Position numbers and translations under genes: made by a program. A stretch of 64,000 bases of DNA from Rhodothermales bacterium. GTDB taxonomy: Bacteria; Bacteroidota; Rhodothermia; Rhodothermales; VXPQ01. The stretch is taken from assembly GCA_040904565.1 (NCBI GenBank), contig JBBDTI010000084.1, forward strand, positions 11,939 to 75,938, read 5' to 3'. The notes beneath the pieces were generated by a model. It worked only from the letters and a program-made list of their open reading frames with translations, was not told where the DNA came from and did not search any database. Positions within the stretch are counted from its first letter, which is position 1, and each line of letters opens with the position of its first letter. Positions 1 to 64,000 of the stretch are shown one piece after another.

Positions 1-1113
<1,113 letters not shown>

Positions 1114-1123
1114 TCCGTCGACC

Positions 1124-2563
1124 ATGGACGTATTACATCGTCTCAAGCAACAGGAGACCCGGCGCGAATTCCTGGTCCGTTCAGCCCAGGGGATCGGCAC
1201 GATGGCGCTGGCCTCGCTGCTGAACGGATCGGGGTTTGCCCAGTCGGCCGGCAGGATGTCCGTGGACGACCGGTGGACGGGGGTCGTTAGCCCGCCGCAC
1301 GTCGCGCCGCGAGCCAAGCGGATCATCTACCTCTATATGGCTGGCGGGCCGTCGCATCTCGAGACGTTCGATTACAAGCCGACGCTCGCCCGGATGCACG
1401 GCGAACCCATGCCGGCGTCGATCACGGAGGGTCAGCAGCTCGCGCAGCTGCAGGGACAGGCGCTCCGGTGCATGGGCCCGCAGGTCGACTTCCGCCGGCA
1501 CGGCAAGTCGGGGCAGGAGATCTCCGACCTGTTTCCCCACATGGGCCAGATCGCCGACGATATCTGCATCGTCCGGTCGATGCAGACGGAGCAGATCAAT
1601 CACGATCCCGCCCACACGTTCATGAACACGGGCTCGATGATTCCCGGCCGGCCATCGATGGGATCCTGGCTGCAATACGGACTCGGAAGCGAATCGGAGA
1701 ATCTCCCGGGATTCGTGGTCATGACGTCGGAAGGGGGCGGTCAGGGCCAGCCCATCGCGGCGCGGCAGTGGCACAGTGGATTCCTGCCTGGACGGTTTCA
1801 GGGGGTCAAGTTCCAGTCGACCGGTGACCCGGTCAACTACGTCGAACTGCCCGACGGGGTGGATTTCGAGCGGCAGCGCGAGCTGGTCGGCACGATCCGT
1901 CGCCTCAATGAGATGAAGCACGCGGCGGTCGACGATCCCGGCATCGAGACGCGGATCGCCCAGTACGAAATGGCCTTCAAGATGCAGTCCAGCGTACCGG
2001 AGCTGGTTGATTTCTCCGACGAGCCGGATCACATCAAGGACCTGTATGGCACCGAGGGTGCCGACGGTACGTTTGCGGCGAACTGCCTGCTGGCGCGCCG
2101 CCTGGCGGAGCGCGGCGTCCGGTTCATCCAGCTCTATCACCGCGGCTGGGACCACCACGGCGGCATCAAGGAGGCACTCCCCGAAGCGGCCCGGCTCGTA
2201 GACCAGGCCTCGGCGGCGCTGATCATCGACCTGAAACAGCGCGGCATGCTCGAAGATACGCTCGTCATCTGGGGCGGCGAGTTCGGCCGTACGCCGATGG
2301 CGCAGGGCTCCGGCAGGGATCACCACATCAAGGGGTTTTCGCTCTGGATGGCCGGCGGAGGCGTGCGCGGCGGGATGACGTACGGCAAGACGGACGACTT
2401 CGGCTTCGACGTCGTCGAGAACCCCGTCCACGTCCACGACCTCCACGCCACGATCCTGCACATCATGGGGATCAATCACGAAAAGCTCACCTACCGCTAC
2501 CAGGGCCGTGACTTCCGCCTTACCGACGTACACGGTCGGGTCGTCAACGACATCCTCGCCTGA
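1124..2563 (+). CDS. DUF1501 family protein (Tat-exported, sulfatase-like fold)
   Basis: TRREFL Tat motif; RAKRIIYLYMAGGPSHLETFDYKP, CLLARRLAERGVRFIQL, GWDHH, WGGEFGRTP, GRDHH, RLTDVHG. Confidence 0.92.
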   Translation: MDVLHRLKQQETRREFLVRSAQGIGTMALASLLNGSGFAQSAGRMSVDDRWTGVVSPPHVAPRAKRIIYLYMAGGPSHLETFDYKPTLARMHGEPMPASITEGQQLAQLQGQALRCMGPQVDFRRHGKSGQEISDLFPHMGQIADDICIVRSMQTEQINHDPAHTFMNTGSMIPGRPSMGSWLQYGLGSESENLPGFVVMTSEGGGQGQPIAARQWHSGFLPGRFQGVKFQSTGDPVNYVELPDGVDFERQRELVGTIRRLNEMKHAAVDDPGIETRIAQYEMAFKMQSSVPELVDFSDEPDHIKDLYGTEGADGTFAANCLLARRLAERGVRFIQLYHRGWDHHGGIKEALPEAARLVDQASAALIIDLKQRGMLEDTLVIWGGEFGRTPMAQGSGRDHHIKGFSLWMAGGGVRGGMTYGKTDDFGFDVVENPVHVHDLHATILHIMGINHEKLTYRYQGRDFRLTDVHGRVVNDILA

Positions 2564-2617
2564 CCCCGATTTTCTTCCGGTTCCCCCGCATTCCCGTCTG
2601 ATTCTCGCCGAAAGCAC

Positions 2618-3709
2618 ATGACTGAGCCTACCCGCCGCACCTTCCTGAAGTCTGCCGCCGCGCTCGCCGCAACCGCCGCCGGGGCCACCGGCCCGCTGAC
2701 CGGGGCCGCGGCCGGACGCCGTCGGACCCCCGCCATCGTTACCCGCCCCGGATTATCCGACGACGTGATCGGTCACGGCGAGTTTCGGTATCGGATCGAG
2801 GCGGACTGGTCCGATCTGGACGCGTCCGCCACCCCCGTGAAGAACTGTCATGAGATGGTGATGGATCGACGCGGGCGCCTGATCATGGTGACAGACGAGA
2901 CGAAGAATAACGTCATCGTTTTCGACAAAGACGGACGCCTGCTCGAGACGTGGGGCACGCGCTATCCGGGCGGCCACGGGCTCACGCTGTGGGACGCCGG
3001 CGGAGAGGAGGTTCTGTTTCTGGCAGACTTCGACCGGGGGATCGTCGATAAGACGACGCTCGACGGGGAGGTCCTCCTCACGATCGAGCATCCCCACACC
3101 GTCGGGGCATACGCCGAGGGGATGGACTTCCGGCCGACGGAGACGGCGGTCGGACCCGACGGCGACATCTACGTGGCCGACGGCTACGGATCGCAGTTCA
3201 TCCTCCAGTATTCGTCCGACGGCGAGTTCGTCCGCAAGTTCGGCGGGGCGGGTGACGGCGACGCGCAGTTCTCGACGGCGCACGGCGTCGCGGTGGACGC
3301 CCGCGGCGACACGCCGACGCTCCTCTGCACCTCGCGCGGACACAATAGTTTCAAGCGGTTCACGCTCGACGGGACGTATCTGGAAACCATCTTTTTGCCC
3401 GGAGCCTATGTATGCCGGGCCGTCATCGACGACGAGATGATCTACGCCGGCGTCTGCTGGTCGCGGCTCCGGTATCTGAACCAGACGCCCGAGTCGGGTT
3501 TCGTGACCGTGCTCGACGGCAGCGATCGGGTGGTTTCCAACCCCGGCGGCACCGAACCCGTCTACGAGGACGGCGAGCTGCAGCTCATGGTGCAGGCGGA
3601 GCCCTTCTTCAAGCATTGCCACGACGTATGCGTCGACGACGAGAAGAACCTCTACGTCTGCCAGTGGAATGCCGGCGGCACCTATCCGATCAAGCTGCAC
3701 CGCGTGTAG
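2618..3709 (+). CDS. Tat-exported NHL-repeat six-bladed beta-propeller (PAL-like)
   Basis: TRRTFLK Tat signal; IYVADGYGS, FSTAHGVAVD, HCHDVCVD..NLYVCQW. Confidence 0.85.
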   Translation: MTEPTRRTFLKSAAALAATAAGATGPLTGAAAGRRRTPAIVTRPGLSDDVIGHGEFRYRIEADWSDLDASATPVKNCHEMVMDRRGRLIMVTDETKNNVIVFDKDGRLLETWGTRYPGGHGLTLWDAGGEEVLFLADFDRGIVDKTTLDGEVLLTIEHPHTVGAYAEGMDFRPTETAVGPDGDIYVADGYGSQFILQYSSDGEFVRKFGGAGDGDAQFSTAHGVAVDARGDTPTLLCTSRGHNSFKRFTLDGTYLETIFLPGAYVCRAVIDDEMIYAGVCWSRLRYLNQTPESGFVTVLDGSDRVVSNPGGTEPVYEDGELQLMVQAEPFFKHCHDVCVDDEKNLYVCQWNAGGTYPIKLHRV

Positions 3710-3713
3710 CATT

Positions 3714-5240
3714 ATGAGAATGAGTAAGAAAGGATGGATCGCGGGCGGCGCGCTGCTCTTCGGCGTGCTGCTCGTCCTGCTCGCGGGCGTCGAGCGCGGC
3801 AGCGCACCGGGTTTCGTGCTGTTTCTGGGTCGATTCCACCCGACGCTCGTGCATTTCCCCATCGCCCTGCTGCTCTTCGGTGCCGCCATCGAGCTGCTGG
3901 CGCCGCGATGGCCGGCGGCCGAGCGACTTCGATCAGCCGTGCCCGTTCTGCTGGCGGTAGGCGGACTCACGGCGCTGGCTGCTGCTGTCGTCGGATACCT
4001 GCTCTCTCTCGGCGGCGGCTACGCCGAGCAGTCGCTCTCCCGGCATTTCTGGCTCGGCATCACCGTGACCGTCCTGTCGTTTCTCCTGGCGCTGGTTTCG
4101 GCGTGGACGGTCCGACCGGGACGCGTCTATCGGGGGATGGTGGGGGCGTTCGCCGTCCTGGTCGTGCTCGCCGGCCATTTCGGCGGCACCCTGGCGCGCG
4201 GCAGCGGCTATCTCACCTACTATCTTCCCGAACCGATCAGGACGCTCGTCGGCTTGGAAGGAGGCGCGCGCGGCGGACTGATAGCGGACGTCGACTCTGC
4301 CCGCGTCTATGACGATCTCGTGCAGCCCATTCTGGATCGCAACTGTATCGACTGCCACGGATCGAGCAAGTCGGAAGGCGACCTTCGCCTGCATACCCGC
4401 GAGGGCATTGAGGAGGGCGGGCGTGATGGCCCGGCCTACGTCGCCGGCCTTCCGGCACAGAGCGAAATGGTCCGCCGCATCACGCTGCCTCCCTACGACG
4501 AGGATGCCATGCCGCCGGACGGCGGGCCGCCTCTCGACGTAGGTGAGACGGAGGTGATCCGATGGTGGATCGCCAATGGGGCCTCCTTCGACCAGCGCGT
4601 CGCCGAAATCGAGGAGACCCCGACCGCCGTATCGACCTATCTCGCGCGCGTCTCCCAGCCACGAACGCCGCGTCGCTCGGGCATCTACGCGCTCGACGTG
4701 CCCGAAGCGGACACGCTCCTCGTCGCGCAGCTGGAAGAAACCGGAGTCCTCATTCAGCGAATCGATCCCGTAGCTCCCTTTCTGCGGGTGAGCGCGACGA
4801 GCGTGCGCGATGCGTTCGGCGACGCGGAGATGGAGGCTCTTCGTCCAATCGCCGAGCAGATCGCCGTGCTGGACGTCGGACATTCGAGCGTGACGAGCGA
4901 GGGGGCTGCCGTGCTGTCGGAGATGCCGCACCTGACGCACGTCCACCTCGAAGGTACCGGGATCGACGACACCGCTCTCGAGCACGTTCGTGCCCACGAA
5001 TACCTCGAATATCTGAATCTGTACGCCACGGCCGTGACGGATGGCGGACTCGCGCACGTCGCCGAACTTCCGGCCCTTCGATCGCTGTATCTGTGGCAGA
5101 CGAACGTGACGGATGAGGGAGCGGGGCGGCTGCAAGACGAACGCCCTTCGGTCGAGGTAAATCTGGGCGGTACGCTCACCATAGCACCGATCAATCCGCC
5201 AACAAATGCGCCGTCCGATACGACGGAGGCCGGGCCATGA
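3714..5240 (+). CDS. Membrane protein with DUF2231-like N-terminus, planctomycete-type cytochrome c domain and C-terminal LRRs
   Basis: GRFHPTLVHFPI TM region; VQPILDRNCIDCHG (CxxCH), MPP; LRRs LEYLNLYATAVTDGGL, LRSLYLWQTNVTD; start moved to ATG 3714, just after the upstream stop. Confidence 0.85.
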   Translation: MRMSKKGWIAGGALLFGVLLVLLAGVERGSAPGFVLFLGRFHPTLVHFPIALLLFGAAIELLAPRWPAAERLRSAVPVLLAVGGLTALAAAVVGYLLSLGGGYAEQSLSRHFWLGITVTVLSFLLALVSAWTVRPGRVYRGMVGAFAVLVVLAGHFGGTLARGSGYLTYYLPEPIRTLVGLEGGARGGLIADVDSARVYDDLVQPILDRNCIDCHGSSKSEGDLRLHTREGIEEGGRDGPAYVAGLPAQSEMVRRITLPPYDEDAMPPDGGPPLDVGETEVIRWWIANGASFDQRVAEIEETPTAVSTYLARVSQPRTPRRSGIYALDVPEADTLLVAQLEETGVLIQRIDPVAPFLRVSATSVRDAFGDAEMEALRPIAEQIAVLDVGHSSVTSEGAAVLSEMPHLTHVHLEGTGIDDTALEHVRAHEYLEYLNLYATAVTDGGLAHVAELPALRSLYLWQTNVTDEGAGRLQDERPSVEVNLGGTLTIAPINPPTNAPSDTTEAGP

Positions 5241-7276
5241 GCCGACGTTCGAGACGCTCTTCTTCCGCCGGCACACGTCGCGCTCGTGCGGGACGGGCCG
5301 CCGTTCTGCCGGCCGATCTCCTTCTGCCGGCCGGTCTCCTTCTGCCGGCCTGTTTCCTCCTCCTGGCGGGCCTACTTCTCCTGGTGCCGGGATGCTCGCC
5401 CGCGGGCGAGCGCATCGAAACCGGAACGGACCATGCTCCGGCGCCCACCTTCGAGCTGATCGATCGCGCCGGCGGACAGGCGGGACGCACGGAGGCCGTA
5501 GACGTGGACGGCACGTGGGCCGCCTTCGGGAGGGGCAGCGACGTCGTCCTGGCTGACGTTTCCGATCCTACGGTCCCTAGAGAAGTGATTGCCGTCACGC
5601 TGCCCGGTAGGGTACGAGATGTCAAACTCGCTGGTGGCAGGGTGTTCGCGGCGGCGGATTCGGCCGGACTCTACGTCGTGGACGTCGATGCCGGAGAGGT
5701 GGTCGCCGCGTTGCGCTTCGACGAGCCGGTCTACGGCGTTCACGTTCAGGGCGACCTCGCGTACGTCGCCGCGCGCTCGGCCGGACTCCGCGTCGTGGAT
5801 GCGTCGGCGACCTCGTCGCCACCATCACTGCAGGAGGTGGGCCATCTCATCACGCCGGATGAGGCGGTCGACGTCGTCGTGCGCGGTGACTTCGCGTACG
5901 TAGCGGCCTGGTATGAAAGCTTTCGGGTCATTGACGTGTCGGACCCGACCGAACCGGTCGGTGTCAGCTTCGCCGGCTACGACAGCTACAATCACGGCGC
6001 CGTGTGGGGAATCGCCGTGGATGGCGACCTCGGCCTGGCGGCCATTCCCGAGAAGGGGATCCGCGTGATAGACGTGTCGGTGCCCAGAGATGTCACCAAT
6101 CACGCGATGTACAGGGGCTTTGCCTCCCCCGCCGCCGCGGCGCTCGACGGCCGCACGGCCTTCGTGGCCGACCAGGATGCCGGACTGCGGGTGCTGGATC
6201 TCACGGATCCGCAGCAGCCCGTAGAGATCGGCTCCATCGATCTTCCAGGGCGTGTTCTGGACGTAGATGTTGCTGACGGGATCGCGTACGTCGCAGCCGG
6301 TGCAGCCGGACTCCGGCTGGTGGACGTTTCGACGCCGAACGCGCCGCGCCTGCTTGGAGCGCTGGACGCCGGCGACGCTATCGTCGACGTGGTCGGCGTC
6401 GGGGAAACCCTCCTGGCCGTCGGGAGCGAGAACGCCGTCTACCGCTACGATGGGGGCGGACGCCTCACGCGGCACATCGACGGCCCCGCCCGCCGTATGG
6501 CGCAGAACGGAGGCCGCGTCGTTACGGCGTCGGACACCGACGTACGCCTGTTCGACGAAGGACGGCTTCGGAGTCGCCTGTCCGGCGCGGCGCACGGCGT
6601 TGACCTGCATGGACCTCCTGGCAGCGAGCGGATGGCCGTCGCGGGACCGCTGGGTCTCCAGCTGCTGGACGTGGCTTCGAACGGCACGCTTCGCCGGCAG
6701 TCGGCGTACAAACCCGATTGGAAGGAGTCGGTCGGCCATTTGAGCAGAACGCCGCCGGCGGCGTGGGACGTGGTGCTCACCGACCGCGTGGCTTATGCCG
6801 CGTTCGACGACGGCATCCACGTACTCGATGTCATGGATGCGTCCGCGCCGACAGCGACGCGCGTGTACACCCCGGAGCGCGTTTATCGGCTTCTGGTCGG
6901 CGCCGGCGATCGTCTTTTCGCGGCATGCGACGACGGGCTTCGCATATACGACGTCTCCGATCCGATGAGACCGGTCGAAACGGCTTTCGTAAAGACGCCG
7001 TCGTTTGCCACGGCATTGCACAGCGACGGCAGCGATGTCTTCGTCGGAGACCTGAGCGGATACGTCACCGTCGTGCGTGCGGAGGACGGAGCACGCCGCG
7101 GTTCGTGGCACGTCGCCGACCGTATTTTCGGATTGGCGGCGGCGGGAGGTGATCTGGCCGTGGCGACCGGCCCGCAGGGGCTGCACGTCGTGTCGCTGGA
7201 AGATCCAGGCGATCCTACCGAGACTCCGTCCGGTACGCCGATAAACGAATCGATAGACGAACCGACGAACGAATGA
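5237..7276 (+). CDS. LVIVD-repeat beta-propeller lipoprotein
   Basis: Repeats AYVAA..GLRVVDVSDP..P; lipobox LVPGC; ATGA overlap with the upstream stop. Confidence 0.85.
   Translation: MSRRSRRSSSAGTRRARAGRAAVLPADLLLPAGLLLPACFLLLAGLLLLVPGCSPAGERIETGTDHAPAPTFELIDRAGGQAGRTEAVDVDGTWAAFGRGSDVVLADVSDPTVPREVIAVTLPGRVRDVKLAGGRVFAAADSAGLYVVDVDAGEVVAALRFDEPVYGVHVQGDLAYVAARSAGLRVVDASATSSPPSLQEVGHLITPDEAVDVVVRGDFAYVAAWYESFRVIDVSDPTEPVGVSFAGYDSYNHGAVWGIAVDGDLGLAAIPEKGIRVIDVSVPRDVTNHAMYRGFASPAAAALDGRTAFVADQDAGLRVLDLTDPQQPVEIGSIDLPGRVLDVDVADGIAYVAAGAAGLRLVDVSTPNAPRLLGALDAGDAIVDVVGVGETLLAVGSENAVYRYDGGGRLTRHIDGPARRMAQNGGRVVTASDTDVRLFDEGRLRSRLSGAAHGVDLHGPPGSERMAVAGPLGLQLLDVASNGTLRRQSAYKPDWKESVGHLSRTPPAAWDVVLTDRVAYAAFDDGIHVLDVMDASAPTATRVYTPERVYRLLVGAGDRLFAACDDGLRIYDVSDPMRPVETAFVKTPSFATALHSDGSDVFVGDLSGYVTVVRAEDGARRGSWHVADRIFGLAAAGGDLAVATGPQGLHVVSLEDPGDPTETPSGTPINESIDEPTNE
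5304..5357 (+). repeat. 3x 18-bp tandem repeat (TTCTGCCGGCCnnTnTCC) in the signal-peptide region
   Basis: ttctgccggccgatctcc / ttctgccggccggtctcc / ttctgccggcctgtttcc, encoding VLPADL-LLPAGL-LLPACF. Confidence 0.85.
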
Positions 7277-7286
7277 CCATCACGCT

Positions 7287-8063
7287 TTGACGATGCCCGA
7301 TTCGACAGCCGGCCTTCGAGACGCCCTGATATCCCTATCGGCAGACCTTGCGGCTTTTCACGACATGGCGATTGCCGGGGAGGGCAACGTATCGGGGGCG
7401 CTGAGCGACGGCCGTTTTCTGGTCAAGGCCAGCGGAACCGACCTAGGTCATTTGAAGCCGGAGCACCTCGTCGAAGTGCACGCGGCCCCGCTGCTCGACG
7501 CCATGTCCGGCAGCGAGGCCCTGAGCGATGCGGAAATTGAGTCCCTGCTTCTCGAGGCCCGGGTCGACGACGAGGCCCTGAAGCCGTCCGTCGAGAGCCT
7601 CTTCCACGCCTGGCTCCTGCAACTCGAGGGAGTCGGCGTGGTCGGACACACGCATCCGATGGCCGTGAACGCACTCCTTTGCTCGACGCGCGCGCAGGCC
7701 TATGCGTCGCGACGCCTTTTTCCCGACCAGGTCGTTTACTGCGGCCCGGAATCGGTCGTGGTACCGTACGTCGACCCCGGACTCGTGCTGGCCCAGGAGA
7801 TCGCGAGACTGGTGGAGGCCTATCGCGAGCGGTCGGGCATCCAGCCGAAACTCATTCTGATCGAAAACCACGGCGCCATTGCACTGGGCAGGACGGAGAC
7901 AGACGTCCGGGCGGCCATGATGATGGCGGAGAAATCCGCCCGCGTGTTCATCGACGCTTCCACGTTGGGCGGGCCCGTCTTTATGACGCCCGATCAGGTG
8001 GCGCGCATCGACGGCCGAATCGACGAGCACTATCGCCAGCGCATGCTGCACGACGCGCGATAG
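7287..8063 (+). CDS. Class II aldolase/adducin family protein
   Basis: GEGNVS, FLVKASG, KPSVESLFH, VGHTHP, LIENHG zinc-site motifs. Confidence 0.88.
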   Translation: MTMPDSTAGLRDALISLSADLAAFHDMAIAGEGNVSGALSDGRFLVKASGTDLGHLKPEHLVEVHAAPLLDAMSGSEALSDAEIESLLLEARVDDEALKPSVESLFHAWLLQLEGVGVVGHTHPMAVNALLCSTRAQAYASRRLFPDQVVYCGPESVVVPYVDPGLVLAQEIARLVEAYRERSGIQPKLILIENHGAIALGRTETDVRAAMMMAEKSARVFIDASTLGGPVFMTPDQVARIDGRIDEHYRQRMLHDAR

Positions 8064-8125
8064 CGTGGGGGTTCGTCGTTATGCTAAACCTGGTTTCCAG
8101 GTATCCTGAAAGGTAGATTCCGACG

Positions 8126-8677
8126 ATGACCGAGCGAGAAAAGATGCTGAGCGGCGCGATGTACGATGCGGCGGACCCGGAACTGGCGGCCGCCCGGCGC
8201 CGCGGCCGTGATCTGGTCTACCGGCTCAATCATAGCGAGGATCGCGAGAAAGGGCTGCGGCGGGACGTATTCGAGAAGCTTTTCGGCGCGCACGGTGAAG
8301 AGCTGTGGATCGAACCGCCGTTCTACTGCGATTACGGCTCAAATATCTCCCTGGGGGATCGCGTGTACTTCAACTTCAACTGCGTCGTACTCGACCCGGC
8401 CGAGGTCGTCGTCGGTGACGACGTACTGTTCGGTCCGGCCGCTCAGATCTACACGGCGACACACCCGCTCTCGGCCAAGGAGCGAAGCACGCGGAAGGAG
8501 TCGGCACGACCCGTCTGCATCGAATCCGGCGTTTGGATCGGCGGGGGTGCGATCCTTCTGCCGGGCGTGACGATCGGTGAGGGCAGCGTCATCGGAGCCG
8601 GCGCCGTGGTGACGAAGGACGTACCTGCCGGCGTCTTCGCGGCGGGCAATCCGTGCCGCGTCATCCGGGAGGTGTGA
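8126..8677 (+). CDS. maa: Maltose/sugar O-acetyltransferase (hexapeptide repeat)
   Basis: MTEREKMLSG..YD, IEPPFYCDYG.NI, YTATHP, VWIGGGAILLPGVTIG, AGNPCRVIR. Confidence 0.9.
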   Translation: MTEREKMLSGAMYDAADPELAAARRRGRDLVYRLNHSEDREKGLRRDVFEKLFGAHGEELWIEPPFYCDYGSNISLGDRVYFNFNCVVLDPAEVVVGDDVLFGPAAQIYTATHPLSAKERSTRKESARPVCIESGVWIGGGAILLPGVTIGEGSVIGAGAVVTKDVPAGVFAAGNPCRVIREV

Positions 8678-8794
8678 TGGCGCACCGTACACAAGGTGCT
8701 CGAAATGATCGATCGCTGAACGTCCCACTACCCGAGCGACGCACCCTGAATTTCACGAACGTTCGTACCTGCAATCCATTAACTACGAAGCATC

Positions 8795-9187
8795 ATGCGC
8801 GCACACGTATCGTTTTTTCTTCTGACACTTCTCTTCATTACCGCCGGATGTGCCGGTTCGCGTTCCGCCGTAGCGCCCCATCCCATGGAAGGGGAATGGA
8901 GCTATGAGGTCCACGCCGACGACGGCGTCTACGAAGGGGTTCTCGCATTTACGGCTATGGAAGACGGCCTGACCGGTACGATTACCGGAGAGGGAACGGA
9001 GGGCGTCACCGAACTGATGGACGTGGCGTACGACGATGCGCGGCTCTCCTTCGAGTTCGAGTCGAACGAATACGGACTTCTCGTCGCCGACGTGAACGTC
9101 GCCGGCGATACGTTCTCGGGCGACCTCAACGTGGCGTCTTATGGAACCGTGGTGCCGATGAACGGCGCGCGGATTTCCGAAGACTGA
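8795..9187 (+). CDS. Hypothetical small lipoprotein
   Basis: Lipobox ITAGC; beta-rich GEWSY..G.L.F..LTGT pattern. Confidence 0.7.
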   Translation: MRAHVSFFLLTLLFITAGCAGSRSAVAPHPMEGEWSYEVHADDGVYEGVLAFTAMEDGLTGTITGEGTEGVTELMDVAYDDARLSFEFESNEYGLLVADVNVAGDTFSGDLNVASYGTVVPMNGARISED

Positions 9188-9306
9188 AGCTACTCGATGC
9201 ACGTTCTAAATACGACCAAGATTCCAGTCATACGCAACCTAGTCGGCTCATCATAGTATCGTTTTCAACACCAACTAAAACCAGCAACGAGTGCAACCGT
9301 TCTTAG

Positions 9307-9627
9307 ATGAGCGCCAACAAGAAATTTCAGGCTGAAGTCGTGTCAACGGATGAAGCACACGCCAATCTTTCCGAATTACGGTCTCGATCCGGTTCGCGAT
9401 ACAGTTCCAAATTCGATCCGCTCAAGCAGCACATTCAATGGCTCGAGCGGGGCATGGCACTGAAGATTGACGAGATGGAACGAAGCGACGTAGCCAATCT
9501 TCGCAGCTATATCGATCGTAACGTGCAGCCCGTAGGGAAGGGACTGACCTACGTTGTACGATCGAGTCGTATTCGAGAGGATGGCTCGAAGTACCGCGTA
9601 TTCGTCTTCTTGACGAAGAAGGAATAG
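9307..9627 (+). CDS. Small cytoplasmic hypothetical protein with a basic patch, possibly nucleic-acid binding
   Basis: 106 aa; RSRSGSRYSSKF patch; AT-richer upstream region. Confidence 0.7.
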   Translation: MSANKKFQAEVVSTDEAHANLSELRSRSGSRYSSKFDPLKQHIQWLERGMALKIDEMERSDVANLRSYIDRNVQPVGKGLTYVVRSSRIREDGSKYRVFVFLTKKE

Positions 9628-9649
9628 CGCGGCGAGGTCCGCGGCGGAC

Positions 9650-10750
9650 TCACCGCACGGGCCTGTACTCCCGCGGTACGTCGTCAGCCACGCGCTCGAA
9701 GGCCAGATAGCCGAACTGCGTGACGCCGTAGGGATCTGCGACGTCTCCCTTCAGGTCGACGACCGTCGGCCCGTTCTCCAGCAGCAGCATCGACGTACGG
9801 TATTTGGCACGTCCGCGCTCGCCGCGCCACGCCAGGTAGGCCTCGTCCTCGGTCTCTTGGGTGTATACGATTTCCAGAAAGCCCTGTACGTCCAGGATGC
9901 GTTCCTGGGGGTCGTCACTCGCTTTGAGAATCTCGTCCCGGTCGATCGGGAAGCGGCCGTTGCCCGGCGTCGGCATGGCGGCGACCCCTCCTCTCGAAGC
10001 CGGACGCTGAAAGATCATGAACCCTTCTTCTTCGACCCGATCGTCGAGCAGTGCCAGCAGGAAATGGCGGAGCGAGCCGTTGAAGGCGTCGTCGCGGTTG
10101 CGCTTCCAGTGGGCGGCCTCCTCCGGTGTCGATGGCCGCATTTCCTCGAACAGCGGCTCCCCGTCGTAGCTCGTTCGGGTACCCGTGGCTTCAAACTCCT
10201 TGAGGAAGTACTGGATGCGGTAGCCGAGCGCCCGGTTCTCGATGACCAGGGTTTCCGCCGCACGGGCCGTGAACCGTCCCACGCGATCCGTAAAGTCGAG
10301 CACCTCCGGGTTCACGATCTCCGTCTGTGCGGCGAAGGGCGTCTCGCCGATAAACAGACGGATAAACTTCTCGAGGCGCCGTTCCCAGCGGGCGTCACGT
10401 TCCGCGACGACCTCCACCTCGCCGAGCTCCGTGACGGACGGCTGGAGCTCGAAGTCGTACGTATGCTCTCCCGGCCTGCGGATGAACAGATCCATGGCCT
10501 GAGGCTCGTAACCGACCACCGAGACGTACAGGCGGAGCGACCCGAGCGCTACCCCGTTTAGTCGGTAGGCGCCGACTTCGGACGTGATGGAGCCGTTCAT
10601 CGATTCGGCGATGAACACGTGGGCGTCCGAGATGCCTTCACCGGTTTCCGCATCGGTAACCGTGCCGGAGACAATGGCCTGACCTGCAGCCGTTCCTACA
10701 GGGAGCAGTAGCGCCAGGACGAGAAAAAAGAATGGGATCGATCGCTGCAT
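9650..10750 (-). CDS. Secreted CarboxypepD_reg-like domain protein (no TonB barrel)
   Basis: Signal peptide ending AAG-Q; VSGTVTDAETGEGI..AHVFI..G.Y.L..S.VGY; start moved to MQRS at 10750. Confidence 0.85.
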   Translation of the reverse strand: MQRSIPFFFLVLALLLPVGTAAGQAIVSGTVTDAETGEGISDAHVFIAESMNGSITSEVGAYRLNGVALGSLRLYVSVVGYEPQAMDLFIRRPGEHTYDFELQPSVTELGEVEVVAERDARWERRLEKFIRLFIGETPFAAQTEIVNPEVLDFTDRVGRFTARAAETLVIENRALGYRIQYFLKEFEATGTRTSYDGEPLFEEMRPSTPEEAAHWKRNRDDAFNGSLRHFLLALLDDRVEEEGFMIFQRPASRGGVAAMPTPGNGRFPIDRDEILKASDDPQERILDVQGFLEIVYTQETEDEAYLAWRGERGRAKYRTSMLLLENGPTVVDLKGDVADPYGVTQFGYLAFERVADDVPREYRPVR

Positions 10751-11053
10751 GGTCGAGGCGTTGATCTGCTTGAGAGGCCGGGTATTCGTTTGGGCGGGGT
10801 CGGGCCCGCGGCGAAGACGCATGGTGCCAGTCGATACCTTCTCGGAATCATCTATCTCCTAATCCCGGCCACGTGATCGGATCCCTATCCGCCTGCGAGA
10901 ATTGCCCGCCGGGCGAGTAGGGTGCACGCTATCATGACAGTGCTCGGCGGTACGTACCAGACATCGAACGACAACGCGACCGCTCCTCGCGCGTATATCC
11001 GATCGACAGCGTCAGAAGCGGCAATTATGAATCCACATTTCATTCCCCCAGCT

Positions 11054-11329
11054 ATGAGTGACATCACAAGGAAAGATATTACCAGGAAAGATATCGAAGC
11101 GCGCGGCGTGAGCGGGCTCACCGTTCGCGTCGAACGGCCGGTCTGCATCGGAAGCGAGAACTGCGTCAGCCTCGCTCCTGAGGTCTTCGTGTTAGGGGAC
11201 GATCAGGTCGTGACTTTCGTCGACGACGTGCAAGACATCGATCGCGAGCGCTTGCTGGAAGCGTGTCGCATCTGTCCGGTCGATGCCCTTGTGGTCACCG
11301 GGCCAGACGGCGAGCAGATCGTGCCGTGA
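11054..11329 (+). CDS. Single-cluster ferredoxin, probably [3Fe-4S]
   Basis: CIGSENC..APEVF...CPVDAL (C-x2-S-x2-C...CP); N-terminal DITRK duplication. Confidence 0.85.
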   Translation: MSDITRKDITRKDIEARGVSGLTVRVERPVCIGSENCVSLAPEVFVLGDDQVVTFVDDVQDIDRERLLEACRICPVDALVVTGPDGEQIVP

Positions 11330-11453
11330 CGAGCCATTGTCGTAGGAACAGCATGATCGACATACATGCTGATTCCGGAGAGAAGGATGAATCGGATTCG
11401 GCACGCGGGTCGCACCTGGTTGGCCGATGGAAGTGCCGCTGACAGGGCTGGAC

Positions 11454-12251
11454 TCAAAAGCCAGCTATTAGGCGCGTGAGGGATGCAGCCACCAGTGCCC
11501 AAAGAAAGCTGATCAGCGTACCGATAATAATGTATTCGGCTTCCATTCGGTTGGATCGCTCCCGGAGTTCGCCGAAGCGGAAGATCGATTTGGCTGCGAC
11601 GAGAAATCCAATCGCGGCATACTGGTCGATGAGCACGAAGACGAAGATGAGGGCGCGTTCCAGCTGGCCAATCGTTCTGCCGCCATGTTTGAGTCCGCGC
11701 GAGGGTGCATGCACCGCGCGGTCGCCATCGCCAACGTGAGCGGGTTCCGGTACGCGGCCGGACTCTCGTCGGGACGCGTCGCGGCGTATCTGACCGAGAA
11801 ATGGCTCGACGGCTTGTTCGACAAAGTAGGCGCCCGCTGTTACGGTCACGATAAAGCCTGCGACCACGGCGATCATGTGGAAGTAAATGACGCCGAACAG
11901 TTCCTTCCAGAGCGAGTCGTCGAGAAAATCGAAGCGAACGGTCAGCCATGCCGCCAGGAGTATCACGACACCGTGAAGCGCTTGATCCACCAGAAATGCT
12001 CTCCATCCTTTTGCCTTCACCCGCGTCTTTCCAAGGTCCACGATCACGTGCGTGGATGAGATGATCAGAGCCGGAAACCAGGCGGTCCATGTGCCCGCGA
12101 AGATGAATACGAGTACGGCATGAATCGCACCGTGCTTGGCGAGGACGGATATCCGCCCTTTATTTTCAATGTCACGGCGGGTCTGCAGCAGAAAGTCGGC
12201 CGTTACGTGCGCAGCGAGAAATGCCAGGATAGCCTCGTTTAAAACAGTCAT
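11454..12251 (-). CDS. DUF3307 family membrane protein (SatE-like)
   Basis: AHVTADFLLQ, KHGAIH, THVIVD, VDQALH, G..IG.LER.LI, IGFLVAAKSIFRF, EYIIIGTLIS. Confidence 0.88.
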   Translation of the reverse strand: MTVLNEAILAFLAAHVTADFLLQTRRDIENKGRISVLAKHGAIHAVLVFIFAGTWTAWFPALIISSTHVIVDLGKTRVKAKGWRAFLVDQALHGVVILLAAWLTVRFDFLDDSLWKELFGVIYFHMIAVVAGFIVTVTAGAYFVEQAVEPFLGQIRRDASRRESGRVPEPAHVGDGDRAVHAPSRGLKHGGRTIGQLERALIFVFVLIDQYAAIGFLVAAKSIFRFGELRERSNRMEAEYIIIGTLISFLWALVAASLTRLIAGF

Positions 12252-12290
12252 ATTTAAATGTTATATGAAAGAACAGTGTTTTTGAGCTGT
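12244..12290. promoter_or_regulatory. Two ACAG-N10-(C/A)TGT boxes 29 bp apart, over and upstream of the DUF3307 start
   Basis: ACAG 12244-47/ATGT 12258-61; ACAG 12273-76/CTGT 12287-90 (aacag-tgtttttgag-ctgtt). Confidence 0.65.
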
Positions 12291-12313
12291 TATTTAATGC
12301 CGACACATACACA

Positions 12314-13018
12314 TTACAGGGTCGGATCGTCGTGAACGCGTTCGAAGATAGTTTCGGAAACACGCGCGGCGTACTCGATGGCATGCCAGCCGGCCGCGGT
12401 GAGGTGCTGCGCAACGGACTGCTGCGTGATGGGTCGGTCCACCCATTCATCGCCGATTTGCTGCTGCGTTCGGCCGAGGACGGCACGGGAAACGGCGAAG
12501 GCTTGCCGCCGAGTCCACCTGGTGATCTGGAGGTCCACAAGCCGAGCGACGGCGTCCAGTGAAACGGTGGTTGATCGCGGCAGTGCGCGTCCAGCGGCGA
12601 TCGCCATACGCACGTCCCGCTCCATCGCGTCGATGGCGCCGCCGGAAAGGCGAAAGGCCTCTCCGTCCCCTCCAGAGATATCGTGATCGGGGACAAAATC
12701 GACTGTCCCGAATCCGATGGCAACGCGCGTGTCGATGTCCGCCGAATCGTACGTCGAACGCAGTGCAGCCCGCATAAACACGGCGATGCGCAGCGCAAGT
12801 GCGGGCCTCTCCACGAGAAGCTGCCAGCTATCGCCACGAAATATGTCGATGGGATGACATACGGCCGGCGCAAAGTGATCGCGCGCCGCGCCCGCAGTGC
12901 GACGCAGCATCTCAGGCAGTTTTTCACGCTCTTTCGGCGGCAGCCGGCTCGACGCGGTTATGTCACCGGTTAGTACGGCGTACACGGACGTTTCGACTGA
13001 CATTTCGGAGGGTATCAT
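12314..13018 (-). CDS. satD: SatD family protein (nucleotide-cyclase/palm-like domain plus C-terminal HTH)
   Basis: YAVLTGDITASS, IFRGDSWQ, RVAIGFG, GEAFRLSG, WT..Q, TQQQI...ITQQSVAQHL..AGW. Confidence 0.85.
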   Translation of the reverse strand: MIPSEMSVETSVYAVLTGDITASSRLPPKEREKLPEMLRRTAGAARDHFAPAVCHPIDIFRGDSWQLLVERPALALRIAVFMRAALRSTYDSADIDTRVAIGFGTVDFVPDHDISGGDGEAFRLSGGAIDAMERDVRMAIAAGRALPRSTTVSLDAVARLVDLQITRWTRRQAFAVSRAVLGRTQQQIGDEWVDRPITQQSVAQHLTAAGWHAIEYAARVSETIFERVHDDPTL

Positions 13019-13063
13019 CGTCTTAATAGCCTGTAATGTAATAATACAGTATAAAAGACCTGT
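13017..13063. promoter_or_regulatory. Two A(C/T)(A/C)G-N10-CTGT boxes 29 bp apart, over and upstream of the satD start
   Basis: ATCG 13017-20/CTGT 13031-34; ACAG 13046-49/CTGT 13060-63 (acag-tataaaagac-ctgt) in an AT-rich patch. Confidence 0.65.
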
Positions 13064-13263
13064 TATATTAACGCAGGTTCCGTATCGCAGTGCGATCGAG
13101 TATACGCATGGTCGATTCTCCCTTCCCTATTGCCGGACACACATGACGAGCATCCGGACGGCGGGCACGTGGAGGCGACCCCACCGTGTGAACCTCACGT
13201 TAAGATGGCGAGTATAACCGTACGTCGTCTACGCTGTTTGGCCTTTTCCCGGATTCCGACACC

Positions 13264-15648
13264 GTGCGCCGCTCCTCTTTCGTGAGATCCTTCGTCGTCA
13301 TTCCGCTCCTGCTTTTCGGCCTCGTGTCGGCCGTCCAACCGGTACGTGCTCAGGACGCCTGGGAGGTGGACGTAGCCGCGGCGATGGAAAGGGGGGAGTG
13401 GGAACGGGCTGTGGACCGTCTCGACGACGTGCTCGCGGCCGATCCCGATCTGCTGCACGCCCGTCTGAAACGTGCGGTGGCCAACAGGGAGCGCGCCGTG
13501 GTGAAATTCGACCACCTCCGTAATCTCTATTTTCTGGCGGCGTCCAGTCTCAAGCACACGTGGGAGGCGGCCCAGCTGGCCGCGCGCGGAGAGAACTGGG
13601 AGCTCGACCAGGGTCGCGATTACGAGGTCACGCAAGCCATTTTCGACTTCGAGTACATCCTGGCGCGGGATTCCAGTTACTTCGGTGCGTTGCACGAGTA
13701 TGCACGACTCTGGCACCGTCACCACGTCTTCGACAGGGCGATCGCCCTGGCCGAGGCGCAGATCCGGATTGAACCCGCTCTGGGCTTCGCCCACGCGGAG
13801 CTGGTCGAGATCTACAGGCATTTCATTGCTCGTTCGGATGCGGACGACGCCCTGCAGGCGTTGCGGGAGCGCGGCACAGCCTACGCCGCATATTTTATCG
13901 GGGAGGTTCACCGCCGCGAAGGTCGCTTCGAGCAGGCGGACAGTGTGTTTGCCGCCCTTCTTGACGGGCCCAACGAGATACCGGCTCAGCCGGTACTCCT
14001 GTCTCGCGCCCGACTGCTCGTCGCCCAGGGCCGGTACGAGGAAGCGCACGCCCAGATTGAGGAGGCCGTGCAGGTTTGGACGCCGCTCGAAGGGCGGATG
14101 CTGCTGTCGGACTTCAAGTATGTGATGACGGAGGACGAGTATGCCGAAGCGCAGCGCCTGGGATCGGCTGGCGCGTACGCCGACTTCTACGCGCGCATGT
14201 GGGCGCGCCGCGATCCTGCTCCTGCCTCCGACGTCAACTGGCGCCTCGTCGAACACATGCGGCGCCTCGTGGTCGCCGAGCGGGACTTTGAATACTATGG
14301 GCCCCGGCGCGCTTCACGCGGGGTAGATGAAGATCGGCAGTTCGGTGGAGCGGACCTGTCCGTTCCTGTCGGGCGGGACGATTTCCCGTCGTTTTACGCT
14401 GCCGCACACGGATTCAATGACAAGGGACTGATTTTCATCCGCCATGGCGAGCCGGATGAGATCGTGGAGACGCAGCCTCAGCCGGGTTTCCTTCCGGGGT
14501 CCGGCGTACCCATGAACGCGTCCTGGCGGTATCTCGAGGAAGGCCTCGATTTTCACTTCATGATCAGCCAGCATGACGGCATCGCGTACAGCTGGCCCCT
14601 CGTTTCCGTCATGACGAACTGCAATCTGGCCGATGACCGCAAGCACTGGGGTGGACTATACAATCAGCTCGCTCCAAGCGCGCAGGCCGTCGATCCGAGA
14701 GGTACCGGCCGGATCAGCGACGCCTGCGGACCGGGAGCGCGCCCGCGCGACGAGTTGGAACTGCTGCAAACCGCAGCGCGGCTCGGAGAGCGGAATCGGG
14801 CGATTATTGCGGAGGGGCTCACGTCGGACCGCCATACCTGGTCTACGCAAGAGGTGGAAGCGTTCGACTTCCCGTACGACGTGGTTACCTTTAGAGGATA
14901 CGACGGTGCGACGGACGTCAGCGCCTATCTCGCACTGCCCGTCGGCTGGCTGAGCGAGTCCGCCGACGGTGATACGCTGCCCGTGGAGATCGGAATTGCC
15001 CTGCACGATCAGGCATGGCGCGCGGCGGCCGAGGAATCGGTCATTCGCCGGTTCGCCGCGACGGAAGATCGGACGGCGGCTGCGTTCGACGCCTTTCACG
15101 CGAGCGTGCCGCCGGATTCGTACCGCGTTTCTCTGCATGCCGACCTGCAGGGGGCACCCCCACTGGGCGGCTATCAGTTCGAGCGCCGAATCCCCGATTA
15201 CTCCCGGCCCGAGACCATGATGAGCGACGTGCTCGTGGCGTACGATATCCGCCCAAAACCGGGGCACGCGGCGACCGCGCGCAGCTCGCTCGACATCGTG
15301 GCCAATCCGTTCCGCCGGGTGTCGGTCGATCAGCCGCTGCACGTGTACTTCGAGCTGTACAATCTCGTGCTGGATGGCGACGACCGGGCGCGGTATCGTG
15401 TCGAATATCGATTGGAGCCGCAGGATGAAGAAGGGGGGATCCTGGGACTGTTCCGCCGCACGCCGCCCGGCCTGTCCGTTGCAGCCGATTTCGAAGACGA
15501 GACGCCGTCACCGATCGTGTTCTCTCAGATCGACCTCAGCGAGCTTCCGTCGGGCTCCTACGAGCTCGTCGTGCGGGTATCGGATCGCAACGGCGATGCA
15601 CAGCTCGAGCGCCGCCTGTCGATAGAACTGCTCGATCAGGGAATATGA
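13264..15648 (+). CDS. TPR plus GWxTD-like domain secreted protein
   Basis: Signal VRA-Q; TPR helices; FYARMWARRDP.P..VN.RLVEH.RR, GFNDKGLIFIRHGEPD; C-terminal Ig-like YFELYNL..GSYELVVRVSD. Confidence 0.8.
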   Translation: MRRSSFVRSFVVIPLLLFGLVSAVQPVRAQDAWEVDVAAAMERGEWERAVDRLDDVLAADPDLLHARLKRAVANRERAVVKFDHLRNLYFLAASSLKHTWEAAQLAARGENWELDQGRDYEVTQAIFDFEYILARDSSYFGALHEYARLWHRHHVFDRAIALAEAQIRIEPALGFAHAELVEIYRHFIARSDADDALQALRERGTAYAAYFIGEVHRREGRFEQADSVFAALLDGPNEIPAQPVLLSRARLLVAQGRYEEAHAQIEEAVQVWTPLEGRMLLSDFKYVMTEDEYAEAQRLGSAGAYADFYARMWARRDPAPASDVNWRLVEHMRRLVVAERDFEYYGPRRASRGVDEDRQFGGADLSVPVGRDDFPSFYAAAHGFNDKGLIFIRHGEPDEIVETQPQPGFLPGSGVPMNASWRYLEEGLDFHFMISQHDGIAYSWPLVSVMTNCNLADDRKHWGGLYNQLAPSAQAVDPRGTGRISDACGPGARPRDELELLQTAARLGERNRAIIAEGLTSDRHTWSTQEVEAFDFPYDVVTFRGYDGATDVSAYLALPVGWLSESADGDTLPVEIGIALHDQAWRAAAEESVIRRFAATEDRTAAAFDAFHASVPPDSYRVSLHADLQGAPPLGGYQFERRIPDYSRPETMMSDVLVAYDIRPKPGHAATARSSLDIVANPFRRVSVDQPLHVYFELYNLVLDGDDRARYRVEYRLEPQDEEGGILGLFRRTPPGLSVAADFEDETPSPIVFSQIDLSELPSGSYELVVRVSDRNGDAQLERRLSIELLDQGI

Positions 15649-16733
15649 TGCATCGTTTCCTGACCATCTACGTGAATTGCCTGTCCGCCCATTCGGCTCC
15701 GCTTCGACGCTTTGCCGCAATCCTGGCGGTGGGATGTGTTGTCACGGCAGCGAAGCCGGTCTCCGCGCAGGACGCCGTGATCTTCGGGACGGTGACGGAT
15801 ACTGAAACGGGCGAGCCGCTGCCGGGTGCCAACGTCTTTCTGGACCAGACGACGACGGGCGCATCTACGAACGATGACGGTCACTTCGAAGTCGGTCCGG
15901 TTGCACCCGGATCGTATCGCGTCGTCGTGTCCATGGTCGGCTACACCCCGCTGACGCGCGCGGTCGTCATCGTGCCCGAACAGGCACGTTACCGCGCGGA
16001 TTTCGAAATGGAGCCGGATGTTATCGATCTTGGCGGCATCGACGTGGAGGCGGAACGCCCGCGTGGGTGGGAGGATGATCTCGAGCATTTCAAGGAGTTT
16101 TTTATCGGCACGTCCGATAATGCCCGGCAGACAGAGATTCTCAATCCATACGTGCTGGACTTCACCACGGAGGATGGCATCTTTAAGGCGCGCGCCTCGT
16201 CGCCTCTCATCATCGAGAACGGAGCACTGGGCTACCGGATTACGGTCGTGATTGCCTATTTCTGGGAGGTGGCCAACACGATGTATCTCGCGGGTCCGAT
16301 GCACTTCGAAGCGATGCAGCCTCGGGACGAAGAGGAGGCGGAGTTGTGGCGGACGCATCGCCGGGATGCCTATGAAGGGTCTTACATGCATTTCCTGCAG
16401 AGCCTGATCGCGGGGACGCTGCGCGAGGATGGCTTTTTCGCGGCCCACGACATCATTCTCGGGCGCAATAGAGAGCGGGTCGAGGTGGGAGCTTTCCCGA
16501 TCGTGCGGGCAACGGAGAGGCGGTATCTGTACGAGCTATCCTTCGATCACAGCCTGTATGTGGAGTATGGCCGGCAGGAGTCGCGCATCAGAATGGCGCG
16601 TCCCCGGGCAATCGTCCACGCTTCAGGCTATATTTACGGGCTAACCTATGAGCCGCCCCCACCGCTGGTCGTTTCAGGTGCCATGTCTGAGCGGCGGATT
16701 GCAGACATGGTACCGCGAGATTATTCGTACTAG
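15645..16733 (+). CDS. Secreted CarboxypepD_reg-like domain protein, paralogue of 9650-10750
   Basis: GTVTDTETGEPLPGANVFL..GSY.VVVSMVGY; shares FIG.....QTEI.NP.VLDF, IEN.ALGYRI, R.DA(Y/F).GS..HFL. Confidence 0.85.
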   Translation: MMHRFLTIYVNCLSAHSAPLRRFAAILAVGCVVTAAKPVSAQDAVIFGTVTDTETGEPLPGANVFLDQTTTGASTNDDGHFEVGPVAPGSYRVVVSMVGYTPLTRAVVIVPEQARYRADFEMEPDVIDLGGIDVEAERPRGWEDDLEHFKEFFIGTSDNARQTEILNPYVLDFTTEDGIFKARASSPLIIENGALGYRITVVIAYFWEVANTMYLAGPMHFEAMQPRDEEEAELWRTHRRDAYEGSYMHFLQSLIAGTLREDGFFAAHDIILGRNRERVEVGAFPIVRATERRYLYELSFDHSLYVEYGRQESRIRMARPRAIVHASGYIYGLTYEPPPPLVVSGAMSERRIADMVPRDYSY

Positions 16734-16740
16734 AGAACTC

Positions 16741-17769
16741 ATGACGTATCGATCCATTCTCGGCGTTGCAGCCATCGTGTCTGTAGCCCTTATTTCGACC
16801 GTCGTGCTTGCCGGGTGCGAAAGCGGGGTGGATCCGTACGTCGGAACGGAGGAGCCTTATACGATCTGGGGCGTGTTCGATGCGGCGGCGGACACGCAAA
16901 AGGTGAGGGTGTTCAGCATCGAAGGCGAGCCCGGCATCGATCGGCCGAGTGCCGTCGATGCCTCGGTCGTCTCGACGAATCTGTCGACGGGCGACCGGGT
17001 GGAATGGACGCCGCGCACCGTCACGTACGAGGAAGGGGAAACCGGGCACGTGTTCTGGGCGCCGTTCCGTGCCCAGTCAGGACACCGATACCGGCTGGAC
17101 GTAACGCGATCGGATGGCAACACGTCGACTGCGGAGGTGACGGTGCCGACGGGGGTGGAACTGGAGATCAACACGTCCGATACGCGGAGTACGCTGCCGG
17201 TTCGCATCGTCGGCGATGTGCCGAACCTGCTCGGCGTCGAAGTGCGGTACGAGGCGACGAACATGCCGCCGGATCTCGTCTGGCCCCCGGGTACGGTGGC
17301 CCATCCCCTCGTATTTCATCCGGTCGATATCTCGTATCAGGAGGAGCTGAACCGAATCGAGGGAGGGTGGCAGTTCAACATTCAGATGCAGCGCGATTAC
17401 GATCTCGTGCGGCGGGAATTCGAGCGTAACTGTCTCGTCACGAACGGAGCGCCCGGCATCGCGCTGCGCCGGGTTGAGCTCCGCCTCGTCGCCGCGGACT
17501 CGACGTGGAGCCCGCCCGGTGGGGCGTTCGACCCCGAGGTGCTGGTCGAGCCAACTGCCATGTCGAACATCGACAACGGATTTGGATTCATCGGCGCGGG
17601 CCACGTCAAGCGTCTGAGGTGGACGCCCCCGCGCGAGACGCGCCTCGGACTCGGTTACAGCGAGAGCCGTCCCTGCGGTATGGACGCGCAGCCCATCCCG
17701 GCGTGCATGGAACCGCCAATCCCGTGCCTGGGCGAAAATCCGCTCGACATCTGGGAGCTATTCTTCTAG
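16741..17769 (+). CDS. Hypothetical lipoprotein (DUF4249-like)
   Basis: Lipobox LAGC; YTIWGVFD..DTQKVRV, G..YRLDV, SNIDNGFGFIG; Cys-rich tail. Confidence 0.75.
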   Translation: MTYRSILGVAAIVSVALISTVVLAGCESGVDPYVGTEEPYTIWGVFDAAADTQKVRVFSIEGEPGIDRPSAVDASVVSTNLSTGDRVEWTPRTVTYEEGETGHVFWAPFRAQSGHRYRLDVTRSDGNTSTAEVTVPTGVELEINTSDTRSTLPVRIVGDVPNLLGVEVRYEATNMPPDLVWPPGTVAHPLVFHPVDISYQEELNRIEGGWQFNIQMQRDYDLVRREFERNCLVTNGAPGIALRRVELRLVAADSTWSPPGGAFDPEVLVEPTAMSNIDNGFGFIGAGHVKRLRWTPPRETRLGLGYSESRPCGMDAQPIPACMEPPIPCLGENPLDIWELFF

Positions 17770-17787
17770 ACTCCTTTTCCTTTCAGC

Positions 17788-17937
17788 GTGCAGAGCCGTT
17801 CCATCCGATATCTGACGTCGCTCACGTTCGTGGTGGTGACGGCCGCGGTCTGGGCGCCTCGCGAGGCTCTGGCTCAATCCGATGCGGAAGCGCTGCGTGC
17901 CGCCGGATTTACGACGGACGAGGAGCCCTCCGAATGA
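17788..17937 (+). CDS. Small ORF (49 aa) with Sec signal peptide, not in the ORF track
   Basis: GTG start; MQSRSIRYLTSLTFVVVTAAVWAPREALA-QSDAEALRAAGFTTDEEPSE; TGA overlaps the next ATG (ATGA). Confidence 0.5.
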   Translation: MQSRSIRYLTSLTFVVVTAAVWAPREALAQSDAEALRAAGFTTDEEPSE

Positions 17938-19013
17938 GCCGTAGAAAGCTCGAGAGCATTCAGGTATTGCGCGGCCTCGCCGCGTTGATGGTCGTCCTGG
18001 TACACATAGGAGTCACCGAGGCGCGGTACGGTGCGAACGGCTATCGCTGGCTCGACGGATTTGTGACGGGTAATGCCGGCGTCGACATCTTCTTCGTGAT
18101 CAGCGGCTTCATTATGATCTATACCTCCTCGCATCGCGCGGGGTCGGTCGCGGAGTCCGGGCGGTTTCTGGTCAAGAGGGTTGTTCGGATTTATCCGACG
18201 TACTGGATCTACTTCTTCCTCGTCCTGGCGGCATGGTTGATCGTCCCGCAGTGGGTGAATTCGTCCGCCACGCAAGAGTCCAATTTGTTGGCCTCGTTCC
18301 TGCTGTATCCCGCGGAAGGCTATCCCCTTCTGCTCGTGGCGTGGACGCTGGAATTTGAAATGGTGTTTTATCTGCTTTTCACCGGCGCGCTCCTCGTACG
18401 CGAGCGCTACGTCCTGCCGTGTATTTTGGCCGTCATGGTCGGGCTCATCGCTGCCGGGCAGATCGTGAGGCCGGAATCCGACGCCGCGACCGTGCTGATG
18501 AGTCCGATTCTATCAGAATTTGCGGTCGGATGCGTGCTCGGCTACATGCATCTTCGTCGCACCTGGAAAGGGGGATGGTTCCTTGCCGCCGCGGGGGCGT
18601 TGCTGCTTCTGCTGGAGATTTTCGGGATCAGCTGGGTCTCCCTTGCCGGTCTGGCCGGCTCGCCCTTCGATCGTTCCCTGAGCTATGGGCTCGCCGCCAT
18701 CCTGCTCGTGCACGGGCTCGTCTCTGTCGAACGGGAGAGCACGATTCGCTTTCCGCGCCTCGCCCTGTCGATCGGGATGTCGTCCTACTCACTCTACCTC
18801 TCCCACGTCCTCGTGCTTTCTGCGCTGGGACGCATCTGGCAGGCTCTTGGGCTCGACGTCCTCCCCAATCTGGTTTTCGTATCGCTGCTTCTCGTCGCCG
18901 CCGTGCTCTGGGGGCTCATCTCGTTTAGGTGGATCGAGAAGCCGCTCGTCGACGGCGGGCGACGCCTCGTGCGTATCGGTTCCGAGACGGCACAGAGTCG
19001 GTTTGCATGGTAG
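17934..19013 (+). CDS. Acyltransferase-3 (OafA/ExoZ-like) membrane O-acyltransferase
   Basis: SIQVLRGLAALMVVLVH, GVDIFFVISGFIM, KRVVRIYP.YW, AWTLEFEMVFY, SYSLYLSH, IEKP. Confidence 0.92.
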   Translation: MSRRKLESIQVLRGLAALMVVLVHIGVTEARYGANGYRWLDGFVTGNAGVDIFFVISGFIMIYTSSHRAGSVAESGRFLVKRVVRIYPTYWIYFFLVLAAWLIVPQWVNSSATQESNLLASFLLYPAEGYPLLLVAWTLEFEMVFYLLFTGALLVRERYVLPCILAVMVGLIAAGQIVRPESDAATVLMSPILSEFAVGCVLGYMHLRRTWKGGWFLAAAGALLLLLEIFGISWVSLAGLAGSPFDRSLSYGLAAILLVHGLVSVERESTIRFPRLALSIGMSSYSLYLSHVLVLSALGRIWQALGLDVLPNLVFVSLLLVAAVLWGLISFRWIEKPLVDGGRRLVRIGSETAQSRFAW

Positions 19014-19175
19014 AAAGTAGATATGGGAGGATGGTGGACGGGGGATGGTAGGATGGTGGATGAGCGGTCGACCATCGCCGGTCTTCCGCGAGCTGGGCGG
19101 GTTCGTCAGCAAGGCAGATGGACGTTTCTTAGCTTTCGATGTATGCCGAGTATGCCTCCTTCGCGCCGCGACGCC

Positions 19176-20159
19176 ATGACCCAGCTTCTGATTCGACTCC
19201 CTCTCGTTTTTCTCGCGGCGCTTCTGATGCTGGCCGGATGCACGTCGGAATCGCCTCGTGACCCGCAGGACGGTGCCTCTGAGGAGCCGGCACGACCGTC
19301 CGTCACTGTTTCCGAGACGGCGGAAGGCTATGTCTTTACGGAGGGTGACGATTCTATCATGGTCTATCATGCGACGGCGCCGGACCCGGATCGCCCGCAT
19401 GCCCGGGCGCATTACGTCCATCCCCTGTACGGCCTCGAGGGCACGGTGCTGACGGAGGATTTTCCGGAGGACCACCTGCATCAGCACGGGCTCTTCTGGG
19501 CATGGCATCAGATCTACGTCGGCGATGAGCGCGTGGGCGACGGCTGGATGCAGGAGAACGTAGAGTGGGTTGTCCGAAACGTGGAAACTCACGACGAGGG
19601 GCCGTCCGCCGCCATCCTTGCGACGGTGGACTGGTTCTCCCCCCTTCATGAGGGAGGCGACGAACCGTTCATTGAGGAAAGAGCGACGCTGATCGCCCAT
19701 CCGGTTCGGGACGGGTACCGGACCATCGACGTTACGATCGAACTCCGCGGCCTGGTCGAGGGCGTGCGGCTCGGCGGCTCGGAAGATGAGAAGGGGTACG
19801 GCGGACTCTCACTCCGCATCCAGCTGCCGGACGACGTCACGTTTGCCGGTCCGGACGGACGCGTAGAGCCTCGGGAAACGGCCGTTGCAGCCGGCCCGTG
19901 GGTGAATATTACCGCCACGTTCGATCCGACGGGAGACGATTCCTCAGGCGTGGCTATTCTGCAGCATCCCACGCTTCCCACGTATCCGCAGCCGTGGATC
20001 TTGCGGGCCGCGGACAGCATGCAGAATCCTAAATGGCCGGGCGAGGATCCGGTACTTCTCTCGACGGAGGAGCCGGTCACGCTGCGGTATCGTCTCGTCG
20101 TGCACGACGGCTCCGCGAATGCGGTGACGTTGAACAACTGGCACGACGTGTTTGGATGA
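19176..20159 (+). CDS. DUF6807 / 'PmoA-family' lipoprotein (likely carbohydrate-related beta-sandwich)
   Basis: Lipobox LAGC; YVHPLY...LTEDFPEDHLHQHGLFWAW, KGYGGLSLR, LRYRLVVHDG. Confidence 0.8.
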   Translation: MTQLLIRLPLVFLAALLMLAGCTSESPRDPQDGASEEPARPSVTVSETAEGYVFTEGDDSIMVYHATAPDPDRPHARAHYVHPLYGLEGTVLTEDFPEDHLHQHGLFWAWHQIYVGDERVGDGWMQENVEWVVRNVETHDEGPSAAILATVDWFSPLHEGGDEPFIEERATLIAHPVRDGYRTIDVTIELRGLVEGVRLGGSEDEKGYGGLSLRIQLPDDVTFAGPDGRVEPRETAVAAGPWVNITATFDPTGDDSSGVAILQHPTLPTYPQPWILRAADSMQNPKWPGEDPVLLSTEEPVTLRYRLVVHDGSANAVTLNNWHDVFG

Positions 20160-20243
20160 CGGGCCTGCCTACCTCAAGCCGCAGCCGTGAGATGGAGACG
20201 CCCGAAGCATGCCGACTAACGAATACGAACGTACGGGAGCAGC

Positions 20244-20606
20244 ATGGAGAACAAGGAATCGGCCATCGTGGGTACGCTCGTCGCGGCGCTCTTCATCTCC
20301 ACGTTCTTCTTCGTACCGTGGCGCATGGAAAGGTCCGGCGACCTCAAATGGGCACCGGCTTATCGACCGCCGGTAACCGTCGAGCAAAGCGTTCGCGACG
20401 AGACCGTACGCTCCGTCGTGCGCTACGAGGAGGGGGAAGTCGCGATAGTCGTCTTTGTCGTGCAGCTACTGGCCATCGCCGCTCTCGGGGGCGCCGGACT
20501 GGCGCTACTCGGCATCCGGGTCCAGGACGTGCTTCGAGCCGAAGCGAAGGAAGAGGGCGGGGACGACGACCATGTTGAGGAACGTCGACGTGAGGAGTCC
20601 GCCTAG
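20244..20606 (+). CDS. Small two-TM hypothetical membrane protein
   Basis: SD GGGAG; two hydrophobic segments; 3' end overlaps the RND gene antisense by 102 bp. Confidence 0.6.
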   Translation: MENKESAIVGTLVAALFISTFFFVPWRMERSGDLKWAPAYRPPVTVEQSVRDETVRSVVRYEEGEVAIVVFVVQLLAIAALGGAGLALLGIRVQDVLRAEAKEEGGDDDHVEERRREESA

Positions 20607-23606
20607 AATGACGATAGCCATCGGCGTTTGAATCTCCTTTCCCGGCTCGCCGCCTCCCAGTGCGAGCGGTATGAGTGCGAGTCCAGCCGTCAGCGCCGTC
20701 ATCAGAATGGGGTTTAGTCGTTCCATCGAGCCCCGAAAGACGGCTTCTCGCAGCGATTGCCCCTCACCGAGCAGGTGGGTGTAATGACTGACGAGCAGGA
20801 TTCCGTTGCGCACGGCGATGCCGAAGAGGGTGATGAAGCCGACGAGCGCGGCCACGTTCAGTTCGCCGTCTAGGAACAGAACCAGGGCGCCCACGCCGCC
20901 GGTCAGTGCGAGCGGCAGGTTGACCATGATGAGCAGGGCCGCGCGGCCGCTCGAAAACTCCTGGTAGAGAAGCAGGAAAATGAGCGCAACGGCGAGGACG
21001 GACAGCAGCGCGATGGTTCGCGTAGCGGTCCGGGCGCTCTCAAACTGGCCGCCGATCTCTACGAAGTAGTTTTCCGGCAGATTTACCTGCTCCGACAGGG
21101 CCGACTCGATGTCGCCGACGACGCTACCCGCGTCGCGCCCCGCTACGTTCGAGGAGACGACGAGGGTCCGCTGTACGTTCTCGCGGCTGACGGCGTTTGG
21201 CCCCCGTTCCATCTGTACGGTGGCGAGCTCGCCCAGCGGCACCTGCGGCCCGAGCGGGGTGTCGATGAGGGCCTCGCGGACGTTTTCGAGGCTGCCTCGA
21301 TGGGCCTCACCGTAGCGTACGACGAGGTCGTAGGTCTCCTGGCCCTCTCGGATCTGTGAGACGGCTTCGCCGCCGAAGGCCACGTCGATCGCCTCGGCCA
21401 GCCGCCCGGGGGTGACGCCGTACGTCGCCATCGCGGTCCGATCGCCGTAGATGCGCAGCTGGGGAACGTCGGCCTGCTGTTCGACGGACAGGTCGACGAT
21501 GCCGGGCACCCCTTCGATCGCCGTGCTGATCTGTTGACCGAGCCGACGCAGCTCGTAGAGGTCGGGGCCGAAGATCTTCACGGCGATGGCTGCCCGCGTA
21601 CCAGAGAGCATGTGGTCGATCCGATGCCCGATCGGCTGGCCGATCGTCACGTTTAGCCCGGGGACGCCCGCGAGTGACGCGCGCAGCTCCTCAAGCACGG
21701 TTTCCAGGCTGAAATCGGACAGGTCGAGGCGTACGTCTATCTCGGCGGCGTTAGCGCCCTGTGCATGCTCGTCGAGCTCGGCGCGGCCGGTACGGCGAGA
21801 CGTGCCGTCGACGGCCGGATGTTCGAGGAGCAGGCGTTCGACGCGCCGGCCGATCTCGTTCGCCGTATCGAGCCCCGTTCCCGGCGCCGATATGGCTGAT
21901 ATCACGAGTGTGCCTTCCTGAAACTCGGGTAGAAAACCACTCCCCAGAAACGGAAGGGTGGCCAGCGTAGCCGCGACGAGGAGGAAGGCGGTCGCAACGA
22001 CGATGCCCGTCCGTTCGAGGACGACGTCGAGCGTCGCCGCATAGGCTCGCTTGAGCCGCACGACGAGCCAGCTTTCGTCCGGATGGTATATGCTCCGCGC
22101 AGTCGGCAGTAGATAATAACAGAGCACAGGCGTTACGGTGACTGCAACGATCAGGGAGGCGAGAATGGAAACGATATAAGCAAAGCCGAGCGGCTGCAGC
22201 ATGCGCCCTTCCACGCCCGAAAGGAAGAAGAGCGGAATGAATACGATCGCGATGATGAGCGTCGCGTTGAGGATGGGGCCGCGGACTTCTTTCGAGGCCT
22301 CGAAAACGACGTTGAAAGCGGAGCGCCGAATCGACGCGGGCCCCGCCACGTTCTCCTTCAGACGTCGAAACACGTTTTCTACATCGATGATGGCGTCGTC
22401 GACGAGGGCTCCGATAGCGATGGCCATGCCCCCCAGCGTCATCGTATTGATCGTAATCCCGAGGAGCTTCATGACGACGAGGGCGACGGAGAGCGAAAGC
22501 GGAATGGCCAGCACGGAGATGGCCGTGGTTCGCAGATTCCACAGGAAAAGGAAGAGGATGAGCACCACGAGGATGGCACCGTCGCGCAAGGCCTCGATCA
22601 CGTTGTCGACGGCGAGATCGATGAAATTCGCCTGCCGGAAGATGCCCCGGTCGATTTGCATTCCATCCGGAAGCTGGCGCTGGATGGATGCCAGCTCCTC
22701 GTCGATGCGCTCCGTCAGCGCGAGCGTGTTCGCATCAGGCTGTTTCTGGATGGAGAGGATCACGGCGGGTTCCGCATCGACGGAGGCCGTGCCGAACCGC
22801 GGCGCCGGCCCGACGGCCACCTCGGCGACGTCGCCCAGCAGCACGGGGGTTCCGGCGCGCGTGGCTACGACGGTCCGGGCGATGTCCTCGACCTGCCGAA
22901 CGCGTCCGATGCCCCGAATCAGGATTTCGCGGCCGCTATCCTGGTAGATTCCCCCGGCGGCGTTCTCATTGGAGGTCTCCGCGGCCGTCAGGACCTCGTG
23001 AAGCGACACGTCGTAGGCGCGCAGTGCCTCGGGGTCGACCCGCACCTGATACTGTTTGACCTCGCCGCCGATGGGGATCACTTGAGCGACGCCGTCGAGC
23101 GACAACAGCCGCCGCCGGACGACCCAGTCGGCGGCTGATCGAACGGCCATCCGATCGTGCACCTCGCTCGTCATGCCGATCAGCATGATCTCTCCCATGA
23201 TGGACGTGATCGGAGCGAGCACCGGCGGGTCGAGGTCGTTCGGCAGCTGCGCCCCGACGAGCTGAAGCTTCTCCGAGACGATCTGCCGCGCCCGGAAGAT
23301 GTCCGTCCCCCAGTCGAACTCCACCCACACGATCGAAATCCCCTGCGCCGACGACGACCGCACGCGGCGAACGCCGGACGCGCCGTTGACGGCCGATTCG
23401 ATGGGAAAGGTCACGAGCGTCTCCACCTCCTCGGGCGCCATGCCGTGCGACTCCGTCAGCACGGTCACGGTCGGTGCCGTCAGGTCCGGGAAGACGTCGA
23501 CCGGCGTCGTGAGTGCGGCCCAGGCCCCCAGAGCCAGCAGCACGGCGGCGCCGAACAGCGTTACGACGCGGTTCGCCAGGGCCCATTTGATAGTTCGATT
23601 CAACAT
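20505..23606 (-). CDS. Heavy-metal efflux RND permease (CusA/CzcA family)
   Basis: PVDVFPDL, APEEVETLVTFPIE, NTMTLGGMAIAIGALVDDAIIDVENV, GFITLFGIAVRNGI, RLNPILMTAL. Confidence 0.95.
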   Translation of the reverse strand: MLNRTIKWALANRVVTLFGAAVLLALGAWAALTTPVDVFPDLTAPTVTVLTESHGMAPEEVETLVTFPIESAVNGASGVRRVRSSSAQGISIVWVEFDWGTDIFRARQIVSEKLQLVGAQLPNDLDPPVLAPITSIMGEIMLIGMTSEVHDRMAVRSAADWVVRRRLLSLDGVAQVIPIGGEVKQYQVRVDPEALRAYDVSLHEVLTAAETSNENAAGGIYQDSGREILIRGIGRVRQVEDIARTVVATRAGTPVLLGDVAEVAVGPAPRFGTASVDAEPAVILSIQKQPDANTLALTERIDEELASIQRQLPDGMQIDRGIFRQANFIDLAVDNVIEALRDGAILVVLILFLFLWNLRTTAISVLAIPLSLSVALVVMKLLGITINTMTLGGMAIAIGALVDDAIIDVENVFRRLKENVAGPASIRRSAFNVVFEASKEVRGPILNATLIIAIVFIPLFFLSGVEGRMLQPLGFAYIVSILASLIVAVTVTPVLCYYLLPTARSIYHPDESWLVVRLKRAYAATLDVVLERTGIVVATAFLLVAATLATLPFLGSGFLPEFQEGTLVISAISAPGTGLDTANEIGRRVERLLLEHPAVDGTSRRTGRAELDEHAQGANAAEIDVRLDLSDFSLETVLEELRASLAGVPGLNVTIGQPIGHRIDHMLSGTRAAIAVKIFGPDLYELRRLGQQISTAIEGVPGIVDLSVEQQADVPQLRIYGDRTAMATYGVTPGRLAEAIDVAFGGEAVSQIREGQETYDLVVRYGEAHRGSLENVREALIDTPLGPQVPLGELATVQMERGPNAVSRENVQRTLVVSSNVAGRDAGSVVGDIESALSEQVNLPENYFVEIGGQFESARTATRTIALLSVLAVALIFLLLYQEFSSGRAALLIMVNLPLALTGGVGALVLFLDGELNVAALVGFITLFGIAVRNGILLVSHYTHLLGEGQSLREAVFRGSMERLNPILMTALTAGLALIPLALGGGEPGKEIQTPMAIVILGGLLTSTFLNMVVVPALFLRFGSKHVLDPDAE

Positions 23607-23627
23607 GCCGGGTCGTTCGGTGAAGTG

Positions 23628-25112
23628 CTAATGCGGATGGCCGTGATCGCCGATTTCGGTCGTCGAAAGCGAGGCCAGGTAGACCTGGTAGGCACCCTCG
23701 GTAACGACGTATTCGCCAGCCTCCACGCCGTCGGTCACGATCGTGTGCGTGCCGTCCGAAGGTCCCACGGCAACCGGTCGGCGTTCGAAGGACTCGCCGC
23801 CCAGCTGAACGTAGACGACGGGCCGCCCGTCCTCGGTCATGATCGCGCGACGGGGTACCGCCACGCCGTGGACGCGGCCTTCCAACTGCAGATGAGCCCG
23901 GACGAACTGACCGATCTTGAGATGCCGGCTCGCGTTGTTGACGGCAAAAGTCAACGGCAGCGTTCGTGTATCCGGGTCGATTGCACTGCCTGTAGCAACG
24001 CGCCTCGACGTCTCATAGCTTGCGTCGTCCCCCTCCGGCGTGAACCGCGCGACCTCGGCTTCGGCGGCACTCGAGATATTGCGGGCGGGTAGGCGAAGGA
24101 GGAGCCATACCTCGCGCGCGTCGACGATTTCGAAAAGCGATTCGCCTGCCTCGACCCGTTGTCCGGGCGTGAATCGGCGCTGCTGAATGACGCCGCCGAT
24201 GGGTGCCCGGACGGTATACGTGTAGCCGTCCGCCGTCCCGCTTTCCATCGCGTCGAGCCCGGCAGTGGCGACCTCGAGGTCGTGGTGGGCTTCGATAAGC
24301 CGGACTTCCGGGATGGCTTCGGCATCGAAGAGGCGCTGCAGGCGCTGGACATCGCGCCGCAGTCGTTCGACGCGCGCTTTTGCGGCGGCGAACGACTGTT
24401 CGTCGGTCGACGGCGACAGTACCACGAGGGACTGGCCGGCCGACACGTGCTCTCCGGGAGCCGGAGCCGATTCGTTCGCTCCGACGAGCGCGAGTCCGCT
24501 TACCGGCGCCGACACCTGGGCCACGCGACCTGCGGCGGGGACGATCTCACCTGATACCGCGAGGCTCCGCGCGATATCGCGTTCTTCGGCACGGGCGACG
24601 CCGAACGTCATCGTCCACTGCTGTTCCTTCAGAAACGAGATCGGTGCTCCGTCAGGCTCCTCCGATAGGGGAATGGCGGATGAATCCGCGAACACCTCGA
24701 TGGATCCGGCACGAACGCGGTCTTGCAGGCGCGGTCCCTGCACGTCGATCGCCAGCTCGTAGGTGCCGGGGTCGGGGAGCTCGGGCGACGGCATAAAGAT
24801 ACCGGGCCGGGCCGGTGCGTCGGCCGACGTCGTATAGACCTGGCCGTCGGCTGCTCGAAAGGCGAGCGTCAGGCGTCCTGCTTCGACGGGGCGGTAGTCC
24901 GTCGTCCGCGTCACGTGGACGGCCCACGGTCCGGCCGGCAGGCCGGCGAGCATGGGCGGATACTCGAAAAATACTTCCATCGAGTCCGTCCACACGGTAA
25001 CGGCGGTGCCCGTGCCGTGCTCGTGCGCTTCTTCCGCCGATCCATCCCCATTGTCGCCGCAGCCGGCGGTAAGGAGAACGGCGCACAGCACGGATAGAAG
25101 GTATCGGTTCAT
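23628..25112 (-). CDS. RND periplasmic adaptor (CusB/CzcB-like) lipoprotein
   Basis: Lipobox TAGC; VSAPVSG, VRAPIGG, VP..AI..DG...VYVQ..ESFERRPV; GDHGHPH tail. Confidence 0.93.
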   Translation of the reverse strand: MNRYLLSVLCAVLLTAGCGDNGDGSAEEAHEHGTGTAVTVWTDSMEVFFEYPPMLAGLPAGPWAVHVTRTTDYRPVEAGRLTLAFRAADGQVYTTSADAPARPGIFMPSPELPDPGTYELAIDVQGPRLQDRVRAGSIEVFADSSAIPLSEEPDGAPISFLKEQQWTMTFGVARAEERDIARSLAVSGEIVPAAGRVAQVSAPVSGLALVGANESAPAPGEHVSAGQSLVVLSPSTDEQSFAAAKARVERLRRDVQRLQRLFDAEAIPEVRLIEAHHDLEVATAGLDAMESGTADGYTYTVRAPIGGVIQQRRFTPGQRVEAGESLFEIVDAREVWLLLRLPARNISSAAEAEVARFTPEGDDASYETSRRVATGSAIDPDTRTLPLTFAVNNASRHLKIGQFVRAHLQLEGRVHGVAVPRRAIMTEDGRPVVYVQLGGESFERRPVAVGPSDGTHTIVTDGVEAGEYVVTEGAYQVYLASLSTTEIGDHGHPH

Positions 25113-25213
25113 TACACGTAGACCTTGTCTGGTAGGGTACCCGAGCCGGCGAGCTGCGGGACACGAGTCCGAAGGGCGACTGACGGAGTGAAGCAGGAAG
25201 TATATACGGCCTT

Positions 25214-25501
25214 CTAATGCGTGTGGGTATCCGGTCCATGTTCGTGACCGTCGTCCGGCGCTTCGGCGTCAACGTCGCCCGCCGCCGATTCCTCCGTACC
25301 GAAGAAGGCGCTCGTTGTATCGAGGTACGTACCGGCCGTATCCGCCGGCATGTCGTGCGTGTGCGTCTCGTCCCCGTGCTCGTGAGGCGCCGGCTCGGCA
25401 TGGATATGTGCGTCTGCGTGGGATTGCTCGTCGGAATCACCGCACCCCAGCATGGCGGCCGGGAGGAGCAGCACAAGGAGCAGAATCGATAGCCTGTACA
25501 T
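25214..25501 (-). CDS. Small His-rich lipoprotein within the RND operon
   Basis: Lipobox MLGC; HADAHIH, HEHGDETHTHD, GHEHGPDTHTH. Confidence 0.75.
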   Translation of the reverse strand: MYRLSILLLVLLLPAAMLGCGDSDEQSHADAHIHAEPAPHEHGDETHTHDMPADTAGTYLDTTSAFFGTEESAAGDVDAEAPDDGHEHGPDTHTH

Positions 25502-25515
25502 TTATTGTAAGTCCG

Positions 25516-26820
25516 TTATTGAAGAGTTGGAAAGCCGTAGGTTTCGATGCGGCCTCCCGCCGCACGGAGCAGCTCATAGAAGGCGTTGTGAAGGTGCATC
25601 CTCATTTCAAGGCGAGAAAGGCGGGCGTCGCTGTAGGCTTCGGCGGCGTCGAGCAGCTCGACGAGCGACATCTCGCCCTCGGCGTATCCTACCTGGGCCG
25701 CATGCAGCAGGCCGTCCGCATCCCCCAGCAGTCCCTCGCCGATTCGTTCGCTGCGTTCGGCGAGCGAGGCGTAGCGATCGTACGCACGCCGGACGTCGCG
25801 CTCCACGGACGCCTCCGTGAGGGCCCTCCGATGTTCCGCAGTCGATAGTGCGGCACCCCGTGCCGCTATCGTTCCACTGTTCCGGTCGAAGAGGGGCAGC
25901 GGGATGGCCGTCCCGACGAATACGCCCTTGAATCCGTTGCTCTGGCGCTTGTATCCGGCCGTTAGCGTGGGACTCGGGACGCGCTGCCGGCGTGCCTCCT
26001 GGGTGCGTGCGCGAGCGGCCTCGGCCGAGGCTCGAGCCCGAGCGAGGTCGGCCCGGTTCGAACGTGCACGGTCGAGGGCGTCATCCAGCGCGACGCGGGA
26101 CGGAACCGCGGGGAGATCCATTTCAACGTCGAGGCGGGCCGCCTCGATTTCCGGCAAAATGAGGAGAGCCAGGTCCCGGAGAGCGTCCCGGCGATCCAGG
26201 ACCGCTTCGGCAAGGCGGTCCTCGTAGCGTGCACGTTCCACGCGAATACGCCGAAGCCGGTATCCGGAAGCTTCCCCTTCCGTCGCGAGGCGGACGCTCG
26301 CGCTGTCAGCACGGCGGAAGAGATCTACTGCTTCGGAAAGGATGTCGCGCCGCTCCGTAGCGCCCGCGGCCTCCACGAACGTTCGGACGACTTCGAGAGC
26401 GAGTCGCAGGCTGTCGTTCTGCAGGTCGGCCCGAGCGACGGCCGTCATCCCTTTGGCCGCTTCAATGCGTGCCCGGCGCAGCGCCGGCCATTCGATGCGC
26501 TGGCTGAGGTTGACGTAACTCTCGGAAAGGGATTCATCCCCGCGCCAGATGGGTTCGTGGGTGATGGATGCGGAGGGATTGGGATACGCGGCGGCCTGCC
26601 GGGCGAGTCCGGCCATCTCATCGGCCCGTGTACGCGCGGCCCGCAGCTCCATATTATGCTGTGCGAACAGGTCAAGCGCCTCGCTCAGGGAAACGCGCTG
26701 CACCTGTGCCCGAATCTCGAGTGCGGAGACGCACCAGAGAACCATGATGAGGACATAACCGGTACCGAGACGCAGTCGTGTCCGAGCACGGCCTGTGCGG
26801 CGGTGTAAGTGGTTCGGCAC
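25516..26820 (-). CDS. TolC/CzcC family outer-membrane efflux protein
   Basis: LSEAL..N.ELRAAR, AYPNP, IPLPLFDRNSG, GYAEGEMSLVELLDA; start uncertain. Confidence 0.92.
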   Translation of the reverse strand: MPNHLHRRTGRARTRLRLGTGYVLIMVLWCVSALEIRAQVQRVSLSEALDLFAQHNMELRAARTRADEMAGLARQAAAYPNPSASITHEPIWRGDESLSESYVNLSQRIEWPALRRARIEAAKGMTAVARADLQNDSLRLALEVVRTFVEAAGATERRDILSEAVDLFRRADSASVRLATEGEASGYRLRRIRVERARYEDRLAEAVLDRRDALRDLALLILPEIEAARLDVEMDLPAVPSRVALDDALDRARSNRADLARARASAEAARARTQEARRQRVPSPTLTAGYKRQSNGFKGVFVGTAIPLPLFDRNSGTIAARGAALSTAEHRRALTEASVERDVRRAYDRYASLAERSERIGEGLLGDADGLLHAAQVGYAEGEMSLVELLDAAEAYSDARLSRLEMRMHLHNAFYELLRAAGGRIETYGFPTLQ

Positions 26821-26935
26821 TTCTGAGATCTTCTCGTATGGAGCGGCCGTTACAGTATTATCGGGTACGATGGGCGCAGGGTTCGCGCCGGTCGCGCGCA
26901 GATTGTCAACGGGCCCGACATAGGAGAACCCTGCG

Positions 26936-27026
26936 TTGGGGTCCCTTTACATGCATTAGGGTCCATTCAGCAGTATACGGAAGCCCCCCTTTAGCCTGCC
27001 TTTTACCTTTCTTTAGAATTTTTAAG
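26936..27026. promoter_or_regulatory. Divergent promoter with about 10-bp-periodic TTAG/TTAC-like direct repeats (candidate OmpR-family sites)
   Basis: ttggggtccctttac (26936) and ttagggtccattcag (26956); ttag 26991, ttac 27003, ttag 27013, ttaag 27022. Confidence 0.4.
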
Positions 27027-27035
27027 GTTGATCTT

Positions 27036-27770
27036 ATGGCTCCGAGTGGTGACAGACCGACCGTCCTCCTCGTGGAGGACGAGCGGAGTCTCGCCGAGCC
27101 CGTTCAACGCGGCCTCCAGGAAGAAGGCTATGCCGTCGACGTAGCCGCGGACGGCCGAGATGGATTGATGCGGGCGCTCGCTGAAGACTACGACGTGCTC
27201 ATCGTCGACTGGCGCCTGCCGCGGCTCGACGGTCGAACGCTCATCGAACGGCTGCGTGGCGCGAATCGACGTATGCCCATCCTGATGCTGACGGCCCGGC
27301 GCGACGTGGGGGACCGCGTGGCCGGGCTCGACGCGGGGGCTGACGATTACCTCACCAAGCCCTTCTCCTTCGAGGAGCTCCTGGCACGGCTCCGCGCGCT
27401 TCACCGGCGGGCGGATGCGTACGATCGGTCCACCGACGCGTTGAGAGCCGATCTCGTGGCCGGACCGCTTCGAATGGACGTGGCGCGCCGGACGGCGTGG
27501 CTGGGGGAGCAGGAACTGGAGCTGAGGACCAAAGAATTTCGGCTGCTCGAGCTTCTTATACGTCGTTCGGACGAGGTCGTCACCAGAACGGTAATCGCGG
27601 AGCGGGTATGGGGTTCGGCGTTCGATGTCACGGACAATGCCATCGACGTGACCGTATCGACGCTGCGAAGCCGGTTAAACGGATCGACGGATCCAGGAGG
27701 CGCGGTGCGGATCGAGACGGTCCGCGGTGTCGGGTATCGTCTCATTGCAGATCACGGGTCGGAGGAGTAG
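27036..27770 (+). CDS. OmpR-family response regulator (CusR/CzcR-like)
   Basis: LLVEDE, D.LIVDWRLP, MLTAR, GLDAGADDYLTKPFSFEELLAR, IETVRGVGY. Confidence 0.95.
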   Translation: MAPSGDRPTVLLVEDERSLAEPVQRGLQEEGYAVDVAADGRDGLMRALAEDYDVLIVDWRLPRLDGRTLIERLRGANRRMPILMLTARRDVGDRVAGLDAGADDYLTKPFSFEELLARLRALHRRADAYDRSTDALRADLVAGPLRMDVARRTAWLGEQELELRTKEFRLLELLIRRSDEVVTRTVIAERVWGSAFDVTDNAIDVTVSTLRSRLNGSTDPGGAVRIETVRGVGYRLIADHGSEE

Positions 27771-29177
27771 ATGATGACGTATCCCTTTCAGCAGTTCTCC
27801 ATCTCGACGCGGCTCGCGGTCTGGTATGGACTCAGTTTCCTGCTCATGCTCTCGGTGTTCGTCGTCTTTCTGTACGCCAGCTTTCATCTCAGTCTCCATC
27901 ACGATTTCAACGATCAGATGCAGGCGGACACGGAGCGAACGCTCGAGATGGTTTCCGGCAGCAGTAATGAGCCGCGGCTGGTGTCTGACGATGCGTTGTC
28001 CAGCGGCGCCTACACGATGGACGGCAGCGCGGGCACCTACGTTCGGGTTCTCTCATCGGATGGCGAGGTACTGCATCGCAGTGCCAACTTCCCGGCCGCG
28101 GCCTCCTTTTCGCCGCGTCCGCCGGCTGGAACGCTGGAGAGTAATCGAGGGCACTCGTGGCAGGGCGCGCCGGCACGCTCCACGTATGCGTCGGTGCGCG
28201 GACCGGATGGGTCGGCCGTCGGCTGGGTGGAGATCACGCGCCTGGAGTCCGCCGTACACCGCGAGCTGCATCGGTTGGGATGGCTTCTCGCCGTTGGGAT
28301 CGTCCTCGGCACGGGCGTGGCGGCCGTGGCAGGTCATCGCCTGGCGCGCCGTGCGCTTCGGCCGGTTACGGACATCACGCAGGCCGCGCGTCGAATCGAG
28401 GCGGAAGATCTGCGGCAGCGGCTCCCGACGGAATTCGGGGTGCACGACGAGCTTACGGAGCTGGCCGAGACATTGAACGGCCTGCTCGAGCGGCTGGATG
28501 CGTCATTCACTCGTGAGCGCCGTTTTCGGGCGGACGCGGCACACGAGATGTTCACGCCGCTCTCGGCCATACAGAGCGAGACGGACGTAGCGCTGCGGAT
28601 GGACCGGAGTCCACCTGCCTACCGGCAGTCCCTGGAAGCGGTCCGGCGGCACGCCGGCCGCATGAGTACCATCGTGGAGGATCTCCTGGAACTATCGCGT
28701 GCGGAGGCGCTGCGGGTAGACGAGGTCGGCCCGGTGGACGTCGGCCGGGCTGTCGCCGGCGTCGTCGACGAGTTCCAGGGGCGGGCGGCGGAACGCGGCA
28801 TTGCGCTCCGAATCCGGACGGATTCGGGCGTCGAGGCGCGAATCAGTCCGAGCGATCTCGTGAGCGTCGTTACAAACCTCATCGACAACGCGATCAAGTA
28901 TACTCCCGAAAAGGGTTGCGTGGAGGCGGCTGTTCGTCTGGAGGGGCGCCATGCCGTCGTCCGCGTCAAGGATACGGGCAGGGGGCTATCCGGCGGGCAG
29001 AAAGAGCAGTTGTTCGATCGGTTCTACAGGGCAGGTAACGGCAAGGACGTACGCGGGAGCGGACTCGGTCTGTCTATCGCGCAGGCCATCGTAGCTGCGT
29101 ACGGCGGCACGCTGGACGCCGAGAGCAGCGGTGCCGGCGAAGGGAGTACCTTTACCGTACGGCTGCCGAGGGCCTGA
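27771..29177 (+). CDS. HAMP sensor histidine kinase (CusS/CzcS-like)
   Basis: Two TMs, HAMP, H-box ADAAHEMFTPL, NLIDNAIKYT, DTG.G, FDRFYR, GSGLGLSI. Confidence 0.95.
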   Translation: MMTYPFQQFSISTRLAVWYGLSFLLMLSVFVVFLYASFHLSLHHDFNDQMQADTERTLEMVSGSSNEPRLVSDDALSSGAYTMDGSAGTYVRVLSSDGEVLHRSANFPAAASFSPRPPAGTLESNRGHSWQGAPARSTYASVRGPDGSAVGWVEITRLESAVHRELHRLGWLLAVGIVLGTGVAAVAGHRLARRALRPVTDITQAARRIEAEDLRQRLPTEFGVHDELTELAETLNGLLERLDASFTRERRFRADAAHEMFTPLSAIQSETDVALRMDRSPPAYRQSLEAVRRHAGRMSTIVEDLLELSRAEALRVDEVGPVDVGRAVAGVVDEFQGRAAERGIALRIRTDSGVEARISPSDLVSVVTNLIDNAIKYTPEKGCVEAAVRLEGRHAVVRVKDTGRGLSGGQKEQLFDRFYRAGNGKDVRGSGLGLSIAQAIVAAYGGTLDAESSGAGEGSTFTVRLPRA

Positions 29178-29195
29178 GCAGCAGGCCCGTAGTAC

Positions 29196-29741
29196 CTACG
29201 CCGCCACCGGCTTCAGCAGCGCGCGCACGCCGAAGGGCATGCGCCGGTCGCGCTCCGTCCATTCCAGGTGCGGATCGGCATCGGGAAACGACGCCCCCAG
29301 CGCGGACTCCAGCGAATCTCTTAGGAGATCGAGCGATGCGGCCTCGTTCGGGACCTGGAGCCGGTCCAGGAAGATCACCTCGATCTCGTTCCGGTCGAAC
29401 GTAAGGTCGGTCTCGTCTTCCAACCGGTCGGCGGCCTGCAGCACCTGGCCCAGGGCCAGCCCAATCGCTTCGGCGGTATCCTCCGGGACGTCTCGCTTGC
29501 GCGTGTAGATGAGCCCTGGACGTCCGTAGGCGAGGTCTATGCCGTAGTCCGCCTCGTGGGCGATCAGCATGACGCCCGGCCCGTCGGGGACGTGGGCGTA
29601 GTTGGCCACGTCGATCAGGAGCTCTTCAAAGGCCTGCTCCTGGATCCACGAGTGAAAGACCGGGATCAGGGCTTCCATGTCGAGCTCTTCCGGGTTCTCG
29701 AGGAAGAGCTTGGCCTGAATGCGGTGAAGTTGCATCGTCAT
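29196..29741 (-). CDS. Hypothetical protein directly downstream of the sulfite reductase
   Basis: 4-bp gap to the upstream gene; IPVFHSWIQ...LLIDVANYAHVPDGPGVMLIAHEADY. Confidence 0.8.
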   Translation of the reverse strand: MTMQLHRIQAKLFLENPEELDMEALIPVFHSWIQEQAFEELLIDVANYAHVPDGPGVMLIAHEADYGIDLAYGRPGLIYTRKRDVPEDTAEAIGLALGQVLQAADRLEDETDLTFDRNEIEVIFLDRLQVPNEAASLDLLRDSLESALGASFPDADPHLEWTERDRRMPFGVRALLKPVAA

Positions 29742-29745
29742 GGTA

Positions 29746-32238
<2,493 letters not shown>

Positions 32239-32270
32239 AATGGTATCGGGGGATACGTATTGGGGGTATA

Positions 32271-32307
32271 ACAAAAAAAGCCCACCTGCCGCGCGGGCAA
32301 GTGGGCT
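32271..32307 (-). terminator. Intrinsic terminator in the 5' leader of the sulfite reductase (attenuator)
   Basis: Minus strand AGCCCACUUGCC-cgcgc-GGCAGGUGGGCU followed by UUUUUUGU; G-U wobble fits the minus strand; about 32 nt before the ATG. Confidence 0.85.
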
Positions 32308-32341
32308 CTCGGAATGTGGATACGATAATCTCGATCCGGAG

Positions 32342-32467
32342 CTAAGAGGACCTCCGTTTGAAGCCATCCCCTACCACTGGCACGCACGGCGCGCAGGCGT
32401 TCGAACAGCAACAACAACAGGCTGCCGTCGGCATGTAAGGGATACGAATCACGATCATCGGCATCAT
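32342..32467 (-). CDS. Poly-cysteine leader peptide
   Basis: MMPMIVIRIPYMPTAACCCCCSNACAPCVPVVGDGFKRRSS* (TGT TGT TGT TGC TGT); alternative starts include 32458 and 32434. Confidence 0.75.
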   Translation of the reverse strand: MMPMIVIRIPYMPTAACCCCCSNACAPCVPVVGDGFKRRSS

Positions 32468-32716
32468 TTCGAGAATTATCACTTACGCTACGATCAGGCC
32501 ACGGGAAAGTTCACGATGAAGTTCACGGCGCGGATCGTGCTGTTCTGAAAAGTAGCCATCGGGGCGCCAACAGCGCAAGTCTTCACTTGCCGCCGTGCAC
32601 GCCTGAGACTCGGTGCCCGTACGGGGAGGCCCCTTCCGCACACCCTGGCGGGGTGCGTACCTCTTCGGCGTAACGCGGCGACGCCGAGCGGCACATAATC
32701 ATCGCCGACCATCGGG

Positions 32717-32742
32717 ATAAAGACGGCGTGCCGCGGCCCGTC
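32717..32742 (+). promoter_or_regulatory. Putative ECF promoter, degenerate copy (ATAAA-N17-CGTC), upstream of the ECF sigma gene
   Basis: ccatcgggATAAAgacggcgtgccgcggccCGTC; shares the ccatcggg context with the 33440 copy. Confidence 0.5.
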
Positions 32743-32795
32743 CGCGTATGGTCGATGGAGGGTCGGGGCAATCATGCGTTCGCGCGAGGGGAGAA

Positions 32796-33431
32796 ATGTT
32801 TGAGAGGCTCCGGCGTAGATTTGGTCGAAGACCCAAGCGGCGAAGTAATGCGGAATGGGTGCGCGATCTTGCGGCGGCCGACTCGCATGCGATCACGGAT
32901 CTTCGTGCGGAGCTGTTGCGCGGCGTCCGGATCGTACTTCGTCGCCGTGCTCCGGCGAAGGCGGAGGATCTTGCTGAAGATTTCGTCCAGGAGGCCGTGC
33001 TGAAGATCCTCGTTAGCCTCGACTCGTTCCGAGGAGACAGCCGCTTCATGACCTGGGCCCAAACCATCGTTGTTCGAGTCGCCTTCACGGAGCTGCGGCG
33101 GAAACGATGGGAGAACGTTTCGCTGGACGGACTCGTGGATGAGCGGCCGTTTGGGGGTCTCGACGCAGCGGGCGATGCGGCTGTTTCAGAGACGCTGTCT
33201 GAGCGGAATGCGGCCGGTCTGCTGCGCGAGCTGATGCAGTCGGAGCTCACCGAGAAGCAGCGCACCGCGATTGAGGCGGTCATGCTGCACGGCATGCCTA
33301 TCGATGAGGTAGCGCGGCGGATGGATTCGAACAGAAACGCGCTTTACAAGCTGCTCCACGATGCACGCAAGCGGTTGAAGGAAGGATTCGAGGCGCGCGG
33401 CCTGACCCTCGAGCAATTGCTCGACGATTAG
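32796..33431 (+). CDS. ECF RNA polymerase sigma-70 factor
   Basis: AEDFVQEAVLKI..LDSFRGDSRFMTW (region 2); LTEKQR..EVARRMDSNRNALYKLLHDARKRL (region 4); SD GAGGGGAG. Confidence 0.93.
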   Translation: MFERLRRRFGRRPKRRSNAEWVRDLAAADSHAITDLRAELLRGVRIVLRRRAPAKAEDLAEDFVQEAVLKILVSLDSFRGDSRFMTWAQTIVVRVAFTELRRKRWENVSLDGLVDERPFGGLDAAGDAAVSETLSERNAAGLLRELMQSELTEKQRTAIEAVMLHGMPIDEVARRMDSNRNALYKLLHDARKRLKEGFEARGLTLEQLLDD

Positions 33432-33439
33432 CCCATCGG

Positions 33440-33465
33440 GTAAGGTTTCCTCGCCGTAAAGCGTC
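33440..33465 (+). promoter_or_regulatory. Putative ECF promoter GTAAG-N17-CGTC upstream of anti-sigma and tlpA
   Basis: GTAAGgtttcctcgccgtaaagCGTCt. Confidence 0.65.
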
Positions 33466-33482
33466 TGGATGTTGAACGGAGG

Positions 33483-33743
33483 ATGATGAGAATGAAGCTT
33501 ACGCGTACCGTCATCAAGGCCATACTCGAAGCCGTTTTTGCCACACAGCCGGTCGAAATCGGCTGCGACGAGTGCTTTGAGCAGGTTCACCGATTTGCAG
33601 AGATGGAGCTCGCCGGTGAAGACGCCGCGTCGGCGCTCCCGCTCGTTCAGTCGCACCTCGAACGGTGCCGCGACTGCCGGGAGGAATTTGAGATGCTGCT
33701 GGCGGCGCTGCGTGCCGTTGCCGGAAACAACTCCCCGAAATGA
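33483..33743 (+). CDS. Soluble zinc-finger (ZAS-type) anti-sigma factor
   Basis: IGCDEC...HLERCRDCREE (Hx3Cx2C); no TM segment. Confidence 0.85.
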   Translation: MMRMKLTRTVIKAILEAVFATQPVEIGCDECFEQVHRFAEMELAGEDAASALPLVQSHLERCRDCREEFEMLLAALRAVAGNNSPK

Positions 33744-33759
33744 ATGCTTCGTACCTGAG

Positions 33760-34299
33760 ATGATGTCCGGAGAGCATAACACCGTATGGAGCCTGTTCCT
33801 TCTCGGCGCCGTGATGGTGCTGCTCGTCGTCTCCGGATGCGCGGGGGATGAAGATTCGAGAGAGGCCGTACGGTCGCCAGTGGCGGTTCTGGAGGCCGCG
33901 CCGGATTTCGAGCGTGTCACGATGGAGGGCGACACGCTACGCCTTTCGGAGCTCGATGCGAGCGCGATCGTGCTCAATTTCTGGGCCACGTGGTGCGCGC
34001 CATGCAGGGTCGAAATCCCGGGATTCATAGCGATTCAGGAAGAGATGGACGCTGAGCGGGTCCGGTTTGTCGGCGTCTCGTTCGACGAAGACGGATTTGA
34101 AGCGGTCCGGCCGTACGCTGAAGAAATGGGCATCAATTACCCCCTCGTGATCGGAGACGATGCACTGGCGAGCGATTTCGGCGGCGTGCCCGGCCTTCCC
34201 ACCACGTTCTTGCTCGACGGCGGCCTGCACATTCGCCAGCGGTTCGTCGGGGTTGTGGATGAAGAGACGCTGCGCTCCGTACTGGAGGACATGCTCTAA
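33760..34299 (+). CDS. TlpA/ResA-like thiol:disulfide oxidoreductase lipoprotein
   Basis: Lipobox VSGC; APDF, VLNFWATWCAPCRVEIP, GLPTTFLLD. Confidence 0.92.
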   Translation: MMSGEHNTVWSLFLLGAVMVLLVVSGCAGDEDSREAVRSPVAVLEAAPDFERVTMEGDTLRLSELDASAIVLNFWATWCAPCRVEIPGFIAIQEEMDAERVRFVGVSFDEDGFEAVRPYAEEMGINYPLVIGDDALASDFGGVPGLPTTFLLDGGLHIRQRFVGVVDEETLRSVLEDML

Positions 34300-34694
34300 C
34301 GATCCTCCCCGGAGGACGTCTCGCGGACGGAGTGTGCGACGACGCCGGAAGAGGAAACCACGAGCGTGAACCGGATACGGTCGTCCACGTCGATGCCGCC
34401 TACAGAAGCGGTGTCGCTTACGGCGAAGGGCATCGTCATCGCGTGCATGAAGCCGGGTATCTCGTCGTGTTCGACGACGATATGGCTACCGCTCGGCGTG
34501 ATGGAGCGCAGGACCCCCGTGACCTCGTAGTGTCGTTCGGAGGGCTCCTCCGTCTCCGGTGGGGTCGTCGTCATTTCTGCTTCCTGTTCGCCGGGTATCG
34601 GAGGAGGATCCGCCGATTCGCTGCTGCAGCTCACCAGGAGCAGACCTGTGAGCAACAGAACGACGACGGGGATCGCTGTTGGATATGCGTGCAT
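34296..34694 (-). CDS. CusF-like periplasmic copper-binding lipoprotein
   Basis: Lipobox LVSC; YEVTG..VVEHDEIPGFMHAMTMPF...IRFTL. Confidence 0.88.
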   Translation of the reverse strand: MHAYPTAIPVVVLLLTGLLLVSCSSESADPPPIPGEQEAEMTTTPPETEEPSERHYEVTGVLRSITPSGSHIVVEHDEIPGFMHAMTMPFAVSDTASVGGIDVDDRIRFTLVVSSSGVVAHSVRETSSGEDR

Positions 34695-34735
34695 GTCCCG
34701 CTGCTTCCTAACTCGACTACACTCCTGTTCCACGC

Positions 34736-35233
34736 CTAAAGGATGAACGTCCACTCGTCACCCTGCTGGAGTTCCACGCGCTGGGGGATCAGCACGCCGT
34801 TCGATCGGACCTCGCCGCGGACGCGAACGGTCTGCGCCATGTAGTCGGCGAGGACGGCTGGTGCCGTCACCAGAATCCAGACGTCGGGTCCCCGCTTGTC
34901 GTCCAGTAGCAGGCCAACCGGGAAACCGCTGCGGGCGCAGAGGATCGCACAGTCCGGCACGAACCCTTGCGGACGATCGTGGTCAAGGCCGGCGTTGGCG
35001 TGATCGTCCGCGTAGCAGTGCGTGTCGATGAGCGTGCCGGTCAGAGCGATCACGTCTCCCGGCGCGGCCGCCATCGGTGGCCGTCCGGACGGATCGGTGG
35101 CCCCGTCGCGGCCTTCCGCGGCCTCGTCTTGCCTGCCGTCGGCGTCCGGTGGAATCTCGGGTTCGTCCGCCTGGCATCCGACCAGCAGTACGAGCACAAT
35201 AAGGGACGAAAGTATCATAAATCGATGGACCAT
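34736..35233 (-). CDS. Hypothetical lipoprotein with DxxCY..H..CAxxC motif (OB-fold-like)
   Basis: Lipobox LVGC; LTGTLIDTHCY..DH..CAILCARSGFPVGLL..VRVRG. Confidence 0.8.
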   Translation of the reverse strand: MVHRFMILSSLIVLVLLVGCQADEPEIPPDADGRQDEAAEGRDGATDPSGRPPMAAAPGDVIALTGTLIDTHCYADDHANAGLDHDRPQGFVPDCAILCARSGFPVGLLLDDKRGPDVWILVTAPAVLADYMAQTVRVRGEVRSNGVLIPQRVELQQGDEWTFIL

Positions 35234-35321
35234 AGCGTCGCCGGGCCGAATGGGAACGTCGCCGGCGAAGTGCATCGAAGCATGCTTCACCGGCGAGCGC
35301 TTCACATACGGTCGCCCCCTC

Positions 35322-35741
35322 CTACATCATGGTAGCCAGATGCACCTCTTCCCACTCGCCGTCGGCGTTCTTCACCTCCAGCTTCGTCGGAATGATACCG
35401 CCGGGATAAGCCAGGTCGCCGACGACCCGGGCGTCCTTTGCGGCATGCTCGGCGAGCTGTGGAGCGGGTGTGACCAGTATGTACACCTGGCCGTCAGCTT
35501 CTCCACCCTCCAGGATGCCGACCGGAATGCCCATCTGCGCACAGGCCGTGGCGCAGTTCGGCAGCTTTCCCATCGTGCCGTCCTCCATAGGGACGACATG
35601 TTCGTTGTCGACGTTCATGTGGTTCATGCCGTAACACTTCGTGTCGATCAGCTTGCCCGTCACGGTGACGGCTTCAGACGTGCCGTCCGCGCCCGTCAAG
35701 ACGAACATCATGGCGATGAATAGGGACGTGAGCAATTTCAT
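35322..35741 (-). CDS. Secreted paralogue with DxxCY..H..CAxxC motif (OB-fold-like)
   Basis: Signal peptide; VTGKLIDTKCY..EH..CATACAQMGIPVGIL..ARVVG. Confidence 0.82.
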   Translation of the reverse strand: MKLLTSLFIAMMFVLTGADGTSEAVTVTGKLIDTKCYGMNHMNVDNEHVVPMEDGTMGKLPNCATACAQMGIPVGILEGGEADGQVYILVTPAPQLAEHAAKDARVVGDLAYPGGIIPTKLEVKNADGEWEEVHLATMM

Positions 35742-35827
35742 GGCGTCGACCTACAGTTGGTTGGGGTGTTGTGACGATGATGGCCAGAGGCATGCTACGT
35801 AGGCATGACATCCTCAGGTAATATGAA

Positions 35828-35853
35828 GACGACGTGAGGCGCGGATGTCTTAC
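35828..35853 (-). promoter_or_regulatory. Putative ECF promoter GTAAG-N17-CGTC driving the 35741-34296 operon
   Basis: Minus strand gGTAAGacatccgcgcctcacgtCGTCt. Confidence 0.65.
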
Positions 35854-35982
35854 CTGTAATCCGTGAATGACTGCGAATCTTTCGATCGTATCGGCCGACG
35901 CGGCACGGCGACGGCGCGCCACGGGCACCGGTGGAGCGACGAGATCGTTACGGTTCAAGCGGTTGTTCGAGGGCGCGAAGAA

Positions 35983-36008
35983 GTAAGGATATTGGGATGC
36001 GGCTCGTC
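35983..36008 (+). promoter_or_regulatory. Putative ECF promoter GTAAG-N17-CGTC driving 36077-37528
   Basis: GTAAGgatattgggatgcggctCGTCc. Confidence 0.65.
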
Positions 36009-36076
36009 CAAACAACACAGCAACATGCTACACCGCACTCGAAACGAAGAACACTCAAGAATTGCGAAGTCATACC

Positions 36077-37057
36077 ATGACTCTATATACCATCCGCCGC
36101 AGCTGGAAATCCGTCCTGGGGACTATTCTGGTCGCCTGCCTGCTTCCACTCGCGCCCGTTCTCGCGCAGGACGGCGGGGATAGGGCCGAACAGATGGCGC
36201 AGCTCAAAGAGATGGCGCCGGCGAAAGGGTACGTGAACGCGCATAAGGACGTCGAGCAGCCGTTCGGTCTGCTGGGGGGTCCCATCACCGCGACGATCCG
36301 GCAGCAGAGCGGCGGCGTCTTTGTGGCCCTGCCCGATCAGCGCGAGCTCGATCCCCGCGTGTTCGGCACGCCGCAGATGCCCCGTGCGCTTGCGGGAACG
36401 CCGGGTGTGAACGGCGTGCCCCTGATGGCCAGGGCGGCGGAGAACGGTGCCTTCACCGTAATGTCGCAGCCGTCTCCGTTCGGTGACGCCTTCGTCGCGA
36501 TGGGCAACGGCCGATTGCAGCTCGACGCGGTCGACGCGACGGCCACGGATGCCGCGCGATCGGACGATGAGGTCTCCATGATGGCGAGCTGGGAAGACGA
36601 GGGAGGAAACACGTACGAGGTGCGATGCTGCCAGATGCTCGCCACGCATGGGATGGAGTTTCCCACGTTCGGGGGGGTCGTAACGAACCACATCCTGCAC
36701 GGCTTCACGCGTATCGGGACCGCCCTCATGCCCAGTGAATACACCTACGTGGCCTTCTGGGGAATGGGTGAAGTCCGAAAGAACGGCGACGTGATCGACC
36801 GGCCGCGTTTGGTCCACGGCATGCTCACCGAATACGTCCGCAAGCAAGACTACAAGCTGGCCTTCGACGAGGAGGTTACGCCGACGCGCCGGCACTTTCA
36901 CCTGATGGTCGCTCCGTTCATGCCGGTGCCTGAAGAGGGAACGTTCGAGCAGAATCCCGTCACGACCGGATTCACGCTGCCCAACGGCATGGAGCTCCCT
37001 TTCTGGCACGTGATGTTTGAGAATCTGGAGATCGAAGCGTCTCGCGGCGCGGAATAG
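36077..37057 (+). CDS. Secreted hypothetical protein with clustered His/Met motifs
   Basis: Signal VLA-Q; THGMEFPTFGGVVTNHILHG, VAFWG, VHGMLTE, RHFHLM, FWHVMFE. Confidence 0.82.
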   Translation: MTLYTIRRSWKSVLGTILVACLLPLAPVLAQDGGDRAEQMAQLKEMAPAKGYVNAHKDVEQPFGLLGGPITATIRQQSGGVFVALPDQRELDPRVFGTPQMPRALAGTPGVNGVPLMARAAENGAFTVMSQPSPFGDAFVAMGNGRLQLDAVDATATDAARSDDEVSMMASWEDEGGNTYEVRCCQMLATHGMEFPTFGGVVTNHILHGFTRIGTALMPSEYTYVAFWGMGEVRKNGDVIDRPRLVHGMLTEYVRKQDYKLAFDEEVTPTRRHFHLMVAPFMPVPEEGTFEQNPVTTGFTLPNGMELPFWHVMFENLEIEASRGAE

Positions 37058-37102
37058 CGAAACGTACGCCCGCCCGACGCTCCTCTCTCAGAAAGCAGAC
37101 CT

Positions 37103-37528
37103 ATGTCGTATAAAACCATCGTACTCGCGGCGATCGCTGCGTGCGGGGTGCTGGCGCTCTTTACGTCCGCTGCGGACCCCTCTCTGCCGGAAGCGGCAGT
37201 CGACGCCGATCTCGGTTCGGCTCCCGACGCCGTCGTCGGCATGACCAACACGCTCAAGTTCGAACCGGATACGGTCGAGGTCACCTCCGGAGAGACGGTC
37301 GAATGGAGAAACACGTCTCTTTTCGTTCATACCGTAACGGCGGACCCGGACGAAGCGACGCTCGAAGAGAGCGTTCGGCTGCCGGACGGCGCGGAGGCGT
37401 TCGACTCGGGCACGATCGAGCCGGAGGGGGTTTTCCGGCACACGTTTACCACGCCGGGCGTCTATCGCTATTTCTGCATTCCGCACGAGGGTGTACGGAT
37501 GTATGGAACGGTGATCGTCGGCGACTAA
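37103..37528 (+). CDS. Type-1 blue copper protein (plastocyanin/halocyanin-like)
   Basis: LKFEP..V..GETVEW.N, HTVT, YRYFCIPHEGVRMYG (H, C, H, M ligands). Confidence 0.92.
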   Translation: MSYKTIVLAAIAACGVLALFTSAADPSLPEAAVDADLGSAPDAVVGMTNTLKFEPDTVEVTSGETVEWRNTSLFVHTVTADPDEATLEESVRLPDGAEAFDSGTIEPEGVFRHTFTTPGVYRYFCIPHEGVRMYGTVIVGD

Positions 37529-37580
37529 CGGGCGCCTGACGGCCACGGCGGACGGGACGTCGCCGATCGGTGACCGCGGA

Positions 37581-39053
37581 TCAGACGATGTCTCCGGGTT
37601 CGTAGGTGTTGACCGGTCCACGATATCCCATCACCTTTTGAAGGATGCGGACGAAGCGCGGGGAGTAGTTCCGGATGTACCACTGGTCGGCCGCGCGGCG
37701 CGCTCCGAGACCGTAGGTGGGATACGGGTGGATGGTGTCGGAGATCTGGCGGAGCGTCACGCCGTTCCGCATGGCAACCGCAAACTCTCCGATCAGGTCA
37801 CCCGCGCCGGCCCCCAGAATGCTGGCGCCCAGGATCTTGCCCGTAAGCTTCTTCGCGAAGACCTTGATGAGTCCGGTCGTGTTGCCGTCCGTTACGGCCC
37901 GGTCGATCTTGCCGAAGGGAAATCGGTACACCTCGAATCGGGTACCCTGTTCGCGGAGCGCGGCTTCCGTCGCCCCGACGTGGGCCAGCTCGGGATCCGT
38001 GTAGGTTGCCCACGGGACGTGCTCGTCGTCGATCGACATCGGCATCTTCAGAAGCGCATTGGTAACGGCAACCTTCGCCATGTGTTCGCTCATGTGCGTG
38101 AACTGGTACCGGCCCGTTACGTCACCCGCGGCGAAGATATGACGGACGTTCGTCCTGCACCGACGGTCCACCGTAACGCCTCTCGTGGTGAAGGCGATGC
38201 CGGCTGCGTCCAGACCGAGCTCCTCCACGTTCGGCCGCCGACCCGTCGCGACCAGGAGCGCGTCCGCTTCGATGGTACGTCGTTCATCGTCTACTTCCAT
38301 GCCGACGCGCAGCTGAGGGCCGGCTCGCTCGACGCGGCGCACGCCGGCGTTTAGCACGTACTGGACCCCTTCCTCGACGAGTGCAAGCCGGAGCATGTCG
38401 GCCAGCTCCTCATCGTCGTTCGACAGAATACGGTCGAGCCGGTCGATGACGGTGACTTCCGTTCCCAGACGAACGAACGCCTGGGCCATTTCCGTTCCGA
38501 TGGGACCCCCGCCAATGATGGCGAGCCGCCGGGGCTGCTCCCGCGGCTCGAAGAGGTTTTCGTTGGTCAGATAATCGATTTCCTGGAGGCCCTCGATCGG
38601 CGGGATGAAGGCGCGGGCGCCGGTCGCGATGACGAAATAGCGCCCCCGGATGGTCTCCGTCCGGCCCTCTCGTTCCAGCTCGATGGTATGCGCGTCGACG
38701 AAGCGGGCGTGGCCCTCCCGCGTCTCGACGCCCATCGCTTCGATCACTTCCGGGCGGTCGGCGTCGTGATACACGTCTTCGCGCACGGCGTCGACATGCC
38801 GCATGACCGCGCGGAAGTCGACCTCTACCGTGCCGCTCGTGATGCCGTAGCGTGCGCTCTGACGCACGGTATGTGCAACGGCCGCCGATTTCAGCAGCGT
38901 CTTGCTCGGGATGCAGCCGGTCCACGTGCAGTCGCCGCCGAGGCGATCCCGCTCAATCAGGAGCGATTTCGCGCCCAGATTCGCGCCGACGCCCGCCGCG
39001 GTGAGTCCGGCAGCGCCCCCTCCGATGACAATCAGATCGTAATCCTCACTCAT
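37581..39053 (-). CDS. Class I pyridine nucleotide-disulfide oxidoreductase (LpdA/MerA-like, no C-terminal CC)
   Basis: GGGAAG, GGDCTWTGCIPSK, GGGPIG.E, ATGRRPN, AAGDV, HPYPT. Confidence 0.9.
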   Translation of the reverse strand: MSEDYDLIVIGGGAAGLTAAGVGANLGAKSLLIERDRLGGDCTWTGCIPSKTLLKSAAVAHTVRQSARYGITSGTVEVDFRAVMRHVDAVREDVYHDADRPEVIEAMGVETREGHARFVDAHTIELEREGRTETIRGRYFVIATGARAFIPPIEGLQEIDYLTNENLFEPREQPRRLAIIGGGPIGTEMAQAFVRLGTEVTVIDRLDRILSNDDEELADMLRLALVEEGVQYVLNAGVRRVERAGPQLRVGMEVDDERRTIEADALLVATGRRPNVEELGLDAAGIAFTTRGVTVDRRCRTNVRHIFAAGDVTGRYQFTHMSEHMAKVAVTNALLKMPMSIDDEHVPWATYTDPELAHVGATEAALREQGTRFEVYRFPFGKIDRAVTDGNTTGLIKVFAKKLTGKILGASILGAGAGDLIGEFAVAMRNGVTLRQISDTIHPYPTYGLGARRAADQWYIRNYSPRFVRILQKVMGYRGPVNTYEPGDIV

Positions 39054-39055
39054 GT

Positions 39056-39409
39056 TTACACGTAGTCCTTTTTGTTTTCAGGCTTCTCTTGAGCGCGAAT
39101 CCGTCGTCGAATTTTGTTTACGGTCGAGACGACGCCCGCGCCGATCATCACGGCGATGACGGCGTAGACCCAGACCGGCACGCCCCTCCCCGCGACCAGT
39201 AGATAGAGGTAGGCGGAGATGAAAAAAAACGACGCGCTGAGTGCCGGCAGGACGATGGAGCGCTTCTTACGCACGTTACGGACGATCCAGGCAACGGAGA
39301 GTGTAAAAAATGGGATGGCGCCAATGTAGATGATACCGAATACGATCGGGTTGACGCCGTATTCGCGTCCCAATCCCATGAACCAGTCGACCAGGGCATT
39401 CCACGTCAT
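39056..39409 (-). CDS. Small 3-TM hypothetical membrane protein
   Basis: YGVNPIVFGIIYIGAIPFF, three hydrophobic segments; 2 bp from the oxidoreductase start. Confidence 0.75.
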   Translation of the reverse strand: MTWNALVDWFMGLGREYGVNPIVFGIIYIGAIPFFTLSVAWIVRNVRKKRSIVLPALSASFFFISAYLYLLVAGRGVPVWVYAVIAVMIGAGVVSTVNKIRRRIRAQEKPENKKDYV

Positions 39410-39511
39410 GATGTCGCACGCAAGAAGATGTAAGCTGTCGTTCGGATGGCGCCTATTGGAGTCGTCGCGGCCCTTCGTCGAAAGGTCACGTCACGGCGTT
39501 ACGCCGTTTGC

Positions 39512-41392
39512 TTATTTGGGCGTTCCCAGCGTCCGGTCCAGGTTGTAGGCTGCGCTGATGAGCGAGAGATGCGTGAAGGCCTGGGGGAAGTTTCCGAGCG
39601 CCTCCCCGTGATGCCCAGTTTCTTCTGCGTACAGGCCGACGTGGTTTGCGTAGCCGAGCATCTGTTCGAACGTGAGCCGGGCCTGTTCCAGCCATTCCGG
39701 CTTCGTCCTGCCTGCACGCGTCATCGCCTCCACCAGCCAGAAGGTACAGATATTAAAGGTACCCTCGTCACCCTGCAGTCCGTCGTTACTTTCCTGGAGA
39801 TTGTAGCGATACACGAGACCGTTGGCGACGAGCCCGCCGTCATCCGGCGAGCGGCGCGTTGCTTCGAGCGTGCCGAGCATCCGCGGATCGACCGGTGAGA
39901 CGAAGAAGACCAGCGGCATGATGAGATTGGACGCATCCAGCGCCTCGCCGTCGAGCGTCTGAACGAACGACTGCAGCTCTTCATTCCAGCCCCGCGACAT
40001 GATCGTCTCGTAGATTTCGTCGCGCACGGTTATCCACCGCTGGCGGTCGGCCGGAAACGAGCGCTTTTCAGCCAGACGCAGACCCCTGTCTACGGCCACC
40101 CAGCACATCAGCTTGGAATAGACGAAGTGTTGCCTGCCGCCTCGGATTTCCCACACCCCTTCATCCTGTCGCTGCCAGTTGTCGCAAACCCAGTTGACGA
40201 ATCGGCGAACGGACAGCCAGAGATCGTAAGAAATGCGGGCACCGTGCTTGTTGTACAGATACACGGCATCGAGCAGCTCACCGTAAATGTCAAGCTGCAG
40301 CTGATCGTAGGCGCCGTTGCCGATCCGCACGGGACGCGATTCCCGGTATCCCTCGAGGTGGTCGAGGGATTCTTCGGTCAGCTCGCGCCGTCCGTCGATG
40401 CCGTACATGATTTGGAGCGGACTGCGTTCTTTCGTTTCCCGTTCGCACAGGCCCGCCAGATACTCCATGAAGGCGGCCGCCTCTTCGTCGAAGCCGATGC
40501 GCAGGAAAGCGTACAGCGTGAAGGCAGCGTCGCGGATCCACGTATACCGGTAATCCCAGTTTCGGCCGCCTCCTATTTCTTCCGGTAGGCTGCACGTCGG
40601 TGCCGCTACGATGGCGCCGGTGGGGTCATAGGTCAGGAGCTTGAGCGCGAGCGCGCTGCGCTCGACGGTTTCGCGCCACCGTCCCGTATAGGTGCACTGC
40701 GACAGCCACGTCCGCCAGAAATGCACCGTGTCCTGAAAGACGGACTCGGCCTGCGCTTCGGAGAGCAGCTGGCCGCAGTCCGTCGATTCACCGATTTCCC
40801 GCAAGATGAAGGTGGTCGATTCACCCTCCTCCAGAGAAAAAGAGCACGCAACGCCGCTTCCGTTCGCCTCAAGGCGGACTTCGCTGGCCAGTCCGAGATG
40901 GAGATTCGTGCCGATGAAACAGGCGCCCTGCTCCGTCACCTTTAGTTCGTGCGTTTCGCGTGCGTAGTCGAAAGCGGGCGTGCACTCCATACTGAACTGA
41001 ACGGTGCCGCGCACCGCTTTTACGGTCCGTACGATTCGTCGTCGCTTCCTGCTTTCCTCGCTCGAGCCGACGGGCATATAATCCGTCACCTCTCCGACGC
41101 CTTCGGCGGACAGAAATCGGGTAATCAGTATGTTGGTGTCGGGCCAGTAAAACTGCTTGCATGCGACATTCTCGGAGGCCGCTCGAATCTGCCAGTACCC
41201 GCCTTTCTCATGGTCCAGGAGGCGCGCAAACACGCTCGGGGCGTCGAAGCGCGGCATGCAGCACCAGTCGATCGAGCCGTGCATGCTCACGAGCGCGGCG
41301 GTGTGCATATCGCCGATCAGACCGTAATCTTCGATCGGTTGATACGCTGGGTCGGAAGACGACGGATCCCGGCGTGTCGGAGTTGACTGCAT
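39512..41392 (-). CDS. Glycoside hydrolase family 15 (trehalase/glucoamylase-like)
   Basis: [63 protein letters not shown]. Confidence 0.95.
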
Positions 41393-41696
41393 GTCTTGAC
41401 TGCTAAAAAGTATGCATCCGTACGAAGCCGGCTGCGCGGATCCCCGCTAATACGTGGATAGGCCGGCGCGGGCCAGGGCGCTTCCCGCCGGTCTTGCGTT
41501 TCGTCGCCGATCGATATGTTACGTACGGGATGCTCGAAACGTCGTTCGTAGCGTCACTCGTAACGGCGCGACGGTTTCGGGAAACAGACGGAGGGCCGAG
41601 GATTCCCATGCGAGCCGGTCGAATCGTCGGTTCACCGTTCACCTCACCACGGTGGGTGAACTGCAGCTAACCGTTTACGATACGTACATCCCTATT

Positions 41697-42812
41697 ATGC
41701 CGTTCATCGTTCGCTTCATTGCACTGAGTTTGTTGCTTACGGGGACCGCCTGCGGTCAGAGTACGGACCGCCTCGTTGCGGAGCGGTCGGACTGGCAGAC
41801 CGAATGGGATCGACGGTCGATCGACCTGAGTGAACTCATCCCGGGAGGGCCGCCCAAAGACGGTATTCCATCCATCGACGATCCTTCGTTTGTTTCGATA
41901 CAGGACGCACGTCCCTGGCTTGAGGGGAAGGAGCCTGTGATTTCGCTCGCGATCGAGGATGAGGCGCGAGCCTATCCGCTCCAGATCATGACCTACCACG
42001 AGATCGCGAACCACGAACTGGCCGATACCCCGGTCGTCGTGTCCTTCTGCCCGCTGTGTTACAGCGCCGTCGTGTTTTCACGCGACGTGGGTGGGGAGGT
42101 GCTGACGTTCGGCGTATCCGGACTCCTGCGCCACTCCGATCTCGTCATGTTCGATCGGCAGTCGGAGAGCCTGTGGCAGCAGGTTACGGGGGAGGCCATC
42201 GTGGGCGGTTACACCGGCACGACGCTGGATCGCATCCCGGCCCAGATCATCTCGTTCGCACAGTTCGCGGAGAGCTATCCGGACGGTCTCGTACTGTCGC
42301 GCGATACGGGCTACGATCGGCCGTACGGACGGAATCCGTATGCGGGATATGACGACGTTGGACGGCGCCCGTTTCTGTATGACGGACCGACGGACGAACG
42401 TCTTCCGCCCATGGAAAAAGTCGTCGCCGTCGAGTCGGGAGAGAGCTACAAGGCCTACCCGCACAGCGTCACGCGTGAGCGCCGGGTAATCCATGATGAG
42501 CTGGACGGGAGGGCCATCGTCGTGTTTCATGCCGACGGCGCCGTATCGGCTCTGGATGCGGCCGAGATCCCTTCGAGCCGCGAAATCGGATCGACGGGCG
42601 TGTTCGAACGCAGCGTGGGCGAGCGGACACTACACTTTGATTACGACGATGGGCGGTTCGTCGACCGGGAAACCGGAAGTAGGTGGACGATAACCGGTGA
42701 GGCCTTAGACGGTCCGTTGCGCGGACAGCGCCTGACGCCGCTCGACCACGGTGATTATTTCTCGTTCGCCTGGTTCGCCTTCAGACCCGATACGGAGATT
42801 TACACGCCGTGA
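41697..42812 (+). CDS. DUF3179 family lipoprotein
   Basis: TAC lipobox; GGPPKDGIPSID.P, ARAYP, HEI.N, SFCPLC, FGVSGLL, DRQSESLWQQ, FAW.AF.P. Confidence 0.9.
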   Translation: MPFIVRFIALSLLLTGTACGQSTDRLVAERSDWQTEWDRRSIDLSELIPGGPPKDGIPSIDDPSFVSIQDARPWLEGKEPVISLAIEDEARAYPLQIMTYHEIANHELADTPVVVSFCPLCYSAVVFSRDVGGEVLTFGVSGLLRHSDLVMFDRQSESLWQQVTGEAIVGGYTGTTLDRIPAQIISFAQFAESYPDGLVLSRDTGYDRPYGRNPYAGYDDVGRRPFLYDGPTDERLPPMEKVVAVESGESYKAYPHSVTRERRVIHDELDGRAIVVFHADGAVSALDAAEIPSSREIGSTGVFERSVGERTLHFDYDDGRFVDRETGSRWTITGEALDGPLRGQRLTPLDHGDYFSFAWFAFRPDTEIYTP

Positions 42813-42833
42813 GCCAACACCTCAACCGCCGGT

Positions 42834-45800
42834 TCACGGACCCGACTCGTTCGCGCGCAGCGTGGTCAAATACTCGACGAGATTGACGAGTTCGTTCTCC
42901 GTCATCGTTCGATGCAGGCCTTCAGGCATCAGCGATGCGTCGAGGCGGGAGATGGATGCGATGTCGCTCCGCGCGTAGCGCTGCGTCACGCCGCTCCGGA
43001 CGCGAACGTCAACGGCTTCGTCCGTCCGGCTCTGGATAAATCCAACCACCTCGCCGCCGTCGTGGAGGCGGACCAGGTACGGCTCGTAGCCGAAGTTTAT
43101 CCCGGCATTCGGGTCGAGGATGGACAGGTAGAGGCCTTCTTTGGGCAGCTTGGATCCGACCTCCGTGAGCTCGGGACCGAACGGTACGCCCGAGCCGCTG
43201 ACGAGATGGCACGAGCTGCACGCGCGTTCGAAGACCGTCCGCCCGGCGTCCGGGTCGCCGGTCCGTGCCGCCAGCTCCTGAATCGGCTGAAGTTCTTCAC
43301 TGAGCGCGGACGTGGACACGTCGAGGTGCCGCGCGACGCCGTCACGAATGAACGCTCTGGACGCGGCGAGCAGCACGTCGGCGGCGGCCGCATGCAGTTC
43401 CGACGGCAAGTGGCCCGCCTCGATCATTTCGAGCAGCCGCCGCTCGCCTCCCCAGCCCGTGCCCAGCCCGCGAACCGCCTCTCGCCGCACGCTCACGTCC
43501 ATGGACGGGTCCAGCACGAAACGCTCCAGAAGATCTTTAGCGGCCGTATCCTCGAACCGGCCGAGTCCACGCACGAGACGGGTGGATGCTTCTACGTCGC
43601 CGCTCGAAAGCACGTCGGCGATCGCCGGACCGCCATCCAGCCGCACGAGCTGCCGCACGGCTTCCAGCGCGAGCTCGCCCGTGGGCTCCTCGACGACGAT
43701 GTCGATGAGCTCGTCTCCGCGGTCCCGCATATCGAAGCGGGAGACGAGGTCCACGAACAATTGGGTCCCGCGAAGGGCGGCGAGTGTCTCCTCCAGGACG
43801 GACAGCACGGAGGGATCGTCGATGACCGACGCATTCGTGACGTGTTTCAGCGCCAGCGCGCGGACCTGCGGCCGATCCGGAGGTGTCTCACGCAGGAGGT
43901 CCAGCAAGACGCGGTCCCGGGAAGGGTCGTCGTGAAAGTCGAAGGCTCTGAAGTAACGGAGCCGTTCCGCGTCCGTCGTGGCATCGTCCAGAATGAGCAC
44001 GGCCAGGAGCGGCATGGCGGCGGTCGCCCGAGCGCGCCAGACGACGTCGCGTCCGCCGGGGGTGTCCCATCCCTCACCGACGCGGTCCTGCCATGTGGCG
44101 AAAACGGCGTTCCACCTCGTGTCCGATGCATCGCCGGTCTGATCGCCAGCTTCACCGCCAGCTTCACGGCCAGTTTCATCGCCGGCTTCACCGTTTGCTT
44201 GCCGACCTGCCTGACGGCCCGCGGTTTCATTCGCACGTGACGGCCCTTCCGCTCCGATGCCGAGCGCCTCGAGGTACCATCGGTCGGCCCCGTCGTGCTG
44301 GAGGGCCAGCTCGGCCCAGAGTTCGGGCATTTCGTCTGCATCCAGATAACGAAGCGCGATGGCGACCTCTCGTCGGACCTGCGGCGATGGATCGTTGACG
44401 ACGCGCCGCAGGAAGGGAACCAGATTCGCATCCAGCTGCCGGACGGCGCGCACGGCCGTAGCGCGGATGTCCGGATCGTCGTCCGCCAGCGCCTCCATCA
44501 CGTAGTGCTCGCCCCGCCCGTCGATCTTCGACAGCAGCCAGAGCGCGCGTGCGCGGTACCGGGCACGGTCGGACTCCCATAGGGCGATCAGGGCGGGCTC
44601 CGCCTCCCGCTGCAGCGCGTGCAGCCGGTTCCAGGCGAGATAGCGGACGGCCTGATTCGGACTCTTGAGCGCCTCGGCGGCTCCTTCGGCGGACGAGACG
44701 TCTACGTCCGGCACCCGGTAGGGCACGCCGGGTGGGGCGACGCGAAAGACGCGGCCGCGGCCCTCTGCGTCGGCCTTCTCGTGGCCGCCTACCACGGGAT
44801 CATACCAGTCCGCGATGAACAGCGACCCGTCCGGCGCCGTCGTGACGTCGGCCGGTCTGAAGCGCTGATCGCGCGTGCCCCGCACGACGTCCAGCATCGT
44901 GGCCCGGTACCCGGCACCGTCCGTCGTCACCGGGTACCCGCGCACCACGTTTGGACCGGCATCGGCGTGGATGATCTGACCCTGAAACCGTGCGGGAAGC
45001 AGATCGCCCTCATAGACGAGGATACCCGTAGGCGACCCCGCGCCCGTGTGCAGGAGGTTGGGTACGACGCCCGGGTCGTTCAGGTGCCAGTGACGGTCCG
45101 GAATGAGCTCCTCACGGTTGGTCCGCGCCGCGCGCCAGCCGGCTCCCGTAATCTCATCCACGTACCCGAAGTTGCCGTACTCCATGACATAATTGATGCG
45201 TACGGAGCGGTTGCCGTCGTCGTCGTTGTCGGACTGCCACATCGTGCCGAACGCGTCGACGGCTACCTCATAGTTGTTTCGGAAGTTGTGCCCGAGGACC
45301 TCGAACGCGCTCCCGTCCGGGTTGCTGCGGAAGACCATCCCCTCGCGAAACTCGTCGCCTTCCACGACGTCGGAACCGGATCGATCGACGATGACGTTCC
45401 CGTCGCGATCCAGGATCTGCCTGCCGGCGTTCCCGAAATTGAAATAGAACTTGCCGTCGGGACCGAACACGACGGCGTGCATGCCATGATCGTGATCCTC
45501 GCCGTCGATGCCCGTAAAGAGGACCTCTTTCGCATCCGCGCGGCCATCGCCGTCCTCATCCGTAAAGACGAACACGTTCGGGCTGGCGGAGACGACGACG
45601 CGGTCGCCCAGTACGGCGATACCGAGAGCCGCGTTGATGTCCGTGCCCTGATAGAACACGGTCTGCTCGTCGGCGACGCCGTCGCCGGACGTATCTTCTA
45701 GAATGAGAATGTGGTCCCCTTCCGGTCGCTCCGGATTGTTGGGATTGCGGGGGATCCGGTAATTGACGACCTCGAGCACCCAGACGCGCCCGAGATGATC

Positions 45801-46025
45801 GACGTCCATATTGGACGGACTCACGAGCAGCGGTTCGGCCGCAAAGAGGCTGACTTCGAGCCCTTCGGCCGCGGTGAGTCCGGTTGCGGCCCATTCGGGG
45901 AGCCTGCGTTCTTCCGGTGTTAAGCGCGCATAGGAAGCCTCCGCGCCGTCCTGCGCGATGCACGGCGAAAGGAGGAGCAGGCAGACGACGGCGAGATGAG
46001 TTGCGGTGCGAAAGAGCGTATGCAT
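42834..46025 (-). CDS. PVC-type membrane-associated dehydrogenase-like protein: beta-propeller, HEAT repeats, C-terminal CxxCH cytochrome
   Basis: LFAAEP, GRVWV.E, NFRNNYE, GAGSPTG, DGSLFIADWYD; CSSCH..GPELT..SILDP..SLMPEGL. Confidence 0.92.
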   Translation of the reverse strand: MHTLFRTATHLAVVCLLLLSPCIAQDGAEASYARLTPEERRLPEWAATGLTAAEGLEVSLFAAEPLLVSPSNMDVDHLGRVWVLEVVNYRIPRNPNNPERPEGDHILILEDTSGDGVADEQTVFYQGTDINAALGIAVLGDRVVVSASPNVFVFTDEDGDGRADAKEVLFTGIDGEDHDHGMHAVVFGPDGKFYFNFGNAGRQILDRDGNVIVDRSGSDVVEGDEFREGMVFRSNPDGSAFEVLGHNFRNNYEVAVDAFGTMWQSDNDDDGNRSVRINYVMEYGNFGYVDEITGAGWRAARTNREELIPDRHWHLNDPGVVPNLLHTGAGSPTGILVYEGDLLPARFQGQIIHADAGPNVVRGYPVTTDGAGYRATMLDVVRGTRDQRFRPADVTTAPDGSLFIADWYDPVVGGHEKADAEGRGRVFRVAPPGVPYRVPDVDVSSAEGAAEALKSPNQAVRYLAWNRLHALQREAEPALIALWESDRARYRARALWLLSKIDGRGEHYVMEALADDDPDIRATAVRAVRQLDANLVPFLRRVVNDPSPQVRREVAIALRYLDADEMPELWAELALQHDGADRWYLEALGIGAEGPSRANETAGRQAGRQANGEAGDETGREAGGEAGDQTGDASDTRWNAVFATWQDRVGEGWDTPGGRDVVWRARATAAMPLLAVLILDDATTDAERLRYFRAFDFHDDPSRDRVLLDLLRETPPDRPQVRALALKHVTNASVIDDPSVLSVLEETLAALRGTQLFVDLVSRFDMRDRGDELIDIVVEEPTGELALEAVRQLVRLDGGPAIADVLSSGDVEASTRLVRGLGRFEDTAAKDLLERFVLDPSMDVSVRREAVRGLGTGWGGERRLLEMIEAGHLPSELHAAAADVLLAASRAFIRDGVARHLDVSTSALSEELQPIQELAARTGDPDAGRTVFERACSSCHLVSGSGVPFGPELTEVGSKLPKEGLYLSILDPNAGINFGYEPYLVRLHDGGEVVGFIQSRTDEAVDVRVRSGVTQRYARSDIASISRLDASLMPEGLHRTMTENELVNLVEYLTTLRANESGP
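44130..44213. repeat. Degenerate 12-bp tandem repeat (about 7 units) inside the CDS
   Basis: atcgccggtctg atcgccagcttc accgccagcttc acggccagtttc atcgccggcttc..., encoding QAGRQANGEAGDETGREAGGEAGDQTGD. Confidence 0.7.
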
Positions 46026-46123
46026 GAGAACAGGATGTCTGCAACAGGTGTGGGGCGACCTGACAGCACGCCACTCACGACGATTCTGCTCGTCCGGCGC
46101 TCGTTCAGTTTGGCGGAGGCGGG

Positions 46124-47320
46124 CTACATCTCCGTCCGATTCCAGTAGATGATGAGATTGTGCGTATCGCGGCCCGCCGCGACGACGTCCAACCGGCCGT
46201 CTCCGTCGAGGTCGGCCACCTTGAGATCTTCAACGGCCATCGTGTTCTCGTCGAGGACGTGCTCGGCCCAGTTCGTGCCGGACGCGTTCACGGGAACGAA
46301 CAGCCGGATGCCTACCCGGTCGGCCTCGTTCGGGTCTCGCCAGCCGGCCACGATCTGATCTCTTCCAAGGCCGAGCAGATCGGCCGCGGCCAGTCCGTGC
46401 CCCTGGTTGAAGTCGTCGGCCAGGACGTGACGCTGCATCTCCTCGCCCGGCAGGTACACGTTGACGGTGTTGCCGTGCATCGGCTCGATGGTCGTGATGA
46501 GATCGGCGTCGCCGAAACGCCCGTACCGAATCTCGCCGATGCCTTCATCTACTCCGACGCCCTCGATCCGCTCGGCTGAACTCTCCATCCACATTCCACC
46601 GATCGGCTCAACCGTGACGGCTCCCTGCCGTCCGCCGACGTACAGGCGATCCCTGTCGCCGAGCGAGCGCACGTCGAAGTTGTGCGTCATATTGAGGCTC
46701 TCGTCCAGAAGAATCGTTTCCCAATCGCCGCGAGGATCGTCGGGCATGAGGTAGGCGAGCACCCGCACGCCGGCGCCCTCCCCGCCCTGATTCCCTCGTC
46801 CGTGCAGCGGAAGAACGACCAGCGCATAGTCGCCCGCGCTCGTCTGCGCCCAGTGCATGCGGTGCACGGTCGGTTCGTTCGGCAGCGTTACGACCTCCCA
46901 CTGCTGGGTAGGATCGGAGGGGCGGATGAGGTAGTGGACGGAACCGGAAGCATTGGGGTCGCTCGTCTCACCCGGATTCCATTGCGCACCCACCGCGACT
47001 TCAACCCGGCCATCCCCATTGATGTCGCGCGCCGTGATGCACACGTTGTCCCGCTCGGTAAGATTTTCGGCGATAACGAATCGCTGCCAGTCTCCATTCC
47101 TGTACCAGACGATTTCCGTCTTATCGGCCAGCAGTACGTCAGGATCGCCGTCGCCGTCCACGTCGCCGATGGCCAGACCGTAGCCGATGGCTACGTCGTC
47201 GTCGACGGTCTGCGCCTCGAACACCGGATCGGGAGGCTGCTGTGCCGGCGCCGAACCGCATCCGAACGCGGAGGTGAACAGGACAATCAGAACGATCGAT
47301 GGAAGAGGGCGGTAGCGCAT
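46124..47320 (-). CDS. FG-GAP/VCBS-repeat beta-propeller lipoprotein, aldos-2-ulose dehydratase-like
   Basis: GDVDGDGDPD, DINGDGR, DLDGDGRLD; PTVHRMHW, PLHG, IEPMHGN, GHGL. Confidence 0.8.
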   Translation of the reverse strand: MRYRPLPSIVLIVLFTSAFGCGSAPAQQPPDPVFEAQTVDDDVAIGYGLAIGDVDGDGDPDVLLADKTEIVWYRNGDWQRFVIAENLTERDNVCITARDINGDGRVEVAVGAQWNPGETSDPNASGSVHYLIRPSDPTQQWEVVTLPNEPTVHRMHWAQTSAGDYALVVLPLHGRGNQGGEGAGVRVLAYLMPDDPRGDWETILLDESLNMTHNFDVRSLGDRDRLYVGGRQGAVTVEPIGGMWMESSAERIEGVGVDEGIGEIRYGRFGDADLITTIEPMHGNTVNVYLPGEEMQRHVLADDFNQGHGLAAADLLGLGRDQIVAGWRDPNEADRVGIRLFVPVNASGTNWAEHVLDENTMAVEDLKVADLDGDGRLDVVAAGRDTHNLIIYWNRTEM

Positions 47321-47623
47321 GTATTCCTACTCTAAGTTGATGGCGGCCCCTTCCTCACGTCGAGGTGAAATGCGCACTACGGGGCGCTTGATACGGTAAT
47401 CGTTTTTCGAGCGATACGCAAGCTGCGTGCGGGTGAGAGGGTGACGAGATGGAATGATTGCCGCACGGCATGGATCGGATTCCATGAGTTCTTGGCCGTG
47501 CACAGCTCCGTGGGAAGGGGACGTGTCCTTATATTAGGGGCGAGATACTTGGCGGGGAACTATTGATCGGCCAGACCTCTTCTCAAAGTATCGCACTTTT
47601 CGACGCAGACGCGGGCGGCAAAC

Positions 47624-48751
47624 ATGTCCACCACGAAGATTCGATTCAACAACAAGGACGTAGCTGACTTCGTGCCGGAGGTTCGTCGACGGGTGGCGGA
47701 ATACTTCGAGTCGACGGGACGCTCGCAGAAGGCGGACGGACGGATGGTATTCAAGACGATCGTGCTTCTCGGTAGCGTGCTCGCCTGCTACCTGTTGATC
47801 CTGAGCGGCTGGTTCACGCCGTGGCAGATGCTCGCCCTGGCGGTTTTGATGGGCGTCGGCATGGCCGGTGTCGGTTTTTCCGTCTCGCACGATGCGCTGC
47901 ACGGCGCCTATTCATCGAACAGGCGCGTCAACGAGCTGCTGGGCTACAGCTTCGACGCGCTCGGCGCCAACGGATGTATGTGGAAGATCACGCACAACGT
48001 GATCCATCATACCTACACCAACATACACGGCGTCGACGAAGACCTGTCCGTTTCCCCCTTGCTCCGCCTCTCTCCGGAGGCTCCCCACCTGTGGTTCCAC
48101 CGGTTTCAGCACGTGTACGGATTTTTCGCGTACAGCCTCGCGACGCTGAACTGGTTGTTCGTTAAGGACTACCAGCAGTTCTTGAAGAAGGATATCGGTC
48201 CGTATACGGACAAAACCCATCCGCGCAAGGAGTGGGTCATTCTCATCGTCGGCAAGCTCTTTGCCTATCTGACGATGATCGTGCTTCCTCTGCTCGTGCT
48301 GGATATCACGTGGTGGCAGTTCCTGATTGGATTTCTTGCCGTGCATTTGACGGCAGGCGCGATTCTCGGGATTATCTTTCAGCTCGCCCACGTGGTGGAG
48401 GGGCCCGAGTATCCGCTGCCGGACGAGCAGGGCGTGATGGAGCACGAGTGGCTGATCCACGAGATGCATACGACGGCCAACTTTGCGGCGGACAACCACC
48501 TGCTGTCCTGGTACGTGGGTGGACTCAACTATCAGATCGAGCATCATCTTTTTCCCCAGATCTGCTCGATCCACTATCCGGCCATCAGCTCAATCGTCCG
48601 CGAGACGGCCCGCGAGCACGGCGTCCCGTATCACTACAACCCGACGCTTCGGGCGGCGATGCGGTCACATCACCGTATGCTCAGGCGGTTCGGGCCGGAG
48701 GCTGCTGACCGGGTGCGGCACGAACGGGACGTGGAACGTTCGGCGGCCTGA
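47624..48751 (+). CDS. Membrane fatty acid (acyl-CoA) desaturase
   Basis: His boxes HDALH, HNVIHH, QIEHHLFP; FQLAHVV. Confidence 0.93.
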   Translation: MSTTKIRFNNKDVADFVPEVRRRVAEYFESTGRSQKADGRMVFKTIVLLGSVLACYLLILSGWFTPWQMLALAVLMGVGMAGVGFSVSHDALHGAYSSNRRVNELLGYSFDALGANGCMWKITHNVIHHTYTNIHGVDEDLSVSPLLRLSPEAPHLWFHRFQHVYGFFAYSLATLNWLFVKDYQQFLKKDIGPYTDKTHPRKEWVILIVGKLFAYLTMIVLPLLVLDITWWQFLIGFLAVHLTAGAILGIIFQLAHVVEGPEYPLPDEQGVMEHEWLIHEMHTTANFAADNHLLSWYVGGLNYQIEHHLFPQICSIHYPAISSIVRETAREHGVPYHYNPTLRAAMRSHHRMLRRFGPEAADRVRHERDVERSAA

Positions 48752-48826
48752 TCGGGCGGTACCGGGCATCGGAGCGACGGACGGTGTCGTCGCGCGACGA
48801 AAGTGATTAGCATGACGGGGAAGTCG

Positions 48827-51556
48827 ATGACGGATAATACGGCGACGGAGTTGGAGGAAGTGGAGACGCCCGGTGCCGGCCCACCAGGGCCCTGGCACAC
48901 GCTGTCTACTGACGTTATCGAGCGGCATCTCGAGGTAGGGGACCAGGGTCTTTCGGATGAAGAGATCGCTCGTCGGCGTGCGAAGTACGGACCGAATGAG
49001 ATCGAGCAGGAGCGCGAAAAATCCAGGTGGAGCATTCTCCTTCACCAGTTCAACGACCCGCTGATCTATATCCTCATCGCGGCGGCGTTCGTGACGTTCG
49101 CGCTTCAGGACTTCACGGACACGGGCGTCATTATGGCCGTGGTCGTGCTCAATGCGGCGATAGGCTACGTGCAGGAGGTCCGTGCACAGCAGGCCATGCG
49201 CGCGCTGTCGAAGCTCAGCGCGCCGAAGGCCGAGGTTTTTCGGGACGGTCGAAGCCGGACGGTGCCCAGCAGGGACCTCGTCCCGGGAGACGTGGTGCTG
49301 CTGACGTCCGGCGTACGTATTCCGGCCGACCTGCGCCTGGTTCGAACGGTGGACCTGGAGCTGGACGAATCCGCGCTGACGGGCGAGTCCGTGCCCGTCC
49401 GCAAGTCGATCGAACCCCTCGAAGATGCCCAGCTCGTTGCAGGAGACCAGGTCAACATGGCTTTCGCCGGAACGGTCGTCACCCGCGGACGCGGCCGGGC
49501 CGTCGTCGTGCGTACCGGCGCATCCACCGAGCTGGGGCAGATCGCCGAATCGATGCGCGACATCGGGGAGACGAAGTCGCCCCTCCAGGTCACGATGGAT
49601 CGATTCGGCAAGCGGATCGGAGCCGCGATCGTCGGGCTTTCGGTACTGGTAGCCGTCGTCGGCGTGCTCCGGGCGATGCCTCCGGAAGAAATCTTTCTCG
49701 CGGCCGTCGCGATGGCGGTGTCCGCCATCCCCGAGGGACTCCCGGTCGTGCTGACGCTGACCTTCGCGATCGGGGTTCGCCGCATGGCGCAGCGCCAGGC
49801 CATCATCCGGTCGCTTCCCGCCGTGGAGACGCTCGGAAGTGCAACGTTGATCGGATCCGACAAGACGGGCACGCTGACCAAGAACGAGATGACGGTCAAG
49901 GGCGTGTGGGCGGCCGGCCGTTTCTACGAGCTAACGGGCGCGGGCTATTCGCCGGACGGCGCGGTTCGCCTGGCGGACAGAAGCGTGAATGCGTCGGAGA
50001 TCGAGCCGCTGAAGCAGACGCTCCTTGCCGGCGCACTGGCGAACGAGGCGGACACGGACTTCCTTGCCGGGGGCGATCCGTCCGGCGATCCGACGGAGCT
50101 TGCGCTGCACGTGGCCGCCGCGAAGGGCGGCATCCATCCCCATGACGTGCGGGACGCCTACGAACAGGTAGACCTGATTCCGTTCGAGCCCGAACTCCGC
50201 TTCATGGCGTCGCTCAATGAGACGCCGGACGGCCGTCGCTTGTACGTCAAGGGAGCTCCGGAAGTGCTTATCGACCGGTGCGAACGGCAGCTCGGGCCCG
50301 AAGGCCTGCAGGATCTTCAGGCGGATGAAATCCGGGAAGCCGCCGACGAGCTGGCGCGGCAGGGCTACCGCGTCCTGGCGATGGCCTACCGTTCGTTCGA
50401 CGGCGACAAGGCCGATGTATCCGCGGCCGGGTCCGATCTCGTCTTTGCCGGCTTGCAGGGCATGGAAGACCCCGTTCGTGAGGAGGCGGTACAGGCGGTT
50501 CGGGATGCCCATCAGGCCGGCATCCGCGTCGTCATGCTGACGGGAGATCATAAGGAGACGGCGCTGGCCATCGGACGCCGGCTCGATCTCGACCCGGAGG
50601 AGCACGGTGTCGTGGAAGGCAAGGATCTCGACGGCCTGTCGGACGACGAGCTCGACCCCATCCTGGACAGTGTCAACGTATATGCACGCGTCGCACCCGA
50701 GCACAAGCTGCGCATCGTCCAGCGCCTCTCCGATCGGGGTGAGGTCGTGGCCGTGACGGGTGACGGCGTCAACGACGCACCGGCGCTCCGTGCGGCCCAC
50801 CTGGGCATAGCGATGGGCAAAGGGGGTACGGACGTCGCCCGCGAAGCCTCCGATATCGTCTTGACGGACGACAATTTCGCCACGATCACCGCGGCCGTCG
50901 AGGAGGGCCGGGTCGTCTTCTCGAATATTCGGAAGGTGACGTTCTTTCTCCTATCCACGGCGGTCGGTGAAGTGATAGCGATCACGCTCGCCATTCTCGC
51001 CGGATGGCCGCTGCCGTTCGTCGCGGCGCAGATTCTGTGGATAAATCTCGTCACGAACGGACTCCAGGATGTCGCCCTGGCGTTCGAAAAGGGCGAACCC
51101 GGACTGCTCCGACGCCCGCCGCGGTCCCGTAAGGAAGGGATCGTCACGCGCCGGCTGCTGGAACGACTCGGCTCGGTGGGTCTCGTACTCGCGGCCGGGA
51201 CGCTGGGCATGTTCTGGTGGACGCTGGAAACGACGGGCGACCTGGATTTGGCCCGAACGGTCGCCATGACGCAGATGGTCATGTTTCAGTTCTTCCACGT
51301 GTTCAACTGCCGGTCGCTCGATCGGTCGGTGTTCGCCATCTCACCGTTTTCGAACCGGTTCCTGTTCGTCAGCATCTCCGCGGCATTGGCCGCGCACCTC
51401 GCCGTGATCTACGTACCGTGGCTTCAAACCATCTTCCGGACCGTTCCCCTGACGCCGGGCGACTGGCTCGTGATTACACTCGTGGCAACAAGCGTAATCA
51501 TTGGGGGAGAACTCGACAAGTGGTGGAACCGCCGAAGACATCGCCCGCTCGGGTGA
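48827..51556 (+). CDS. P-type IIA cation (Ca2+-like) transporting ATPase
   Basis: DESALTGES, AIPEGL, SDKTGTLT, KGAPE, TGD, TGDGVNDAPAL, QILWINLVT; start could be 48803, 48812 or 48827. Confidence 0.95.
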   Translation: MTDNTATELEEVETPGAGPPGPWHTLSTDVIERHLEVGDQGLSDEEIARRRAKYGPNEIEQEREKSRWSILLHQFNDPLIYILIAAAFVTFALQDFTDTGVIMAVVVLNAAIGYVQEVRAQQAMRALSKLSAPKAEVFRDGRSRTVPSRDLVPGDVVLLTSGVRIPADLRLVRTVDLELDESALTGESVPVRKSIEPLEDAQLVAGDQVNMAFAGTVVTRGRGRAVVVRTGASTELGQIAESMRDIGETKSPLQVTMDRFGKRIGAAIVGLSVLVAVVGVLRAMPPEEIFLAAVAMAVSAIPEGLPVVLTLTFAIGVRRMAQRQAIIRSLPAVETLGSATLIGSDKTGTLTKNEMTVKGVWAAGRFYELTGAGYSPDGAVRLADRSVNASEIEPLKQTLLAGALANEADTDFLAGGDPSGDPTELALHVAAAKGGIHPHDVRDAYEQVDLIPFEPELRFMASLNETPDGRRLYVKGAPEVLIDRCERQLGPEGLQDLQADEIREAADELARQGYRVLAMAYRSFDGDKADVSAAGSDLVFAGLQGMEDPVREEAVQAVRDAHQAGIRVVMLTGDHKETALAIGRRLDLDPEEHGVVEGKDLDGLSDDELDPILDSVNVYARVAPEHKLRIVQRLSDRGEVVAVTGDGVNDAPALRAAHLGIAMGKGGTDVAREASDIVLTDDNFATITAAVEEGRVVFSNIRKVTFFLLSTAVGEVIAITLAILAGWPLPFVAAQILWINLVTNGLQDVALAFEKGEPGLLRRPPRSRKEGIVTRRLLERLGSVGLVLAAGTLGMFWWTLETTGDLDLARTVAMTQMVMFQFFHVFNCRSLDRSVFAISPFSNRFLFVSISAALAAHLAVIYVPWLQTIFRTVPLTPGDWLVITLVATSVIIGGELDKWWNRRRHRPLG

Positions 51557-51599
51557 GTCGGATCGTTCGCGGCGGTCGAATAAAAGCGCCGCGCAAGGT

Positions 51600-52304
51600 T
51601 CACTCATCGAAGAGATGGGGGTTGCGGTCGATGAACTTGCGGATCCACGCCTCGAAAAACGACTGCTTCTCGGCCTTCATGTACATCCAGCCCAGGAAGC
51701 CTACGATAGCCGCGCCGACCGTATCGAGGATGAGATCCCACATCGTATCGGTCAGACCGGACGGATCGCCGAGCATGGGTTTCTGCATCTGCGTCCCCAG
51801 CATCTGGTCTACCCCGAATTCAAAGATCTCCCAGACCACGCCCACGGCCATGGCGAACAATACGGCGAAGAGCGCGACGAACCGAGGGCGCATGTGCAGT
51901 TCGACGCGCTCGCTTTCGTTGAGCAGGTAGACGAGCAGGAATCCCAGCACCCCCAGCAGGAGTCCCGAGCTCGCATGGAGGGCGAGATCCCACCACCAGT
52001 AGATCTCGTAGTAGCTGCGAATCTCGCCCAGGAACAGCGCCGCGAATACGAACGCGATGGCCAGCATCTGAAATTCGGGAGGGATGTCGACCGTCGTGCG
52101 ATGCCGCAGGAGGGCCGGCGCCGCCGTAACCCCCATAATCGTAAGGATCAGAAAGGCGTTGAGCCATTGTGCCCCGATTAGCGTCACGACGAGCTCCACG
52201 GCCATCACGACGAGCAGCACCGTAACGGTCCACCAGTGGATGCGGGCCCGCAGACTGTCGGAGCCTTTTCGGGGGATCTGTAGCCTGAACCTGGGTTCTT
52301 TCAT
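51600..52304 (-). CDS. DUF2238/YjdF-like integral membrane protein
   Basis: YY..WWWDLALHASSG, VWEIFEF, DTMWDL; multiple TMs. Confidence 0.8.
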   Translation of the reverse strand: MKEPRFRLQIPRKGSDSLRARIHWWTVTVLLVVMAVELVVTLIGAQWLNAFLILTIMGVTAAPALLRHRTTVDIPPEFQMLAIAFVFAALFLGEIRSYYEIYWWWDLALHASSGLLLGVLGFLLVYLLNESERVELHMRPRFVALFAVLFAMAVGVVWEIFEFGVDQMLGTQMQKPMLGDPSGLTDTMWDLILDTVGAAIVGFLGWMYMKAEKQSFFEAWIRKFIDRNPHLFDE

Positions 52305-52622
52305 GCCGCGTCGGGCCGTGAGGGTTGAGTCGAAACGTATGCGGTTGGAACGACGCCGTCGGTCGTACTAGTGTGTCGCAGTAGAGTGTCGTCGTGGAGT
52401 AATGTGCCGGGCCCGCAAAAATGTTTACCGATATGGGACGGCTACTTCAAAGCACTCCACATGGAAAAGATCGAACGCATCTACCGCACGTAATCTATTT
52501 CGACATCTATTTCAACGCGGCGTTATCGGCCGCGATCTACGTCACGTCGTTCGTGAAGAGTTGCCGATCACGCGATTTTCACGTACTCTAAAAGGACGTA
52601 TCATACACGAAGAGAGCCCGAG

Positions 52623-53501
52623 ATGAAAAAGCTTACACGACGAGAATTTTTAGGCGCTGGTGCCGTCGGTCTGGCGGCCGCGAGTCAGCTCAACACGGAC
52701 GCCTTCGCGCGTCCCGCGCGCCGCTTCGATGCGCCGATCAGCTTCCAGTCCTGGGGGATGAAGGATCAACTGAGTGAGGACTGGGACGGAACGATGGCGA
52801 GGGTCCGGGAGATCGGCTACTCCGGCATGGAGATGTGCTCACCCAGAAGCTACGGCCAGTTCGCATTCCTCAAAGACGTCAGCGGCCGGGATCTGCGCGC
52901 TCGCATTGAGAACGCCGGCCTGTTCTGTAAGACGTGCCACATGTCTGCCCGGGAAGTCGTCGATTTTGAGGAGCTCTACGGTACGATTGAATACGCCAAG
53001 GATCTCGGGCTCGAGAACATTACGATGTCTTCGGCCGGACTCGGAGGCGATGCGACGCTCGACGACTGGAAGGAATACGCCGATAAATCCAACCAGGCCG
53101 GTGAGGTAATTAAGGGGGCGGGCCTGCAGCTTGTCTACCACAACCATCAGATCGATCCGGTGATGGACGGGATCCCGCTCTACGACCGGCTGATGAGCAT
53201 GTTCGACGCCGATTTGGTCAAGATGCAGTTCCAGCTCGCCAGCATTCGAGGTGGCTACGACATCGTGGAGTACCTCGACAAGTATGCGGGTCGCTATATC
53301 TCGCTGCACATGCACGATTGGGATCCCGACGCAGAGACCATCGCACCGCTCGGCGACGGCATCATCGATTGGAAACGGCTCGTCCGGACGGCCATGAAGA
53401 GCAACATTCCCGATCACGGCTGGATTGTCGAAATCGAGACGGACGCGCCGTTCGAGGGTCTCGTCCGGAGCTACGACTACTTCAGCAAGCTCGAAGTATA
53501 G
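52623..53501 (+). CDS. Tat-exported sugar phosphate isomerase/epimerase (TIM barrel)
   Basis: TRREFL; IGYSGME, LVYHNH, SLHMHD, LGDGIIDW, IVEIE. Confidence 0.88.
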   Translation: MKKLTRREFLGAGAVGLAAASQLNTDAFARPARRFDAPISFQSWGMKDQLSEDWDGTMARVREIGYSGMEMCSPRSYGQFAFLKDVSGRDLRARIENAGLFCKTCHMSAREVVDFEELYGTIEYAKDLGLENITMSSAGLGGDATLDDWKEYADKSNQAGEVIKGAGLQLVYHNHQIDPVMDGIPLYDRLMSMFDADLVKMQFQLASIRGGYDIVEYLDKYAGRYISLHMHDWDPDAETIAPLGDGIIDWKRLVRTAMKSNIPDHGWIVEIETDAPFEGLVRSYDYFSKLEV

Positions 53502-53572
53502 TTCTTTCGCAGGTACGCGATTGGGCGCATGCCTCCGGTCGCGAAGAGCATCGCGGCAGCATAAGAGAAAAG

Positions 53573-53602
53573 AGCCCCGGGGTATATCCTCCGGGGCTTT
53601 TT
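53573..53602 (+). terminator. Intrinsic terminator
   Basis: AGCCCCGG-ggtatatcct-CCGGGGCT followed by TTTT, downstream of the isomerase. Confidence 0.8.
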
Positions 53603-53736
53603 GACTGGTGCCTACTGGGGGCTCATGCTTTGTGATGCCCCGGATAAATCGGGCAGTAAGATTTGACTGCGCGTCCTGCGAATGGCTGTGTAGATTGTGC
53701 TTTAGAAAGATTTTCGTGACAGCATTCGCATGCGAG

Positions 53737-54633
53737 ATGAGATTCGTAGCTGGGTTTCTGTTTTTCCTCGTCGGCTGTTCGCTTCTGGATGATTCTTCGC
53801 CAACGTCGAGCACGGTACGACTGGAGGTAGAACAGAACGATTACGTGGCAGAGCGAGAAATAGACGGTCCGCGCGCTCGATACGGCTTCGATCTCGTGGT
53901 GCACCTGTATAACGAGTCCCCGCACACGCTGTATCTACAGCGCTGTCGGCCGGACACGCCGTATCCCATATACGCCGTGAAACCGGTCGAGACGGAGAAC
54001 GCTCACGACGCGGCGTATAATGCCGTGTGGGCATGCCCTGGCAACGGTCATCCGTTCGTCGTACGACCGGGGATGACGCGCACCGACACGCTGCATCTTA
54101 GCGGACCGAATGGGTGGCTGGGCGGCACGATACGCCACCAGGGCATAATGGAGGGGCGCTTTCGTCTTCGCTATTCCATTGGCACCTGTCTATCCATGGC
54201 GGACTGTCCGCTCGACAATTCTGTGCAGCGCTCGGATGTTTTTGACGTATCACTGGCGTATCCTGATAACGATGAGCTGTCCGCGTACGCGCGCAAGATG
54301 GCCGGGACCTGGCAGTGGCTGCATTCTCTGGACGAGTCGGCGGGCCGGACGGTGTGGCCCGGAACGAGCGGCAACCCGCACCGGTCGCTGGAAATTAACG
54401 ATGAAGGTACGTTTCTCCTCCTGAGCGCCGGTGCGCTTGCCGCGCACGGTCGCTTCAATCTGGAGCGCGCAGGCCTTCGCCGCGTCCTCCGCTTCTCGGT
54501 GGAGAAGGGGCACGTGGAAGGGCTGGCACGCCTGCAGTATGTATGGCTCGAGCGTGAGAATACGCTCGTACTGGAAGACACCGGCTCATGTAACGCGTGT
54601 CTGTTGCATACCTTCAGCCGAATTGCCCGGTGA
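53737..54633 (+). CDS. Hypothetical two-domain lipoprotein
   Basis: Lipobox LVGC; Ig-like domain with Cys residues, then a GTWQW lipocalin-like domain ending CNAC. Confidence 0.65.
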   Translation: MRFVAGFLFFLVGCSLLDDSSPTSSTVRLEVEQNDYVAEREIDGPRARYGFDLVVHLYNESPHTLYLQRCRPDTPYPIYAVKPVETENAHDAAYNAVWACPGNGHPFVVRPGMTRTDTLHLSGPNGWLGGTIRHQGIMEGRFRLRYSIGTCLSMADCPLDNSVQRSDVFDVSLAYPDNDELSAYARKMAGTWQWLHSLDESAGRTVWPGTSGNPHRSLEINDEGTFLLLSAGALAAHGRFNLERAGLRRVLRFSVEKGHVEGLARLQYVWLERENTLVLEDTGSCNACLLHTFSRIAR

Positions 54634-54712
54634 TTCGGCCTGTAAACAGCGCGGCAACCTTGGAGGCAGATACCAGGTTAAAACTTAGACACCGGAAGGT
54701 CCATCGCAGCTC

Positions 54713-55870
54713 ATGAAGGAGTCGGAATCGGTCATCACATCTAACGGCGGAGAGTCCGGCAGCGACCGGCGCTCCATCGTCGAAGACGCCCTCGCGATGG
54801 GCGACATCCGCATCGACGGGTCGCGGCCGTGGGACATCCAGGTGCACGACGACCGGTTCTACCGGCGGGTGCTATCCGAAGACGCACTCGGGTTGGGCGA
54901 ATCCTACGTAGAAGGGTGGTGGGACGCGGACGAGCTCGACGCCTTCTTTTTCCGGCTGCTCCAGATCGATCTCAGCGACGTGCGCATGTCCTGGCGCCGG
55001 AAGTGGACGGTGCTAAGGGATCGCGTCGTCAACCGGCAGAGCAAGTCGCGCGCATTCGAGATCGGAGAGTACCACTACGACCGCGGAAATGACCTCTTCC
55101 GCGAGATGCTCGACCGCCGGATGACGTATACGTGCGGATACTGGAAGAATGCGTCAACCCTCGACGAGGCCCAGGAGGCGAAGCTCGATCTCGTGTGCCG
55201 CAAGATCGGCCTCCGGCCGGGGCAGACCGTTCTCGACATCGGATGTGGGTGGGGCAGCTTTATGAAGTACGCCGCCGAAAACTACGGCGTTTCGGCGGTC
55301 GGCGTGACGGTATCCGAGGAACAGGCGGCGCTCGGACGCAAGCTCTGTGAGGGGCTGCCCGTCGAAATCCGCCTGCAGGACTACCGTGACGTTTCCGGCC
55401 GGTTCGACCACGTGGTGTCGCTCGGCATGTTCGAACACGTTGGTCCGAAAAACTACCGAGCGTTTTTCGAGAAGGCGGCGGACTGTTTGGAGGACGACGG
55501 GCTCCTCCTCCTGCATACGATCGGCAACCGGTTCTCGGATACGACGACGGACCCGTTTTCGGAGAAATACATCTTCCCCAACAGCGTCATTCCGTCCATT
55601 CGCCAGATCGGGGAGGCAACCGAGCGGCTCTTCGTGATGGAGGATTGGCACAACTTCGGCCCGGACTACGACCCCACGCTCATGGCGTGGAACGACAATT
55701 TTGAAGCGGGATGGGAGGAACTGCGACCCCGGTATGGCGACAGCTTCTATCGCCTGTGGCGCTATTTCTTGCTGTCGAGCGCGGCGTCGTTCCGCGTCCG
55801 CAAGATGCAGCTGTGGCAGATCGTCTTTTCCAGGGACGGCATCATCGGAGGCTACGATCCGGTCCGGTGA
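54713..55870 (+). CDS. cfa: Cyclopropane-fatty-acyl-phospholipid synthase
   Basis: LGLGESY..GWWD, HYD.GN.LF, MTYTCGYW, VLDIGCGWG, MFEHVG.KNY, KYIFP, MEDWHNFG. Confidence 0.95.
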   Translation: MKESESVITSNGGESGSDRRSIVEDALAMGDIRIDGSRPWDIQVHDDRFYRRVLSEDALGLGESYVEGWWDADELDAFFFRLLQIDLSDVRMSWRRKWTVLRDRVVNRQSKSRAFEIGEYHYDRGNDLFREMLDRRMTYTCGYWKNASTLDEAQEAKLDLVCRKIGLRPGQTVLDIGCGWGSFMKYAAENYGVSAVGVTVSEEQAALGRKLCEGLPVEIRLQDYRDVSGRFDHVVSLGMFEHVGPKNYRAFFEKAADCLEDDGLLLLHTIGNRFSDTTTDPFSEKYIFPNSVIPSIRQIGEATERLFVMEDWHNFGPDYDPTLMAWNDNFEAGWEELRPRYGDSFYRLWRYFLLSSAASFRVRKMQLWQIVFSRDGIIGGYDPVR

Positions 55871-55904
55871 TGCGGGGGGATCGGCACGTGTGCTCCTGCG
55901 GTCA

Positions 55905-57176
55905 CTAGAGCCGGGTGTTGACCACACTGCTGTAGATCGACCCGAACGTGTAGCTCATGCCGAGCGAGAGGCGGTAGTCGTACGTCGTTGCAAGCTGTTT
56001 CTGCTGGAGGAGAAGATCCTCGAGCGAGCCCTCGTCGGCCGCCAGATACAGTTGATCGTGGATGATCTCTAATCCGCCCGAGATGCGAAAGTTGAGTCCG
56101 CGGAAGACGCGGAGGTTGACATTGCTGAAAAGCTCGAGCCGGTTCTTGCTGAAGTCGTGCATGTAGTGCGACCCCTCGAGGTAGAAAAACGTGCTGCCCC
56201 AGGGCTGCACGACGCGAAGCCGACCCGTCAGCGACTGGTTCGAGAGAATCTGGGACGTCTCCGCAAAGATCGTCCGCTCGACGTAATCCAGCGACTGGTA
56301 TCCCACACGGTACACGAACGTGAGCTCTCTCCGTGAAGACTGCTCGTACGGGAAGACGCTGTATTCGAGGGCCGGCGCGACGCGCACGCCGGCGTCGATA
56401 TTCTGATAGGTGGATGAATAGACGCGGGAGAAGAGGCCCGAGGACCAGTGTTCGGCGAGGCTGTAGACCACGGACGTGACGACGCTTCGGCTCGTCAGCG
56501 TGCTGGTAATGGTCTCGTCGTCGTTGCGTTCGAACCGGCGCTGCCGGTGGTCGCCGGACAGGCGAGCCTGGATCTTCCAGTTTTCGGTCACGCGATCGGC
56601 GGCGACGCTCGATCTCATGTAAAGAGACCGCTGCGAGGCCTCTCCGTTGATGCTTCCGCTGCCTTCGATCTCGAACACCCAGTCGCGCCACGGGTCCTCC
56701 TCGTCGTCGTCCTCGGTGGATGTCTCCGGGGCGTCGTAGTCGATCCGAATCTGCGATGCGAGCGGCGTCTGCGCCACATAGGGGATCAACCCGAGCTTCA
56801 TCTGATGAACCAGCCCCGCCCGCCGCTCGTCGGACGTCGTTTCGCTTGTGGCCGTGTAAACAAGGCGCCGATCTTCACCGATCTGGCGATTCTGACCGAT
56901 GAAATTCAGCTGGTACTCGCGCCCCCCGCTGCCCGTCGCCTGGGACGTAACGAGCAGGTGGATGTCGGAATCCTGCCGGTCGCGAACGTAATCCACGAAT
57001 GGAATTTCGCGGCGGGTGTAGTTCACATCGCAGAAACTGCAGTCGAGAAACACACGGGCCGATCGCGATGAAGGCTCCTCTTCGCGGTCGTTGGCGAGAG
57101 GGCCCGACTCCTGGCCGAGTGCAGCCTGAGGAGATAGCATCGAAACGCCCGCGACGACGAGCAGAATCGTCGTCAA
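55905..57176 (-). CDS. Outer-membrane beta-barrel-like hypothetical protein with N-terminal CxxC
   Basis: VFLDCSFCDVNY..FVDYVRDR; alternating beta-strands; C-terminal YTFGSIY..VVN.R; start uncertain (in-frame TTG at 57176, ORF open to 57395). Confidence 0.75.
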   Translation of the reverse strand: MTTILLVVAGVSMLSPQAALGQESGPLANDREEEPSSRSARVFLDCSFCDVNYTRREIPFVDYVRDRQDSDIHLLVTSQATGSGGREYQLNFIGQNRQIGEDRRLVYTATSETTSDERRAGLVHQMKLGLIPYVAQTPLASQIRIDYDAPETSTEDDDEEDPWRDWVFEIEGSGSINGEASQRSLYMRSSVAADRVTENWKIQARLSGDHRQRRFERNDDETITSTLTSRSVVTSVVYSLAEHWSSGLFSRVYSSTYQNIDAGVRVAPALEYSVFPYEQSSRRELTFVYRVGYQSLDYVERTIFAETSQILSNQSLTGRLRVVQPWGSTFFYLEGSHYMHDFSKNRLELFSNVNLRVFRGLNFRISGGLEIIHDQLYLAADEGSLEDLLLQQKQLATTYDYRLSLGMSYTFGSIYSSVVNTRL

Positions 57177-57423
57177 AAGGTGCCAGGAACGACGTTCAAG
57201 GGTCGTTACGGCCGGCCGGCGAGCATGATAGTGTAGGGAGGAAGAATCGTCCGCGATAATACGTTCCACGAGCTCTTGCTTGATTGAACAACGGGGCGAA
57301 ATACGAGATCGGTTGGCTCGTTCCGCGTACAGCGACTGTTGCATCCAACCGGCGCAATGACCGTGCCGAACACCGGATGTCGGCATCCAACGCACGTTGA
57401 GGGAATCGGGTTCGGAAAAGGAT

Positions 57424-59457
57424 TCAAAGCTCCACCCGCTTGAGCAGCTGAGCGTTGAGGGCTACGATTACGGTGCTGGCCGACATCAGCACGGCACCTA
57501 CGGCGGGGGAAAGCAGAATGCCGAACGTGTAGAGCGCGCCGGCGGCGAGAGGGAGGGCGACGATGTTATAGCCGGCCGCCCACCAGAGATTCTGGACCAT
57601 CTTTCGGTACGTGGCGCGCGAGAGCGTAATGATTTTCGGGATGTCGCGCGGGTCGGAGCGGACGAGCACGATGTGTCCGGCTTCGACGGCCACGTCGGTC
57701 CCCGCCCCGATGGCTATGCCGACGTCGGCCGTAGCCAGCGCCGGGGCGTCGTTGACGCCGTCGCCGACCATGGCCACGCGTTTGCCCTGGGACTGCAGCT
57801 CTTCCACTTTCGAGGCCTTGTCCTCCGGAAGTACCTCCGCGAAAACGGTGTCGATGCCCAATTCTTCGGCGACGGCGTGGGCTACGGCCTCGGCGTCGCC
57901 CGTCAGCATGGCCACTTCGATCCCCCGTGCGTGCAGTGCGTCGATGGCCTCTCGGCTCTCCTCGCGGATGGCGTCCGCTACACTAAAGACGGCCAGAACC
58001 TCCCTATCACGCAGCAGATGGATGGCTGCCTGTCCACGCTCTGCCGCACGGTCCGCGGCGTCCCGCAGGGCGGATGGAAGGGATGCATCTTCGGCCTTTA
58101 AGAGTGCCGGACCGCCCATATGATATTCGACCCCGTCTACGGTCGCCGCGACGCCTTTACCTGTAATCGCGCGGAAGTCGTCGGCAGCCGGTACCTCGAT
58201 ATCGCGGTCCTCAGCGGTTTTCACGATGCCGCGCGCGATGGGATGTTCCGATTCGGCTTCCACAGCGGCCGCGATCCGGAGGGCGTCCTCCTCCGACAGC
58301 TCGTCCGACGCGGCCACGTTCACCACGCGAAACTCACCAAGCGTCAGCGTGCCCGTCTTATCGAAGACGACCACGTCCACCTTTCGCGCTTCTTCGAGTC
58401 CGCGGCGGTCGCGGACCAGCAGTCCGCCCTGCGCGCCTTTCGTCGTCGAGATGGCCACGACGAGCGGGACGGCGAGACCGAGTGCATGCGGGCACGCGAT
58501 CACCAGCACGGTCACCACGCGAACGATAGAGAAGTCCCACGGCGCGCCGACGAGTTGCCACGCGACGAGCGTGACGAGTCCGGCAGCGAGCGCGACGCCC
58601 GTGAGCAGCTGTGCGGCCCGGTCTGCCAGGTGCTGTGCGCGGGATTTGGACTCCTGCGCGTCGGAGACGAGCCGCATGATGCCCGAGAGCTTGGTATCCT
58701 CCCCCGTTCCGGTGACTTCCACGCGGAGCGAGCCTTCCCCGTTGATCGTTCCCGCGATGACCTCGTCGCCCTCTTCCTTCGAGACCGGCCGCGACTCACC
58801 GGTTATCATCGCCTCGTTCAGTTCGCTCCGGCCTTTTCGGACGAGGCCGTCGACCGGCACGCTTTCTCCCGGTCGGACGAGCACGAGATCGCCTTTTTGC
58901 AGCTCGTCTACCGTCACTTCTTCGGTGCCGTCGTCCGTGACGAGCGTCGCCTTGTCGGGCAGGAGTTTCGCGAGCTCCTGCAGCGCCCCCTGGGCCTGCG
59001 AGATCGAGCGCATCTCGATCCAGTGTCCCAGCAGCATGATCGTCACCAGCGTGGCGAGCTCCCACCACAGCGCCTGGGCGTCGAGAAGGTCGAATTCCAC
59101 CACGGCCGAAAAGACGAAGGCCACGGTGATGGCCAGGGCGATCAGCGTCATCATCCCCGGGAGCCGGTCCTTCAACTCACGGAGGGCCCCCTTTACGAAG
59201 ACCCATCCGCCGTAGACGAACACGATGGTGCCGAAGACGGGCGGGATCCAGGCCGATCCGGGAAACTCCGGCGCCTGGAATCCCACGATCTCCTGGATGT
59301 GAGCCGACCAGAAAACGACGGGAAGCGTCAGGACGAGCGACAGCCAGAACTTGCTCCGAAACATGGCTACACTGTGTCCGGCGTGCTTGTCGTGGCCGGT
59401 GTGATTGTCATGGCCGGCGTGTTTGTCGTGCCCGCCTTGCTTTTCGTGATCGGCCAT
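57424..59457 (-). CDS. copB: P1B-3 copper-exporting ATPase (CopB type)
   Basis: His-rich N-terminus; PGMMTLIALAI, IACPHALGLA, DKTGTLT, SEHP, GDGVNDAPAL, YN, MSAST. Confidence 0.93.
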   Translation of the reverse strand: MADHEKQGGHDKHAGHDNHTGHDKHAGHSVAMFRSKFWLSLVLTLPVVFWSAHIQEIVGFQAPEFPGSAWIPPVFGTIVFVYGGWVFVKGALRELKDRLPGMMTLIALAITVAFVFSAVVEFDLLDAQALWWELATLVTIMLLGHWIEMRSISQAQGALQELAKLLPDKATLVTDDGTEEVTVDELQKGDLVLVRPGESVPVDGLVRKGRSELNEAMITGESRPVSKEEGDEVIAGTINGEGSLRVEVTGTGEDTKLSGIMRLVSDAQESKSRAQHLADRAAQLLTGVALAAGLVTLVAWQLVGAPWDFSIVRVVTVLVIACPHALGLAVPLVVAISTTKGAQGGLLVRDRRGLEEARKVDVVVFDKTGTLTLGEFRVVNVAASDELSEEDALRIAAAVEAESEHPIARGIVKTAEDRDIEVPAADDFRAITGKGVAATVDGVEYHMGGPALLKAEDASLPSALRDAADRAAERGQAAIHLLRDREVLAVFSVADAIREESREAIDALHARGIEVAMLTGDAEAVAHAVAEELGIDTVFAEVLPEDKASKVEELQSQGKRVAMVGDGVNDAPALATADVGIAIGAGTDVAVEAGHIVLVRSDPRDIPKIITLSRATYRKMVQNLWWAAGYNIVALPLAAGALYTFGILLSPAVGAVLMSASTVIVALNAQLLKRVEL
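59374..59433 (-). repeat. 18-bp tandem repeat encoding GHDKHA-GHDNHT-GHDKHA-GH
   Basis: + strand units gtgtccggcgtgcttgtc / gtggccggtgtgattgtc / atggccggcgtgtttgtc. Confidence 0.8.
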
Positions 59458-59704
59458 GTGCGCATCACCCAAGTGTGTATCGATCCTCTACCGGTGCTCG
59501 GTCCTGAATCAGATTCTGCGACGGACAAGCTACGAATCTACGGCGTTCGATGAGCGTCGCGCACCGGGTATATGTCCGGATGCAGCCGAAACGGCCGTCC
59601 GCGACGTGACAATCGTGTGAGGATCCTCCGGGCCTGTGCACGTCGACATCCTATTCCAGTATCAATATGTGCGTAGAGCTGGACATTTCAGCGGAGGAGA
59701 AACG

Positions 59705-60610
59705 ATGAGATCGATACGAAGGGGCTTAGTTTTCGTGGCGATGCTGCTGCTGGTATCGTGTGAATCGCGGCCGCCGGACGGCGACGCGACGACGGCGGCG
59801 CCCGTAGATACGACCGGACTTCAGCGCGCGTATGCGGTAATGGACTCCCTTCATGCCGATATGATGGCTCAATACCGTTTGATGGAAGACGATGTGCCGG
59901 ATGTCGCACGGCAGATGTACGGGTCCTTGCAGGCCATGCACCGGTCGGCCGCCGAGATGCACGGCGGGATGATGGGTGGCGCGGGCATGGGCCACGGCAT
60001 GAGTGGCGACATGAATGGTGGCATGATGGGCGGCGGAATGATGGGCGGTGCGATGATGGACATGCATCGTGCGCGAGAATGGGATCGGCAGATGGCGGCG
60101 ATGCACGCGCAAATGAGCGCCTATATGCGGGGGCAAGGCTATGAGGAGATGGCGGAGCTGCACGATGAAATGGCCGTCCGTTTCCACGGCACGTCCGAGG
60201 CACTCCCTCGTGACGGCAGCGGCGACGTTCAGTCGGACGCGGAGCCGGCCGCCGGAGCGGAGATCTACGGGAAGGAATGTGCTACGTGCCACGGGTCGGA
60301 TGGCGAAGGCGTCCAGGGGGTCTTCCCGCCGCTGGCCGGGTCGGAGTGGGTTACCGGGGATTCCGCCGTTCCCGTCAAAATCCTGCTCCACGGCCTGGCG
60401 GGCGATATCGAGGTGCGGGGTGAGGCGTATCGCGGCACGATGCCCGCGTTCGGAGCCCGAATGAGCGACGCCGAAATCGCCGCGGTCACGTCGTTCGTGC
60501 GATCCTCCTGGGACAACGAAGCCGGCCGCATCGCGAAAGAGGATGTCCGTCAGATTCGAGAAGAGTTCGCCTCGCGATCCGGACCGTGGGAGGGTGACGA
60601 ATTGCAATGA
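59705..60610 (+). CDS. Lipoprotein: Met/His-rich helical domain fused to class I cytochrome c
   Basis: SD GGAGG; lipobox LVSC; 25 Met and 8 His between the lipobox and the cytochrome; GAEIY..CATCHG.DG.G..FPPL, MPAF. Confidence 0.88.
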   Translation: MRSIRRGLVFVAMLLLVSCESRPPDGDATTAAPVDTTGLQRAYAVMDSLHADMMAQYRLMEDDVPDVARQMYGSLQAMHRSAAEMHGGMMGGAGMGHGMSGDMNGGMMGGGMMGGAMMDMHRAREWDRQMAAMHAQMSAYMRGQGYEEMAELHDEMAVRFHGTSEALPRDGSGDVQSDAEPAAGAEIYGKECATCHGSDGEGVQGVFPPLAGSEWVTGDSAVPVKILLHGLAGDIEVRGEAYRGTMPAFGARMSDAEIAAVTSFVRSSWDNEAGRIAKEDVRQIREEFASRSGPWEGDELQ

Positions 60611-60682
60611 GCGCCGACGTGGACCTTTCGGCATAGACGTAGACCCTCCGGCCCAGCTGCCGGGGCTGCCGTCCGCGACCCT

Positions 60683-61555
60683 TCAGTGTTCTGCCAGCGC
60701 ACGCACGGCGGCGACCACGCCGTCGACGACCATCGCCATGCGACCGTAATCGAGCGTCTCCGGCCTATCACCCGGGCCGTGGTAATGGGGATTGCGAAAC
60801 ATGGCCGTGTCGGTGATCATGAGGGCCGGGTACCGGTTGCGCCAGTAGCTGAGATGATCGGAAAAGGCGACGCCGGGCAAGACCGAGGGGGCATTGAGCG
60901 ACTCCACCGGAAGCGATGAGCCGTCCCGCATCGCGTCACGGACGGTTCGCACGAGCCGGCGGTCGAACAGCCGGCCCACGACGGCGATGAAATTTCCTTC
61001 TGACGGATAGAACGGCTTGAGGAAGAAGAGCGGAAACCGCTGGCTGTCCGGTTCGTCGCTGAAGTATCCGATCATTTCCAGAGAAATCATCGCCGACACG
61101 TCGATGCCTTCCTCACGCAGAGCCGCGGCGTGCACGTAGCTTCCCATCTGCTTCGAAAAGAAGAAGGGTGGTTCCTCGAGGCAATAAGCTACGAACTCCA
61201 CGGCGCCGTCCGGCGGATTGTCTGCAAGAAGACTCGCCAGTTCCAGCAGTCCCGCCACCCCGCTCGCATTATCGTCCGCCGCCGGATAGGGTCCGGCCGC
61301 GTCGTAATGTGCACCGACGACCACTCGCGGTTCCGTTTCCGAGCCCAGAAGCGCCGTTACGTTTTTGTAGGTTGAGCTTTCTGCGTAGAACGGCTGGTAG
61401 GATACGGCGAACGCCTCGGTTTCGGTAAAATGATCGTGCACGTACTCCGTCGTGAGCCGCAGGTTGTCCCGGTGGGTATAGTCCCGCGGCACAAACGCCC
61501 CGGCGATCTTGTCTACATGCTGTCGGAGGCGTTCGGGAGATGCTTTCTCGTGCAC
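60683..61555 (-). CDS. M28 family peptidase
   Basis: VVVGAHYD, ADDNASG, LEEPP, SLEMIGY, SDH, NPHYH; start uncertain (GTG at 61555; ORF open to 61696). Confidence 0.88.
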   Translation of the reverse strand: MHEKASPERLRQHVDKIAGAFVPRDYTHRDNLRLTTEYVHDHFTETEAFAVSYQPFYAESSTYKNVTALLGSETEPRVVVGAHYDAAGPYPAADDNASGVAGLLELASLLADNPPDGAVEFVAYCLEEPPFFFSKQMGSYVHAAALREEGIDVSAMISLEMIGYFSDEPDSQRFPLFFLKPFYPSEGNFIAVVGRLFDRRLVRTVRDAMRDGSSLPVESLNAPSVLPGVAFSDHLSYWRNRYPALMITDTAMFRNPHYHGPGDRPETLDYGRMAMVVDGVVAAVRALAEH

Positions 61556-61712
61556 GGGAAGGTATGTCGATGGACGAGCCGTCGTATCTGTGAAGGTAAG
61601 ATCGCGTGCGGAGAGATGAACGTGCGCGGATCGGGAGCGCTTTACGATGCGAGCCGCCGCGTACGGACGATGATCTCCGGACGGTAGATGTTTCAAGTAG
61701 CGATTTCAAATT

Positions 61713-62537
61713 ATGCATCCCGAGTCGAACGCGACACCGCCACTGCTTCGCCATAAGGCCTACGAGGCACCGTCCGTATTCACGCCCGAGAACCTGCTCC
61801 GCGAGGCGCGCCGGCAAAAGGAGGTGGAAGAAGGACGAGTGCCGGCCGTGTGTCTGCTCGATCCCGACGGAGACATCGTCCGAAACCTGCGTGCGGCGGG
61901 GCGGGCCCGGAAGAGCCGCCACTGGCCGTGCTATCACACGGATATGTATGAGTTCGAGCACGAGGGGCGGACGCTCGGCGTCGTGGGTCGCGCAGTAGGC
62001 GGCGCGTTCGCCGTACTCGTGGTGGAGGAACTCTTTGCGATGGGCTGCGAGCTGCTCGTGAGCGTAACGTCGTCCGGTCAGATTCACCCGATGGGGAATC
62101 CTCCCTACTTCGTGCTCGTCGATAGGGCTCTCCGGGATGAGGGCACCAGCTACCATTATCTCCCTCCATCTGAATTCGTCCATTTGGACCCTCGTCTGAG
62201 AGATGGTCTGGCCGGTGCGTTTGAGAAGAGCGAGGTGCCGGTTCACGCCGGCGCCTGCTGGACGACCGACGCTCCCTTTCGCGAGACCGAGGAGGCGATC
62301 TCTGCGGCAAGGCGATTGGACATCCTGTCGGTGGAGATGGAAGCGGCCGCGCTGTACGCGTTCGCCACGGCGCGCGACAGGCCCGTCGTCTGCTTCGCGC
62401 ACGTAACGAATCAGATGGCGACCGATGCGGGAGATTTCGAAAAAGGGGAAGCCGACGGCAGCCGCGATGCCCTACGCATCGTTGCGATGGCCGTCGATGC
62501 GCTCGAAAAGGCCGGAGTACCAGGGGAGAAGTTGTAG
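61713..62537 (+). CDS. Nucleoside phosphorylase (PNP/UDP family)
   Basis: VGGAFA, RALRDEGTSYHY, WTTDAPFRET, VEMEAAAL. Confidence 0.9.
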   Translation: MHPESNATPPLLRHKAYEAPSVFTPENLLREARRQKEVEEGRVPAVCLLDPDGDIVRNLRAAGRARKSRHWPCYHTDMYEFEHEGRTLGVVGRAVGGAFAVLVVEELFAMGCELLVSVTSSGQIHPMGNPPYFVLVDRALRDEGTSYHYLPPSEFVHLDPRLRDGLAGAFEKSEVPVHAGACWTTDAPFRETEEAISAARRLDILSVEMEAAALYAFATARDRPVVCFAHVTNQMATDAGDFEKGEADGSRDALRIVAMAVDALEKAGVPGEKL

Positions 62538-62949
62538 ACCCGGCCGCACGACGCAGGTCCGCGTGAAACGTTTCGGAAAATCAAAGCACGTACAGTCGAG
62601 GACGAGCCCTTCGAAGTGCTTGAACCTCCGCGCGTATCACCTTCTGAGAGCCGCACGCCGCACCGATGCTGAAACGCCTGGCTGAGATCCCCGACCATTT
62701 CATCGCACAGGAGACGCGCGGTGAGCTGGACCTATATCACCGTGCGCGGATGTTTGTCGGCGTTGCTCTCTATATGACCGTCCTCAGCCCGCTATATGCG
62801 GCGCTGCATCGCTGACGTGGCTTTGGGCAAGTCCCATTTTAGCGATCATACTCCTCGGTACGAAAGCGGGCGTAATCTGGGCGATTCCGACGGTCGGCAC
62901 CTATACGCTGTTTTTCGGACTCGCCGCATCATCCCGTGAGCTACCTTCG

Positions 62950-63795
62950 TTGATCCCCACCGTAGTATCCGCCGCCGTATTCTACGGTGACATGCTTGGA
63001 TTCGGAGCCGCGCTGCTGGTTCTGGGCGCGCTCTTCTCGTACGGAAAGCGCCAGGTTCTCGAGGCGCAACAACAGCGCGCCTGGCTCGCATCCTTCCCTG
63101 AGTTGAGCCCGGAGCCGGTTGTTGAGATCATCGATGCCGGTGATCTGACGTACGTTAATCCGGCCGGCGAGGCGCTTTTCCCTGATCTCAGTACATCGGG
63201 CACGGCGCCTCCTTTTTTTCGAGAGGTGGGACAGGTGGGGGCGGATCTTGAATCTCCCGGGTCTACGGCGATTCTTCGTGGCGTTCACGTCGAGAACCGC
63301 GCGTACGAACAGCGGATGTCACGCGTCCCTGAAGAACTCGAGGCGGTCGCCGATCGCTACCGCGATCATGCGGAAGCAACAGGCATCGCATTGGAGGTAA
63401 TGCCCTGTCCCGAAAATGGTGATGCGTTCGTCCCGACGGACCCCGAAGCGCTGCGCCAGATTATGAATCATATCGTTGACAACGCGCTGAAGTTTACCCA
63501 TTCAGGCCGCGTTACGCTCGCCGCTTCGACCGGTCCTGACGGCATAATGGTACGCGTAGACGATACCGGAATCGGTATGCCGGATTCGTTCCTGGCGGAG
63601 CTCTACACGCCGTTCAGGCAGGCCTCCCAGGGCCTCACGCGCACCTACGAAGGGTCGGGACTCGGCCTCACGATCGTTCGGCGATTGGCAGATCTGCTTC
63701 ACGCTGAGCTGGATGTCGAAAGTGCCGTAGGTGAAGGAACGTCCGTCACGCTGGTTCTACCACGCGCTATCCCATCGACACGTATTAGATCGTAG
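62950..63795 (+). pseudogene. Histidine-kinase remnant: TM, PAS fragment and HATPase, lacking the H-box/DHp domain
   Basis: PAS-like LTYVNPAG joins directly to ALRQIMNHIVDNALKFT, DTGIG, F.Q, GSGLGLTI; no HE.RTP; broken hydrophobic ORF pieces upstream (about 62710-62940). Confidence 0.65.
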
Positions 63796-63939
63796 GTGCA
63801 CGAGCCATGAGCGGCGTACCACCTCGCCAATACCTCGCCCCCGAGTTTGTGATCGGAGAGCTGGGGGATCAGGGACGCTTCAAAATGTTTTGCCAGTCGT
63901 GGTCGAGAACGTTGGATCAAACGCGTTCGCACTAGCGCA

Positions 63940-64000
63940 CTAGGCCGCGCAGCAGCTCAGCTTCCTGACGTCTTTATTGAAGGAAATGGCGGCCAGCTTG
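63940..64000 (-). CDS. merA: Mercuric reductase, 3' end only (gene continues beyond the window)
   Basis: Minus strand reads KLAAISFNKDVRKLSCCAA*, matching the MerA C-terminal KLAAQ.F.KDV..LSCCA signature with vicinal CC. Confidence 0.85.
   Translation of the reverse strand, partial: KLAAISFNKDVRKLSCCAA

Follow-up and report, generated by a model that had tools for sequence, protein, structure and literature searches.

What is understood of sulfate-assimilation control comes mainly from protein regulators in Proteobacteria and from riboswitches or T-boxes in Firmicutes. The classical leader-peptide attenuators are those of the enterobacterial amino-acid operons, namely trpL, hisL, leuL, thrL, pheL, and the ilv leaders. 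They are summarized in the introduction of a 2020 mycobacterial study which, in its accessible part, states that uORF-mediated attenuation for cysteine was undescribed (10.1101/834739). The same part of that study describes the polycysteine leaderless sORFs of mycobacteria (Ms5788A and relatives; Canestrari et al., Mol Microbiol 2020) as translational devices in which the Cys tract pairs with the Shine-Dalgarno sequence of the next gene, with no terminator (10.1101/834739). Cys uORFs are also cited as translational in the accessible text of a 2026 paper on attenuation in M. tuberculosis (PMC13236596). For Actinobacteria, comparative genomics yielded candidate Cys leader peptides, with runs of Cys codons ahead of cys or cbs operons; the available sections call them "without obvious terminators" and propose Rho-dependent termination (Seliverstov et al., 2005, PMC1262725). 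The uORFC-8-2 motif, upstream of cysS in Rhodobacterales, is a predicted attenuator in which two tandem Cys codons are combined with a terminator stem that runs into a stretch of U, according to the portion of the source at hand (Brewer et al., 2021, PMC8632094). Naville and Gautheret (2010) have cysteine only in a reference (PMC2965389). In the openly searchable literature, which leaves subscription journals and supplements outside, we found no published Cys attenuator from Chloroflexota or from Rhodothermales-like bacteria, in agreement with a preliminary description of the present locus that had placed it in a lineage with no known characterized example.

Here, we analyzed a 64 kb stretch of DNA (the window, meaning the whole of that stretch) whose nearest named records are Rhodothermales metagenome-assembled genomes with 76-88% protein identity. 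On its minus strand, a sulfite reductase gene (sir) is preceded by a leader that combines a short ORF (sORF) carrying a run of Cys codons with an intrinsic terminator. Reading its sequence together with folding models, we consider it very probable that this leader acts ahead of sir as a ribosome-mediated (leader-peptide) transcription attenuator with charged tRNA-Cys as its signal. The elements of the locus are:

32342..32467, minus strand: leader sORF of 41 codons plus TAG, read from the sequence, peptide MMPMIVIRIPYMPTAACCCCCSNACAPCVPVVGDGFKRRSS
32405..32419, minus strand: Cys run TGT TGT TGT TGC TGT, the proposed ribosome stall site
32273..32310, minus strand: intrinsic terminator (5′ arm 32310-32296, loop 32295-32291, 3′ arm 32290-32276, T7 tract 32279-32273)
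29746..32238, minus strand: sir, the putatively regulated gene, encoding an 830-aa NirA-like protein with NIR_SIR domains (PF01077, 1.5e-55; PF03460, 1.4e-38)
29196..29741, minus strand: second gene of the putative operon, encoding a conserved 181-aa protein, with a homologue immediately after sir in 90 of 100 loci

The window leader shares the trp/his-type design of the classical attenuators. It differs from them in that it would sense cysteine, belongs to a Rhodothermales-like lineage, and represents a device shared by three operons; its stop codon lies inside the loop enclosed by the predicted antiterminator, not just before region 2, and no Shine-Dalgarno sequence is visible ahead of either the sORF or sir. 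Like the mycobacterial sORFs, of which the accessible text reports a response to Cys-tRNA supply (10.1101/834739), it places a poly-Cys sORF ahead of cysteine-pathway genes; unlike them, it has a strong terminator with a T7 tract in between, and its Cys run is predicted to pair locally. Tandem Cys codons, a terminator stem, and a U run are shared with uORFC-8-2, also a predicted ribosome-mediated attenuator; however, judging from the available part of that paper, the latter has two Cys codons ahead of a tRNA synthetase gene in Alphaproteobacteria (PMC8632094), whereas the leaders described here have 5-9 Cys codons and precede biosynthetic operons. The two are unrelated in sequence (no Rfam match). 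In contrast to the actinobacterial Cys leaders, the terminator in the window is explicit and conserved.

Read on the minus strand from 32467 to 32342, the leader is ATGATGCCG...TAG and begins ATG ATG CCG. Its peptide has 7 Cys and 4 Met among 41 residues, five of the Cys being consecutive, exactly as first described. The mechanical ORF list offers an alternative GTG start at 32482, which gives a 46-aa frame (32482..32342). The sir 5′ leader thus contains a short ORF with both a start and a stop codon, the TAG at 32342 lying 104 nt upstream of the sir ATG. By eye, no Shine-Dalgarno motif is visible ahead of the sORF, and a promoter scan around the leader returned no sigma-70-like promoter on the minus strand. 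Inspection by eye did reveal GATAAT at 32480-32475, 7 nt ahead of the sORF ATG, a box that might serve as the −10 element of a leaderless transcript. The upstream neighbor is a divergent ECF sigma factor gene (32748-33431, plus strand). Because this neighbor lies on the opposite strand, the leader is not the 3′ end of another gene and its terminator does not end another minus-strand gene.

A terminator scan placed 15 pairs (8 of them G-C) and a 5-nt loop at 32310-32276, followed by TTTTTTT, with a folding energy of −26.6 kcal/mol; the last pairs of the 3′ arm take the first T's of the T tract. The 12-bp stem and U-tract noted earlier ahead of the sulfite reductase ATG correspond to the core AGCCCACUUGCC / GGCAGGUGGGCU, with one G.U pair, inside this longer hairpin. 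From the T7 tract to the sulfite reductase ATG there are 34 nt. We place the start of sir at ATG 32238, since alignments with orthologues begin at residues 1-4 of the protein read from there. In the ORF list the frame reaches further up, to an ATG at 32367; this extension would cross the terminator, and the orthologue alignments favor 32238.

Two stretches of the Sir protein match NIR_SIR and two match NIR_SIR_ferr. Among NCBIfam models, the NirA family scores best, at 252 bits, below the cut-off of 523, and no family matched the C-terminal ∼250 aa of the protein. Family searches with the 181-aa protein encoded next to it likewise gave no match. In nine relatives, cysH has coordinates ∼1.5 kb downstream of sir and shares its strand; this context supports the earlier proposal that the enzyme is an assimilatory sulfite reductase.

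Short ORFs are abundant in GC-rich intergenic DNA, and the sORF could in principle be a chance frame beside an ordinary terminator. We scanned the whole genome (4.02 Mb, 95 contigs, GC 61.5%) in six frames and found only four runs of at least five Cys in any frame; ∼0.2 are expected by a hand calculation from the GC content. One of the four, on contig C31, comes from reading a CAG-repeat stretch of a gene in an antisense frame. The remaining three lie in intergenic DNA, and each is followed 7-35 nt past its stop codon by a strong hairpin and a T run (−24.4, −24.6, and −32.5 kcal/mol). Of the 33 weaker Cys/Met clusters in the list, a terminator-like site accompanies only three, each of these sites being weak (−11 to −15 kcal/mol). 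Downstream of the three leaders lie these operons:

Leader (i): sir and the 181-aa gene
Leader (ii), with nine Cys: cysM-mec-cysO/moeZ, encoding a PALP cysteine synthase, a JAB/Mec-type protease, and a ThiS-ThiF-rhodanese fusion
Leader (iii), MMLCSAVDGCCCCCMDSH...: cobA-cysH-sirC, encoding a uroporphyrinogen methyltransferase (TP_methylase), a PAPS/APS reductase (PAPS_reduct), and a sirohaem synthase N-domain protein

Together, these operons cover the steps from activated sulfate to cysteine; we take cysM-mec-cysO/moeZ to be the thiocarboxylate-type cysteine pathway, as in mycobacteria. This coincidence of signal and function at three operons is the strongest single argument in our analysis. 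Because three of the four Cys runs in the genome precede sulfur-assimilation operons and have terminators, the module of leader and terminator did not arise by chance; its recurrence upstream of orthologues (see below) also speaks against a chance frame, an explanation to which we assign a negligible probability. Since the same device precedes each of the three operons, they in all likelihood form a Cys-attenuation regulon for sulfate assimilation in this genome, in so far as the leaders are attenuators.

The codons of the Cys runs are unusual for the genome. TGT is the minor Cys codon, with 1687 TGT against 5682 TGC in long frames (22.9%), yet it makes up 14 of the 19 Cys-run codons in the three leaders. 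The cores of related leaders are similarly biased, with TGT:TGC ratios of 56:28 (sir) and 127:35 (cysM).

We then examined an even set of 121 genomes from the order of the window, an order that includes complete genomes. After the 33%-identical paralogues L099 and L100 had been dropped, 14 genomes other than the present one had a close sir orthologue. Ten of these loci have a Cys-dense sORF by rule, and two more, inspected by eye, carry short clusters (GCCMC and MCCCM) with a hairpin and T4, so that a Cys-rich sORF and a terminator precede 12 of the 14 orthologues; the remaining two, from one genus, have no leader. A single further leader, L161, came from a scan of metagenomes with the terminator core. 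In a species collection, 10 of the 80 sir loci returned have a convincing Cys- or Cys/Met-rich sORF upstream:

Rhodothermales/Rhodothermia: sir leaders L001, L002, L003, and L064
Balneolaceae: sir leader L019
Chloroflexota: sir leaders L030, L032 (two tandem units), L045, L074, and L079

Most of these ten have a terminator, L045 being without a visible one. The leader is not universal: the 70 loci without one belong chiefly to Caldilineaceae, Phototrophicaceae, and Thermoleophilia. The rule also flagged L033, L036, L038, and L047, which have CRxCCNAC in long GC-rich frames and no terminator; we judged these to be chance.

A cysM orthologue is present in 42 of the 121 genomes, from which 29 foreign loci were taken. 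By a strict rule, an sORF with a terminator was found at 20/29 of these loci, compared with 2/29 on the antisense control. Seven of the nine misses were inspected by eye, and a leader was present in all seven; the misses were due to a long open frame or to spaced Cys codons, such as RCRCWCRCC. A relaxed rule recovered 29/29 leaders when that of the present genome is included, which corresponds to all 28 usable orthologues (L124, with only 61 nt of upstream sequence, was omitted from this count). Complete genomes are among those in which the cysM leader was seen. A leader of cysH's own was seen at only 1 of 29 loci. The search for poly-Cys sORFs upstream of orthologues, which had been put forward as a check, thus returned leaders, in the 121-genome set, for most close sir orthologues and all usable cysM loci; related genomes are not independent, and these counts overstate the support.

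The leaders keep their geometry. The distance from the first Cys codon to the stop is mostly 63-96 nt, and that from the stop to the terminator mostly 25-50 nt; the window leader and L002 have identical spacings of 75 nt and 36 nt, respectively. The sir terminator is near-identical in L002 and L161. The peptides diverge while the spacing is kept, the residues after the run in the nearest relatives reading SNACAPCVPVVGDGF, SSARALRLPVGWACH, and LDARVARVPVGWPASS. With 7 Cys among its 41 residues, the sORF product might itself be a functional Cys-rich micropeptide, for instance one that binds metals or thiols and is expressed together with the sulfur genes, while the terminator just sets a transcript end, and some small Cys-rich peptides are indeed functional. 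However, the peptides are unconserved beyond the Cys (and Met) cluster even between nearest relatives, and the three unrelated peptides of this genome share only a Cys run and a downstream terminator, which makes such a role very unlikely.

Many sulfur genes elsewhere are under SAM riboswitches, and the leader is highly structured: the whole 215-nt RNA folds at −90 kcal/mol, compared with −69 ± 4.4 kcal/mol for shuffled sequences (z −4.7). It could therefore be asked whether the RNA works as a switch that binds a ligand or a protein, for instance as a sulfur-metabolite riboswitch or as the target of an RNA-binding regulator, with the Cys frame as a by-product. Across the 64 kb window, no Rfam 15 family reached its gathering score, and within 32100-32900 there were only two chance-level matches (E 5-10). 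Moreover, what the leaders keep amid diverging RNA sequence is an in-frame cluster of Cys codons whose distance to both stop codon and terminator is fixed, a pattern that fits decoding rather than ligand binding. We regard a ligand- or protein-binding switch as very improbable.

To follow how a ribosome might redirect folding of the leader, we used two kinds of model. The first was equilibrium folding with a 30-nt ribosome mask, the ribosome-masked fold proposed in the preliminary description. It did not tell the states apart, and the terminator formed at every ribosome position (P 0.78-0.98). Because the terminators form at equilibrium wherever the ribosome sits, any switch must be kinetic, as in the classical attenuators. 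In the second, kinetic model, the RNA was cut just before the 3′ arm of the terminator, and only RNA downstream of the ribosome was allowed to fold; this model did yield a ribosome-dependent antiterminator. With the ribosome on the Cys codons, the mean pairing probability of the 5′ arm was 0.80 for sir, 0.65-0.69 for cysM, and 0.68 for cobA. It fell to 0.39, 0.35, and 0.17, respectively, with the ribosome on the stop codon, and was 0.51, 0.35, and 0.18 with no ribosome, when the upstream strand is held by earlier sequence.

The models point to three further elements in the sir leader:

32435..32443, minus strand: region 1, AUCCCUUAC, modelled to pair with 32374-32366 in the untranslated leader (minimum-free-energy [MFE] structures)
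32374..32387, minus strand: region 2, the candidate 5′ strand of the antiterminator, GUGCGUGCCAGUGG, pairing with 32304-32291 (distal terminator 5′ arm and loop) in the kinetic model
32335..32342, minus strand: post-stop strand, GCUCCGGA, pairing with 32313-32305 (UCCGAGAGC, the proximal terminator 5′ arm) in the kinetic model

The modelled antiterminator is a three-way structure in which region 2 and the post-stop strand together fill the whole 5′ arm and loop of the terminator. The post-stop strand begins with the G of the stop codon and is covered by a ribosome on that codon, which in the model sits inside the loop that the first (region 2) helix would close. In the MFE structure of the untranslated leader, region 2 is sequestered by region 1 and by a local hairpin at 32399-32375. 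Two leader segments, AGUGG and GGCUU, had been proposed to form the antiterminator. AGUGG (32378-32374) does so in the model; GGCUU (32365-32361) does not and sits instead in a local hairpin, one that is poorly kept in the two nearest relatives.

Transcription would begin at the sORF or ahead of it. With Cys-tRNA in good supply, the ribosome would pass the five Cys codons and cover region 2 (32387-32374), and would then rest on the stop codon and cover the post-stop strand (32342-32335); because both strands would be covered in turn, the terminator at 32310-32276 would form and RNA polymerase would stop at the T7 tract. When Cys-tRNA is scarce, the ribosome would stall on 32419-32405 and leave region 2 and the post-stop strand free to base-pair with the terminator loop and the entire 5′ arm before the 3′ arm is made, so that polymerase would read through into sir and the 181-aa gene. 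Without translation, region 1 and the local hairpin would hold region 2, and termination would prevail again. The same device would control cysM-mec-cysO/moeZ and cobA-cysH-sirC. The proposal of a terminator-type Cys attenuator holds up in its main parts: the leader ORF, the Cys run, the terminator, and a competing upstream pairing (predicted by folding) are present, and the module recurs at two other operons and at orthologues.

We next asked how far the predicted antiterminator stands out from chance, taking the segment that separates the stalled ribosome from the terminator and comparing it with 200 dinucleotide-shuffled versions. The duplex energy with the 5′ arm reached p ≤ 0.05 in 22 of 29 cysM leaders and in 6 of 17 sir leaders. 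For the window leader, it was −19.2 kcal/mol compared with −17.4 kcal/mol for the shuffles (p 0.22), and MFE pairing of the arm covered 16 bases compared with 10.1 (p 0.03). The MFE-paired metric reached p ≤ 0.05 in only 1/17 sir and 1/29 cysM leaders, and the case for an antiterminator leans on the duplex energy and on a swap test, not on this metric. In the swap test, leaders paired better with their own arm than with the arms of other leaders, and the observed value was reached by 0 of 2000 permutations for cysM and by 65 of 2000 for sir. L091 (only "CC") and L106 (for which the rule chose the wrong frame) were excluded from this test and from the Met and codon counts; L123, whose arm was mis-parsed, was excluded from the swap test.

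In an alignment of the cysM leaders, we noticed by eye that a change in the arm from GCCCCUCC to GCCUCUCC accompanies a change from GGAGGGGC to GGAGAGGC after the Cys run. For sir, we aligned the three nearest leaders (window, L002, and L161). Helix 1, formed by region 2, has 91.7% of cells paired and 9 of 12 pairs invariant; helix 3, formed by the post-stop strand, also has 91.7% of cells paired, with a C-G to U-A change on both sides in L002 and one broken pair. The alignment score was matched by 78 of 500 shuffles, the sequences being too few for covariation. The antiterminator strands are mostly invariant in these three leaders, which is conservation, not covariation. Overall, an antiterminator is well supported for the class, with good support for cysM, and is plausible for the window leader with moderate statistical support.

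These weak statistics for the window leader (duplex p 0.22) leave some room for action without classical competition between terminator and antiterminator, either by translational attenuation or by Rho/ribosome coupling with the hairpin as an RNA stabilizer or pause site. The only experimentally characterized poly-Cys sORFs act on translation, as the accessible part of the mycobacterial study has it (10.1101/834739), and the window leader as a whole is unusually stable, as noted for Ms5788A. However, a 15-pair hairpin with a T7 tract is a canonical intrinsic terminator, and a terminator lies between sORF and gene in all three leaders of this genome and in nearly all orthologues. Translational masking in particular finds little to act on: in the MFE models, the Cys run pairs locally with 32430-32421 and not with the sir start region, ahead of which no Shine-Dalgarno motif to be masked was seen in the sequence. 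We therefore hold a non-classical mode of action to be unlikely and favor a transcription attenuator of the classical type.

If the attenuator reading is true, a simple, testable mechanism would fill a gap in what is understood of sulfate-assimilation control in Rhodothermales-like bacteria and Chloroflexota, and classical attenuation would extend to cysteine. It would also mark the 830-aa NirA-like enzyme as assimilatory, and would tie its 181-aa neighbor and the CysM / JAB / ThiS-ThiF-rhodanese operon to cysteine supply. The value of the case lies in the regulon view, in the conserved geometry, and in a contrast between Cys and Cys/Met leaders.

This contrast concerns Met codons, which the preliminary description had raised as a possible second signal. 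Of 16 sir leaders, 14 have Met codons within the Cys cluster or adjacent to it, compared with 3 of 28 cysM leaders. The window leader and L002 are the two sir exceptions: in the window, the four Met codons are upstream of the Cys run, one of them adjoining region 1. Sensing of Met thus gains no support from the Cys cluster of the window leader itself, but does gain it from the related sir leaders. Trunk-pathway leaders have clusters such as CMCCC, CCMCCCCMCM, and MCMCCMPCCGCM, and the cobA-cysH-sirC leader of this genome has CCCCCM; the leaders of cysM, on the cysteine-only branch, have pure Cys runs. This distribution suggests that trunk-pathway leaders may also read methionine supply. More tentatively, the leaders might make up a graded sulfur regulon, with Cys/Met control on the shared trunk (sir and cobA-cysH-sirC), from which both cysteine and methionine are supplied, and Cys control alone on the cysM branch, such attenuators serving as a main and hitherto unstudied control of sulfate assimilation in several phyla; we see this as a possibility with the odds against it. 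In such a regulon, a shortage of either sulfur amino acid would de-repress sulfite reduction, and the bias toward the rare UGU codon would adjust how sensitive the stall is. Cys or Cys/Met leaders were observed in Rhodothermales-like genomes, in Balneolaceae, and in several Chloroflexota.

Besides the leader in the window, the genome of the same organism (G000) contains two further poly-Cys leaders, each followed by a terminator. A search for poly-Cys runs also returned a six-Cys run within a gene.

Contig C79, 76716-76990, (-) strand: nine-Cys leader and terminator before cysM-JAB-ThiS/ThiF/rhodanese (locus L081/L101)
Contig C83, 73060-73257, (+) strand: five-Cys leader with Met, and terminator, before cobA-cysH-sirohaem synthase (locus L082)
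Contig C31, 46388 (about position 1389 of locus L083): six-Cys run in one frame, inside a 261-aa gene

We rejected the run on C31 as a leader, as it is an antisense reading of a CAG/CTG repeat within the 261-aa gene.

Among relatives, Met codons were interleaved with the Cys codons in 14 of 16 leaders preceding the sulfite reductase gene (sir) but in only 3 of 28 preceding cysM. The Cys clusters of both sets favoured TGT over TGC (183 versus 63 overall), and one family used a spaced cluster, RCRCWCRCC. We also observed that in a Chloroflexota MAG (locus L032) two Cys/Met leaders stand in tandem before a single sir gene, about -480 to -60 nt from it, each with CCMCCC and its own terminator.

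We also considered the sulfite reductase itself (Sir), which exceeds the NIR_SIR core by about 250 aa, and the ORF that follows its gene.

Window 29746-30498, (-) strand: C-terminal extension of Sir, residues ~580-830, no family
Window 29196-29741, (-) strand: 181-aa ORF after sir, no Pfam or NCBIfam family

Alignment of orthologues showed that the extension is common to them as far as about residue 742-775; a family search with it matched none, HEPN appearing only below threshold (E 0.007). Pfam and NCBIfam searches with the 181-aa product likewise gave no match. Its Atlas model was confident (pTM 0.90), and the look-alikes of this model in the Atlas were annotated only as 'hypothetical protein'. 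A homologue, 35-58% identical, lies directly 3' of a long sulfite reductase gene in 90 of 100 loci (L001-L100), and the pair occurs in Rhodothermales, Chloroflexota, Thermoleophilia and Latescibacterota. In the 181-aa protein, the long sulfite reductase has a conserved and as yet uncharacterised partner.

On the other side of the leader, a gene for an ECF sigma factor runs divergently from it, with an AhpC/TSA-thioredoxin-like gene next.

Window 32748-34299, (+) strand: ECF sigma factor gene, then AhpC/TSA-thioredoxin-like gene

These neighbours possibly connect the sulfur operon to redox or thiol stress.

What the first reader, a model, noticed from the sequence alone, without database searches (positions are those of the whole stretch)
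32717..37528. Self-contained ECF regulon (GTAAG-N17-CGTC) defining a candidate periplasmic copper/thiol-redox system
Seen: exact GTAAG-N17-CGTC in three intergenic positions, each correctly oriented: 33440-65 (+, anti-sigma and tlpA), 35853-28 (-, two 3-Cys/His proteins and the CusF-like gene) and 35983-36008 (+, unknown His/Met protein and cupredoxin). A degenerate copy precedes the sigma gene itself (32717-42). Weaker copies are GTAAC-N17-CGAC (39502-477, -, membrane protein and disulfide reductase) and GTTAC-N17-CGTC (41518-43, +, DUF3179 CxxC protein). Known: ECF sigmas are often autoregulated, use rigid -35/-10 spacing with CGT-type -10 elements, and ZAS anti-sigmas can sense thiol oxidation or metals. 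Inference: one stress-induced module in which TlpA keeps Cys ligands reduced, CusF-like and OB-fold-like proteins traffic Cu, and the cupredoxin exchanges electrons with an uncharacterised enzyme.
Basis: partly seen in the sequence, partly recalled or inferred. Interest (0 to 1): 0.85.

Follow-up and report, generated by a model that had tools for sequence, protein, structure and literature searches.

The report
Redox-type ECF sigma regulon, three promoters
A small stress-responsive sigma factor and its zinc-cysteine anti-sigma partner appear to switch on three neighbouring groups of exported copper- and thiol-related genes, including a widespread enzyme-like protein of unknown function that is paired with a blue copper protein.

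Summary
Exact GTAAG-N17-CGTC occurs three times in the window. In the 4.02-Mb genome there are 46 copies, and only three lie in promoter position: these three.

Comparative evidence supports a promoter. In 30 of 30 orthologous sigma/anti-sigma loci the motif lies between the sigma stop and the anti-sigma start, exact in 26 and one mismatch in 4. In relatives it also precedes orthologues of the 331-aa protein (P331), the 139-aa protein (P139), DUF3179 and trxA-trxB.

The motif equals the published Neisseria meningitidis sigmaE consensus, GTAAGGTT/CGTCTAA (PMC2893595). The regulator is therefore a known kind: an ECF sigma with a small cytoplasmic ZAS anti-sigma.

Not supported:
- the "degenerate" copy before the sigma gene;
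- the two weaker copies. 23% of all upstream regions carry a copy that good.

What is new is the wiring, with the promoter before the anti-sigma only, and the cargo. The cargo is a TlpA-like lipoprotein, two OB-fold Cys3His proteins, a CusF-like protein, and P331 with a cupredoxin. P331 is an unannotated family of 359 clusters at 50% identity. It is repeatedly fused to cupredoxin or cytochrome c. The signal and the biochemistry remain inferred.

The parts
32796..33431 (+). ECF sigma factor, 211 aa from the ATG at 32796. The longest ORF starts at 32748.
   Evidence: Pfam Sigma70_r2 scores 39.7 bits (cut-off 24) and Sigma70_r4_2 scores 35.4 bits (cut-off 25.7). TIGR02937 scores 76.8 bits (cut-off 42.9). 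Orthologue N-termini (MMFERL...) favour the start at 32796.
33440..33465 (+). Promoter 1, GTAAGgtttcctcgccgtaaagCGTC(tg), between the sigma stop and the anti-sigma start.
   Evidence: The same position holds an exact copy in 26 of 30 orthologous loci and a one-mismatch copy in the other 4.
33483..33743 (+). Small cytoplasmic ZAS-type anti-sigma factor, 86 aa. The likely start is 33492, after GGAGG at 33478-82. It has no transmembrane segment.
   Evidence: C28, C31, H58, C62 and C65 are invariant in 22 of 22 sequences. It aligns in register with the RsiW and RsrA ZAS residues, weakly (E 0.059 and 0.68). TIGR03988 scores 21.1 bits, below its cut-off of 62.5. The complex model with the sigma scores 0.86 against a best control of 0.01.
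33760..34299 (+). TlpA/ResA-like thioredoxin-fold lipoprotein with WCAPC, 16 nt after the anti-sigma stop and probably co-transcribed.
   Evidence: Pfam AhpC-TSA 71.4 bits and Redoxin 57.5 bits. NCBIfam ResA 80.3 bits and TlpA 61.4 bits, both below their equivalog cut-offs. A lipobox (VVSGC) is visible in the translation.
34296..34694 (-). CusF-like lipoprotein, 132 aa from the ATG at 34694. It is the last gene of the minus-strand operon. Its stop overlaps the tlpA stop.
   Evidence: Pfam CusF_Ec scores 47.2 bits (cut-off 27). A CusF-like gene also sits next to the sigma/anti-sigma pair in G268 (L084).
34736..35233 (-). P189, an exported lipoprotein and paralogue of P139 that shares its Cys3/His positions.
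   Evidence: It aligns with the P139 family at 31% identity and keeps C, H, C and C. Weak DUF5818 hit, E 7e-4, below the cut-off.
35322..35741 (-). P139, an exported OB-fold protein with invariant C35, H47, C62 and C66. It is the first gene after promoter 2.
   Evidence: 44 homologues, none with a Pfam family; the few that carry a source name are called 'hypothetical protein'. Invariant residues. AF2 pLDDT 87.9. Top fold rows are OB folds: Foldseek E 0.01 for SSB, and VIA Z 7.1, rmsd 3.3, 70 residues aligned to 4dam_A. An exact motif precedes the orthologue in G268 (L124).
35828..35853 (-). Promoter 2, GTAAGacatccgcgcctcacgtCGTC(tt), facing P139-P189-cusF.
35983..36008 (+). Promoter 3, GTAAGgatattgggatgcggctCGTC(ca), facing P331-cupredoxin. 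It stands back to back with promoter 2, 129 bp apart.
   Evidence: An exact motif precedes the P331 orthologue in L077 (G003) and in L018 (G159), and precedes a DUF3179-P331-cupredoxin run in L026.
36077..37057 (+). P331, an exported protein of an unannotated family with a predicted beta-barrel. H56, H208, H247, H275, H311, M218, M249 and M313 are invariant.
   Evidence: No Pfam or NCBIfam hit. 474 homologues; none of the 120 listed has a Pfam family, and those that carry a source name are called hypothetical or uncharacterized. 359 clusters at 50% identity. Invariant residues. AF2 pLDDT 75. No clear PDB fold: Foldseek best E 0.034, VIA best Z 7.1.
37103..37528 (+). Type-1 cupredoxin (plastocyanin/amicyanin-like) with C-x2-H-x4-M, exported.
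   Evidence: Pfam Copper-bind scores 55.7 bits (cut-off 21.2). A homologue follows P331 in 56 of 66 fetched loci. It is fused to P331 in L064 and in other proteins.

Best explanation
This is an ECF sigma factor with a small cytoplasmic zinc/cysteine (ZAS) anti-sigma factor. It is of the same kind as Neisseria sigmaE-MseR and Haemophilus RpoE2-HrsE, and it follows the logic of SigR-RsrA.

Its cognate promoter is GTAAG-N17-CGTC, usually followed by T/A then A/G. In this genome the promoter occurs in functional position only three times, all beside the sigma gene. It drives three units:
1. anti-sigma plus a TlpA-like thioredoxin-fold lipoprotein;
2. two OB-fold Cys3His exported proteins plus a CusF-like lipoprotein;
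3. an unannotated exported beta-barrel protein (P331) plus a type-1 cupredoxin.

Inferred mechanism: the anti-sigma holds the sigma through its sigma-2 and sigma-4 domains. A thiol-reactive oxidant, or a thiophilic metal such as Cu(I), attacks the Zn-Cys site and frees the sigma. The sigma then transcribes the three units, whose products are all exported.

The promoter sits between the sigma gene and the anti-sigma gene, and the sigma gene has no such promoter. Induction therefore raises the anti-sigma but not the sigma. This is negative feedback without positive autoregulation, which should make the response self-limiting.

P331 most likely works as a periplasmic redox protein whose electron partner is the cupredoxin.

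Shown: the motif, its specificity in the genome, its conservation, and the family assignments. Inferred: the signal, transcription from these sites, and every biochemical role.
For: Genome specificity:
- 46 exact copies in 4.02 Mb. Only 3 are in promoter position, and all 3 are here.

Conservation:
- The anti-sigma family was found in 39 of 285 genomes of the order.
- In the 30 loci fetched, the motif lies between the sigma stop and the anti-sigma start, exact in 26 and one mismatch in 4.
- Two more such loci came from the P331 search, L018 and L052.
- The nine core bases were fixed by the search pattern, so their constancy shows nothing. The unconstrained 17 spacer positions vary, and the two bases after CGTC prefer T (25 of 39) then A (24 of 39).

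The same motif precedes other genes in relatives:
- P331 in L077 and L018, and DUF3179-P331-cupredoxin in L026;
- P139 in G268;
- DUF3179 in L082;
- trxA-trxB in G194 and G051, where the backwards control gave 0 hits;
- AhpD-like and YHS-like exported proteins in two gammaproteobacterial orthologous loci.

Literature (passages read):
- The N. meningitidis sigmaE consensus is -35 GTMAGBWTT, a 12-13 nt spacer, then -10 CGTCTAAH. It has a ZAS anti-sigma encoded directly downstream (PMC2893595). This is the same spacing as GTAAG-N16/17-CGTC.
- H. influenzae RpoE2 has a 67-aa cytoplasmic ZAS anti-sigma, is induced by HOCl and H2O2, has periplasmic targets, and shows "very limited" autoregulation (PMC7907618).

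Anti-sigma:
- C28, C31, H58, C62 and C65 are invariant in 22 of 22 sequences.
- The complex model scores 0.86 against a best control of 0.01. That mark was reached by 58 of 80 solved complexes and 2 of 110 mismatched pairs. The three runs share at least 85% of contacts, and partner pLDDT is at least 83. My own alignments were used. Similar ECF/anti-sigma complexes are solved, so the pass may reflect likeness only.

P331-cupredoxin link:
- The two are adjacent in 56 of 66 fetched loci from many phyla.
- In 16 long homologues scanned, P331 is fused to cupredoxin in 7 and to c-type cytochromes in 2.
Against: - There are no transcript data. No RNA run holds this DNA, so no transcription start site is shown.
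- The motif was defined from these three sites, so the window-level statistic is post hoc. The genome-wide and cross-genome tests are the independent ones.
- My gene map is a home-made codon-score caller using longest starts.
- The genome is 94.9% complete.
- Four orthologous junction sites work, if at all, with one mismatch. One-mismatch members elsewhere in G000 therefore cannot be excluded, although they are not enriched.
- The hallmark targets of the known relatives do not carry the motif here. msrA has at best two mismatches. msrB has one mismatch at N16, 400 nt upstream. trxA-trxB has two mismatches.
- Orthology of this sigma to Neisseria sigmaE was not tested by sequence, because no tool gave me that protein.
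- The anti-sigma is below the RsrA model cut-off (21.1 against 62.5 bits) and has no Pfam hit at E 0.01 or better.
- Kin genomes are not independent. 28 of the 38 other genomes with the anti-sigma belong to one family.
Confidence: 0.72

Rival explanations
1. The same regulon is a dedicated copper-stress system. Cytoplasmic Cu(I) is the physiological signal that displaces zinc from the anti-sigma. The products are a periplasmic copper-handling set, with the CusF-like and OB-fold Cys3His proteins as chaperones and P331-cupredoxin as a cuprous oxidase or copper sink.
For: - CusF_Ec domain, 47.2 bits.
- Type-1 cupredoxin.
- P139 and P189 have invariant Cys3His.
- P331 has invariant His and Met residues.
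- A CusF-like gene also lies next to the pair in G268.
- YHS-like exported proteins are targets in two gammaproteobacterial loci. YHS as a metal-binding domain is recalled, not tested.
Against: - No copper exporter (CusCBA, CopA) or multicopper oxidase lies in the locus (ORF list; Pfam on 10 genes).
- In genus g38 the same motif drives trxA-trxB.
- The studied relatives respond to HOCl and H2O2 (passages).
- No metal binding was tested.
- Most P331-cupredoxin loci have no copper-homeostasis neighbours. The recurrent ones scanned were FMN reductase, DsrE-like, AhpD-like and DoxX.
Confidence: 0.2
2. The motif is real and conserved, but it is not read by the adjacent sigma. It could belong to another ECF sigma of the genome. 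Alternatively, at the sigma/anti-sigma junction it could be conserved for another reason, such as the sigma stop codon lying inside GTAAG, or a translational or termination signal.
For: - In 13 of the 26 exact junction sites, the TAA of GTAAG is the sigma stop codon (my reading).
- The genome encodes other ECF sigmas. For example, one-mismatch GTAAC/GGAAG-type sites are common.
Against: - The other 13 junction sites, and all sites before other genes, do not overlap a stop codon.
- CGTC stays at a fixed 17-nt distance over a variable spacer.
- The motif travels with this sigma family across two phyla.
- It equals the consensus deduced for the homologous Neisseria system.
Confidence: 0.05
3. The three copies are a chance cluster of a short degenerate pattern.
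For: 1 of 100 window shuffles reached three copies. The pattern has only nine fixed bases.
Against: - All three, and only these three, of the 46 genomic copies are in promoter position.
- 30 of 30 orthologous loci keep the motif.
Confidence: 0.01

Closest known systems
Neisseria meningitidis sigmaE (NMB2144) with the ZAS anti-sigma MseR (NMB2145)
   Same: - An ECF sigma with a small cytoplasmic anti-sigma encoded directly downstream.
- The anti-sigma has a Cys plus H-x3-C-x2-C.
- The promoter blocks GTAAGGTT and CGTCTAA have the same spacing.
- The regulon is very small and partly exported.
(PMC2893595 passages; PMC3240639 passages.)
   Different: - In Neisseria the promoter precedes the whole six-gene operon, giving positive autoregulation. 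Here it lies between sigma and anti-sigma, and nothing canonical precedes the sigma.
- The Neisseria targets are msrAB and a DoxX operon. Here msrA and msrB lack the motif and the targets are TlpA-like, OB-fold Cys3His, CusF-like and P331-cupredoxin.
- Sequence orthology of the two sigmas was not tested.
Haemophilus influenzae RpoE2 with HrsE
   Same: - A 67-aa cytoplasmic ZAS anti-sigma that is co-transcribed with and binds the sigma.
- The targets are periplasmic repair enzymes encoded nearby.
- Only slight autoregulation.
- Induced by HOCl, H2O2 and paraquat.
(PMC7907618 abstract and passages.)
   Different: - The targets there are MsrAB, MtsZ, a DMT transporter and a DoxX cluster.
- No internal promoter before the anti-sigma is reported in the passages I read.
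- The inducers here are unknown.
Streptomyces coelicolor SigR with RsrA
   Same: - A soluble ZAS anti-sigma acts as a thiol-redox switch.
- In genus g38 relatives the motif drives trxA-trxB, the classic SigR target (the SigR-trxBA link is recalled and is mentioned in the abstracts listed).
   Different: - The RsrA equivalog model scores 21.1 bits against a cut-off of 62.5.
- The promoter sequence differs (recalled).
- The regulon here is small and exported.
Periplasmic redox enzymes with a dedicated cupredoxin partner, such as methylamine dehydrogenase-amicyanin and NirK-pseudoazurin (recalled)
   Same: - An exported protein is encoded next to a small type-1 copper protein.
- In some lineages the two are fused, or the copper protein is replaced by c-type cytochromes.
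   Different: - P331 has no sequence or clear fold relative among solved structures.
- Its cofactor, substrate and activity are unknown.
CusF of the E. coli Cus system
   Same: The CusF_Ec domain scores above the Pfam cut-off. It is an exported small OB-fold protein.
   Different: - The NCBIfam CusF model scores 23.1 bits against a cut-off of 143.
- No CusCBA genes are nearby.
- It is a lipoprotein.

Membership tests
ECF (group IV) sigma-70 factors | Sigma-2 and sigma-4 domains only, about 200 aa | tested here: met
   Pfam Sigma70_r2 scores 39.7 bits (cut-off 24) and Sigma70_r4_2 scores 35.4 bits (cut-off 25.7). TIGR02937 scores 76.8 bits (cut-off 42.9). The best PDB relatives are ECF sigmas: RpoE 1or7 at E 1.5e-7, then SigH and SigW.
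ZAS (zinc-binding) class I anti-sigma factors | H-x3-C-x2-C, plus an upstream Cys about 26 residues earlier | tested here: met
   C31-x26-H58-x3-C62-x2-C65, invariant in 22 of 22 orthologues. It aligns in register with RsiW and RsrA.
ZAS (zinc-binding) class I anti-sigma factors | Match to a curated anti-sigma model (Pfam zf-HC2 or the NCBIfam RsrA equivalog) | tested here: not met
   No Pfam family at E 0.01 or better. TIGR03988 scores 21.1 bits, below its cut-off of 62.5.
ZAS (zinc-binding) class I anti-sigma factors | Binds its cognate sigma and binds zinc | tested here: inconclusive
   The complex model scores 0.86 against a best control of 0.01. That mark was reached by 58 of 80 solved complexes and 2 of 110 mismatched pairs. 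Runs share at least 85% of contacts, and partner pLDDT is at least 83. Similar complexes are solved, so this shows likeness, not binding. Zinc binding is not testable here.
Neisseria sigmaE-MseR / Haemophilus RpoE2-HrsE type | Promoter with -35 GTAAGGTT-like and -10 CGTCTAA-like blocks, 12-13 nt between the 9-mer and the 8-mer | tested here: met
   GTAAG-N17-CGTC, followed by T (25 of 39) then A (24 of 39). Site 1 reads GTAAGGTTT...CGTCTG. The published consensus was read.
Neisseria sigmaE-MseR / Haemophilus RpoE2-HrsE type | Small cytoplasmic ZAS anti-sigma encoded immediately downstream of the sigma | tested here: met
   An 83-86 aa protein with no hydrophobic segment starts 52-61 nt after the sigma stop.
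Neisseria sigmaE-MseR / Haemophilus RpoE2-HrsE type | msrAB under the sigma's control | tested here: not met
   The single msrA (C72) and msrB (C85) of G000 have no canonical copy within 400 nt upstream. The best are two mismatches for msrA, and one mismatch at N16 for msrB.
Neisseria sigmaE-MseR / Haemophilus RpoE2-HrsE type | Sequence orthology of the sigma, in the same ECF group (the original ECF13 was merged into ECF293 according to PMC7826278) | not testable with these tools
   No tool supplied the Neisseria or Haemophilus proteins or the ECF group models. Supplements are closed. Only the merging table was read.
CusF (PF11604) | Domain match above the curated cut-off | tested here: met
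   47.2 bits against a cut-off of 27. The NCBIfam CusF subfamily model is below its cut-off, 23.1 against 143 bits.
TlpA/ResA/DsbE thiol:disulfide oxidoreductases | Thioredoxin fold with CxxC, exported or anchored | tested here: met
   AhpC-TSA 71.4 bits, Redoxin 57.5 bits. WCAPC and a lipobox are visible in the translation. The equivalog models are below cut-off: ResA 80 against 170 bits, TlpA 61 against 230 bits.
Type-1 cupredoxins (PF00127) | Domain match plus the His...Cys-x2-His-x4-Met ligand pattern | tested here: met
   55.7 bits against a cut-off of 21.2. FVHTV and CIPHEGVRM are visible in the translation. The ligand pattern itself is recalled.
OB fold (P139, P189) | Five-stranded barrel resembling SSB, PriB or CusF-type OB folds | tested here: inconclusive
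   The P139 model has pLDDT 87.9. Nearly all top rows are OB folds, but the scores are weak: Foldseek best E 0.01, and VIA best Z 7.1, rmsd 3.3, 70 residues aligned.

The most novel reading that the evidence does not exclude
P331 is the catalytic or cofactor-bearing subunit of a previously undescribed family of periplasmic oxidoreductases. It is a His/Met-rich beta-barrel, possibly a new copper site, and it passes electrons to a dedicated cupredoxin or to fused c-type cytochromes. In Rhodothermales this enzyme has been recruited into a thiol/oxidant-sensing ECF regulon. Its substrate would then be a product of envelope oxidative or metal stress, for example Cu(I) or an oxidised sulfur species.
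Probability: 0.35. Interest if true: 0.8.

Novelty: new variant of a known kind. Interest (0 to 1): 0.55.

Why it matters
Three things follow from this locus.

First, it extends the Neisseria/Haemophilus type of oxidant-responsive ECF/ZAS switch to Rhodothermales and some Gammaproteobacteria. It carries the same promoter code, so regulons can now be read from sequence in uncultured genomes.

Second, it shows a consistent wiring variant. In 30 of 30 loci the promoter lies before the anti-sigma and not before the sigma. That predicts a self-limiting, pulse-like response, not a bistable or amplifying one.

Third, it gives a regulatory handle on proteins of unknown function:
- a widespread P331-cupredoxin module, with 359 clusters at 50% identity, found in many phyla and with no annotation;
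- a small family of exported OB-fold Cys3His proteins.

Knowing that these belong to a thiol/oxidant or metal stress regulon narrows the experiments needed to find what they do.

Tried and rejected
- **Greedy longest-ORF gene map.** It miscalled this GC-rich locus by picking shadow ORFs. I replaced it with a codon-score map.
- **One-mismatch scan for further regulon members in G000.** 33 candidates in promoter position, not enriched over the backwards control (52). None was adopted.
- **Two-mismatch copies.** Background rate 23%. I rejected them as evidence for the sigma, mem117/PNDR and DUF3179 sites in this genome. DUF3179 keeps some comparative support from L026 and L082.
- **Conserved third partner of P331-cupredoxin.** All-against-all clustering of ORFs in 63 loci found none. 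FMN reductase (11 loci), DsrE-like (6), AhpD-like (5) and DoxX (5) are only occasional neighbours.
- **Sequence search of P331 against solved structures.** Nothing below E 0.39.
- **Fold searches of P331.** Only generic beta-barrels. The best was Z 7.1, rmsd 4.0, 119 residues aligned, to an OmpA chain. No family was adopted.
- **Protein Atlas.** The feature hit "DUF4412" (0.96) was kept as a lead only.
- **Anti-sigma profile in five P331-bearing genomes of other phyla.** No match, so the P331 module there is under other control.
- **RNA evidence.** No RNA holder was listed.
- **ECF group assignment.** The group models and tables are in supplements, which are closed. Only the main-text merging table was seen.
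- **Literature searches.**. I found no paper on this sigma family in Rhodothermales, nor on the P331 or P139 families, in those searches. I ran no search aimed specifically at P331 by name, because it has none.

Full report
**1. The observation**

The window holds three exact copies of GTAAG-N17-CGTC, at 33440-33465 (+), 35828-35853 (-) and 35983-36008 (+). Shuffles give a mean of 0.44 copies, and 1 of 100 reached three. I read the sites.

The window is contig C84:11939-75938 of a 4.02-Mb, 95-contig, 94.9%-complete genome, G000. The closest P331-bearing contigs are named Rhodothermales or Bacteroidetes MAGs.

Genome-wide there are 46 copies, against 32 for the backwards control. A first greedy ORF map failed in this GC-rich DNA, so I trained a codon-score map on long ORFs. 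It gave 3227 genes covering 87% of the genome. On that map 6 of the 46 copies are intergenic. Only 3 of the 46 lie within 250 nt upstream of a same-strand gene, and these are the three copies of the finding. The backwards pattern gives 53 copies, 3 intergenic and 2 in promoter position. The N16 and N18 spacings give 2 each.

In G000, 736 of 3159 upstream 200-nt regions (23%) hold a copy that good. One-mismatch copies in promoter position number 33, no more than the backwards control, which has 52 with one mismatch or fewer. The weak copy before the membrane-protein gene also overlaps a hairpin at 39493-39507.

**2. The genes**

Family scans and the translations give the following:

| Gene | Coordinates | Assignment |
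|---|---|---|
| Sigma | 32796-33431 + | ECF sigma |
| Anti-sigma | 33483/33492-33743 + | 83-86 aa, no Pfam hit |
| TlpA-like | 33760-34299 + | TlpA/ResA-like lipoprotein with WCAPC |
| CusF-like | 34296-34694 - | lipoprotein with CusF_Ec domain |
| P189 | 34736-35233 - | exported, paralogue of P139 |
| P139 | 35322-35741 - | exported, no annotated family |
| P331 | 36077-37057 + | exported, no Pfam or NCBIfam hit |
| Cupredoxin | 37103-37528 + | type-1 cupredoxin |

All six non-regulatory products carry signal peptides or lipoboxes, by my reading of the translations.

The three promoters define three units:
- anti-sigma and tlpA;
- P139, P189 and cusF;
- P331 and the cupredoxin.

Promoters 2 and 3 stand back to back, 129 bp apart, in the 335-bp gap between P139 and P331.

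**3. Is the motif the sigma's promoter?**

I searched the 86-aa protein in 285 genomes of the order. It is present in 39 genomes from 14 of 105 genera, and 28 of the other 38 genomes belong to one family.

In all 30 loci fetched, a sigma orthologue (43-69% identity) lies directly upstream. An exact GTAAG-N17-CGTC lies between the sigma stop and the anti-sigma start in 26 of 30. The other four carry a one-mismatch copy at the same place: GTAAT, GAAAG, CATC and CCTC variants. Two further loci found through P331, L018 and L052, show the same.

I aligned 39 exact sites. The nine core bases were fixed by the search pattern, so their constancy carries no information. The 17 spacer positions vary. 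The next two bases prefer T (25 of 39) then A (24 of 39), and the base before CGTC is G or T in 36 of 39. This is the pattern of a two-block promoter, not of a conserved RNA or coding element.

No canonical copy precedes the sigma gene itself. Upstream of 29 orthologues the best match has two mismatches in 6, three in 21 and four in 2, which is the background distribution.

The same motif precedes other genes in relatives:
- the P331 orthologue in G003 (L077) and G159 (L018);
- a DUF3179-P331-cupredoxin run, and a radical-SAM/DUF3641 gene, in L026;
- the P139 orthologue in G268, divergent from the sigma, with a CusF-like gene after the anti-sigma;
- DUF3179 in L082;
- a Met-rich DUF1440-like membrane protein in G033 and G052;
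- a YceI-like protein in G051;
- trxA-trxB in G194 and G051. In those two genomes the extended pattern gave 3 and 5 hits, against 0 for the control.

In 400 gammaproteobacterial genomes the anti-sigma profile matched 5. Two of these loci, with sigmas 40-46% identical, carry exact motifs before AhpD-like and YHS-like exported proteins.

**4. What is already known**

A literature search on the motif led to Hopman et al. 2010 (PMC2893595; I read passages). N. meningitidis sigmaE has a ZAS anti-sigma (NMB2145, with Cys4/His30/Cys34/Cys37) encoded directly downstream. Its deduced promoter consensus is -35 GTMAGBWTT ("GTAAGGTT"), a 12-13 nt spacer, then -10 CGTCTAAH. That is GTAAG-N16/17-CGTCTA, the motif found here. 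Site 1 of the window even reads GTAAGGTTT...CGTCTG.

The Neisseria regulon is tiny: its own six-gene operon, with a DoxX protein, plus msrAB (PMC3240639 passages).

H. influenzae RpoE2 has a 67-aa cytoplasmic ZAS anti-sigma, HrsE. [quoted passage not shown] That paper places these systems in "ECF group 13". The re-classification paper merges the original ECF13 into ECF293 (PMC7826278, one table passage). I could not classify this sigma myself.

The regulator here is thus a member, or close analogue, of a described kind.

**5. The anti-sigma**

Across 22 orthologues C28, C31, H58, C62 and C65 are invariant. C31-x26-H58-x3-C62-x2-C65 is the ZAS arrangement. It aligns in register with RsiW and RsrA, though weakly, at E 0.059 and 0.68. 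It fails the curated RsrA model, 21.1 against 62.5 bits.

A complex model with the sigma scored 0.86 against a best control of 0.01. That mark was reached by 58 of 80 solved complexes and 2 of 110 mismatched pairs. The three runs share at least 85% of contacts, and the partner's pLDDT is at least 83. I used my own alignments. The interface covers both sigma-2 (residues about 77-101) and sigma-4 (about 159-209). Similar ECF/anti-sigma complexes are solved, so this shows likeness, not proof of binding.

**6. Wiring**

The promoter lies after the sigma gene and before the anti-sigma. Activation should therefore raise the anti-sigma, and here TlpA, without raising the sigma. This is inference from position, but the position is the same in 30 of 30 loci.

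In 13 of the 26 exact junction sites, the TAA inside GTAAG is the sigma's own stop codon (my reading). In many g38 loci the anti-sigma ATG is only 10-14 nt after CGTC, which would leave almost no leader.

**7. The cargo**

*P139 and P189.* P139 belongs to a small family of 44 proteins. None has a Pfam family, and the few that carry a source name are called hypothetical. C35, H47, C62, C66, D32, T33 and W129 are invariant. Its model (pLDDT 87.9) resembles OB folds, but only weakly: Foldseek best E 0.01, and VIA best Z 7.1, rmsd 3.3, 70 residues aligned. P189 is a paralogue that keeps the Cys/His positions.

*P331.* This is the most interesting part.
- It has 474 homologues at E 1e-5 or better. 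None of the 120 listed has a Pfam family, and those that carry a source name are called hypothetical or uncharacterized.
- A profile search finds 359 clusters at 50% identity.
- The 63 loci fetched come from Rhodothermales, Balneolaceae, Salinibacter/Salinivenus, Gemmatimonadota, Calditrichota, Gammaproteobacteria, Acidobacteriota, Nitrospinota, Ignavibacteria and SAR324, at 50-79% identity for most.
- A cupredoxin gene follows it in 56 of 66 fetched loci, three of which are duplicates.
- In a SAR324 contig the two are one 457-aa reading frame.
- I scanned 16 long homologues. Seven carry a C-terminal cupredoxin, one of them also a PQQ beta-propeller. Two carry two or three c-type cytochrome domains. 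Two carry a type IX secretion sorting domain. Three are tandem P331 repeats.
- Five His and three Met are invariant in 40 sequences. The Cys-Cys pair is not kept in the divergent fused forms.
- The model (pLDDT 75) is a beta-barrel with no convincing relative among solved structures. The invariant stretch 195-217 is modelled poorly.

Repeated fusion to small electron carriers is what one expects of a periplasmic redox module. That is my inference. No cofactor or activity is shown.

Only four genomes place P331 under this motif: G000, G003, G159 and the genome of L026. Five P331-bearing genomes of other phyla lack the anti-sigma.

**8. What the regulon lacks**

In G000 the motif is absent from trxA-trxB (best two mismatches). 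It is also absent from the single msrA and msrB genes. The family's regulon is thus rewired from genome to genome around a thiol, oxidant and metal theme: thioredoxin system, AhpD-like, YHS-like, CusF-like, TlpA-like and DUF3179.

**9. Signal**

The signal is unknown. The ZAS chemistry, the trxA-trxB targets in relatives and the HOCl/H2O2 induction of RpoE2 favour a thiol-reactive oxidant. The CusF-like protein, the cupredoxin and the Cys/His/Met-rich cargo keep copper in play. My estimates are about 0.5-0.55 for an oxidant, 0.2 for copper as the direct signal, and the rest for both or something else. No RNA data exist for this DNA.

**10. Verdict**

The claims of autoregulation and of the weaker sites are not supported. 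The biochemical story is only partly supported.

The regulator and its promoter code are known from Neisseria and Haemophilus. The placement of the promoter, the phylum and the cargo are new. The P331-cupredoxin module is a genuine unknown worth experiments. Supplementary files of the cited papers were closed and may hold group assignments or regulon tables that bear on membership.

Noticed in passing
L064:1605-2975 (SAR324 MAG contig); also proteins P0169-P0171, P0173, P0181, P0190, P0174 and P0188: The P331 domain is fused in one reading frame to a cupredoxin. In other proteins it is fused to two or three c-type cytochrome domains, or to a PQQ beta-propeller plus a cupredoxin. P0166-P0168 are tandem P331 repeats. 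P0239 and P0283 carry a type IX secretion sorting domain.
   Followed up: partly
Loci L083, L087, L093, L095, L097-L100 and L104-L108, at the sigma/anti-sigma junction: In 13 of 26 exact junction sites, the TAA inside the -35 element GTAAG is the stop codon of the sigma gene. The end of the sigma gene and the promoter of the anti-sigma therefore overlap.
   Followed up: partly
Genus g38 loci such as L086, L089, L092, L094, L096 and L103: The anti-sigma ATG lies only 10-14 nt after CGTC. The transcript would be leaderless or nearly so, with no room for a Shine-Dalgarno sequence.
   Followed up: no
L113 (G194:C1 around 492684) and L130 (G051:C1 around 3805323): An exact motif precedes a thioredoxin gene (WCGPC) followed by a thioredoxin-reductase-like gene. 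In G000 the orthologous trxA-trxB (C67:25334-26795) lacks the motif.
   Followed up: yes
window 34296-34299: The convergent tlpA and cusF-like genes overlap at their stop codons. Two ECF-driven units would therefore transcribe into each other, with no room for terminators. No terminator-like site was found there.
   Followed up: no
window 29746-32367 (-): The 873-aa ORF upstream of the locus looks like a sulfite/nitrite reductase by eye. It ends in several KLPPGY-like repeats in a Lys/Ser/Glu-rich tail. I did not scan it against families.
   Followed up: no
window 37581-39409 (-): A 490-aa pyridine-nucleotide disulfide oxidoreductase scores close to, but below, the MerA, dihydrolipoyl dehydrogenase and 'FAD-containing oxidoreductase' cut-offs. 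It follows a 117-aa membrane protein. The membrane protein also sits beside the P331-cupredoxin pair in two Salinivenus contigs (L028, L031) and beside the sigma in G050 (L109).
   Followed up: partly
G159:C37 and G159:C136: One genome carries two paralogous sigma/anti-sigma pairs of this family. One sits next to DUF3179 and the other next to P331-cupredoxin. Each has its own exact motifs.
   Followed up: partly
L133:207-794, L133:1995-2450 and L134:2084-2578 (gammaproteobacterial genomes G654 and G649): In proteobacterial orthologues the motif precedes an AhpD/CMD-like protein with CxxC. In both genomes it also precedes a secreted protein that looks like a YHS-type domain by eye. Neither was scanned.
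   Followed up: no
L052:1224-2547: Between the anti-sigma and P331 in a Gracilimonas MAG lie a small exported protein and a DoxX-like membrane protein on the opposite strand. DoxX also follows the cupredoxin in L033 (Pfam DoxX). A DoxX gene heads the Neisseria sigmaE operon.
   Followed up: no
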